Origin: Podarcis melisellensis
Taxonomy: Eukaryota
Strand: one strand, 5' to 3'
DNA: 64,000 nt
NCBI GenBank assembly: GCA_964234715.1
Contig: OZ174276.1
The position numbers were made by a program, and so were the translations under genes. Below the pieces are notes generated by a model that was not told the DNA's origin, ran no database searches, and saw nothing but the letters and a program-made list of their open reading frames with translations. The number at the start of each line of letters is the position of its first letter. The stretch's first letter is position 1. Below, piece by piece: positions 1-64,000 of this stretch.

Positions 1-148
1 GTCTTAAAATAATAAAATCAATATTTTAACATTGAGAAGATTAGTTTAAAAAGCATTGATTTCCTGGAACAACAGAGGAATATGAGGCAATGTATTAATA
101 TTCTAATTTATTCTATGACAAACAAGAACAAGCTATTAGGTTACATAC

Positions 149-305
149 CACTTTCAATCATTTCCATGACGACATCTCTAGCGTGCACATCAATAGTAAC
201 CAAAGCACCCAGTGTGGTCCTTGTTTGTTTAGACAACTTCCCTCTTACCAGCTCCACAATATCATTTAACTGAAACTGAAGGTTAGCGTAATAATTCTTT
301 AAGCC
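149..305 (-). CDS. DNAH12: DNAH12 exon ([46 protein letters not shown]...)
   Basis: Manual translation; splice sites. Confidence 0.92.
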
Positions 306-3300
306 CTGCAGAATGAAAATGGATTTTGATAAATTCTATCTGCCACAAACAACTACCAAGAGGAAGCTTAGTGGTCTCTCTATATTATTATCCTGTGATT
401 TATTTATTCAAAAGCTCATTAGTGATTGCTATACCAATTTTTAATATAGATGCCCCAGTCAGGTAGATCTGGCTTGCATAACACATTCCCATTCATGTTT
501 ACTGTTCTTTTGCTATTATGTTATGTATTTTGTGTTTTCATGTTGTAAACCACCCTGTAATCTTCTGATGAAGGGCAGTATATAATTAATGAATAAATAA
601 ATAAATAAATAAATAACCAGCACATATTGTTCTGTGAGCAAGAACATGGTCTCTGCACCAAAATGGGTGCAGCTCTTGGAAGCAGAAGAAGCCGGTATGT
701 GTGTGTGTGTCTAAAGCTCCTGTGCTAAAAAGACAATTGCTGGATTGGGATGCTGGTATTTAATATTACAAAAGTATTCATGCTATTGCGAGTTCATAGG
801 GTAAAATGAACAACAGCTTCTCATATATACTAGAGCTGAAATTCCTCAGAAGACAATTTTCAGTGAAAAATCCTCAGGCTTTTTTTCTCCGGAAATTTTC
901 TCCACAAACAGGGTGAAACATTTCAAGAGCTCATTTGTGCACATTCAGTATCTGACATTTATCTGACCTTCCAAATATTTAGTTGTATTTTACCTGCCTA
1001 TTAGGATTCATTTTTAATTGTTGTGTTCAGTTTTACTTCAAGGGAAAAGGAGGAAAATTAACATGAAATATTTATTTTATGAAATTATATCAAGCATTAT
1101 TAATTCAAAGAGGCTGGTGACAATTCCATAAACATCTAAATCAAATATGGCTCAGTTTGAACAAAGTACCAAAATAAAGCCAGGAAACATTAAAAGGAAA
1201 CAAAAAGCTTTGTGCAGTCACCATACCTCTGGGCCACTAGCTATGGCTTCATGTACTTCACTTGTCCAGAACATTTGTGAGACACAAATAACTACTTGAC
1301 CAGGCCATTCTCTCACCCAATCTTTTCTTTCTGTTTCTGGATATGCCTAGGAAAAGTAAAACACATTGCCCAACAGGATCACTACTAAGCACTGAAACTA
1401 TTATGCTGAATCATTTATACAACCTATTATGAAATCATAGTTGTTGTTGTTGTTGGCATCCATCAGTCTCAGGAGGAGGAGTGTGTCTCTGCAGGTGAAG
1501 TCAAATTGTTATGAAATCACTCAGTGCTCACTCCCTTGTAAAAAGTACAGTGGTACCTCAGGTTAAGAACTTAATTCGTTCTGGAGGTCCGTTCTTAACC
1601 TGAAACTGTTCTTAACCTGAGGTACCACTTTAGCTCATGGGGTCTCCCGCTGCCGCCACCACGCGATTTCTGTTCTCATCCTGAAGCAAAGTTCTTAACC
1701 CGAGGTACTATTTCTGGATTAGCGGAGTCTGTAACCTGAAGCATCTGTAACCTGAAGGATCTGTAACCCGAGGTACCACTGTATAGTGTTTATGTCTGGG
1801 TCTCTCTCCAACATCTTCCATATCAACCAGTGCAAAAAAGTCATTCATTAGTCTCGCCCTCCTCCTTCTATAATGCGTTCACATCACAGATTTCCACAGA
1901 TTAAAAACAGGTAACTGTGTCCAGTATTGTAAAATATTTGTATCTAGGTTGTGTTTTAGATCAGTGATAGGGAAGGGTTCGTTGAACTCATCTGAAGCGA
2001 GTGTCTCAGGGGCACTAGCAGTATCATGAGGAGAACTGGGCAGTGTCCACTGGAGAAATTAAAGTTCCCCAGATGTTGCCAGACTACAGCTCCCATCATT
2101 TCTGACTATTGGTCATACTGAATTGGGCAGATGGGAGAGTTATGAGTCCAACAACACCTAGAGGGCCGCAGCTTCCCCACCCCCACTTTAAACGTAATAC
2201 AGTGGAACCTTGTGTTACGGACAGGATCTGTTCTGGAGGCCCGTCCGTAACATGGAACTGACACAAACCATGGAACTGACACAATTTAGCACTTCTGTGC
2301 ATGCGCGAGTAGTGAAACCCAGAAGTAACCCATTCTGGTACTTCCAGGTTGTCGCAGGACGCAACATGAAAACACATAACCTGAAGTGGAAACAACATGA
2401 GGTATGACTGTATATCAGAAAATCCCCCCTTTTGTTCTCATTTACATTTTACTAAGAAAGAATTCAATATATTAGTTGCTATAACAATCCAGTTTTATAT
2501 GTTGGATGACAGTAAGTGGAACAATACAGAGCTAAGTCCTCACAGATACAAAATTCTCATTGACTTCATTGTTCCATTATGATTTGTGTGTGTGTGTGTG
2601 CAATTCTGCCTCTAGTAACTTCAGTTTTTACTTGCTTAAATAGCAAGAAGAAAAAAGAATAGGATTCTAAAAACAGAACAGAACTAGCCTGAAATCAAAT
2701 AAACGAAATGCATGCATGTTTGGCAAGATCAGATTCTATATATTTAGTGGAAAACATACCAGTCTTGATCTTGTAATGACATCATGTATACTTTTCAGCA
2801 TGATATCTTCCACTTGTATTAGCCACTTCTCCACAGCACCTCGAGCTTCAGAAGTTGAGATAGTTGAAATAAACTCCACCCGTTCACCTTCAGTGCTGAA
2901 CATTGACTTAATGTCCAGATTGGAAAGAAATTCCAGTTTAGAAATGCCCTCAAAACACTTTTTCAAGTGAGGCTGGACTCTGAGAGGGTCTTTAGTCTCT
3001 GACAGGATCTCCAACATTTCATCATTAGACAAGAAGAAAAAGCTGCAAAGAAAGTACAAGTGCATTAAGCTTCTATGACTGCATGTATTTGCTTGGAATC
3101 AAATACTAATCAAGAATAATAAATATTTATTCTAGCTTAATGACAATCAACACGCAGCATACCGAGGGAAAAAGAGACGCTTTTTCTCAAGATATGCATT
3201 CAGTCCTCTCATTATTTTGTCCAGAAGTTCATTACAATTCTGAAGCTTTTCCAATAAGCCCGTCAATGAAGTAGCAGCAAGAACCTAAAAAACAACAGGG

Positions 3301-6300
3301 TATTTAATAAGCACACCAACTACAGTGGAGAATAAAATTGTAATACAAACAAAATATCAATCTATTGGTCATATAAAAAGACATTGTTTTCTGTTCCACC
3401 CTGCATCCATTGCCTGCAGTGCTGTTGCCTTTTTGCTGCAGCCCACACCATTAATTTCACTGGGTAGAGAATGTGAACTGGGTGGGGAAGACCCCCAGTA
3501 TACTGCAGATTGGGGAGAAATGAAGACAGTGAGTACTGATTGTATTTGCCCACCTGATCTCTGCCCGTTTGTAGATGGACCCACTAACTCTCACCCACAA
3601 CTTTTGTCAATTTTAAAAATCTAATTATTAGTCTCAAGTATACTGACGTTTTTAGTTACAGTCTACATTTTCTTTGAACTCGTAAATATGGTTGGGATAC
3701 AGAGAGCCTTGAGGGCAGTGCTATTTTTCTAGAAAAAGAGGTGCAGGAACTCACCATGAATGCCTCCCAATGGCCCCCTCCTGAGGTGCCGGAAGTAAGT
3801 TCCAGCAAGTTGCCCCTGAAAAAAGTTCTGTTTGAGGGTATGTGTAAGATCTTCAGTGTGCTAACAAGGTCTGCCTTGATTTTAATTCTGACTATTTTCT
3901 ATTCTCTGGCAGATACGACTTTGTGGTGGGCACAATGGCTATGAAAAGAAAGAAGAACCTGAAATGTTCTTGTGCATAGTTTAAGAACTTGTGGTTTGTT
4001 TCACCTGCTAACTACAGGCTCATCATTACTACTTCACCTTGGGGTCTTTGGCACAGTATTTCATAATGTCTTTCCAGTATCTATCCACCGTCTGGAACTG
4101 ACGTCCCTCCTCTGGCATCTGTTGCATGATGTCCTCTGAAGAAAATATTGGTTCTAAGTAAAGCCACTGAGCCTGTACTTTCAACCACTCATCGATAGTC
4201 TCTTGAATCCTAATCAAGCGATCTTCCCATTCCTTAAAAAACACAGTATAGTTATTTGCGTAAAACATCCATGGCATGTAAAGCAAAAGACAAAAACAAA
4301 AGGCATGAAAATAAAACAACTGATATATATACAGTGGTACCTTGGTTTTCAAACGTCTCCGTTGACTATTTCAGTTTTCGAACGCCATAAACCCGGAAAT
4401 AAATGCTTTGGTTTTTGAACGCACGACTTCCATATTGAGTTTTTAGTTTTCAAACATTTCGGAACTCAAACGGTCTTCTAGAACGGATTACGTTTGCAAA
4501 CCGGAACACTCACTTCCAAGTTTGCGGTGCTCCGGAGCCAAAACATTTGACTCACAAGTCCCTTATTCTTTAATTTTGGGGACAATCTGAGCTACTACTT
4601 CTGACCTCTTAACCATGGCTGAGAAGAAGGCCACTCTCTTCCTGCTTGCACAAAAAAATTTCCCAGACCTCACCAGCTAGTTTTAATCATGGTTAATGTT
4701 TACATCAGGGCAGACATGAACCATGGTTAATGCTTACCAGAGTTTCAGTTTCGTCTGAACTAACCCAACAAGTTTAGATGTAGGGTTATATTTTAGTTGC
4801 AGTGATTTAAACACATGAATGACACACTATTTTGCTTCTTATAATTGAATTGTAAGCTTCTTGGGGTCTCATGAGATACAAACAAATCTGAAAATAAATT
4901 TATGAATTTAAGGTTTTTTTAAAAGTCTCAAGAGAAATTGTTACCTTCCTTCAAGAGCCTCAAAAGTGTACTGTATATGTAAACACACTTTACAAAGGAA
5001 GTGAATAAAAATAAGCTGTGTAAATAAAAGTTTACAAATACCTTCATTTGTTTTTCAAAAGGCTTTATGAACGGCGATCCCCTCATTGTTTGGGTTTTTA
5101 TAATCTGGTCATCCAGAATAGTCTGAATTTCATCGACTGCGCACAGAATATTAACACCAGTCTCACGGTATAAGCTTATTTGGAAGGAAATTGAATCCCA
5201 GGTATCCATCATAGTGTGCATTGCTTTCTCTAATGAGAATTCCTACATCATAGGGAAATAAATGGTGTTATTATTATTCATTTCAAACAGATTCTTATGT
5301 ATGAAATTTCATCATATCTGATATCCTTCAAACGTTGTTTGAAGACACATCTTTTTAGAATGGACATTAAATGGCCTTCTTATAATTGGTGTTTAAATTG
5401 GGATATCAGGTAATGAAGCTACTGTCCAATAGTTTTATTGTTCAAATGCAATGGGTTTTTAAAGATATATGAAATCTTATATTAGAAGCATAAAATTGTA
5501 GAGCAGGAAGGGGCTCTGAGGATCTTCTAGTCCAAGCCTCTGCAATGCAGGAATATGCAGTTGTCCCTTGAAGTTTCCCAACCTTGTGCCTCCAGCTGTT
5601 TTTGGACTACAATTCCCATCATCCCTTGCCACTGGTCTTGCTAGTCAGGGATGATGGGAGTTGTAGTTCAAAAACATAGTATGGGACTGAACATGCAACC
5701 TTGGCATCATCAGCACCATGCTCTAACCAACCGAGCTATCCAGGCTGGGTAGTTATATTAACTCAATTGTTAAATTAACAATTTTGACAGTTTTATGGAC
5801 TGCACATCACTTTCTGAAGCAACTGTCCTAAGAAGCAGAATAGAAGTCTTTTAAATAAATAATAAACCATCTGTGCTGGGGCAGAAAAGCTTATGCTTGT
5901 ACTTACCTTGCTTGCTCCCATACTTATAGTTTCAAATTTCTCTAGGAAAGGGGTCAAGTTCTGCTTTAAAACCTTTCTTAGGGTAGTTCCAGAATCTGGA
6001 GTTAAATCATAGCCAACAATTTCTGACATCTGTTTCCAGTGACGAGCCCTTATGCCTGGGTTACAAAGGATAGTCACCAAAGGGATATTTTCCTGGTTGA
6101 GAAAAAAATATTGCAAAACAACTGTCACCGTTGTAACTAAAATCACTTGGAAATTATGTTTTATTCATCTAAAATCTTTAATCCTAGAATTGGAAAGTTG
6201 AAAGAGGCCACAGGATCATCTAGTCTAACCCCCTGCAATGCAGGAATCTTTTGCCCAATGTGGAGCTCAAATCCACAACCCTCAGATTAAGAATCTCATA

Positions 6301-9300
6301 TTCTATCGACAGAGCTATCCCTTGGATGTAGCTTAGATCTTCAAATAATTTCTAATGTATCTTATTATTCAATGTTATGGATGTGGGGGATTGCGAGCTT
6401 TCATGAAGAGGCCACATATTTTTTTCAAGTTCTCAAATATTATTTGTACAACAGACTCTAAAACATTTTCCATGTTAAGGCCATCTTATTTTTATAGATC
6501 GCCAGTTACCTTGAAATCTTTAACTTGCTCCATTACTGCAGTGCACATTGAAATAGTTGGGCTGTCCTTCTTTTCTTCCTCTACTCTCTCTTCTACTACT
6601 GCTCTCCGCTGCAGTGACTTTTTTCTCTCTAGTTCAGCTTTCTTTAGCTTTTGTTGAAAGAACCTTACTGTCTTATAAATTTCTCGAAAAAACTCATCTA
6701 CCTCCGTTTCCATACTTTCACCATTGAGATCTAAAAAAGCACCATCCATCCATCTAGCAAAAGAAAAACAACATTTTTAATGCATCATGGGTCATAAAAA
6801 GAAACCCATCACATAACATGGTGAAGTAAAATATAAACCATAAGACATCAAGAATTACAGCCTTGTTACATTAGCCAGGAATGCATACTTCTGGACAAAA
6901 AGAATTACTTAAAACAAAGAAGAATTTAATTTTAAAAAAGAAACTTGGTCACACATTTTTCTATGACAAATAAAAGCACCCTTGAAATTTCAGTCACTTT
7001 CTGTACATATAATTACCTTTTTTCAGTCCGCTGCCATTTCAATATAAAAGCAAAAAGTTTTTGGTAGGGCTCAATGTTAACTTTTAAGGTCTCCAACTCT
7101 GGGTATTCAGTCTGCTCCCAATTAAAAAGCTTTTCTTCCTTGTTAATGAAGGCAACAGTTTCGTCAGCATCTTGAAGGCGTTTCTGCATTGTTCTCATGT
7201 CGGTCACATACTGGAAACAGATTTATCTCTCTTGAGAAATACTGGGCAATTCACTTAATAATGTAGTAGTCCTTAACTTTACAAGGCAACAGACTGTATC
7301 CAATCTTCTCACCTGTGAGTGCAAGTCTCTTGTGCTAGCAGATGGGAGAGTTTTAATGTTGTGCAACAGACAAATCCAACTGCACTAGCCTTCAGTTAGA
7401 CATGTACTTGGGAGTAAGCCCTACTGAGCTCAGTAGCACTTCTAAATAAATGTGAATAGTGAATTCCCCTAGTTTAATGCAATAATCTTTTCAAGAGGTT
7501 TTGAGAGACTGACAGCTGTTGCTTGTGAGATGAGTGGTTTGATGGTGGACTACCAGCTGCTGCTGCTGAGTACCATGGAATAGTAGAATGGGACCAAATG
7601 CCCTTTCTATAAGGTGCAGGATGCAAGTAGAGGAAAGGTAACTGCTACTTCAATATCATACATGAAGATGTCTAGTGAGTGCCTGCAAGGAGAAAATATA
7701 CTAGCCCTCATGCCTCCGCCCATGCCAGTTAACATTCTTTGGTAAAGACGTTGAGTCCCTTATCTTGAAAACAGAGATGAGCGCCGCATATCACAGTCAA
7801 ATGTGACTAAACATAACAGTCCAGGGGCCCTTTACATTGCCTTTACCATTCAATGGAGCTTCAGTGTGGAATTTGGAAGTGTACTAGTGAACCACTGTTA
7901 AAGGGCTATTTTCAAGCCTAATTGTTGTGTGGAGGAGTGATCTTCATGGAGATTGCAGTACAGGGTCGGGGAGGCTGACTCTTACCTCCATAGATGCACT
8001 CTCTTGGAAGATCCCTCCCCACACATTAGGCTTGAAAAAAGTCAATAACACTTCTTTTCAAGACTAATTGCTGTTGGTGAAAGTGTGAGTGTGTGGTTAT
8101 GATTAATGTTGTTTATGCAGTTGTCATGTGTGCATGGTTGCAGGGTGTACAACAGTTTTCCTGGTTTGAGCCTAAAAAGCTTTGTGACCCCGATCCAAGC
8201 AACGAAATTCCATTATGATGTTCAATAGCAAAGTGCTAAATTTAATTAGCACTATAGCACATAGATAAAGCTTCATCGTTACACACAAAGAATGTGTATT
8301 CCTTATGCAAAGTAAAAAATCCCCTTTACACCATGTGCCACAGACCTGTTGCATGCGATCCAAATCCTGGTATTCTGTAAACTCATGCATACGACGAGTT
8401 TGCCTATCTATTTCCAGTATCAGTTTCTCACGTTTGGCCAATAAGTCACTTTCACCTTTACGTTTAGACCTTTCAATAAGCTATAAGACAGAGAAGTAGT
8501 TAGTGGCAGGCATCCATGAGGATCAAGATTTGTGAACATTATCTAGAGTCACTACACTACACGACATCAGACCAACTTCAGTTGTCCTCTAATGTTAGGC
8601 ATGACTCACAAAAGGCTTCAAAACAAAATCAGCTCTCAAGAGTATCAGTATTTCCAATCCTGCAGTCTAAGCATTGCTTTTTTCACATAGTGTAGTATCT
8701 GATATAAAAATGCATATATTTACTTCATCATTTTCATCAAAGATGGGATTAATATTCTGAGGCCATAGTAGGACAGTGGCATTCAATGACAAGCCTTCTG
8801 GGTCAAAGGTAAAAACATCTAGGAGGTAGTTCATTCGCCGTTGACTTTCCTAGAAAAGTAAATAAATAATTTATATCTATTTTTAAATTAACAGGAGCCA
8901 CCATTTCTTGCAGCCTGTCCGAAAGTTATCTTTCCTCAAAGGGGGCCTCATGCTAGGAGGCCCACAAGTAGCTTATAGCCCACCAGACAGTCTGAGTTGC
9001 TCTTAGGCCCACTGCCCACCTTCCCCTCCAGAACAGTAACTAAATACAATGGGTCGGCAAACAGGAGCTGCTGCTGCTGCTGCCCCAGAAGAGCCCACAT
9101 ATTTAAAGGGGAGAGATTCAAAAGGCAAGCTGAACCCAGTGGGATAATGCAGCTTCCTAACTGGATGCAGTGAGGCGATGCAGTCTTTACCCTGCTCCTG
9201 GATGAATGGATGGGGTTTTGTTCTCTCTTTACTGAGACAATGAAAGGGATGCTTCAGAGTTCAGTTGAGAAAGACTGGTGGGATCTTCCTTTTCTCCCTT

Positions 9301-9449
9301 CCTTCCCAAGAACCCAGCATAGTTGGGATTTCTGTACATACTTGTGTTCCATCTCCCCACCCCAAGATGTCTTAAGGAAAGAGCCCCTCCCCTTTTAGTG
9401 CATGTAGAACTTTCAATTGTTTGTTTTCCCTTCTCTCTTATCCCATAAT

Positions 9450-9480
<31 letters not shown>

Positions 9481-12400
9481 AATGTTAAGTCCAGCAAATT
9501 TGTTTTTCCTTTGCCCAGCCATCCAAAGTCACTAGGAGTTGTGGCCAGGTAGGGGAAAGAAGCCAAACCAAAATGGTTCAGTAATTTCCTTGAGGATTAT
9601 ATGTACCTACCCCTCAGGTTGGATAGGGTTGCAGCTGTACAGCCTGAGCAGGTTTACTTGGTGAGTAAAGCTTCTTGGGTTCTACTATGCTGGCGCTTAC
9701 CGTACGCATAGTGACAAAAGGCAGAAGGAACCGCACAAAATGAAAAGCCAGTTGAAGTTAAATGGCTTTAAATCAACATCCCACCTATCATTGTGCATTT
9801 AGTTTTAAAAAACAACAACCCAACCCTAAAAGTATATGATACCTTACCTTGATCCTTTCATATAAACTGTGGATTCCTACGGTTTTAGCCTTGTCTATAT
9901 ATACTATGCTTTCCATCATTTCTTCTGTTGTCTCGGGAGGTTTTAATGCACGTACTTTGATGGTCTCAAATTCCTTGCATATCCTAAAGGAAAATATTAT
10001 GTTGATATATGCCGAAGTTTAAGAGACATAATTTGTTTTTTCATACGAACCATAAACATTATTATTTAATTTATCTAATCGGGGGGATCGGGGGGGGGAG
10101 CAATTGCATTTAAGGAAGCTCTACTGAATTCAACAGAGCTTACTCCCAGGTAAGTGTATCTGTAAATGCAGCTTTGAAGATGGGGGGAAACACACATGGC
10201 TATGACTGCCACCTAGTGCTCAAGCTTCAAGACAGAATACAGAATCCATAAGCTGTGAAAATAACTCATCTGGAAGCAATGCATCACCACTCAAAGCAGT
10301 TCATCCACCTACCACTATGGAAGGCAGCTTTGACAGAACTATTTGTCTCAGTCCCAACTTGCATTTCAATGGCCTTCAATAGCCAATCTCACTGACACAT
10401 TGGATGGCACATTTCTCCACCATCTTCCAAGGCACAGGGCTACCCACCTTAGGTCAAGTAGACCTACCTCCCTTCACAAACTTTCCCCAGCTATTTGCAT
10501 AGTCTTTTGCACCATTTAAAACTTAGTTGTTGCTGTTTTGCTTATAGGATTTTATTTATTTACAGATTTACTTATTTTCAGCACTTGCAATGCCATCTTC
10601 CAGGAATGAGCCTTCCAAGGTGGCTCACAATATATGAAAGCACAAATTATTATTTGTAAAATTACGGTCTAAATGCTTAGCAGTATTATAATCATCAGCA
10701 TTTAATATGACATAAGACAGTTAAACATATGCTAAATACAAAACCAAGAATGCTAGTAATGTGAAAATAAAAAGAGCCACAGTTAAATAAGAAAGACTAA
10801 GATATCGATTAAAAGCAGAATCAGTAGTTTAACTGAGAACTGGCACTGTCATTTCAGCAGCTGCTAACACTTCACTGCAGTGGCAAGGGTAGTTATTCAT
10901 GCTGGAAAAAAGATATGAACACTGGAAGTCTAGCACCCAATTCTATACTGTACCAGCAAAGGCTGGTCTCCTAGAAGGGGCATTGCCCTATCCAGCAACT
11001 TCAGTCTTCCTTCATCCAGCCTTTCCCCCCATCTGCCTTCTTACTTACATCTAGGCCAGTTCTCCTCCTTGGTCTTAGTGTTGTAACTGTAGAACTCACC
11101 AAGGAGAAGGATGGAGGCAAAACTAGAATTGGGAATCCCCAAGAAGGCTTGTAGCCCCGGGATTGGTGGTGGGACAATGATAAGTAGTCAGAGGGAGAAG
11201 AGCAAGAAGATTGGGAGGATATGTCAGAAGCTGAAGAGGTAACAGGGTTTAGTGAGGAGGGAGGGTCTGGGGCAGGAAGAAGTCCAGAAGCAGAAGGGGA
11301 AGGGGAAGCAAGAGAGGAGGGAAACTAAGAGGCAGAGATGAGTCAGGCTGATGAAGAATCGCAGGGATCTCCCCCTCCTGTTGTGACAAGTTCCCCCTCC
11401 CCCCTGGACTCCCAGAAGCATGAAGCAGGAGGACCAAAGGCAGGCACACTGGTATAGTCTCAGATGGCTTGGGAGAAACCTGGAGAGGAAGAGACCTGGG
11501 CAGCTGTAGGAAGGCAGGGACCTTTAGTCTCTGCAAGACCTACTGAAGAGAGTCGCTGTGCTCATTAGACCTAGCACAGAGAGGGACAAGATTTTGGGCC
11601 TACATTACAGAAAATCACTGGACATTTTGGGTAAAAGAATTGAAATTTACAAGGATATTCCTAGACAGCTCTTGGATTTGAGATCTGAATATTTGGAACT
11701 AGCAAAACTACTGAGGAGCAACTCAATCATCTTTAGGTGGGACTTCCCTCAAGGACTATCTTTTACCTTTAGAGGGAGGAAGATTAAAATTAGAACATTG
11801 GAAGATAGAGACAAATTTCTGAACCAGTACGGAGAAGACCTTCATAAAGGACTTGGATCATTGCCGGAGCCTGGAGCACCAAAGGAACCGGCACCCTTGG
11901 ATCCTGAAGACAAGGTACCACCCCCTGAAAAATAACCAGATTTAGACTTCCGGGTTAGCGCGATCTGGAAATGGCGGATTCCCTCCGAGCTGCGGAGGGA
12001 ACCGGCTTCACGGAGGACGGGTCTTGCCGCGCCGGCGACGCGGGGACCCTTAAAAACCGCAGGCGCTGAAGCCTGCGGACGGGAAGACTCGGTGGGCGCC
12101 TTAAGCACCCCCCCCGACCCTTGAAAAAGGGTACGGAGGGTAGTGTGGCGCTGAGAGTCGATCGACACCTCGGTGAAGCGAAGCCGTGAGCCACGACCGG
12201 AGAGCGCTGACTTTCTCCCTGAAAATCTGGACTGAAAGAACTAACCCGTGAGTAAACGGAATTTGGATTTAAAAAATTTTTTTCCTTGAATTTGAGACGA
12301 CAGGAGGGTGTGCTAAAAGGGAGTCCGCACCCCCCCTGATTACAGACAATTCTAAAACAAAGAACTTAAAAACTAAGGCGGGAAAGATTAGTTATACACC

Positions 12401-15400
12401 TAAAAGAAACTTCTTTCACGATTTAATAAAAGAAGAAGTGCTGTGCTGGAGAGTGAGGAGAAAATTCCTTGTGAAATCATCCCCCCCCCCCGACCAGGGA
12501 AAGTTCCGTGCTTGAGTCTGGTGAGGAAGAACAAGCTCTCAAAAGAGCTGTTAAATGGACAGATCGCAAATCGGCAAACTAATATCTCTCTGAATTAAAG
12601 GTTAAATTGAAACAAAGTGGTTGGAGACTCGATAGAAAGAAACAAAAAAAGGCTTGGACTGTTGGAAAGTTTATAAAGTAACCAGAATCCCTCTAGGGGG
12701 ACTCTAAAGCTACTACAATGGTTGCAGAAGAAATGGCTGCAGAAGAAAGACTGCAGGCAGAGATAAACAGGATGTTTTATCTTGTGGGAATACTGCAAGA
12801 GCAGAGTTTGAATATGAGCAAACAATTAATGACCTTGGATCCAGGAACAAGCAACTCTGCTGAATGCACGAAGGATATGACAGGAAAGGAATCTGCAACC
12901 GAAATAGAAATGACATCTCAAGAATTCGAGGAAAGAGAGCAAGGAGATGAGAAAGATCAATCGGAAAACATCAACAAGAAGCCTACAATGACGGAACGAA
13001 AGGCAAAAGATTCTTGGATTATTTGGATTACAACACTGCAAAAGATGCTGAGGAGGAAGGAGGGGGCCCCTATAGCATTTGGAATACAGGAACTTCAAGG
13101 ACACAAGAAACATGATTGGGGCCTCCCTGCTGACTATGAAAGACTGGTGGACTTTTGGCAGCATCTGTTTTTAAGTATCCATGTGGGAAGAAAAACCGGA
13201 GTGATGGAGGATGGGTTGTTCCGAGATTTGATGACTGACACAAGAGATTTCCAACAAAATCGACGGAGAGGAACTGAAAGTGACTTAAAAGCTTCGGACG
13301 TGAGGAATCCGGGCTAAAAAAAAAAAAAAACCATGGTTGACTTTTGTTTGAAAAGGGACTAGAACCTGGGGAGGGGGAGGGGGGGCAGAAGGGTAAGAAC
13401 GATGATAAATTTTGGGTTGTGTGAAAAGGGTTTATTCTTAAAAATGGGGAATCGGTGGAAGGGAAATTAAGCCGACCTTAGGAAAGAATCTAAATGTTTA
13501 TAAGAGTTGGGGATGAGAGTATGGGTTAAGAAGGAGAAACAAAAATTTGCTGAATGAATTAGGAAAATAGGGATGTATGAAGAGGGGGAGGGGGGAAGTC
13601 CGGGAAACAAGGTTAAAGAAAACAAGGTTTTGAGAGGATATATGTTTTTGCTTTTGTTGTATTTTTTGTGTTTTTTGTGTGTTTGTCTTTAAAAATTGTA
13701 AAACCCAATAAAAATTATATTAAAAAAAAAAATAACCAGATTTATACAGGATGTCTCTGCAACTTCTGAGTTGGAACATAAATGGCTGCAACATTCCCGA
13801 AAAAAGGAAGAAAATCTTTCATATATTAAAAAAGGAACAATTGGACATTAATTGCTTGCAAGAAACACATGTGACTAGGCTCCACAGAAAAGTTTTGGTA
13901 AATAAAAGACTTGGCCAGGAATTTATATGTTCAGACAGAGTAAAGAAGAGAGGGGTGGTGATATATGTAAAGGAGAGCCTTTCACCTAAATTATTATTTA
14001 AAGATGAACATGGCAGAATTTTGGCAGTCGAAATACAACATCAAGGAGAAAAAATTATTCTATTAGGAATCTACGCACCAAATGAAGGGAAATCGGAATT
14101 TTATAAGAAGTTGCATGAGAGCATGCTGGAGTATCTGGACTTTGACAACATCATTATGATGGGAGATATGAACGGGATTGTATCAACTAACATGGATAAG
14201 TCGCAAAGTCAAAAAGTTACTAAAGATGGCAGACTACCAAAGACCTTTTTTGAAATGACAGACAATATGGACTGGATTGACATTTGGAGAACGAGAAACC
14301 CCTTGGGAAAGGAAGGAACATTCTTCTCTGAAGCCCATCTGACTTGGACAAGAATCGACCAAATATGGATTACTAGAGGTCTGGCACCTAAGGTTAGGAA
14401 AGTGGAAATCTGCCCAAAGACCTGCTCCGACCATAATGCTTTGAAAATGGATTTGACATTGTTCCCAACCGGTTCCTTTCGATGGAAGATGAATGACAAC
14501 TTATTCAGAGATCAGGAGATTACTAAAAAGGCCCAAAAAGTTTTGAAGGACTATTTCGAAATAAATTTGAAGACAACGGTGGAAAAAAGAACAATTTGGG
14601 ACGCAAGTAAAGCTGTGATGAGAGGGTTCTTAATACAACAGAATGCTATTAAGAAAAGGAAACAAAATGAAAAGAAAGACAAGATCTTGGAGAAAATAAA
14701 AGAATTAGAGAAGAAGTTAAGAGTAAATCCGAAGTCACAGCTGATTCTGAGAGAAATTAAACTTCACCAGGCACAATATTCTAAACTGATAAATCAGGAA
14801 ATAGAATGGAAGATTAAATCAATGAAACAAAAAACGTTTGAATCGGCAAACAAATGTGGGAAACTGCTGGCTTGGCAGTTGAAGAAGAGACAAAAGTTGA
14901 ATACAGTAACAAATTTGGAAATTGAAGGAAGAAATATTCAGAACCCCGTGGAAATTAGAAAATCCTTCCAGAAATATTTCAAGAAACTATATACTCAAGG
15001 GCCGCAAAATGAGGTTGAGATTGAACAATTTTTGAAGAAAAATAGTCTTAAAAAATTTACACAAGAAAATAGACTACTCCTGAATAGCCAAATAACACGA
15101 CAAGAAATTGAACATGCCATTCAGAACATGAAACTGGGCAAATCTCCAGGGCCAGATGGCTTGACCTCCAAGTATTATAAGACAATGAGTGACTATTTGA
15201 TTCAACCTTTGATGGAGGTCAGCAATGAAATTCTGGAGGGAAAGAAGGCGCCGGAATCGTGGAAGGAAGCTTTTATCACGTTGATACCAAAATCAGAAAC
15301 TGAAAAAACACAACTTAAGAACTACCGCCCCATCTCCCTATTAAATGTGGATTACAAAATATTTGCTGATGTTTTAGCAAGCAGACTTAAAAGAGTTTTA

Positions 15401-18400
15401 AATGAAGTAATTCATAAGGACCAGGCCGGCTTTCTCCCAGGTAGACACATGTTTGCAAACACAAGAAACATTATTGACATCCTGGAACTTTTGCAAACAG
15501 ACATAAACACTAAAGCAGTGCTGATTTTTATAGACGCGGAGAAGGCCTTCGACAACATCTCTTGGAAATTCATGAAGGGAAATTTAAAAGAAATGGGAGC
15601 GGGGCGGGGTTTTGAAAATGGGATTGATGCAATATATTCAGAACAAAAAGCTAAATTGATAGTTAACAATGTGGTAACGGAAGAATTTAAAATTGAAAAA
15701 GGAACACGACAAGGCTGCCCGATTTCCCCTTTGTTATTTATTTCAGTTTTGGAGGTGCTCTTGAACTTGATCAGAGGTGACCGGTTGGTGCAGGGGATTC
15801 AGGTCGGAGCGAAACAATATAAACTTAAAGCTTTTGCAGATGACTTAGTTTTGACACTGCAGGAGCCAGAATCTAGTACGAAAAGAGTATTACAACTGAT
15901 ACATGATTTTGGTCAGGTGGCGGGATTTAAGCTAAATAAACAAAAAACGAAGGTGTTAGGGAAAAATATGACAGATACAGAGTCAGAACGGTTTCAGAGA
16001 GAAACAGAATTATCATTGGTGAAAAAGGTAAAGTACCTAGGGGTTAACATAACAGCCAAAAATCTGAGTCTATTTAAGGATAATTATGAAAAATGTTGGT
16101 CTGAAATTAAGAGAGACTTGGATAGCTGGGCAAAGCTGAAGCTTTCTTTGTTAGGCCAAATTGCTGCTATTAAGATGAATGTATTGCCAAAGATGTTGTT
16201 TCTGTTCCAAACATTGCAAATTGTGGACAAAACGGAGTGTTTCCGGAGGTGGCAGAGAGATATTTCCAAATTTGTCTGGCAGGGCAAAAAGCCCAGAATT
16301 AAGTTTAAGATATTAACAGATGCGAAGGAAAGAGGGGGCTTTGCCCTGCCAGACTTAAGGTTGTACTATGAAGCCGCAGCTTTCTGCTGGCTAAAAGATT
16401 GGCTACTCCTCGAAGACACTGATGTGTTAGACCTGGAAGGTTATAACAATGCTTTTGGTTGGCATGCATACCTGTGGTATGATAAGGCTAAGATCAATAA
16501 GGCCTTTAAGAACCATATTGTCAGAAAAGCAGTGTTTAATGTCTGGACAAAATATAAAGACTTATTGGAAAATAAAACTCCAAGGTGGCTTTCACCTTTG
16601 GAAGCTAAGGCCTGGAAAAGACCCAATATGGAAGCCTACTGGCCAAAATATTGGGAACTGTTAGAAAAAGACGGAGATAATTGGAAATTGCAGAGTATGG
16701 AGAAAATGAAGGATAAAGTGCGAGACTGGTTACACTACGCTTAGATTAAAGAAATTTTTAAAAGTGACAAGAAGTTAGGATTCCAGGTGGAGAAATCGAA
16801 GTTGGAAACAGAATTGTTAGAACCTAAGACTAAGGTACTTTCAAGAATGTATAACTTGCTGCTGAAATGGAATACACAAGACGAAATGGTTAAGTCGGCT
16901 ATGATAAAATGGGCACAGGACATTGGGCATAACATTATGTTTGAGGACTGGGAAAGGTTGTGGACCACTGGGTTGAACTTTACTGCATGTAATGCTTTGA
17001 AAGAAAATGTAATGAAAATTATATACAGATGGTACATGACCCCAGTTAAACTTGCCAAAATATACCATTTGTCTAATAATAAATGTTGGAAATGTAAAGA
17101 AAATGAAGGAACATTATTTCACCTCTGGTGGACCTGCCCTAAAGTGAAAGCCTTCTGGGAAATGATATATAATGAGTTGAAAAAGGTATTTAAGTATACC
17201 TTCACCAAGAAACCAGAGGCCTTTCTTCTGGGCATTGTCGACCAGAAGGTGTTAAAGAAAGATAGAACATTTTTCATGTATGCAACAACAGCAGCAAGGA
17301 TACTACTCGCTAAGAACTGGAAAACTCAAGATCTACCCACACTGGAAGAATGGCAGATGCAACTGATGGACTATATGCAATTGGCGGAGATGACTGGCAG
17401 AATCCGAGACCTGGGAGAAGAAAGGATTGAAGAAGATTGGAAGAAATTCAAGATTTATCTACAAAAACGTTGTGATTTAGTGGAATGTTAGGAAGGATGC
17501 TTGGTTATAAATAATTGGCCATCACTAAAATAGATCAGAATTTGATGATAAGAGAGATTAAGAGAAACAAAATTTGTAGGAGAATTTTTTTTATTGTACT
17601 TAAATAAGTGGTTATAAATTTGGAAATAAGATGATAATTTGCTTGACAAAAATTTATTAACGATGCAAGTGGGAGCGGGAGATGTGAGGAAGTCTAAGGA
17701 TGTTATGAAATTTTATAAAAACAAAGCAACACTGTTTATTATTATTGTATTTCTTTTCTAAAAACTCCAATAAATATCTATTAAAAAAAAAAAAGACCTA
17801 GCACAGAGTACTTTCCTAATCAAGAGTTAACTGAACCTACTCCGTGTGATTTACTGCGGGCTCACTTCTGGCAGAACTCATTGGTTCTGCCTGTCATTGG
17901 TTCTGGCTCAATAGCTGGTTCTTCAACAGTAGTTGCTGTTTATCAGCCTGCCTTCTGACCCACCTGCCTGCCTTCAGTCACCACTGTACTATGCAGACAT
18001 CATACAGCAGAACTTAAGGCCAGGATCGAAGTGCGCAGCAATAGTGAATTACAAGGGTTATTCTAGAGAATAATACACAAAGCGGGGTGGGATGGAATTA
18101 ACAATGTTATGCATATGGTAAAAACTATTTTAAGTGAAAGATGATTAATAACAAGATTTACTTACATTTTATTTTCTGATTTGTGATTTTCTGCTATTAC
18201 ATACAATAATTTATTTGCAAAGCTCTTTGCCTTGTCGCTCAAACCTTGCTTCAAATCTTCACAGTCTAATCGCACCATAGGGAAATGAGCAATCATTGGC
18301 AAACTCATTATTTCCTTTGCAAGACTGAAAAAGTCATCTATAAACTTCAAAAGAACATTACATTTGTTAATTTAAACTGCAGTCTTTAAAACATGTACAT

Positions 18401-19597
18401 TCTTGAATAGGACCACAGTCCTATACAGTATACCAGGGGTGGGAAACCTTAGGCATGGAGGCCAAATGTGACCCTTGAGACTTCTCTCTCCAGCTCTCAG
18501 GACTCTGCCAAGGCAACATTTCTTACTGGCCCTACTCCACACCCTCCTTTAGTAATTTCCTTGGCTGGCATGGATCCTTGAATTGTGATAATGATTTGTG
18601 CTTGCCTGGAGGGATTTGTGTGTGTAGGCTTCTCTATGACTGGAATGCAGTGCACCATACAAAAGTAAGAGTCATATCCGTTGCTCTATCCAACCAAGCA
18701 ATCCCTGGAGGATTGCCCTTAATAAAACGATGTGGTTGTAAGGATTGCTGCAGCCTTCTTTCTGGCCTCCTATCGTCTTCCCTTTGTCCACTCACATACA
18801 CACAGTGCTCTGCTGCCAAAATGTCTCATCTCTCTTGCTACAGATAGGACAGAATGTGGAGCTTCAGAACTTCCTCTGCCTTTTAATACAGTACAACTGA
18901 ATTAGACTTGGAGAGCAGGAGATGAAGGGCGTTCCAATAGCAGCAAATACATTTTATCTATTCTGGCAGAACACAAGCTGCCAGCTGTGCTGCTGGGAGC
19001 TTGGGGCTAAAGTCCAGCCTGCTCCTTAATAACCACCAAGAGGGGCTCAGACTATGGGAGGCACCAACAAACAGGCCTGGCATCAGCACCTGGGCCAGTA
19101 TGTATGTCAGAGTTCATGGAAACGGGGTTGGTGCTGGTCACCTCAGCCTTCTTTCTTCTCTTTTAAAACTACGTTTCTGAGCACAATTCAAAGTGTTGGT
19201 GCTGACCTTTAAAGCCCTAAACAGTCTTGGTCCAGTATACCTGAAGGAGAATCTCCACCCCCATCATTCTGCCCGGACACTGAGGTCCAGTGCTGAGGGC
19301 CTTCTGGCGGTTCCCTTGCTGCGAGAAGCCAAGTTACAGGGAACCAGGCAGAGGGCCTTCTTGAAAGTGACACCCGCCCTGTGGAACGCCCTCCCACCAG
19401 ATGTCTTTCTCTTTGACATCTGGTGGGAGGGCGTTCTGGTAGTTGTTTTTCTAACAACTACCAGACTTTTAGAAGACATCTGAAGGCAGCCCGGTTTAGG
19501 GAAGCTTTTAATGTTTAATAGACTATTGTATTTTAATATTTTTTTGGAGCCTGCCCAGAGTGGCTGGGGAAACCCAGCCAGATGGGTGGGGTATAAA

Positions 19598-19641
<44 letters not shown>

Positions 19642-22600
19642 ACAGGCAGGAAGCAGTGGGCAGACATGTACATGATTACGGGGGTTAATTTAATTATTTT
19701 TCCTTTAAAAAAAAGTATCATTGTTGCAACAAAATTATACTTCTTCCTATGTAAATGTGTTCAGCCCTAGGGCAGCAGAAACAAACACCATTTTATTCCT
19801 ACAGACATGATGATGTCATGATTTAAATGACAAAGAAAAAGAATAGGTTTTTTAAATCAGGGCTGGAAAACATGGGGGGGTTAATCTAACATATCAAAAT
19901 ATATAAACAGTTGTAAAGCATGGGAAAGAGTGTGGGGGAGAAGAGATATGTTACTTATGTGCTTCACAACTGAAGTCACACACATGTGGCTGTCTAAAAG
20001 GGGGTGCAGTGGGCATAAGACTGCTAAACCCAGAGACAAAACATACTTAACTACAGCTTTGCAAGCTGGATTTACCTGTAATTATATGGGGAAATTACCT
20101 CTGTATATTCATCAAAACTATGCTCCTCAGTTACAAATTCTCTTATTCGGTCATCTGCAGTCCCATCTACTAGCCAGCCATATTTATCTACTGCAAAGCA
20201 ACAATCACAATAAAGGTTTGTTAACTATTATTTTGCAAGGTTATTTCGAGACCACTATATTGCAAAGCTCCACTTAAAATGACTTACAATAATAATCCAA
20301 CTGTGCTTTTGGCCCTTTCAAGTTTTCATTAATTGCTTCCCTCAGTACAGAGTTTGCCCATGATATAACATGCTCAGGAAGTTCCGTATCAATAGTTGCA
20401 ACTGTGGTCCCACCGGCTAGCCAGGAATGTACTGCCTGGACATTCTGTTCAAAACACGCAAGAGTTCTTTATGGCATTTAAATTGTGATTTCATAATGAT
20501 TACAAGCAATAATAAATAAACTTGTCAATGATTCCTTAAAACACATCCAAAAGAATAACTTAACTTTTAGAAAAGTTTTATATCACCTTACAGTGATCAA
20601 CATTAATATGCACTTAGAATTACTTGCGAGTAAACATGCTGCACATTGCTTTTTTAAATGAAATTGTTCTCTAAGCCTCTTTGCAATTTGTTTCAGATCT
20701 CACTGTTCAGCTATTTTGCTTCATCTACAGATTCTGCCATCACACTTTGGATACTTTCAAATGGAAGCTTTATAGTACAAATGGGCTGTTCAGGTTCTGT
20801 TATGTGTGCTTGATTAACATGTTACATTCCCCACGTTGGATATTTGCTGCTAATCAGACATTTCATGCCCAATGGGTGCAGCTTCACAGAATGTTATTTT
20901 GTCCGTACCCTCAACTGCTCCTACCGCACCCTCCACTACCCTTTTCCATTCTGACATTTGTGCAGATATTTCTGCATCTCTGTATAGGCACATTTTCCCC
21001 TTTAAAAAATGCACAACAGCACAAGAATAGATATCTCTCATTAGGCAAAATGGAAGGCTGTATTCTGGGAGAAGGGGAGAATATCAATTTCCGTTTGTTT
21101 GCTTTTAAAATTTTAATACTGAGGTCTTGAACCAGAGTGATAGGTATATCAGTCTGTAGTTTGGAGTGAGATGGATGACAATGCCCCAAAGAATTAGGAA
21201 TACCACATAGGAATAGCCCTTACCACTACCTGCACAATCACACATTCTCCCACCCCCCAAATAAACCACAGCCATAATGCAATACTAATAATGAGGTCAT
21301 GTACATGACCTCCATTTTTTTTTAAGCACAATGTGTTTACAGTTTTCTCCAGAGAGAATAGTTTCTTCAAATCAGGTTGCTGAAATATGGGTGTGCTTTC
21401 AGCACATGTGGTCTGCCAGAAACAAAATGTCTTGGTCATGCTGAGATAAGCAGCAAACAGAAGTTGGGAGCGCCGACACAGGACACCCATCAGAATGTCA
21501 CCAACCCCAAAAATGTGTTAATGAGGCTCCACACCCCACAGATGTACAGTGGTACCTCGGTTTTCAAACGCCTCCGTCGACGAACATTTCAGTTTTTGAA
21601 CACCATAAACTAAGAAATACTCGTTTTCGAACACGCCTCAGAAGTCAAACATGCCACGTGACTTCTGCTAATATCAGGAGCTCTCTTGCAACCAATTTGT
21701 TTTTGTGACTGTCTGTGCTTTGGTTTTCGAACATTTCAGAACTCAAACAGTCTTCCAGAACACATTACGTTAGAAAACCGAGGTACCACTGTATAATAAT
21801 TTTTATTTGATTTTTTTGCAGAAGAGCTCTATCTGCTAAAATGAATAAAAAGTATGGGCCGGCTTTTGATGACAATGATGTTGTGGGGACAATGCAAAAA
21901 AAAAAAAAAAAAAAAATGTCCAAGCACGAGCAGCAGGGATTTCACAACAAACTCCCTTCTGAGAAAACCCTTGCTTTTTGCTACAGATGACTAATGAATA
22001 CATTCAACAGTGGAGCTGGCTGTAACATTTATGATTACCTGTGTTCAACTGAAATATATAGAATATGAGGCCTGAGGTGTAAGTTATTTAAATTCTTAAA
22101 GAATTTATGAAATAAAGTAACAACAGATTAAACAACCTGCAGAGTCTGTGAAATCAAAAGAACTATAAACAAAATAGCGTCTTCCAGATCTTGAAAGGAT
22201 GGATAGAAGTCCATTTTCTCATCATCAAAAGTTAGCTCCATCTTAAACAAAGGCAGACGTCTTTGGTCTTCAAGATCAAACAGTTTCACATAAGCCTCAA
22301 CTGTTCTTTTCAATAATTCCTTTATCTAAAAAATACATAAATCACAAGTAGATTTCATTGCACGTGGCCAATAAACAACCACATAAACCTAACCCCCACT
22401 CCCAATCATAGCAAGTTCATGCAAACAAGTATTTTAGAGACATCTAAATAATTATTCTAATACACCAGGCCTAAAATCTAGTTCAGCCTTAAGAATTATA
22501 TGAAAATTATATGAAAATGCAAATTCTGAAATTTCAAGTAAAGCATGAAAATTTAGAGCAACAAACCACAGGAACCATCTGTACCACCCCTGCGGGTGCT

Positions 22601-22893
22601 AACAAAAGGGGATTCTCTGCTGCCACTCCTCTGGCAGGTGTGCAGCCTAAATATTATGTCTGCTTTGGGGCCCTCACTGGTAGAGAATTGCATTTATTAA
22701 TTTAAACCATTTATAACCTGCCAATCTGCTGAAACACCCAGAGCTCAAATTAACTAAAATGCTAATTTGTTTCATGCAGAATATTCAGAATGACACCTAA
22801 CATTGTATGGTGAAATATTATTTTCTCCTGCTTTTAAAAAATAACATTAATCTCCAGCTGCTGGGGGACAATAAATGTTATCATATATATATG

Positions 22894-22930
<37 letters not shown>

Positions 22931-25900
22931 TATACATACACATACACCCACACCCTGATGCACTGAACTCTTCCAGGTACAGAATTTCTTTTTTCTTTTT
23001 TTGCCAATTAATTTTTCTTAGTTTTCAAAAGTTTTAACAAATTTACATCCAGTACAAATTTATTGTTGACTTCCCCAAAAACGCTCAACAACTTTTGTGT
23101 CTGGACTTATAGTTCTTGAAATATAGCAACCCTACTGTTCCCTTCTACCAACTTCTTGCTGCAAAAGTAGTACATACTATAGAAGTAGAGTAAAGCAGGT
23201 GCATAATTTCTGATTCACACACAAAGCTCTACTTCCACAAGAGGGTTTGTATGCATTTCAACAAAGGCAGAGGGTTCTTTTCTGTTAAAATTATCTGGGA
23301 ACTCAGGACTTCTGAAGATGCACAGTGGGACAACAGAGGCTCTGCATAGGACACACATTTGTTACTGACATGAAAAATTAGTGTTACCTGATTAGACATA
23401 AGTGTAGACACACAATTATAGAAACTATCAACTTTGTCAGGCTTTACACCCTCCAGTGCTTCTTTTCTAGTGAAGAGATTGATAACCCTCGGGTACCATG
23501 TGTTTAATAACTTTTCTTCAGTTTTTAAGCAGTTTATAGACACATCATTCTGAAGAGATTCATACTCAATTGGGCCCCTCGACCTATATATTAAGAAGAG
23601 AAGACTGGTCTGGAAAGGGAAGCTGCATTGAAATACAGCTAGTTATGTTGCTTAGCAGAAAAGAATGTGATCAATATACACAATGAAAACTTCATGTTAA
23701 AGAATTAAATACTGAGCCCATATTTTATATATCAAGACTCTTAATCACATCAGTTGCAAAGAAGAAGAAGAAGAAGCCAAGCCTCCAAACCAAAGATAAC
23801 ACAAATAGGACCTTCAAGAAAACATTGCAGTATGACATGCTCCTATTCAGGGTTCCAGTCAGCTGGTGATACCCACTTCCAGGACACTCCATTCCATTCC
23901 CTATTTCCTTTCAGTTTTCTGTCGGTCTCTCAACAGTCAGCATTTTGTGCCTGCTGAGCGTGGTCTGTACTCACAGGGCTGTTTTGGGTTTCCCTCCCAC
24001 TTAGGTTTTCCCCCCTAAATATTTTTGTACTTCTGAAAACCGTGGAGTTTCCCCCAAGACTGCCAATACCTCAGTCTTTTGAATGAGGGGTGCCCCTTTG
24101 ACTATATAAGGATCCAGAGAGAGAATGAGTTTGCCATTAATATATAGAAAAATAATAGTTATAGGATATCGTAAGTGCAGCAACATTTCATTTTGGCTGC
24201 CTTACATGACTAGCATGTAAAGATATTAGACTCCAATCTTAAACTCACTTATTAGGGAGTAAATCTAATGAAATTCAATAGAAATTGTGGTGCTAGTATG
24301 ACACATTAAATATAATTTTTACATAAAATAAACTGCAGTTTAATGCTATGTGAACCTAATTAGAATTACACATACACACCATATTTAGAATATTAATGCA
24401 ACAACATCAACTTTACCTGAAATTTGACACATCTACTACAAGTAACTTCGAAAAGGTTTTATAACCAATATCCAGTAAAATTCTTAGAGTTGGGTGCAGA
24501 ATATGTAGATTTGCAAATATCTGTTTTCTTGCTTGTAGAAAGCTTTTATGCCAGGGTCTGGAAAAGTCTAATCCTCTGAGAGAGGAGGAAATGAATAAAA
24601 TTAAGATATTAAACAGAAGCCCATGCAACAAAGCTTAATCAGAAATGAAGCGGATCATACATATTTTTTGCCTTTAAAATCACCAATGTATGAAGATGGC
24701 TTGGTACCTGAACTCACTTTTCAGGCAAGGGGTTCATCATATACCTCACCCAAGGAGCCAGAATCTAAGTTGCACCATTTCACCAACTGCTTAAGATCCT
24801 TCAATATTCATAAAGTTTCTAGCTAAGAAGACAGAATGCATACTTCTAACATGAGAAGAGAAGGAGAGGCTCCTTGATTAGGCCAGTGGCCCTTCTGGCC
24901 CAGCAACAGAGGTCAACCAGATGCTTATGAGATGCCCACAAGCAAGATCTGTGGTCGACTGTGCTGCGGAGAGCAGCCACAGCCGGCTTTTTGTGCATTG
25001 CTGCCTGCGTGCGCATGGCACACAGCCAATGGCTGGCCAGGCGGCAAGGCACTGCCCCTCCAGCAGGGCCTCTGATTGGCCCATTTAGTTTTGACTTTCT
25101 GGAAGGGAATCCAGCTCAGTACTTCTGCTGGCTGGGTAATTCCCTTAATGGCTGGCAAGCACATGGGCTTCTGCCGCTGGCGGTGGTGGATGGGGCAAAG
25201 GTCCGCAACCACCACCCACCTGGGAAGGGTGAGTGGCCATTCTCTCCCCCCTGTGGTTTCCAGTAACTGGTATTCAGAAGCATACTGCCTCTCTGTGGTT
25301 TCAAAAGTTGAAATTCCAATAATCACAATCATTTAATTCAAATGCTATAATTAAGGGGGATGGGGGGGACTATTGCAGCACATTAAATGTTTCAGATCAT
25401 TTAAAGAAAGTGCTGTGTTTCCCAATAAAAAATAAAATGTTTCCAGTTTTTAAAAAAGAGGTTTCAGTTTGTGGTAATCCATCACAATGGAGTACTCAAC
25501 TCCAAGCCACAGCATTGCTCATTTAAATATCTGCCAGGTCATAGCAGAGGCAACCTTTCCTTAGCTTTTCCTGCATAGGACCCATTTAAATGAGTGAGAG
25601 TATTATAACATCATGTTTTTGCACATGTTGCATTCATTTCAGCAGACACATGAAAAAGTATGCTCTCTTTGGTGATGTTATAGGCCTAAGGCATACTTTA
25701 GTTCTTGCACATGGCATCCACAAATTTAATCACAAAAGATGGGATTAAAGCTGCAGCCAGTGTCACACCCTCACAACCTGCTCACACCTCCTGCTGTAAC
25801 TAATTTCATGTTCACAGTCTTAATCCATTTTAAAGGTATAACTACCATCTCCATATAAGGACATGGAAACTCAATTTTCAAGAGATTATATTTTCAACCC

Positions 25901-28900
25901 CTAGCCTCATATTCTAGTGATCTTTTTGCTGCTCCAACTGCATATGCTCACTCAAATGGAATAATGATGTGGAACGTCTATGAAATTATGTTTGAAAAAT
26001 CTGCCCTTTGTTTTCAAATGACCATAATTTGTCATTATGTCTGAACTGGGACAAATTGTAGTTAATTTTAAATATGGCTGAAACCATGGTTTACAATCAT
26101 AGATTGTTCAGATCAATCATAGTTAAAACTAATTGCAATTCCCGGTTTGGACATAATGACAAACTTGGTTAGCAAAAAACAGGAAAAAATATGCTTTCAA
26201 ACTCTTCCTTATATTTGCACTAAAGCAGGGGAAGCAAGAGTAAGAGTAAGAGTAGGCCCATGTCTCTAACAAAAAACTATGATTTAGGATTATGTGTAAA
26301 GCAGCTCATAGTGAATTCCCATCTCAATATTAGCCACCAGCAAACTACAGATGTGAGTAGGGTGCCTTGTACTGGATATACATTCAAGTGGTGGGTTGAT
26401 TAGACCCTAAAGCATTCATTAATTTAATTTACTCACACAGGTTCAACCGGCAAAGGTTCCTCTTTCTCATATTCAAGCAATTTTACGTTTGGTTTGACAA
26501 GAACACTTCGCACTGTAACATATGTATAAATTGTAACATTTATACAAGTGAAGGGAGTAACAATATTATAAATTAGGAAACATTACTTTAAAGAATGCTA
26601 CCTCATTTTTTTTTATTTCCTACTAAGCAAATTAACAGGACTGTTACATTTTTTAATGTGTTCCCTCAGGTACTACGGGAAAACAGCTTATGCATTTTAT
26701 TTTAGCACATTTGTTAAGTAAACAGAGATTTGGTTTTTAAAAAAAACATATTGACATGTGTCAAATATGGTAGCAGATGTTGGTTTCTGTGTGTTGCCAC
26801 TGTGCAGTGCTCTTGGAATCACAAGACTCAGTTTTGCATTCCAGAGACATTCCAGACTGTTGGAAGTCTCACGGAAGACAGGAGACAGATGTGATGTTAC
26901 TGGTTTCCTGTTCCTTTGTTGTTCAGTTGCTCTCTGCTCTCACAGAGAGGGGATGTTTCTTTTCTGTCTGCGTAGCGAGAAATAAAACTCTTTAGCTATG
27001 TATCTCATACTATCTCGTCCTTCCCTGTGCTGGATACTCTGCATAATGGGGGAACGTGCTTGGAGCCTTATCAAAGGCTCAGGTCGTCAATCATCGTTGG
27101 AGGAATAGACCGGAGGAGTCGCTCGGTCGAACGCAAGTCCAACAGCAGTGTGGAGACTATGAAATCCCAAGCTCAAGTCTTGCCTTAACTATGAACTCAC
27201 TTGTTCCCTGTTCCCAATAGGGGTCATCCAAATACCCCTGGAAAACCCACAAGCAGGTAAACCACCATCTCTTAGCCTCAGCCCCCACCTACAATATAGG
27301 GATGGTGATAATAATGGCAGTGGTGTAGTATAGGTAACTTGCACCTTAGAATCACTAAGTCATAGAATCGTACTGTTGGAAGGGACCATGAGGATCATCT
27401 AGTCCAACCCCTCCAATGTAGGAATCTTTTGCCCAATGTGGGGCTCAAACCCATGACCCTGAGATGAAGAGTCTCATGCTCTACCAACTGAGCTATCTTA
27501 CGTGATCACAGCTTTGCGCAGGTAGGAGGAGTGGGGAATAAATAAATTAAGAGTGGAAGAAACCCACTCTCCATTTATTTATTCTCAAACCAACTCATGC
27601 AGAGCTGCGATCAAAGGCTTCCCCGGCTTTGGGAAGGGGTGAGTGAGTGCTGTGGGATGCTGTCGGAGCACTAATTCTTCCTTGCTAAAGCTGGGTAAGG
27701 CAGGCACCAGGCTTTGGGAAGGAAGTGTGAGGGCTCTGGCAGTGCCCTAGAGTTCTGATGGCTTCTCCCCAGAGCCTGGCACCCTGCTTACCAGGGTTGG
27801 TGAACTGAGTGGGGACATGGCTCTAGAACACTGCCAGAACCCTCATACCTCCTTCCCAAAGCCAGGTAAGCAGCCCGGGGGGTGCTTCCTGACTTTACAC
27901 ATTTTTGCGTTTACGTGTGGATCCCCAGAACCAAACACTTGCTTAAGATGCAAGTTATTTAGAATGCTGGACTATGAACTTCCCTGGGTAGCCATGGACT
28001 CACTATCTCTCAGACTAAAATACTTCTCAGGATCATTGTAAGATGGGAATGAGAACTATGTGTGCTGCCTTGGGAAGGCAGGATATAAAAGTAAATAAAT
28101 AAATAAATGACTACAGTTGTTGACAGCACTACAGTGGTACCTCCCATTGCGGACAGGATCCATTCCGGAGCTCCGGCTGGATCCCGAGGTTTCTGCAATC
28201 GGAGGGACCGCTTCTGTGCATGCATGTGCGGTGGCAGACCACTTCTGCGCATGTGCGCGGTGCAGTAGAGTGCTTCTGAGCATGCGCGTGCGACGAAACA
28301 CTTCCAGGTTTACCGCTTTCGCAACCCAAAGTTTATGTTACCCGACGGTAACGTAAGCAGAGGTGCTACTGTACTGAGGTGATGTATGTGATGTGCTATG
28401 CAAATACCAACAATTATTACGAACAAAAATAAAAGCATGCTTTGAAGAAAATTAGAATGCAGAAAACGTGATAAAGACAAAAATTAATGTAGTTTTTGGT
28501 ACCTCTTTTGTCAAGATTTTATGTAGCTGAAACTATTATTGTTTGATTTACATTACTGCTCCTCTAAAATAAAATACCAGCTATAAAATATGTTTTATGT
28601 TCTACAAAAGCATTTGTAGGTATTATATGGGGAAAATAACTTGCTAAGGGATCTTTTGCAGTATCAACATAAACATAAGGTGGAATATAACTTGTATAGT
28701 CATGAGACAATATTGCTAGTGGAACTCACCCATGTATCTCTTCATGCTCATTTCATAATCATTTGTTATCTCAGCTAAGAGCTCTTCCACCAATTTCATT
28801 CTGCCCTTGCCTTCCATTAGATTATTAGGTACCAAAGTGAGCATGGACTCTAACCACTCTTGCTGAATAGGCACCACTGGATTACTTTCAACACAATTCT

Positions 28901-31900
28901 TCAAAAAGAGATAGTTGTTCTGAAATGACATGACAATGGCAATGAAATGACAATGAAATGATCATGAACACAATTTGGTTGACACAACCAGATCAGTTAT
29001 TAAGAAAATTAGGCAACTTTCTTTCAGTTAAATGCAAAAAAGTATTAGCAAAAAAATAAACGTTGCTGGACTATATAATCTAACACCTAGAATACAAAAC
29101 AGCATAAATTATATTGGTTTAGCTCAGCACACAGTGCATGAGTAAAGAATACCAGGGAGGGGAAAAGCAGCTCACTTGTTCACATGGTCCCAGTAAACCA
29201 TAGTTTGGCTTACTGTGACCTGCAAACCAGGCCTATGTTACTTCTCCATATAGAGATCAGCAAATAGATATTGGACATATTTACATAATTTCTAATTCCT
29301 TATGTACACACTCTTTAGAAAGCATTTTACTATCAGAATCTTGCAACAAGTTAAAAAAACAACACTTACTCTTATTTGTTTCTGCTCACTGTTCATCTGT
29401 GGGGGAAATGCAACAAAAATATGTTATATAAATTAAGAAATAATCACAAAATAGAACAAGAAATCATTTGTTTGCAGTGGCACCCAGTGGGGGTAGGCAT
29501 GTTTTTACTGATAACTGCTGGGGGAGGTCATTTCATTCAGCACCATGCTACTGAGCACTTCTTGGCTGGTTGGTAGATACAATACACGTAAGTGTTGCTG
29601 ATGTCAATAGGGGCTGAGAATCATCAGCAACTGCAAGCTTCTCTGGCACTGACTGAAACACCATTTGCCTCCAATACACCCTATCGATGGCTACGCATGA
29701 GTTTTTGAAAGCTAAATGTTATTCTTGAAACACATATGCCCGTGAACACTTCTGATAATTAAAATATTCATAATGGCCAAAGTATATGCATGGGTTTTTC
29801 TAGGATTTTGCTTTATATAAACTTTTGTACCAGTTCAAGACACAACTTCCTACTAAGACAGGAAGCAATAAAGAACGCTGATCTCTCACTCAAGGCAGGA
29901 AAGTGAGCCAACTACTTTCCTATGAAACACTTCCTTGCCTCTAAACTCCCTGTTTCACACTATCTTAAGTTTACAATAGTGTAGCTCATTCAGCTAGTAC
30001 AGTTCTGCAAAGAGATGGGGCAGAGTTCAACATGCATGCATGAAATGAGGTCTGATCATGCAACGAGACTTTGCCCCTTTTCCTCCCCATGCCTCCCTTG
30101 AAACCTGTTTGGTGGGTTCCTAAAGCATCCAAAGCAGATTTAGGGGGTTCAAAGGGCATATAGGAAGCAGAGGGTGGGGGAGCCCTGTTGTATGAGTGGA
30201 CCTAATTCCATGAACTTAATTGAATCGTACTCAGGGATCCAAATAAATTTACTAGGCTGAGAAAAATGGAAAGGGCAAGAGAAGCAGATTTGCAGAGATC
30301 TATCCTAAAAGAGGGGGCCAGTTAGGGTCCTGAAATTACTACAAATCTAACCTGTAGTAACTTTGTTACTCATTATTATGAGAAAGCGAAGGGAAGAATT
30401 TAGGATCAAAACCATCTCTAGCAATCAAATGCAATTCCATAAACAGGACACTAGTCCACTTGCACAATGGACACAAACACAAGAGGCCAGGAATACGTAC
30501 CAAAAAGTGCAATACACACAGAGACAACTAGTACTGAGTATAGATGCACAATCCTTCTATCAAAACACAGCATTAGCAGTGAGGCCATTAGAAAATGGCA
30601 CTGTTTTTGCAAGTATGAATCCATTATATTTTTGCTTGAGTCTCTAGATCCCTCTTTGGCTTAAGCAGAATCTTCTGCTTAATTTTCTGGAGGTGACAGG
30701 AATTTTGAACTTAACCATGGACGTAGCTATGGTTTTTTGGGGGGGGCGGTAACCAGGATTTATGGGGGGGGGCAGGACACCCATCTGTTATCATCCTCTG
30801 TCTGGCTCCATCTATCAGATTCAGAATGAAATGTCTCAAACACGGTTGTTTTAAATTACTTCCTTTTGATCGCAAGAGCTCAGAAAAATCTGTCAAAATC
30901 TTTCTTGAGTTTCTACTTTTAGTTAAATATTTTTATTTATTTACTTGATTTAAGGGGGGCTATGCCCATGAACATAATCTAATTACTCTGAACAGTGGCT
31001 GAGGCAATGTGTGCTTTGCGTGTAACTCTGTCCTCCTCCCAAAGATGCAACATGAGCGTAGGTCTTAGATATACCAAAAATCTTTGTGGATTATGTGTTT
31101 GATGAAACTTTACTACAGAATTCAGGTTCCATGCAGCTGCATGGGAACAACCAGGTAACATGCATTAGCATGCTACTAACTCACAGTAAATCATGATAAA
31201 CCAGAAAATCTGGCTGGTTATTATGAGGGAAAACAGCTTTTAGAACCAACTCCTTGGCAAGGTTCTTAATGCAGGCCTGCAATAGGGATTTTCCAAGACA
31301 AAGGAAGGGGCGAGGCTGGGTTGAGTTCAAGAGGACAGTAAGTCATTAATGCACTGTGCCTGCCCACCACACATATTGTGTTGCAATAATCTAACAACAA
31401 CAACAGAACCCAAAGAAATTATTCAATAAATGAGAAACGTACAGTTAAAGGCAATTGTGGAATAGGAGACGGGGCTTCTCTTCTAACAAATTCATCTGTG
31501 GCGTCTTCATACTCTCTTTGGGTTTCTTTAACTCTGAAGTAAAATTTTCAGTTAAATCTGCAAACTGTAAACAATGATTCGAACAGAAATACAAGATACA
31601 GCAAAAGAAATGGTCCCTTAGTCTTTTGTCTCTCCCCTTCCACAATTATTCCATCAGCATATAGGCACTCAGCAATAATCAAACGAAATTATGTAAAGGT
31701 GGGCCAGGTTAGATAGTAATTCATTATGTTGTCCATATTTTCTCAGTGTATCTTTGTAGAACTTACTTTCAAGTAAGATCCTAATCCAATAAAGTTAATG
31801 ATTCATACAACAATCAGACAACAGAAGGCAATAGCCCAGTATTCTAAATTCCCTGGAGTGCCTCTGGTGTCTGTTTACTACCCTAAATTGAAACGTTTGA

Positions 31901-34360
31901 AACATACATTTGACTGTAACAAAATGTATGTGTACATCATTTTGTAGTAGTGAGCCTGCTACGGAAGTATACTCACCGGACTTGTAACACACACGTATCC
32001 ATCTTCCCCAGGACCAGGAAAATCTTTATTTACTGGAGTAGAATCTGAATTTACACAATGCTGATTGGCTAAATCTTGTGTCCCATAGTACAGTAGGCCA
32101 CTACTTTAAACAGCTTGATTACTATATTTTTATTAATGTTATTTTAAAAAGAAATAACCTATTATATCTGCAGTGGGCTGTGGCTAATTAAACAACCTAT
32201 GACCTTTTAATCTGGGAGGGGGGTATTGTTAGTATATTATGTATTTTTGAGGTTTTTATACTGTAAACTGCCCTGTGATCCTTGGATGAAGGGTGGTATA
32301 CTTACTTACTAAATAACAAACAAACAAATCACCAGAATAAGAAATATCAAACTACAAAGTAGTAAAATGATACTTGTTTTCCCTGAGGTTTGGGGGAGGT
32401 GTGCATTCCTGAAGGACACTCCATAAAGCTGACACCACTACTAAAAATGCCATGCTTCTATTGTATAACAACTGCACTTCAGTTATTGGTAGCACATGAA
32501 GAAGGCATTCAGATGTTGAACCAAATGCATGAGGAACGCATGCCTGGGGAAGGTGCTACAGATATGCTCAACTGGCTTGAAGGCAATACCAAGCTGTAAC
32601 ACTCCAGCTTACACATCTGCTATCATCTCTCAATCTACTCTACCTCCTGAGCAAAAATTCCGAGAGCTGGTGGTGAATTTTCAATCTTGGAAGAGACAGC
32701 TACCAAGTAACTCCCCAGTCACTGATTTCAAAATATCAGTTTAAGAAGCTTTACTGAGGTTAAAGATGGAGAAATAAGGAACAAGGGGGAAGTTAACAAA
32801 GAATAAAACTAAACAAAGGGTCTATTCTCTAAATAACCTACACTAGAAAGTTTTAAATTAGAATCCTTATATTGTAAAGAAGAAAGATCACTCTTGATGT
32901 TCAACAGACAACAAATTTTCACAAGTCCTAATCTTATATGGAATCAGGGGGAGGGTTTTTTCCAGGGCAAGGTGGATCATCTAATCCATGGGTAGGCAAA
33001 CTATGCCCAGGGGCAGGATCTGGCCCAATCGCCTTCTAAATCCGGCCTGCAGATAGTCTGGGAATCAGTGTGCTTTTACATGAGTAGAATGTGTCCTTTT
33101 ATTTAAAATGCATCTCTGGGTTATTTGTGGGGCATAGGTACTTGTTCATTCCCCCCCCCAAAAAAATATCGTCTGACCCCCAAGGTCTGAGGGACAGTAG
33201 ACCGGCCCCCTGCTGAAAATGTTTGCTGACCCCATCAGATATGGCAATAATGGCTTGGCACAGCATGCAGAGTGAATTACAGTAGTCCAATCTGAAAGTG
33301 ATCTAAGCACAAATGATTTGAAGACACCATACTAGCATTATGAAGTGTGGGTTGATAACTGTTGTACCGGTAACAAGGTGAAGCTGCTCCAAGCAGCATA
33401 ACTGGCTGGTTGGTAACGCTGCCAACTGATCAGGAAATAAAAATTGTCCTGGTCTGTTCTTTTGCTTTTATCATTAAATAAAGTTGCTTGCTTTATTTAC
33501 ATGTTATTGTGTTTGATAGTATAGTTATCACAATGTCTTTTTTTAATGTGTTTGTGATTATTGCGAGCCGCTTTGAGCACAACATTTGTTGTTGGAAAAG
33601 CGGGATAGAAATATTAAATTGAATCAGGATGTACAAAAATCAGCAAGTAAAGCTTTTCACAATGTGGATATACACATTTTCAACTGCCAATGTCTGCATA
33701 GCTAGCAGCAGTTAGAAGCCCAGCACCAGTGGCTGGTTGAAATGTTAGCATCCTCCTGGCAGCAGAGTAGTTCAAGGCATGGATGGGAGCCATCCTCATG
33801 GCATAGAACTTTCCACTTGACAAAAGATACAGTGAGTGATGTGAGAACTCTTGTCCTTTCATAATAGCTCTGTTCAGGTACTATACCCATGTGTAAAAAC
33901 CAACACACAAGAGGGGAACAGGGTCACAAGCAGTAGCACTGAGTAACTCCTCCCCTCGATGTCCATGTATACAGCACAAACTTTTGCATGAAAGGGGCCT
34001 TCACACTTACAACTCTATGCGCTAAGGCCATCTCTCTGCAGATACCCACGCTGTATAATCTGATGCTGAGGGAGGGACTGCTTGTCACTGGAGGTGAGTG
34101 TGGAGATACTCAGTATGGCCCTGCTTATGTCTTAGACTGAGAACACCTCATATAATACGTAAGAAAAAGAGACAGGAATATTACATGATCTGATTAAGCA
34201 TCTTCTGCTGTTCCTTGACTCTTCGGTATCGCATTAGCTTTTTTTGTTTTTCTGTCAAACCCTGGGATGTGGAGGGCAAAGCTATAGGTGGCAGCTGAAC
34301 ATTCCACGCGTCGTCGTCGTCATCATCGGGGGAGCATGAAGATTTTCCTGGAGCTGACAT
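149..34360 (-). CDS. DNAH12: Dynein axonemal heavy chain 12, 5' portion (23 coding exons, ~1210 aa, continues beyond left edge)
   Basis: Exons join in frame at GT-AG sites (3631 nt in total). Peptides such as [34 protein letters not shown] and [15 protein letters not shown] are axonemal dynein tail/linker motifs. The N-terminus and the PDE12/ARF4 neighbourhood point to DNAH12 rather than DNAH3 or DNAH7. Confidence 0.93.
1227..1346 (-). CDS. DNAH12: DNAH12 exon ([40 protein letters not shown])
   Basis: Manual translation; splice sites. Confidence 0.92.
1548..1781. mobile_element. Tc1/mariner-type MITE
   Basis: TA-flanked TIR CAGTGGTACCTC / GAGGTACCACTG. Confidence 0.85.
2200..2410. mobile_element. 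Tc1/mariner-type MITE
   Basis: TA-CAGT...ACTG-TA ends. Confidence 0.7.
2760..3042 (-). CDS. DNAH12: DNAH12 exon ([33 protein letters not shown]...SRL)
   Basis: ORF track peptide; splice sites. Confidence 0.93.
3163..3284 (-). CDS. DNAH12: DNAH12 exon ([40 protein letters not shown])
   Basis: Manual translation; splice sites. Confidence 0.92.
4038..4232 (-). CDS. DNAH12: DNAH12 exon ([30 protein letters not shown]...KDPK)
   Basis: ORF track peptide; splice sites. Confidence 0.93.
4332..4560. mobile_element. Tc1/mariner-type MITE, partial
   Basis: CAGTGGTACCT end; similar to the 21547 copy. Confidence 0.65.
5042..5242 (-). CDS. DNAH12: DNAH12 exon ([11 protein letters not shown]...[18 protein letters not shown])
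   Basis: ORF track peptide; splice sites. Confidence 0.92.
5907..6092 (-). CDS. DNAH12: DNAH12 exon ([19 protein letters not shown]...GASK)
   Basis: ORF track peptide; splice sites. Confidence 0.92.
6510..6753 (-). CDS. DNAH12: DNAH12 exon ([15 protein letters not shown]...VKDFK)
   Basis: ORF track peptide; splice sites. Confidence 0.9.
7017..7210 (-). CDS. DNAH12: DNAH12 exon ([13 protein letters not shown]...EPYQKLF...RTEK)
   Basis: ORF track peptide; splice sites. Confidence 0.9.
8346..8480 (-). CDS. DNAH12: DNAH12 exon ([24 protein letters not shown]...RMQQ)
   Basis: ORF track peptide; splice sites. Confidence 0.9.
8724..8849 (-). CDS. DNAH12: DNAH12 exon ([13 protein letters not shown]...[14 protein letters not shown])
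   Basis: Manual translation; splice sites. Confidence 0.9.
9848..9983 (-). CDS. DNAH12: DNAH12 exon ([23 protein letters not shown]...ERIK)
   Basis: Manual translation; splice sites. Confidence 0.9.
11582..11935 (+). pseudogene. L1 ORF1p C-terminal fragment
   Basis: RDKIL...IEIYKDIP...[16 protein letters not shown] resembles the RRM end and C-terminal domain of L1 ORF1p; truncated at the TSD. Confidence 0.8.
11945..13727 (+). mobile_element. Nested ~1.8-kb non-autonomous retroelement (L1-dependent, HAL1-like architecture)
   Basis: 17-bp TSD AAAAATAACCAGATTTA (11928-11944 and 13728-13744); 5' GACTTCCGG...AAATGGCGG CpG-rich leader; AATAAA at 13707 then A-tail. Confidence 0.85.
12718..13317 (+). 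CDS. 199-aa ORF of unknown function inside the nested element
   Basis: Uninterrupted ORF with strong Kozak (acaATGG) between a leader and a 3' tail; no domain recognised. Confidence 0.55.
   Translation: MVAEEMAAEERLQAEINRMFYLVGILQEQSLNMSKQLMTLDPGTSNSAECTKDMTGKESATEIEMTSQEFEEREQGDEKDQSENINKKPTMTERKAKDSWIIWITTLQKMLRRKEGAPIAFGIQELQGHKKHDWGLPADYERLVDFWQHLFLSIHVGRKTGVMEDGLFRDLMTDTRDFQQNRRRGTESDLKASDVRNPG
13751..17491 (+). pseudogene. L1 ORF2p (APE endonuclease, reverse transcriptase, CCHC), 1246 codons with one in-frame TAG at 16742-16744
   Basis: SWNING, LQETH, GDMN, RIDQIW and SDHN; QGCPISP and FADD; CWKC-x8-H-x4-C. The two ORF-track pieces are in the same frame. Confidence 0.95.
18166..18344 (-). 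CDS. DNAH12: DNAH12 exon ([16 protein letters not shown]...[13 protein letters not shown]...ENK)
   Basis: ORF track peptide; splice sites. Confidence 0.9.
19180..19635 (+). mobile_element. L2-clade LINE 3' fragment
   Basis: [11 protein letters not shown]...RTLRS...RAF...PALWNALP; (TAT)n tail. Confidence 0.8.
20099..20190 (-). CDS. DNAH12: DNAH12 exon ([30 protein letters not shown])
   Basis: Manual translation; follows a 97-nt intron. Confidence 0.88.
20288..20444 (-). CDS. DNAH12: DNAH12 exon ([12 protein letters not shown]...DTELPEHV...LDYY)
   Basis: Manual translation; cag| and |GTAAGT. Confidence 0.88.
21547..21791. mobile_element. Tc1/mariner-type MITE
   Basis: TIR CAGTGGTACCTCGGTTTTC; TA TSD. 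Confidence 0.85.
22137..22325 (-). CDS. DNAH12: DNAH12 exon ([17 protein letters not shown]...SQTLQ)
   Basis: ORF track peptide; splice sites. Confidence 0.9.
23388..23583 (-). CDS. DNAH12: DNAH12 exon ([13 protein letters not shown]...[10 protein letters not shown]...LMSNQ)
   Basis: ORF track peptide; splice sites. Confidence 0.9.
24417..24575 (-). CDS. DNAH12: DNAH12 exon ([29 protein letters not shown]...)
   Basis: ORF track peptide; phase-consistent splice sites. Confidence 0.9.
26437..26512 (-). CDS. DNAH12: DNAH12 exon ([25 protein letters not shown])
   Basis: Manual translation; tacag| and |GTGAGT. Confidence 0.85.
26778..27144 (+). mobile_element. Solo LTR (367 bp)
   Basis: TGTTGG...CCAACA termini, flanks GCAGA/GCAGT, internal AATAAA near 26980. 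Confidence 0.7.
27360..27497 (-). mobile_element. tRNA-derived SINE with CR1-like tail (other copies ~6185-6320 and ~5489-5745)
   Basis: Reverse complement begins ATAGCTCAGTTGGTAGAGCATGAGACTCT and ends GGTCCCTTCCAAC...GATTCTATG. Confidence 0.8.
28132..28371. mobile_element. Tc1/mariner-type MITE (same subfamily as 55104-55281, opposite orientation)
   Basis: TA-CAGT TIRs; shared internal sequence. Confidence 0.8.
28730..28919 (-). CDS. DNAH12: DNAH12 exon ([23 protein letters not shown]...MKRYM)
   Basis: ORF track peptide; AG/GT boundaries. Confidence 0.9.
29370..29396 (-). CDS. DNAH12: DNAH12 27-nt microexon (MNSEQKQIR)
   Basis: cccacag| acceptor, |GTAAGT donor, phase 0-0; aligns to recalled human MTSEMKKKG. 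Confidence 0.75.
31443..31533 (-). CDS. DNAH12: DNAH12 coding exon 2 ([30 protein letters not shown])
   Basis: ttcag| acceptor, |GTACGT donor; 91 nt restores the frame between its neighbours; divergent in sequence. Confidence 0.65.
34185..34360 (-). CDS. DNAH12: DNAH12 coding exon 1 ([25 protein letters not shown]...[18 protein letters not shown])
   Basis: tttag|ATG acceptor, AT|GTAATA donor; resembles the recalled human N-terminus (LPPI...KLLKYRRSKEQQQKINQ). Confidence 0.85.
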
Positions 34361-34619
34361 CTAAAATAACAAGGAAATAATGCTCATATGATTAAACTGC
34401 ACTTGAATTTGAGCATCCAATTATGATGATGGCTCTAAGAGCACCTACAGTTTATGTACCTGTTCCTCTGCACCTCTGGAATGCAACTGTATCCAGAACT
34501 GCCAACCTCCCCAACTCCTGGGAACTACCTACCCACAGGACCCTATCTTTTCTGGATTCCATTTTAATTTATCCAGCACCCACTCCACACCCCGCATCCA
34601 AGCACTGGTCCAACAGCTG

Positions 34620-35610
34620 CAAAGACTTACCTGATTCAATGGGTACAGAGATACAGGGCTGAGTATCATACATGCTGATGACATCTCAGAGATCTCTAAT
34701 GACCACTCCCAATGGCTTCATAGAAATGTTAAACAGCATTGGAGCCAAAATAGAACCCCATGGTACTCCACAGCCCAAAAGATCCTAAGGGGTCAAGCAG
34801 GTATTACCAAATGTCACTTTGTGTTAGTGACCCTGTAGTAGAGTACAGCACTCTTGTGTCACAGCTCCCTACTCACAGATACCATGGCTGATGGTATCAA
34901 AAGCAGCTGAGAGATCGAGGGGAACCAACAGGAACACTCTCTCCCTGTCTCTTTCCCAATAAAGATCATCTATCACAGCAACCAAGGCTGATTCTTCTCC
35001 CAAACCAGGCCTGAACCCAGAATGGAATTGAATTACATAAACTGTTTCCTGGAGTACCTGGAGATAGCGGTGTAGCTAGCCGCTCGAGTGCCCAGGGTGG
35101 AGAATGTCCTGTTCCCTGGGATGGGGCAAGCCGCCCATAGGGTGGGGCAAGCCGGGACAGGATGCACTACACGGAGCTTCCAAGGACTCTGTCTTCCCCC
35201 TCCCCCTCAGTTGTAGGGTGGCTGAGGGGGAGGCGGCAGGCAAACGCAAGCCCCCTGCTGCCATTTCGAGCAGAGCAGAGCCTACAGGCGCCCAAGCCAC
35301 CACATCACTCCCAGGAGAGTTGCATGGCTCAGGTGCGCTGCAGGCCCCACAGTAAGTGCCGCCCCCCACAGTGTGGGGCCCAGTGCCCTTCACCCCCTGC
35401 CTCCCCCCCCAGCTACACCTCTGCCTGGAGATGCACTGCCACCACCCGCTTGACCACTTTTCCTAAGAAGGGGATATTTGCAACCAGGAAGTTGTTGTTG
35501 CAAACCTCCAGGTCTAATCTGGGTTTTTAAAGCAGTGGTTGCACCACTGCCTGCTTCAGAGTGGCAGGTACCAACTTCTTCTGCAGCAATGCATTCATCA
35601 CACATCAGAC
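34620..35610 (-). mobile_element. Decayed L2-like RT fragment interrupted by a hAT-type MITE
   Basis: Minus-strand remnants such as LSAAFDTI and VANIPFLGKVVKRVVA on either side of the insertion. Confidence 0.6.
35065..35423. mobile_element. hAT-type non-autonomous DNA transposon
   Basis: TIR TAGCGGTGTAGCT / AGCTACACCTCTG; perfect 8-bp TSD CCTGGAGA. Confidence 0.75.
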
Positions 35611-36812
35611 CCATTCAGGCAACCTCTTCTGGCTTGTTCACCCAAGTCACATAGGAAAAGGGTCCAGAGAGCACATGATACTCCATACCACTGTGTGTTT
35701 TGTCCACATGCTCAGAATCCAAAAGCTGAAACAGAGCCTATAAAACTAGACCAGCCAGCGAAGTGTACACCTTCCCTGGACTTGTTATATTTACTCTAGA
35801 GTCCATCTCAGCACAGAGGTAAGCAATTTTATCCTCAAAATGCCTTGCATACTTGTGTGCAAGTGATCCAGTCTGCCATTGACTGGGGCTAATGACAAGA
35901 GCCCTTCACTTTTCAGACCAGCTCTGCTAGATGGCAGTGTGATTTTCTGTTCAACAGTGCTTACTCCCAGTTAAGCATGCATAATAAGGCACTGTGCATT
36001 TAGGACTGAAATCTTGTGCCAACTAATGTAATATGAGGGAGCTGAGCTTGATGTGGATAGAACTGTCCTTTCCCAAAGGCTTGTTTACAAGCCCGATTTT
36101 ATATGTATTTATTTGCAAGTAAATTCATCTGTATTCAATGTGGCTTACTCTGAAGTAAGCATGCACAGGATTGCAGGTTTAGTGGAACTTACTTCCAAGC
36201 AGAAACCATGCATAGGATTGGGTAGTATCTTGTAGCTCACTGAAGGCCACAGGGTCAAGCCCTGGTATATTTATGTAGGGTTTGGAAAGGCTCCCATTTG
36301 CAATCCTGGAGAACAAATCACTTTAAGCAGCACTAAGCTTGCCAGATAGACCAATGTAAGTCCAGTCACTTTTCAAGTCCTCTGCAGAGGCTGTGAAGAC
36401 AGAAGAGCAGCTGCTATGGCGGGTGGGGTGGAGAAAGCAAAAGTGCCTCTGTCTAGCCCTGTCCGTGTAACTGTCTTGGTTTTAAAGGGGGAGATCCATC
36501 TGCACTGGGATTTTGTTCCAGAACCTCTTCTCAGCCAGTGCCATGGCACGTCTTGAATAGTTAGCACCAGCATCACCTTGTGAGCAGTGTTTTTCTCTTC
36601 CGCAGCATGTGTGGGGTTGCTGGAGGTAAAGGAATGTTGCTTTTGAGCAGCTCATCTCGTTTTATGAAACCCAGGAGGATTTCATAAACAAGAAGGTTCT
36701 TGTTTCGTTCTGTTCTAGTTTTTAGTGTGTATTTTGAATTTTTATCTTGTCTTTTTATGCTTTGTATGTGAATTGCCCTGAGATGGACAGATGAAGGGCA
36801 GCATGCATATGT

Positions 36813-36880
36813 AAAACAAAACAAAACAAAACAAAACAAAACAAAACAAAACAAAACAAAACAAAACAAAACAAAACAAA
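36813..36880. repeat. (AAAAC)n microsatellite near the start of DNAH12 intron 1
   Basis: Seen directly. Confidence 0.95.
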
Positions 36881-36978
36881 AAACAACAACTTGCTGGTGG
36901 TGCCAAGGCTCCCCGCCCCCTGGCCCATAAAGAACTGCCGGTCTGACTTCCGGCCTTGCTCGCCTCCCGGCTGCTTAC

Positions 36979-37140
36979 CTTTCTCAGCGCCGGAGCCCCG
37001 CAAGAAGGGCGAAAGTTTGGCGGGCGGCGGAGGGTCTGCTGCCCTTTTTGGGGGAGACAGGAACGGGCTTGAGCTGCGGCGACGCCGAGCTCCACACACG
37101 CTTCGCGGTTCGTCGCCGGCGGCAGCAGCAGCGCGTTGTC
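36979..37140 (-). other. DNAH12: Putative non-coding exon 1 of DNAH12 (5' boundary approximate)
   Basis: Strong donor AG|GTAAGC at 36979/36978 inside a CpG island just downstream of the X-boxes. The first coding exon is preceded by an acceptor, so an upstream exon is needed. Confidence 0.6.
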
Positions 37141-37166
37141 AACAACGCCTCGGTTGCTATGGCGAC
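37133..37166. promoter_or_regulatory. RFX X-box pair in the DNAH12 promoter CpG island
   Basis: GTTGCTATGGCGAC (37153-37166) fits the RFX X-box consensus; adjacent near-palindrome GCGTTGTCAACAACGC; typical of ciliary genes. Confidence 0.75.
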
Positions 37167-37416
37167 AGGAGGCCGGCCATTTCCCCCAGGCTCCTTCGCG
37201 AGCGGGCGCTGGAGTCCGGCTCTGAATAATGGAGTCCGCAGGGCGCAGCGAGGAAAGGCTCCCGACAGAGGGAGCCGGAGGCTGAGCGGAGCTGCCGCAG
37301 AAAGGGGCGCTTTTTGGGAAGAAACGCAGATCTGCTGGAAGACGACGTGGTTTGCTGAAGCGAGCTGTTGACGCTCCCTTTATAATCATAATCACAATCG
37401 CAATTATGATGAAAGA

Positions 37417-37553
37417 CAGGCATAGGCAAACTCGGCTCTTTAGATGTTTTGGGACTACAACTCCCATCATCCCTAGCTAACAGGACCAGTGGTCAGGGAT
37501 GAGGGGAATTGTAGTCTCAAAACATCTGGGGGGGCCGAGTTTGCCTATGCCTG
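37417..37553. mobile_element. Short palindromic hAT-type MITE upstream of the DNAH12 promoter
   Basis: TIR CAGGCATAGGCAAACTCGGC; 8-bp TSD ATGAAAGA/ATAAAAGA. Confidence 0.85.
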
Positions 37554-38305
37554 ATAAAAGAGGTGGCTAGGCTCAGCCATGCTGCTTTGGCCCCAAAACC
37601 AATCCTTCCACTGCCCAAGTGCCTTCATTTACTTCATAGTGTATAGGAAATGCACCCTACAGGTGTTCAGATGTAGACTTGGGTATAGCTTCCTGTGCTA
37701 TCAAAGATGCCGGTTCAAATCAGAGGGAAGCCAAGTCTTCATAGGAACATAGCAAGGTGCCTGTGAGCAGTGGCCATGCAGGGTTTCAGCCTTTCCCAAA
37801 ACCTACCGGTAGATGCCATGGCTTGAACCCAGGACTTTATGCATGCAAGTGTGCTTTGCCGCTGAACTACAGTTCCTTTCACGATCAGCTTGAATGGCAT
37901 ACACACAAGGTTTGCTGCCCTGGATCATGCTTTTTCATATGTTGTACAAGTACTTTATATAAAGGTTACAGAATGCTGTTTGTCATAGGATTTAATAAAA
38001 AACACTGCTTCTACCATATGGCCCAATGCCACATAACATTTCTGACATGCAGAACTCTGGTGGTTCACTGCAATCTGTTTGAATGAACTGATAGGCCTAC
38101 ATCCAAACTTTGCAGTAGAATCATACCCATGTCTCCTCAAATGTAGGAGCTAGGTGTGTAAATAGGATTGTAACCTCAATCGCTTCCAAGCTGGATTGCT
38201 GTAATGCACTTTAGATGGTGCTGTCCTTGAAGACAGTCCACAGCTTTAACCACGGTGTGGCTGGAGTTTTTTTTTGGGCTTAACAGGAAATATATTGTGC
38301 TTTTG

Positions 38306-38680
38306 AATTGATGCTTTTGAATTATGGTGCTGGAGGAGACTCTTGAGAGTCCCATGGACTGCCAGAAGATCAAACGTATCCATTCTTAAGGAAATCAGCC
38401 CTGAGTGCTCACTGGAAGGACAGATCGTGAAGCTGAGGCTCCAATACTTTGGCCACCTCATGAGAAGAGAAGACTCCCTGGAAAAGACCCTGATGATGGG
38501 AAAGACTGAGGGCACAAAAAGAAGGGGACGACAGAGGACGAGATGGTTGGACAGTGTTCTCGAAGCTACCAGCATGAGTTTGACCAAACTGTGGGAGGCA
38601 GTGAAAGACAGGAGTGCCTGGCGTGCTCTGGTCCATGGGGTCACGAAGAGTCAGACACGACTAAACGACTACACAACAAC
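38306..38680 (+). mobile_element. RTE/BovB LINE 3' end
   Basis: RVPWTARRSN.SILKEI.PE.SLEG...YFGHLMRR.DSLEKTLM; (CAA)n-like tail. Confidence 0.9.
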
Positions 38681-39773
38681 ATCACAAACATTGTGCTGTT
38701 TGTGAATCAGTTAAATTTATTTCCAGTTTGTTTTCAAGCTAAACCCAAGGCACTGTCTCAAGCTGGTGTTGAATCAGTGCATATCAAGAACTACCTCCTC
38801 CAATCTCACATGAAACTTCTCATGACCTTTGCTCAGATAGCCTTCTTGTTCCCCTGTCAACAGAGATGTAGTGGGTGGGAATGAAAGAGAAGGCCTTTTC
38901 AACAGCATTCTAAAACAGATTTGTGGGGCCCCTTCTGCTTTTGTCTATTATTTTATTTCAGTGCTTGTTGGTTTCCAATAGGGATCTGGTGGGAGACTGT
39001 GTTACCTTAAGGCTGAGCTATATAGGCCTTTGGTTCAATCCAACAGAGGATTGTTAACCTGAAGCAAAAAGAAGAGTATTATGGCACCGTAAAGACGAAC
39101 ACATTAGTGAGGGCATAAACTTTCATGGACTAGTCTACTTCTATCTGTATGAATTGCTATCTTGAGTCTTGAGTGGTTGTAGGGGGGGAAATCGTATGCT
39201 GATTCATACTACGGGGGCCACTTCATTCTATTGTTGTTCATATGTACTAAAATAACATTTATTTAGGTAAGTCTACCAAGAAAATGGTTGATTTTATCTA
39301 TATTTTGATAATTTTATTATATCCTTGTTCTTAAAGCCCACTGATTTTATCAGTATTTTAAAATTAATATTTTATATAAAACTTTTGAGTTTTTTGATTG
39401 AGCAATGTATTACATCTGGTTAAATAAATCAAAATAAATAAACAGTGGGGTGAGCCGTATTGTAATTAAGGGTGGTCTGCACTGGGCAGCAGCTTCCAGA
39501 GGGTGGCCCAACCGTGGGCCTGCAGGCGGCCCAGCTGTCGCCTCCCCCTCAGCCATGGCCACCCTCCAGCGAACCAAGCACTGCTGGAAAAAGCAGTGCA
39601 GGGCACAGTGCCAAGGAAACACCCAGGAAGGGCCCCCACACCTGTGGGCAGCGCAGACACTCAAGGGTCACATGTAAGCCCTGGGTGCCTTGCTACACTG
39701 CTGGGGGGGAGAGGAAATAAAGTGCAGAAAGTACAGACAGTGCTAATTACATAATTAACAGTTGGTAGAGCCT

Positions 39774-40112
39774 GGGATGCAGGTGGCGCTGTGAGTTAAA
39801 CCACAGAGCCTAGGACTTGCCGATCAGAAGGTCGGCGGTTCGAATCGCCGAGACAGGGTGAGTTCTCTTTGCTCGGTCCCTGCTCCTGCCAACCTAGCAG
39901 TTCGAAAGCACATCAAAGTGCAAGTAGATAAATAGGTACCGCTCTGGCAGGAAGGTAAACGGCGTTTCCGTGCGCTGCTCTGGTTCACCAGAAGCAGCTT
40001 ACGTCATGCTGGCCACATGACCCGGAAGCTGTACGCCGGCTCCCTCGGCTAGTAAAGTGAGATGAGCGCCGCAACCCCAGTCGGTTACGACTGGGCCTAA
40101 TGGTCAGGGGTC
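39774..40112 (+). mobile_element. Sauria SINE inserted into a tRNA-derived CR1-tailed SINE (host 39759-40220)
   Basis: Host head CAGTTGGTAGAG before the insert; GGTTCGAGCCCCACGTTGG...GTCCCTTCCA after it. Confidence 0.8.
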
Positions 40113-40919
40113 ATGGGACCTTAGGGTTGTGGTTCGAGCCCCACGTTGGATAAGAGATTCCTGCATTGCAAGGGGTTGGACTGGATGACCCTGGTGGTCC
40201 CTTCCAAATCTACAATTCTGTTGTTGCTGTTTCATCACCCCATGGACCAGAACCAATTCTATTACTGTATTCTAATTCATAAAACAATAGTTGATAACAT
40301 CCAGGCATTTCTAAGTCATGCAAGAACTATTTCTCAATTTAACGCACTGAAACTCTTTATGCATTGCAATAAAAAGCTGTACAATAATGTAATGAAAAAT
40401 TATTGTTTTTTCCAGGATAGCCATTCTAAGGCCCCTTAACAGTGTTCTGGGAAGTTGAAATGTTCCCCCATTCGCTCTGGTTCAGATGTTCAGGTTGTGT
40501 CATTCCTTAGGTAGCCAAAATGACGCAATCCATTCACAAAAGGGTAGTATCAGCAGGCTTGAGAGAAGCCTGAACGCTGCACACGGCTACATTTGACTGT
40601 ACATCCGACCTGCATATACTAATAGAGAACTACCACCACACACAAAGCGGTAAGTCTTAGCAGGGCTGGAGGCGGGAGCCCCAAGATATGTAACAGAACA
40701 AAAAAGAGACAAAAATCCCCTAAATGTGAGGACACCCCCCCCCCGCAAAAAAGGGCATGCTCAGCTAGCATGGAGCGTCGGCTGATAGAAAACGGCTGCA
40801 GCGTTCTGTTGCAAGTCCAACAAAATACGAAATACGTAAGATGAGATCTGGGAAATAACGACCAGGCACTTCCAGCTTGTTCAACCCCCCGCATAAGATT
40901 TATTGAGAGATTCACAGGT

Positions 40920-41180
40920 TACCAACTTCCGGGTTCATCTCCCTCTACGCTCCCGGCCCCCCCCCTTTTAAGGGAGGCGTGGACACAATTTCCCAGCAGG
41001 CCTCGCGTTTCCTGCTCCGGCCCTCTCGCCTCTCGCCCCGGCTTTTCCCATCGTCCCTTGCGGGGCGGGGCAGCCAAAGTGGCTGAGTCCTGCCTGGCAA
41101 CGGAGGAGAGCCGGAGAGCGAGGCCGGGAGGCGCAGGGCAGAGCGGCGCGAATGGTGCTCGCGTGGCGGCTGCGAGTTCA
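40920..41180 (+). promoter_or_regulatory. PDE12 CpG-island promoter
   Basis: ETS/GABP-like ACTTCCGG at 40925 and GC box at 41062-41071; CpG-rich through exon 1. Confidence 0.65.
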
Positions 41181-42472
41181 TGTGGCGCCTGCTCCGCGGC
41201 ACGCTGAGAGCCCTTCCCGGCCTGAGGAGGCGGCGGCCGCCGCAGCCGCGGCCGAGCGGTTCTGGCCCCGCCAGCGGCGCGCTGCCCGCCATGGAGCGGG
41301 CCGTGGTGCGCTGCGTGCCGGCCGAGCCTAAGCTGAGCGTGTCCTTCGTGCTGGGCGACGGCAGCGCCCGGCACATGCAGCGCGACCAGGCGGAGCCGCT
41401 GGGCCGGGCGCTGGCGCGCATCGCCAACAACGCCGGCAAAGGCCACGCCAAGGCGGCCAAGAAGAGCAAGAAGGCGCGGGCCGAGGCCGAGGCTGCCGTG
41501 CCGCCGCCGCCGCCGCCCGCCGTCTGCCTCTTCTCCCAGGACGGCGAGGCCGTGGCCGAGGACGTGCCCAACGCCGAGGCCTGGCAGGACGGCGCCGTGC
41601 TGCAGATCGGGGAGGCCCGCTACCGCGTGGAGCGCAACCCGCCGGCGCTGACGGAGCTGCAGCTGCCGCGCTCGCTGCTGGCCGGCTTCCCCGTCTGCCC
41701 CAAGCTGCGCGCCGAGTTCGGCTCGCCCCGCGACTGCCTCTTCCGCTGGTACCAGGAGCAGAAGGCCGAGCCGGCCGTGGGGACGGCGGCTGCCGCTGCT
41801 GCCGGGGGGGAAGCTCCGGGCGGCTGGGTGGAAGCGCCAGGCGGCGCCGAGCGGGTCTTCACGCCCAGCAACGCGCACATCGGGCTGCGCCTCAAGCTGG
41901 TCTGCACGCCGGGCAACGGGCAGCGGCGCTACGGGCTGCCCCGCGAGGTGGAGAGCAGCGGCCCCGTGGAGGCCGGGCCGGGCGCCTGCACTTTCGACGC
42001 GCGCCACCTGTACACCAAGAAAGTGACCGGGCCGGGCCTCATCCGCACCGTCACCTACAACGTCCTGGCCGACGTCTACGCGCAGACGGAGCTCTCGCGG
42101 ACCGTGCTGTACCCGTACTGCGCGCCCTACTCGCTGGAGCTCGACTACCGGCAGAACCTGCTGAAGAAGGAGCTGGCCGGCTACAGCGCCGACATCATCT
42201 GCCTGCAGGAGGTGGACAAGTCCGTCTTCGCCGACAGCCTGGGCCCCGCGCTGGACGCCTTCGGCCTGGAGGGCCTCTTCAAGATCAAGGAGAAGCAGCA
42301 CGAGGGCCTGGCCACTTTCTACCGAAGGGACAAGTTCAGCCTCCTCAGCCAGCACGACATCGCCTTGAACCAGGCGCTCCTCGAGGATCCCCTGCACAAA
42401 GAACTGCGAGACAAGCTGGCCCCCTATCCGGAGGTGCAGGAAAAAGTGCACCAGCGGTCCTCTGTGTTGCAG
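41180..42472 (+). CDS. PDE12: PDE12 exon 1
   Basis: ORF track; CAG|GTAGAA donor. Confidence 0.95.
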
Positions 42473-44061
42473 GTAGAAGTTAAAGGGAGAGGGGGTTAGG
42501 GGGATAGGGAATGGCGGAAGTTGGCTCTAAGCTGAGTAAGGGGACCAGATCGAGAGAAAGGCAGGCTTCCTGTACTTCTCATGCAGGAATTGAATAGGTA
42601 CACTTTTTGCAAAGCTGCCTCTCCATGAAAGGTGCACCAGGCTGCTTCCCTTTACATCCCATTGCTTTGGGGCCAACTGCTCTTCCCTCAATACTCTTCC
42701 CAGGCCACACACCTCAGTGGTCCTGTTCCAGGCCCTCTTCAGGTCCTTTTGTCTTGCTGGAATGTGTCTGAATTGTAGCAATGCCTCTTGCTTGCCTTGA
42801 ATTGAGATTTCTATGTTGGGGGAGGGGATATGGAAACCTTTGATTCTTGTGTGTGTCAAGAATGTAGCCTGATGCATAATAGTAAGAGTCACATCCATTG
42901 CTCTGGCCACTTTCTTTTACTTCTTGCCCAGCCCGTCTCAGGCATTCAGCCTCCAGATGGTTGCCCATAAGAGAATAGAAAGTTCCTCACCCCTGATCTA
43001 TGGCTAGGTATGAGCAGAACATTTTTTTTAAAAACCCATCAGAAATAGACCATCAATCATGTATCCTAAATCCCCATGTTCAGGAAAATCTATTAGTGCC
43101 TCTTTTCCTCTAGAGCAGAAGTAGGGAACCTGTAGCCCTCCACATGCTGTTTGACTCCAACTCCATCCACTCAGCCAGCAGAGCCAAATTGTCAGGAATG
43201 TTGGGAGTTGTAGTTCAGCAACCTCTGGAGGGTCAGGGGCCAGAGGGTTCCCTATTCCTGCTCTACAACTTTGATGTCAAATGAAGGATTGCTAGGCTGG
43301 AGTTACAGCTAGCAATTCCAAATGGAGTTCCACTTAATACTTGTAAGCAGTGTTAGAAACTCAGATATGAAAACTAGGAACTAAACGGTACCTTAAACCT
43401 AGGTTATGGGTGCAACAACAGAATGTCTGGGTGCGCTTTTTTATAACAAGAATACAGTGCTGAAAATGAATGAACTGTGGCTAAAATATTACATTGCTTT
43501 TTCACATGGTCTAGGCCTTTCTCTGCCCACTCCCCTAATATTCTTAATAGGGTCTCTTCTCCAGTCTTCAAAGAGTAGTCAGAAGTGGGGAGGCAGAAAA
43601 AGGTCATCCTTTCCTTCCACTCTGCCGTTTTACTCTGAAATCTTAGTTGTGGTACTGCGCCCAGAGCTCGGAAACTGCTCATGCAAATGAAATTCCCTGT
43701 CGCAAAATGCGCCTAGAACAATGGGAGTTTCAAACACTACTTGTAAACAGAACATGGCTTGGAAATGGATGCCAGGATATAAAGAAAGGGGAGTAGAGTA
43801 AGCTTAGTTCAGTCCAGCTGGTTGACAGTGGGGGTGGGGTGAATGAGAGACCCACACATCATATTTATAATTTTAGGCCGGTAGCTTTATTAGCACAGAA
43901 TTGTTATAAGAAGTCAGTTTTAAAATACAGTAAGCCTGCAACTTATGCAGGAGTTATGTGCCAGGTTTCACATCTAAAGCAAAAATCATGTATACTATAG
44001 TAAAAATCCATTGGGTTCAATGGTGGATGAGGTTGCCCAAGTCATTTTTCCTGGAACCCTG

Positions 44062-44098
<37 letters not shown>

Positions 44099-46765
44099 CA
44101 TCCATCTATCTATCCACCTGCTATCTATCCATCCATCTATCGCCACATGTGTAAAGCTGAATGCACACAAGATAGATGCATGTTGCCAGCTTACAGTCCT
44201 TCCTGGCTTACCGTAATTTCCATGTTCCTTGTAGGTTTCTGTTCTTCAGTCAACAAACGATTCTTCAAGAAAGATTTGTGTTGCCAACACCCACCTATAC
44301 TGGCACCCAAAAGGTAATTCTGTTAACAATACAATGAACCATTTTAGGGTATATTTTGGGCCCTGAGGTGGGTTATAAATTCAATATATTTATGTATTTC
44401 AGTATTAATAATAATAATAATTTTTTATTTATACCCCACCCTCCCCAGCCAAGGCCGGGCTCAGAGCGGCTTACAAGCAATAATAAAAACAAGATGAATG
44501 ATTGCAATTTAAAAACAAAAATAAAATACAACATTAAAATAATGGAACATTAAAGTATTAAAATGTAGCCTCATCGCAGGAGGAGGGGGGAAAGAGAGGG
44601 AGGGAGGGAATCAAATTGGCTCCAAGCCAAAGGCCAGGCGGAACAACTCTGTCTTACAGGCGCTGCGGAAAGAAATCAGATCCTGCAGGGCCCTGGTCTC
44701 ATGAGGCAGAGCGTTCCACCAGGCTGGAGCCAGAGTTGAAAAGGCCCTGGCCCTGGTTGAAGCCAATCTAACTTCCTTAGGGCCTGGGACCACTAGGGTG
44801 TTGTTATTTATGGACCTTGAGGCTCTCCATGGGGCATACCAGGAGAGGCGGTCCCGTAGGTACGAGGGTCCTAGGCCGTGAAGGGCTTTAAAGGTCAAAA
44901 GCAGCACCTTAAATCTGACCCTGTACTCCACCGGGAGCCAGTGCAGCTTGAAAAGCACTGGGTGAATATGCTCCCATGGCAGAGACCCCGTGAGGAGCCT
45001 CGCTGCAGCATTCTGTACCCGCTGGAGTTTCTGGGACAGCTTCAAGGGCAGCCCCGCATAGAGCGAATTACAGTAGTCAAGCCTGGAGATGACCGTCGCA
45101 TGGATCACTGTGGCCAGGTCGGGGCGGGAAAGGTAAGGGACCAACTGCTTGATGCGGCGAAGGTGGAAAAATGTCGCCTTGGCTGTTGCTGTAACTTGCG
45201 CCTCCATGGAAAGGGAGGCGTCAAGGATTACACCCAAACTCTTAACGGAAGGCAATGGCACTAATTGGGCCCTCGCAAGAGAAGGGATTTGGTCCCTCAT
45301 CCCCATGCTGTCCCGACCTAGCCATAGGACCTCTGTCTTCGAAGGATTTAGTTTCAATCGGCTCCCACGAAACCATCCAGCCACATTTCTAGTCCACATT
45401 TTCATAAAAAATACAGCATGTGTTAAACAACAAACAAAATTACAATGCCATCAGTAAAAGCTGGGGGGTGGGGTAGAATCCATGTTTCAAAGACCTGTCT
45501 GAATATCATATTTTTCTGGAGACGTATAAAAGTAGGCAGGAATGATTCCTGATGTGGGGAACCGCCAGAAGTGTCCAATCAGAGGATCTCAGTGGTCACA
45601 GTACTAAGAGCCCAAGTTGTTTAGGGCTTTGTGAACTAGCACCTTGACTCTGGCCCAGTAGCAAACTGGCAACCAGTGCAACACTCTCCTGTGAACAGCT
45701 GCTGCATTAGTTGCAATTTCCAGCTCAGATGCACAGGCAGCTCCACATAAAGCAAGTCTTGGGGTTATCAAGTAGTAATACATATGCAGTGTGTGAATCC
45801 TTTCATGAGAGCTGTTGACTGAACTGACATCCTGAGTAGCCTCAATAAGGAAAATGCTTCCTAGCCTTATTGCTGGACAAATGTGTGTAATTCCAAAGGA
45901 AAAGAAATACAGTGGTACCTTGGTTCCCGAATGGCTCAGTTGTCAAACAAATCTGCTCCCGAATGCCACAAGCCCGGAAGTAAGTGTTCCGGTTTGCAAA
46001 TGTTTTTCGGAAGCCGAACGTCCGAGGCAGCTTCTGACTGAGTACAGGAAGCTCCTGCAGCCAAATGGAAGCTGCACCTTGGTTTTTGAACGGTTTCGGG
46101 AGTCGAACGGACTCCCAGAATGGATTAAGTTTGAGAACCAAGGTACTCCTGACACACCCTTGGCTTTTTTGAAATGGCTTGCATTTGTAAGTGGTGATAA
46201 AAATTCCTCGGGCGGTTTGGGGTGGATGTTGAATGACTTAAGCTGAATTTTAAGTCTTATTGGTTGAAATGACTTTAAGCCTGAAGGTTAAAAATTGGTC
46301 CTTATTTTTATTTTGTCCTTAGGTGGGAACATCCGTCTAATCCAAGCTGCAATAGCATTGTCTCATATTAGGCATGTAACACATGACATATATCCTTCTA
46401 CTCCTGTCATATTCTGTGGGGATTTTAATAGCACACCATCAAGTGGAGCATATAGTTTCATCAGTTGTGGCAGCATTGCTGAAGAGCATGAGGATTGGGG
46501 CTCAAATGGAGAAGAGCAGCGGTGCACAATGTCTTTAGCCCATCCATTCAGACTGAAAAGTGCTTGTGGAGAACCAGCTTATACTAATTACGTTGGAGGC
46601 TTTCATGGATGTTTGGACTACATTTTCATTGATGCAAATGCTTTAGAGGTTGAACAAGTAATTCCACTGCCAAGTCATGAAGAAGTAACCACTCATCAGG
46701 CCTTACCAAGCGTTTCACACCCTTCAGATCATATAGCACTAATATGTGACTTAAAGTGGAAGTAG
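41180..46765 (+). CDS. PDE12: 2',5'-phosphodiesterase 12 (EEP/CCR4-family mitochondrial deadenylase), 3 exons, 604 aa
   Basis: Exons 41180-42472, 44235-44313 and 46323-46765 join in frame. Motifs YNVLAD, CLQEVD, NTHLYWHP, GDFNS and PSDHIAL; Arg-rich N-terminal presequence. Confidence 0.96.
44062..44140. repeat. (CTAT/CCAT)n microsatellite
   Basis: Seen directly. Confidence 0.9.
44235..44313 (+). CDS. PDE12: PDE12 exon 2 (VSVLQSTNDSSRKICVANTHLYWHPK)
   Basis: gtag| acceptor, G|GTAATT donor. Confidence 0.93.
44404..45385 (-). mobile_element. L2-clade LINE 3' fragment in PDE12 intron 2
   Basis: [31 protein letters not shown]; (ATT)n-type tail. Confidence 0.85.
45910..46150. mobile_element. Tc1/mariner-type MITE
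   Basis: CAGTGGTACC TIR; same subfamily as the 49891 and 56642 copies. Confidence 0.8.
46323..46765 (+). CDS. PDE12: PDE12 exon 3
   Basis: cttag| acceptor; ends ICDLKWK*. Confidence 0.95.
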
Positions 46766-48109
46766 ACTAAAAAAAAGTTGGTATCTGTTCCTTTCTCTTA
46801 AGCAAGAAATTTGGGCTACTTAGGAGAATTCAACTTGAATCCTGGCTTGGCTACCAGCTTTTACAAAAGATAATTGGATAAAATGTGTTTATATGCCTAT
46901 TAGGAATGTTAAACCAGATTTTCATCTCTCTGTAACTTGTCATAACCAGAATGTTCTTATGGCAAACACTCCCCCTTTTTTACACTAATAAGGAAAGCAA
47001 TCAATGTTTAATGCTTCTTTTAAAGTTAAATTATCTTGTTTCCTTTTCATATGGTTTTTGATTAAGGATATTTTGTTTAAACTGAATTTATATAAGAATT
47101 GGAACAACTAGAAGGGTTTTGGTATTCTCAGCAAGTAGTATGCCCTGTCAATATATTGCTGTTGCCTTTTGAAAAGATATTCCTTGACAAGCTGCCCAAA
47201 TTGAATACATTTATGTTGACCCTACACAAATGTCCATATCAAAAGTTAGCATTCCAAAAATGATTTGACACAATTACCTGCTCTCAGGCAATGTTGGGGG
47301 GGGCTGTCCATGTAAACCAAAATAATTGTGCTTAAATAAATAAAAACCATGATTATATGTGAAAGTGTTGATTCCCCCCCCCCCCAGAGTATGTAAAAGG
47401 TAATCTACAGTGATTCTGAAGTCTTTTGATAATGTACTGAAGTGTAAACAGAACTTGAAAAATACAGTTTGTCTCATTTGCTCTTAATACTGCAATTGAT
47501 TTATTTTTCTAGTTGGCTGTGTCTCTATGCAATGAAGTTCTGAATTTCCAGTTATGCATGCTTCACAGCATAGAAATGATTCACTTCAAAATGTCATGTT
47601 ATGTATGATACAGGGCCACTTTGGGGTGAGAGGATAAATTTGTGTACATGTTATATATTTAGATATATATTTGGGAAAAGTGACATGGGAGGAAAAGTCT
47701 ACAAGAGAAAGTTGCAGTAGTGTAGTCACAAGTTGACTAGAGCACGGCTGTAGTAAATCAACTTATTTCAAGCTGCTCTTCAGAACATGAATGTCCCAAA
47801 CACTGCAAACCTCCAACATAGGATGGAAGAATTACTAAGCCCAGCAGCATATAACCTGTAACCTTTACTGTCAATCTTCTCCACCTCTTGTGAATTCCTG
47901 ATTTGGCCTATTACTGACCCAAGTGTTGTGTAACAATGCCACATTTTATATTCTTTTATAAAGAATGTGGTGGTGGTGGGAGAAAAGAATGGGGGATTCT
48001 GGTATGTCTGGTGATGTGATGGTGGATCTCACCCATGGTAAACTATAGACACTATATTGAACAGGTATGGGGAGACCTCAAACTTTTAGCCTCCAACTCC
48101 TGTCAAGGA

Positions 48110-48670
48110 TGGTCAAACCCTACACCAAAGGATAAACGGACATAAATCTGGTATCGGGAATCAAAAGACAGAAAAACTAGGAGAACACTTCAATCTCCCA
48201 GGAGATCTCAAAGTAGCTGTCTTATTGCCAAAGAATTTCAGAAATAGACTGAAAAGAGAAGTTGCTGAATTGCAACTTATTACCAAACTTAAAACCATGG
48301 AGAGACCTGGTCTGAATAGAGACATTGGATTCTTATCTCATTATACATGATAAAGCTATTTTCAGCCATCTCACCCCTTGCTTTTTCCTGTAAGACCAAT
48401 TGCAGTCGTTAACAGTCAACAGGTTTACCACAGTTATCAGCCAATCACCCATTCCCACCACCCTTCAGAGTAATACCCCTCCCCACCCTCTCAATATATA
48501 TAAGGGACTGGTGACTTCTGTTTCAGCGTATCTGAAGAAGTGTGCATGCACACGAAAGCTCATACCAATAACAAACTTAGTTGGTCTCTAGGGTGCGATT
48601 GGAAGGATTTTTTTAAAATTTTGTTTTGACAACGGCAGACGAACATGGCTACCTACCTGTAACTAGAAGG
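48110..48670 (+). mobile_element. Penelope-like element 3' fragment
   Basis: Endonuclease-end remnants (RINGHKS...EHFNLP...GLNRD) and terminal CTGAAGAAG...CGAAAGCT motif. Confidence 0.7.
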
Positions 48671-49104
48671 ATGGCAACTGTAATTCAACATATAGAGAGC
48701 AACAAGTTCCCTGCACCTGACACAAAGTAAATACTAATTGGCCCTATGACAGAAGCAACAGGGCGGATTGTAATTATCAGATACAAAAAGAACAGAGGTG
48801 TCAAGATTCCAGACACAACTGCAGAAGCTGTGTATTTCACAAAATGTCATGTTCAGATTTCTGTTCAAGCATGTGCTATCTCACAGGGTTTCTGCAAGGT
48901 GGCAATTCAACACATGCTTCAATTAATTGTCTGGAGAAAGTGCATGATTCAGATGTGTTAAAAATAAATGGTTCCCTTTACACTTACTGCTGCTTTAGAC
49001 TTCTGTCCTACGTGTAGAGCAGTCAATGTTGCACACCTTAGACTGTAGAAGCATGAAGTTGCTGTGAGAGTTTCTCTTGCAAAGCACACTAATTTTCACT
49101 TTAT

Positions 49105-49432
49105 AAAGGTAAAGGAACCCCTGAATGTTAGGTCCAGTTGTGGCTGACTCTGGGGTTGCGGCACTCATCTCGCTTTATTGGCCGAGGGAGCCGGCGTACA
49201 GCTTCTGGGTCATGTGGCCAGCATGACTAAGCCGCTTCTGGCAAACCAGAGCAGTGCACGAAAACACAGTTTACCTGGAGCGGCACCTATTTATCCACTT
49301 GCACTTTGATGTGCTTTTGAACTGCTAGGTTGGCAGGAGCAGGGACCGAGCAACGGGAGCTCACCCTGTCGCAGGGATTTGGACCGCTGACTTTCCAATC
49401 AGCAAGCCCTAGGCTCATTGGTTTAGACCACA
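49105..49432 (-). mobile_element. Sauria SINE
   Basis: Homologous to the other copies; AAAGGT tail. Confidence 0.85.
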
Positions 49433-49567
49433 AAGATTAAATATGAACATCCAAGACATTTCAAAAGCACCTGTGCCTCTCCTATATGATGAGTTATCCC
49501 ATAAATACTGCATGAAGTGCCCTCAGCCTGGTGAGGACTTAAAATCTCTTATTGTAACTCTATATAC

Positions 49568-49812
49568 CAGGGATGTCCAACCAGTGATCTACCGGTAGAT
49601 CCCTGGCTGATCCTGGTAGACTGGGATCCTTATCAAAAAGTTATGGGGGAAAGGCTAAAAAACTGTGCAATCCTCCCCCAAAAAAGCTCAACTCTGGGCA
49701 ATCCACCCACCCCACGCACGCTCCTCCTCCCTCCAATGACATTGGATAGATCACTGCCAGGTTTTTTTATACTGGGAGTAGATCACAGTCTCTTGGGAGT
49801 TGGACATGCCTG
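49568..49812. mobile_element. hAT-type MITE
   Basis: CAGGGATGTCCAAC / GTTGGACATGCCTG TIR; perfect 8-bp TSD CTATATAC. Confidence 0.8.
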
Positions 49813-49890
49813 CTATATACCAACTTAAACTACAATAAGAATTCAGGGAGGTCCTTACTGCAGATAATGATACAGCATTGGAATCTAATA

Positions 49891-50133
49891 CAGTGGTACC
49901 CTGGTTCTTGAAGTTAATCCATTCCGGGAGTCCGTTCAATTCTTGAAACCATACGAAAACCAAGGAGTGGCTTCTGATTGGCTGCAGGAGCTTCCTGCAC
50001 TTAAGTGAAAGCCGTGTTGGATGTTCCGTTTCCGAAAAACACTCGCAAACCAGAACACACACTTCCGGGTTTGTCGCATTTGGGAGCCAATTTGTTCTGA
50101 CAACTAAGCCATTTGAGAACCAAAATACCACTG
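49891..50133. mobile_element. Tc1/mariner-type MITE
   Basis: TA-flanked TIRs. Confidence 0.8.
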
Positions 50134-50585
50134 TATTTCTGGTTTACTGTATTTCCTCTCAAATGTGCCAGTTCCGAATTTGGCTGGAGTAAAATGGGGG
50201 GGGGGCGAGGAACACTGAAATCTCAGCTTAGGAAAGAGGGATATGAGAGTAAAATACAGACGATGTTAGATTTTCTAAGAAAGTGAACTACAGGAAAAGG
50301 GTTGCTAGCAAGCACAATGCAGTCCTCTCCAATTAAGTATGAAACTGACACACTATTTGGGCAGTTTGTACTTTATTACAATTTTCAACTGTTAGTACTC
50401 TCATATCTGGACATTTTAATTTAGATTTACAGCTTCAAAAACACTTTTACAGGATTTTAGTCTTGATGATTAACCAACTACACTGTACACAAGTTTAACT
50501 GCCCATCTTAATTTTTTGCCAAATTGAAAACAATTCAAAGGCTATTCAGATCTGTGTTTGTGTTCAAAGTACAGAAAAAACTCCG

Positions 50586-50591
50586 TTTATT
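50586..50591 (-). terminator. Candidate ARF4 polyadenylation signal (alternatives near 50372 and 50682)
   Basis: AATAAA on the minus strand ~930 nt after the stop, in AT-rich repeat-free sequence. Confidence 0.4.
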
Positions 50592-51521
50592 GAAAAAGAA
50601 TAATCTGTCACACATTCATATTATCAGTTCCACAAACTTAAGATTCAAGGAGCATACACAAAGCTATACATCTGTTTCATTTTTATTAAGAATAATTCTT
50701 AGTAGGTTATGAAGAAATTAATCCATTGAGTCTGAAGAATTTTCCAAAATCTGTCTTCATGAAGATATGTTCACCAATAAACAGTAAACTTTAGCAGAAC
50801 TATTATACACTGGGCAAAACAGGCTGATATCAAAAAGCAACATGCAACAACAGAAAAAAAGATACAATATAAAGGAAGACAATCTGCTGAATATTGAAAA
50901 CCTCAAAGAGTTTGTTGCAACTGGCACAAAAATGTTCTACCAATCAGATTCAATTCACACAAAGGCAAAAGTGGGTTGACAGAACCCAAGGGGTTAATTA
51001 AATGTTCCTCAGTGCAGAATATTTGAATAGTGTTTTAGAGCATTTTTCTGACGAACAATAATAGGAAGTGTTTTTATAAGAGAGAGAAATAAATATAAAT
51101 GGAATGCTAGATTAAGTCAGCAGACTGTCTTAAGGAATGAAGTAAGATATCAGTAACTTAAAGAAAAGGGGGAAATCTTTTTAAAATGTACTTAATTTAA
51201 TTGGGGCTCAAGAAGCATTCAAACAGATTTCAAAAGTCACAACTATATTCAGGCATTTAGGCTAACAATAGAAGTAAAAATCAGAAGATACACTTTTTCC
51301 AAATTAAGGAGTTTTCTTTTTAACCCAAGCATATTGTTACCCTGGCAACATATAGCTTGGGTGAAGAATAATTGGCAACAAAATAAGTCAAAATGCTGTA
51401 ATATCCTGCCCAAACCAGTTCCAGATACTGTACTGTATAATAACCAAGATGCAAACTAATTTTGATGTAACAAGCCTAGACCACTTATATCAAACATGTC
51501 CCTGGTGCGAAAGTCATCCAG

Positions 51522-62814
<11,293 letters not shown>

Positions 62815-63049
62815 GGCGGCTGGGCGGAGGTAGCGGCGGCGGCGGCGCAAGAACGGAGCGGGCCGAGTGCGAAGGCGGCGGCGGCGGCGGCGGGGAAGGT
62901 GAAAGCAAGAGGCCCCGGTCCCTCTTTCTCGCTACTTCTCTTCCTCCTCCTCCTCCTCCTCGTCTCCTCCTTCCTCTCTCGCTCCCGCAGAGACGGCGAA
63001 ACCAGCTGAGCTTCGGGAGCGGGCGAAGGGCGACCGCGGCGTCCGCGCA

Positions 63050-63420
63050 CCGGGGCTGATCTGTGTCGGGGGAGCCTGGCTCTCTCTTAGCTCTCTCTTC
63101 TCTCTCTCTCTTTGCCACGTCACGGCCGCCCCGGCTCCAACGCGGACAAAATCGCGTCACGCCCGCCACATCCTCACCGCGGCACCACCCACACGAACCT
63201 CGAGCAGGCCTCACGACACGCAGGAAGACTACGGCTCCCAGGCCGCCTCTCGCCGCCGCAGCCTTGGCGGGTCTGGTTTTCGGCTCGCGAGGCACGATGG
63301 GAAACGTAGTCCTCAAGAGGCTCGGCTGCTTGCCCCTCTGGAAGGAGAGCTGGTGTGTGTGTGAGAGAGGGAGAGAGAGAGAGAAAGAGGCGCAGGGAGT
63401 GCTGGGAAGTGTAGTAGTCT
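63050..63420 (-). promoter_or_regulatory. ARF4 CpG-island promoter with UPRE/CREB3-type site and ZNF143/THAP11-type motifs
   Basis: TGACGTGGCA (minus strand, 63113-63122); ACTACN3TCCCA-type motifs at 63228, 63291-63310 and 63399-63415. Confidence 0.7.
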
Positions 63421-64000
63421 CCCCCCTCCTTTTTTTCTTCTATCGGCTTCCCGTGTGCCCGTTTCTGCAGCAGGGAGTGCTGGGAGTCATTGTCACCTCG
63501 TGCTGAGCTTGAGGCCTAGCCCCTTCGTGTGGATGGTTAGAGAGCAAAGGTAGCTGTGGAGCCACCGGCAGCCATAGACCTCATTCCCACAAAGCAGTAA
63601 ATGCAGTGGCGGCAAACCCAGTCCTGGACTATATCACTTCAAAGTTTGGGGGTGGAAATCGTGTATATTAAAAGCTAGATGTTAGGCGCTTCTGCTTCTC
63701 CCTGACATGCTCTATTTCTAGGTGCAGGGAGGAGTCCTATGAGACTGTACTTGTCGTTGGAAGTGGTACAGCCGCTTGTGAGACTTGTCCAGAGTATACT
63801 AGAAGGAACTGGTAATGTCACATTAAATCAAATCCTGGATCCCCAAATCTTTGCTTCTCTCAAAAGTAATTCTTGCTCATCTGGAAGGATTAATGACACA
63901 GACACATCCTTTCCCCCCCTCTTATATATTTCTGTAGTTAATCGTGTTATTTCTCATGAAGGAGAAGGCCATAATGATTTTAGATTGCCTGCATTTGAGA

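Follow-up and report, generated by a model that had tools for sequence, protein, structure and literature searches.

A HAL1-like retroposon of lacertid lizards with L1-derived ends and an open reading frame lacking detectable ORF1p homology

A 1783 bp insert (positions 11945–13727) in the window, the 64,000-nucleotide stretch of Podarcis melisellensis DNA analyzed here (all coordinates refer to its plus strand), is likely to be a young, full-length copy of a non-autonomous lacertid retroposon family that was built from L1 parts, is mobilized by L1 ORF2p and encodes a cis-acting protein other than ORF1p. We hold the identity of the element and its means of mobilization to be very probable; the specific role of its protein as a cis-acting stand-in for ORF1p is proposed tentatively. 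On the best reading it is an L1 parasite of HAL1-like type whose protein is not ORF1p and probably acts in cis.

The insert is bracketed by the 17-mer AAAAATAACCAGATTTA, whose only two exact occurrences in the window lie at 11928–11944, where it includes the TAA stop codon of the host L1 ORF1, and at 13728–13744. A second occurrence arose in none of 100 shuffles, and the perfect target-site duplication (TSD) reported in the first-pass annotation is upheld. Target-primed reverse transcription (TPRT) leaves duplications of roughly 7–20 bp flanking the insert, a range that holds both the 17 bp found here and the 14 bp, with one mismatch, around a Podarcis lilfordi copy. The 3′ polyadenylation signal, poly(A) and T-rich nick site of a TPRT retroposon are likewise present; the bottom-strand nick site, TTATTTTT/CA, is T-rich but differs from the canonical TTTT/AA, and the A-tail is short since just six A's lie outside the TSD. 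As had been noted, Pfam detects neither reverse transcriptase (RT) nor endonuclease in the insert. Neither blastn nor tblastn found a second copy of the element in the window.

The host L1 occupies 11582–17793 and, by the ORF listing and Pfam, is 5′-truncated inside ORF1. It is flanked by its own 15-bp duplication, AGACCTAGCACAGAG, at 11567–11581 and 17794–17808. The C-terminus of its ORF1 ends at 11935 and its ORF2 begins at 13751, so that the element lies downstream of the ORF1 stop and upstream of the ORF2 start codon. The ORF2 shares 90% identity with RT proteins of Podarcis muralis and carries one in-frame stop (16742–16744); the host L1 is a dead, 5′-truncated copy, and no further L1 was found in the window. 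Among the sequencing-run contigs, L1 paralogs show the empty site, because the end of ORF1 joins a single 17-mer and ORF2 directly.

The element belongs to a dispersed family and is more than a single retrocopy. In P. lilfordi a full-length copy (L007:8931–10725), which is frameshifted, has the same first bases and the same tail inside a different TSD. Short contigs from other samples, L001 and L004 among them, likewise stop at the element's tail and then run into unrelated flanks; the 3′ end is thus common to L001, L004 and L007 and the 5′ start is shared by L007, while all flanks differ. The dispersed copies with a common 5′ end and different TSDs that were anticipated in the earlier annotation do therefore exist, and the sequence is not single-copy. 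Each genome holds more than one copy, since for the same stretch single runs contain both contigs that are almost the same (2 differences over 610 nt) and contigs that have diverged (64 over 421 nt); only contig positions and variants were used here, as summed contig depth does not equal copy number. L008 and L011, two distant members, are laid out as the element is, and in every member seen a 3′ UTR follows the ORF, with no ORF2.

A point that goes beyond the earlier annotation is that both ends of the element are, on the alignments described here, derived from L1. In P. lilfordi an internally deleted L1 (L007:5340–7485) starts as the element head does and shares its 3′ terminus. That this sequence is L1 is indicated by its ORF tail, which is 70% identical to the ORF2 tail of the host L1 (E 2.5e-53). 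Its 5′ UTR aligns to the element over ~450 nt and in later blocks. The 3′ terminus of the element gives colinear blastn matches to the 3′ UTR at L007:7080–7485 (E values as low as 5e-7) and matches the tail of the host L1 more weakly. As in a HAL1, L1-derived sequence thus accounts for the head, for more blocks of the 5′ UTR and for the final ~180 nt of the 3′ UTR. An L1-dependent, protein-coding element had been proposed, and TSD and poly(A), the lack of RT and endonuclease, and the family itself speak for that proposal; it is refined in that the head and the 3′ terminus are L1-derived, which makes the architecture HAL1-like and not independent of L1.

The 5′ UTR totals 773 nt. Its L1-type CpG-island head (11945–12250), which has the same start as L007:8931 and L007:5340, opens with GACTTCCGG (11945–11953), where an ETS-like ACTTCCGG is found, and contains a YY1-like AAATGGCGG at 11969–11977. 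The CpG-rich leader with its YY1-like motif was correctly recognized at the outset: GC content is 0.63 and CpG observed/expected 1.10 in the first 306 nt, vs 0.14 for the latter in flanking DNA. The head is presumably an internal Pol II promoter, and its motifs suggest transcription by Pol II and binding of YY1 and ETS factors. No other non-coding part of the element is as well conserved, and many contigs from all four sequencing runs map to 11970–12076. Its GC-rich blocks may form hairpins; in a comparison of RNA structure over four sequences, 6 of 44 pairs had double changes and the covariation term was near zero. A SINE or other small-RNA-derived retroposon, which would have a tRNA-, 7SL- or 5S-derived head with a Pol III promoter, was rejected, given that the head is an L1 5′ UTR and that Rfam returned no real match for the whole insert (none at E ≤ 1 bar one chance hit). 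The rest of the 5′ UTR (12251–12717) holds the conserved blocks ACCCGTGAGTA (12244–12254, across the boundary with the head), GGAGTCCGCACCCCC, a weakened TTGACAGCTGTCAA palindrome and, immediately 5′ of the ATG, CCCTCTAGGGGG. In alignments these recur in L008 and L011, and some of them also in the L1 5′ UTR at L007:5340–6290.

On the 3′ side the whole region has two G-rich blocks and then a T-rich block. The proximal 3′ UTR (13318–13546) begins with an A-run right behind the stop codon and includes a conserved block, GGGACTAGAACCTGGGGAGGGGG, and a GGGAATCGGTGGAAGGGAA block; blocks of this part are kept in L001, L004, L005, L007, L008 and L011. The L1-like 3′ terminus (13547–13727), at which the copies share their end, consists of the G-rich GGGGGAGGGGGGAAGTCCGGG block and a T-rich tract, followed by AATAAA at 13707–13712 and an A-run of 6–11 nt from 13722, which agrees with the initial description. 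Between the window and L001 the proximal 3′ UTR has K = 0.15 against a dS of 0.475, and overall the UTRs (K = 0.15–0.26) change more slowly than synonymous sites (dS ~0.5). Judged by these rates, the UTRs are under purifying selection.

The single intact ORF (12718–13317 including the stop) encodes 199 amino acids and has the strong Kozak context ascribed to it (A at −3, G at +4). It begins with two tandem copies of a 15-nt unit. The predicted protein has an N-terminal heptad coiled coil (residues ~5–41), followed by a linker that is acidic and variable, a helical region containing Trp and, last, a basic tail. About 20 homologs of 129–215 aa were collected, none of them fused to RT; they came via gene calls and are biased toward intact ORFs. 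A third-round profile search of proteins with the family profile added just three more members. Across four ORFs dN/dS is 0.25–0.35 at dS 0.48–0.88, which is not near 1, and by this measure the ORF is under purifying selection. The protein of the window has a pI of 5.2 (most members 4.5–6.4) and is basic only in its last ~35 residues. Direct coating of RNA is not obvious, because the protein is acidic overall and L1 ORF1p is basic.

Outside the family the protein is an orphan. Pfam gave just a chance match to GH97_C (E 0.12), a profile search of the PDB gave one match at E = 1, and no relatives were found among 1.84 billion protein representatives; the annotated proteomes hold one hypothetical fragment only. 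The ESM Atlas returned just gag- or coat-like rows at 0.78–0.82, a level that shuffled proteins attain a third of the time, so these rows count as a lead only. We found no RNA sequencing run containing the element. The invariant C-terminus of the basic tail reads ASD-x-x-x-PG and then stop. We considered a 2A-like ribosome-skipping peptide, for which the consensus is D(V/I)ExNPG followed by P, and rejected it: the family motif lacks one residue of the 2A spacing, varies at the N position (N/D/S) and is not followed by a P codon.

The N-terminus is modeled as a heptad coiled coil. Hydrophobic residues recur at a spacing of 3–4 from residue 12 to 40, and AlphaFold2 places a helix at residues 2–39 with pLDDT ~70–75; the whole protein has no confident fold (pLDDT 48.8 with 4 sequences and 46.9 with 13). 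A trimer model of residues 1–50 scored 0.53 against 0.02 for the best control, the runs agreeing in at least 78% of contacts with partner pLDDT of at least 73. In calibration this mark was reached by 21/30 solved self-pairs and 0/23 solved single chains from microbes and by 17/29 self-pairs (7/16 in animals) and 0/30 single chains from eukaryotes, but by just 1/7 of the eukaryotic self-pairs without an older solved relative; the model has three copies and the calibration two, so the figures are not like for like.

Might the ORF nevertheless be a much-diverged or truncated ORF1p that kept its coiled coil while the RRM and CTD were lost or became unrecognizable, which would make the element a half-L1 and a true HAL1? 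The ORF does occupy the place of ORF1, as first cistron behind an L1 5′ UTR, its modeled N-terminal coiled coil is like that of ORF1p, both proteins evolve under apparent purifying selection within a retroelement lineage, and HAL1s have arisen several times in mammals (PMC5753468). We nonetheless judge this improbable. When a 13-sequence profile was aligned by hhalign to the ORF1p of two lizard L1 lineages and to the N-part of the ORF1 of the head-sharing L1, the probability was below 1% for all three, in keeping with the initial observation that ORF1p motifs are lacking; no frame gave a match below E = 0.07 when six elements were compared with L1 proteins by blastx, and Pfam did not report Transposase_22. 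L1 ORF1p consists of coiled coil, RRM and CTD (Pfam Transposase_22), whereas 199 residues are too few for RRM plus CTD, and a pI of ~5 is set against a strongly basic ORF1p.

If the insert were a retrogene or pseudogene made from the mRNA of an ordinary host gene, with no transposable-element family behind it, its mRNA-like layout (5′ UTR, ORF, 3′ UTR, AATAAA and A-tail) and flanking TSD would be explained, but such a processed retrocopy is highly improbable. A processed pseudogene has an intron-bearing parent and UTRs that are not from transposable elements; here the head and 3′ terminus are common to L1, copies in two genomes have a common first base, namely that of L1, diverged subfamilies occur together in one run, the annotated proteomes offer nothing beyond the one fragment, and no parent gene was found in searches covering less than the whole genome. 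That the ORF is a cargo gene, captured from elsewhere and serving something other than the reverse transcription of the element itself, for example to weaken host silencing or to act in trans on L1, also seems quite unlikely to us. The orphan status of the protein, its acidic and mostly low-confidence or disordered character and the resemblance of its PG-stop to a short linear motif all fit such a gene; however, no donor gene was found, and a factor working in trans would not hold the ORF intact lineage by lineage, as several diverged subfamilies do with dN/dS of ~0.3. As to the locus, the insert may have entered a source L1, the composite then being copied here as a single 5′-truncated unit without nesting in place. 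In its favor, host L1 and element both look young and each has perfect TSDs; against it, a composite transcript would need to read through the element's own AATAAA, many L1 paralogs are without the insert and, as a weak argument given that only part of the contigs was listed, none of those listed bridges either junction. We consider it to have only a slim chance of being right.

We therefore return to the HAL1-like parasite with its own protein. In the mechanism we propose, the L1 5′ UTR and the last ~180 nt of the L1 3′ UTR would have been kept and ORF1 and ORF2 replaced by one ORF of ~200 aa. Because the element has neither RT nor endonuclease, it would be copied by L1 ORF2p in trans via TPRT, and the present copy would have landed in the ORF1–ORF2 spacer of an L1 that was already dead. 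In our view the protein probably acts in cis, because selection keeps a selfish ORF intact only if its protein favors the RNA that encodes it. It may oligomerize via the coiled coil and stay with the transcript that encodes it, perhaps by means of its basic C-terminal tail, and the resulting particle would compete with L1 RNA for ORF2p as a functional stand-in for ORF1p. A bolder version, which we think rather unlikely, is an independently invented "gag", a small coiled-coil protein unrelated to ORF1p that has to be translated from the RNA of the element in order to capture L1 ORF2p, with ASD-x-x-x-PG-stop as a functional end motif; the latter could be a termination-pausing or glycine-end recognition signal that holds protein, ribosome and RNA together. 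If this were true, non-LTR parasites could swap ORF1p for another solution.

The family poses a testable question, namely what the first-cistron protein requires for an RNA to win ORF2p, and provides a natural counterpart for comparison with ORF1p among vertebrates in which many L1 lineages are active. It also forms a recurring unit of ~1.8 kb that gene predictors will label "hypothetical protein" in lacertid genomes, as is already so in P. lilfordi. We found no description in the literature of such an ORF-bearing element in squamates and, although the family may already carry a name, judged against that literature it seems to represent a hitherto undescribed type of construction for an L1 parasite.

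The closest known system is HAL1, a non-autonomous L1 derivative that has L1 UTRs and a single first ORF, lacks ORF2 and needs ORF2p in trans (PMC5753468). The element shares L1 UTRs, one first ORF, the lack of ORF2 and, it would seem, dependence on ORF2p. HAL1 encodes ORF1p and its hosts are mammals, whereas the ORF of the element is without detectable ORF1p homology, about half as long and acidic, and its host is a lacertid lizard. SVA, LAVA and other composite retroposons are Pol II-type, poly(A)-ended and TSD-flanked, are mobilized in trans by L1 and were assembled from pieces of elements. The present family resembles SVA and LAVA in its poly(A) end, TSDs, composite build and, judging by its motifs, Pol II-type transcription; those two are non-coding, in contrast to a family with a conserved ORF and with two termini that both stem from L1. 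Processed pseudogenes and retrogenes insert by the same chemistry and are likewise laid out like an mRNA, but the element belongs to a family that propagates itself, has L1-derived ends, keeps a fixed start at its 5′ end and includes several long-lived subfamilies. To our knowledge, coding non-autonomous partners of L1 are known almost solely as HAL1, which keeps ORF1p; in the family described here the L1 ends are kept and a different, orphan protein appears to have been maintained under purifying selection over several diverged subfamilies.

The element at 11945-13727 of the window lies between two copies of the 17-mer AAAAATAACCAGATTTA (11928-11944 and 13728-13744), a word that occurs exactly twice in the window and in none of 100 shuffles, and 1783 bp separate the two copies. 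It starts with GACTTCCGG, followed 16 nt downstream by AAATGGCGG, and its first 306 nt form a CpG island (GC 0.63, CpG observed/expected 1.10); this ratio is about 0.5 in the remainder of the element compared with 0.14 in unique flanking sequence. A single 199-codon ORF (12718-13317) begins in an ACAATGG-type context, and Pfam detects neither a reverse transcriptase nor an endonuclease in it. The 3′ part consists of two G-rich blocks, a T-rich tract, AATAAA at 13707-13712 and an A-run from 13722. Because five of the 11 A's in this run belong to the duplication, the tail proper may be just 6 nt. The first-pass annotation had described this same anatomy (a 17-bp target-site duplication around 1783 bp, characteristic opening motifs in a CpG-rich leader, one intact ORF with a good start context, a G-rich then T-rich 3′ region ending in AATAAA and poly(A), and no encoded reverse transcriptase or endonuclease) and every part of it was recovered here. 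An insert that is flanked by a target-site duplication, ends in poly(A) and encodes no such enzymes arises through target-primed reverse transcription by the L1 protein ORF2p.

The insert is nested in another retroelement, a dead L1 (11582-17793) that is 5′-truncated within ORF1 and bounded by a separate, perfect 15-bp duplication, AGACCTAGCACAGAG. The C-terminal part of the host L1 ORF1 ends at 11935 and ORF2, with Exo_endo_phos and RVT_1 domains (Pfam), starts at 13751. This ORF2 shares 90% identity with Podarcis muralis proteins, which places the window in Podarcis or a close lacertid, and it is interrupted by one in-frame stop (16742-16744), after which the same frame continues to 17491. 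As the insert brings its own AATAAA and this ORF2 is broken, a role of the insert in supplying ORF2 with a new promoter and a first ORF would be unlikely to have functional consequences. We matched contigs from four public runs, which represent three coded organisms, to the window and found L1 copies among them in which the end of ORF1 runs directly into the 17-mer and ORF2 (tables 5 and 5c). These L1 paralogs carry the empty site and so confirm that the 1783 bp were inserted and that the insertion created the second copy of the 17-mer. Directly upstream of the host L1, a G/A-rich stretch (11114-11434) is matched by thousands of contigs in all four runs, many of them sharing a loose end at 11159; the common end and the contig numbers indicate another abundant repeat, with a copy beginning at 11159. 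Farther along the window are two plus-strand exons of a 2′,5′-phosphodiesterase 12-like host gene, one at 41180-42499 (PDE12-like_N, E 7e-44, and the start of Exo_endo_phos) and one at 46295-46765 (the end of Exo_endo_phos).

Using the insert ORF as query we recovered three proteins of 188-196 aa and 54-74% identity, all on short Logan contigs. An exhaustive profile search of 1.84 billion representatives yielded ten clusters of relatives, every one 129-215 aa, and in none of the ten is the family ORF part of a longer protein; a repeat protein search with the family profile added three more members. One member is annotated as a hypothetical protein in Podarcis lilfordi. The locus of this member (8931-10725 of L007, OX395132.1) is a full-length, frameshifted copy that has the start bases of the window copy (ACTTCCGGGTT...AATGGCGGATTC) and the same end signal and A-tail, and its 14 bp duplication, with one mismatch, differs from that in the window. 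Dispersed copies with different duplications and a common 5′ end, which the first-pass annotation had proposed as a check, are thus borne out by this copy. Contigs L001 and L004 have this same tail endpoint and then pass into unrelated flanking sequence. The proteins on contigs L008 and L011 are just 26-37% identical to the window ORF, yet these elements agree with the window copy in layout and in non-coding landmarks: in the 5′ part the TTGACAGCTGTCAA palindrome and CCCTCTAGAGGGG before the ATG, and in the 3′ part a GGGAC..GAACC.GGGGAGGG block after the stop, a second G-rich block, a T-rich tract and an AATAAA-type end. Within a single public run, contigs on the same stretch may be near-identical (2 differences in 610 nt; 1-2 in 331-407 nt) or diverged (64 differences in 421 nt; table 8), so the genome contains at least two copies and at least two subfamilies. 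The word depth of family contigs is several times that of a flank contig, a depth that is not a copy number. Taken together, the element belongs to a repeated family with long-lived subfamilies and is not a single retrocopy.

The window copy has three peculiarities of its own. The start codon region (12718-12747) is duplicated in tandem over 15 nt, which adds five N-terminal residues found in no relative, the A-run after the stop (13316-13331) is 10 nt longer than in other family copies, and 41 nt present in other family copies are absent at 13519/13520.

Comparison of the window ORF with three homologues, and of these with one another, gave dN/dS values of 0.25-0.35 at dS 0.48-0.88 (Nei-Gojobori), and the dN/dS check that the first-pass annotation had suggested therefore comes out in favour of constraint on the ORF. 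The homologues were found as called genes, which biases the sample toward intact ORFs, but this bias alone cannot yield a threefold deficit of non-synonymous change. Constraint is strongest in the N-terminal and C-terminal thirds. In an alignment of 13 sequences the first ~30 and last ~35 residues are conserved and the middle is variable and indel-rich. The untranslated regions are constrained together with the ORF: K is 0.15 in the 3′ UTR against a dS of 0.475 (window and L001) and 0.26 in the 5′ UTR against a dS of 0.52 (window and L002), and between distant members the non-coding part that has changed least is the head.

The origin of the ends is indicated by a second element at the P. lilfordi locus (L007:5340-7485), which lies just 1.4 kb upstream of the family copy. 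This second element opens with GACTTCCGGGG...AATGGCAGAATTC and aligns with the family 5′ UTR over ~450 nt and in later blocks; its 3′ UTR aligns colinearly with the terminal ~180 nt of the family 3′ UTR (E down to 5e-7), and the last 110 residues of its ORF match the C-terminus of the host L1 ORF2 at 70% identity (E 2.5e-53). Its 5′ UTR leads into the N-terminal ~150 codons of ORF1, to which the last ~110 codons of ORF2 are fused in frame; the resulting ORF is 268 aa long from the first start codon or 262 aa from the ATG and is followed by a 3′ UTR and A-tail. Judged by its sequence, it is an internally deleted L1, and because the family shares its head and 3′ terminus with this element, both are of L1 origin; the L1 head is known here from this deleted copy, the two other L1 contigs representing other lineages and stopping short of their 5′ ends. 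Very many contigs from all four runs match 11970-12076, as they do the ORF2 start, and this abundance agrees with an L1 origin of the head. The L1-type head (11945-12125) contains three predicted GC-rich hairpins in all four sequences compared (alignment A5), for example CCGCAGGC-loop-GCCTGCGG at ~12063-12084, which is CACAGGC...GCCTGTG in L008. Double changes occur in six of the 44 predicted head pairs, with a covariation term that is near zero for four sequences. A splice-donor-like sequence, ACCCGTGAGTA (12244-12254), recurs unchanged in four 5′ UTRs, those of the window copy, of the copy in P. lilfordi, of L008 and of the internally deleted L1 (alignment A4).

Searches of Pfam, PDB sequences and Rfam-linked data gave no identity for the insert ORF. 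AlphaFold2 modelled the protein with a pLDDT of 47-49 in two runs, and only an N-terminal helix (residues 2-39) reached ~70-75. Hydrophobic residues recur at a spacing of 3-4 across residues 12-40. A three-copy model of residues 1-50 scored 0.53, against 0.02 for the best control, on a scale calibrated with two-copy jobs; contacts agreed by at least 78% between runs, partner pLDDT was at least 73, and the contacts fall at a/d positions. In the calibration, the score mark was reached by 21 of 30 microbial chains solved as self-pairs and by 0 of 23 single chains; for eukaryotes the corresponding figures were 17 of 29 self-pairs (7 of 16 from animals), but only 1 of the 7 that lack an older solved relative, and 0 of 30 single chains. 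This modelling supports a putative N-terminal self-association. Overall the protein is acidic, with a pI of 5.2 (4.5-6.4 in most members), and its tail is basic; one subgroup is basic over its whole length. Its most conserved feature is the invariant A-S-D-x-x-x-P-G that closes the last ~35 residues, directly before the stop in every intact member (13291-13317 in the window). This PG-stop end might serve as a C-terminal glycine signal or in termination pausing. A 2A motif was considered for the C-terminus and rejected, the resemblance being superficial.

We tentatively suggest that the protein is a functional replacement of the L1 protein ORF1p, unrelated to it in descent. The L1 head most likely acts as an internal promoter, and the transcript is most likely polyadenylated at its own signal and then copied by ORF2p supplied in trans. 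Since a selfish lineage keeps an ORF only if the protein favours its own encoding RNA, the protein probably acts in cis; a coiled-coil oligomer could stay with its own transcript and aid it in the competition for ORF2p. The acidic composition and the lack of a predicted fold keep us from placing more confidence in this role. That the protein is instead a diverged ORF1p, which would make the element a true HAL1 (half-L1), is unlikely, as homology appeared in no test: hhalign gave a probability below 1% whether the family profile was compared with ORF1p from two lizard L1 lineages or with the ORF1 N-terminal part of the head-sharing L1, and blastx of six elements against L1 proteins found no match in any frame. 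The dissimilarity to ORF1p noted in the first-pass annotation accordingly stands. A cargo protein with another role would be compatible with the orphan status of the ORF but is a poor account of its lineage-by-lineage constraint, and we consider it slightly less probable still. Retrocopying of a host gene is very improbable, since it conflicts with the fixed 5′ start and with ends that derive from L1. As to the order of events, the insertion may have occurred either at this locus or in the source L1.

We found no description of such an element in the literature, and the family may already bear a name. An L1-derived, ORF-bearing, non-autonomous element is of a known kind, HAL1 being the known class of L1 derivative that retains only a first ORF (PMC5753468); what is unusual here is that an orphan protein other than ORF1p is kept in several subfamilies, and in lizards.
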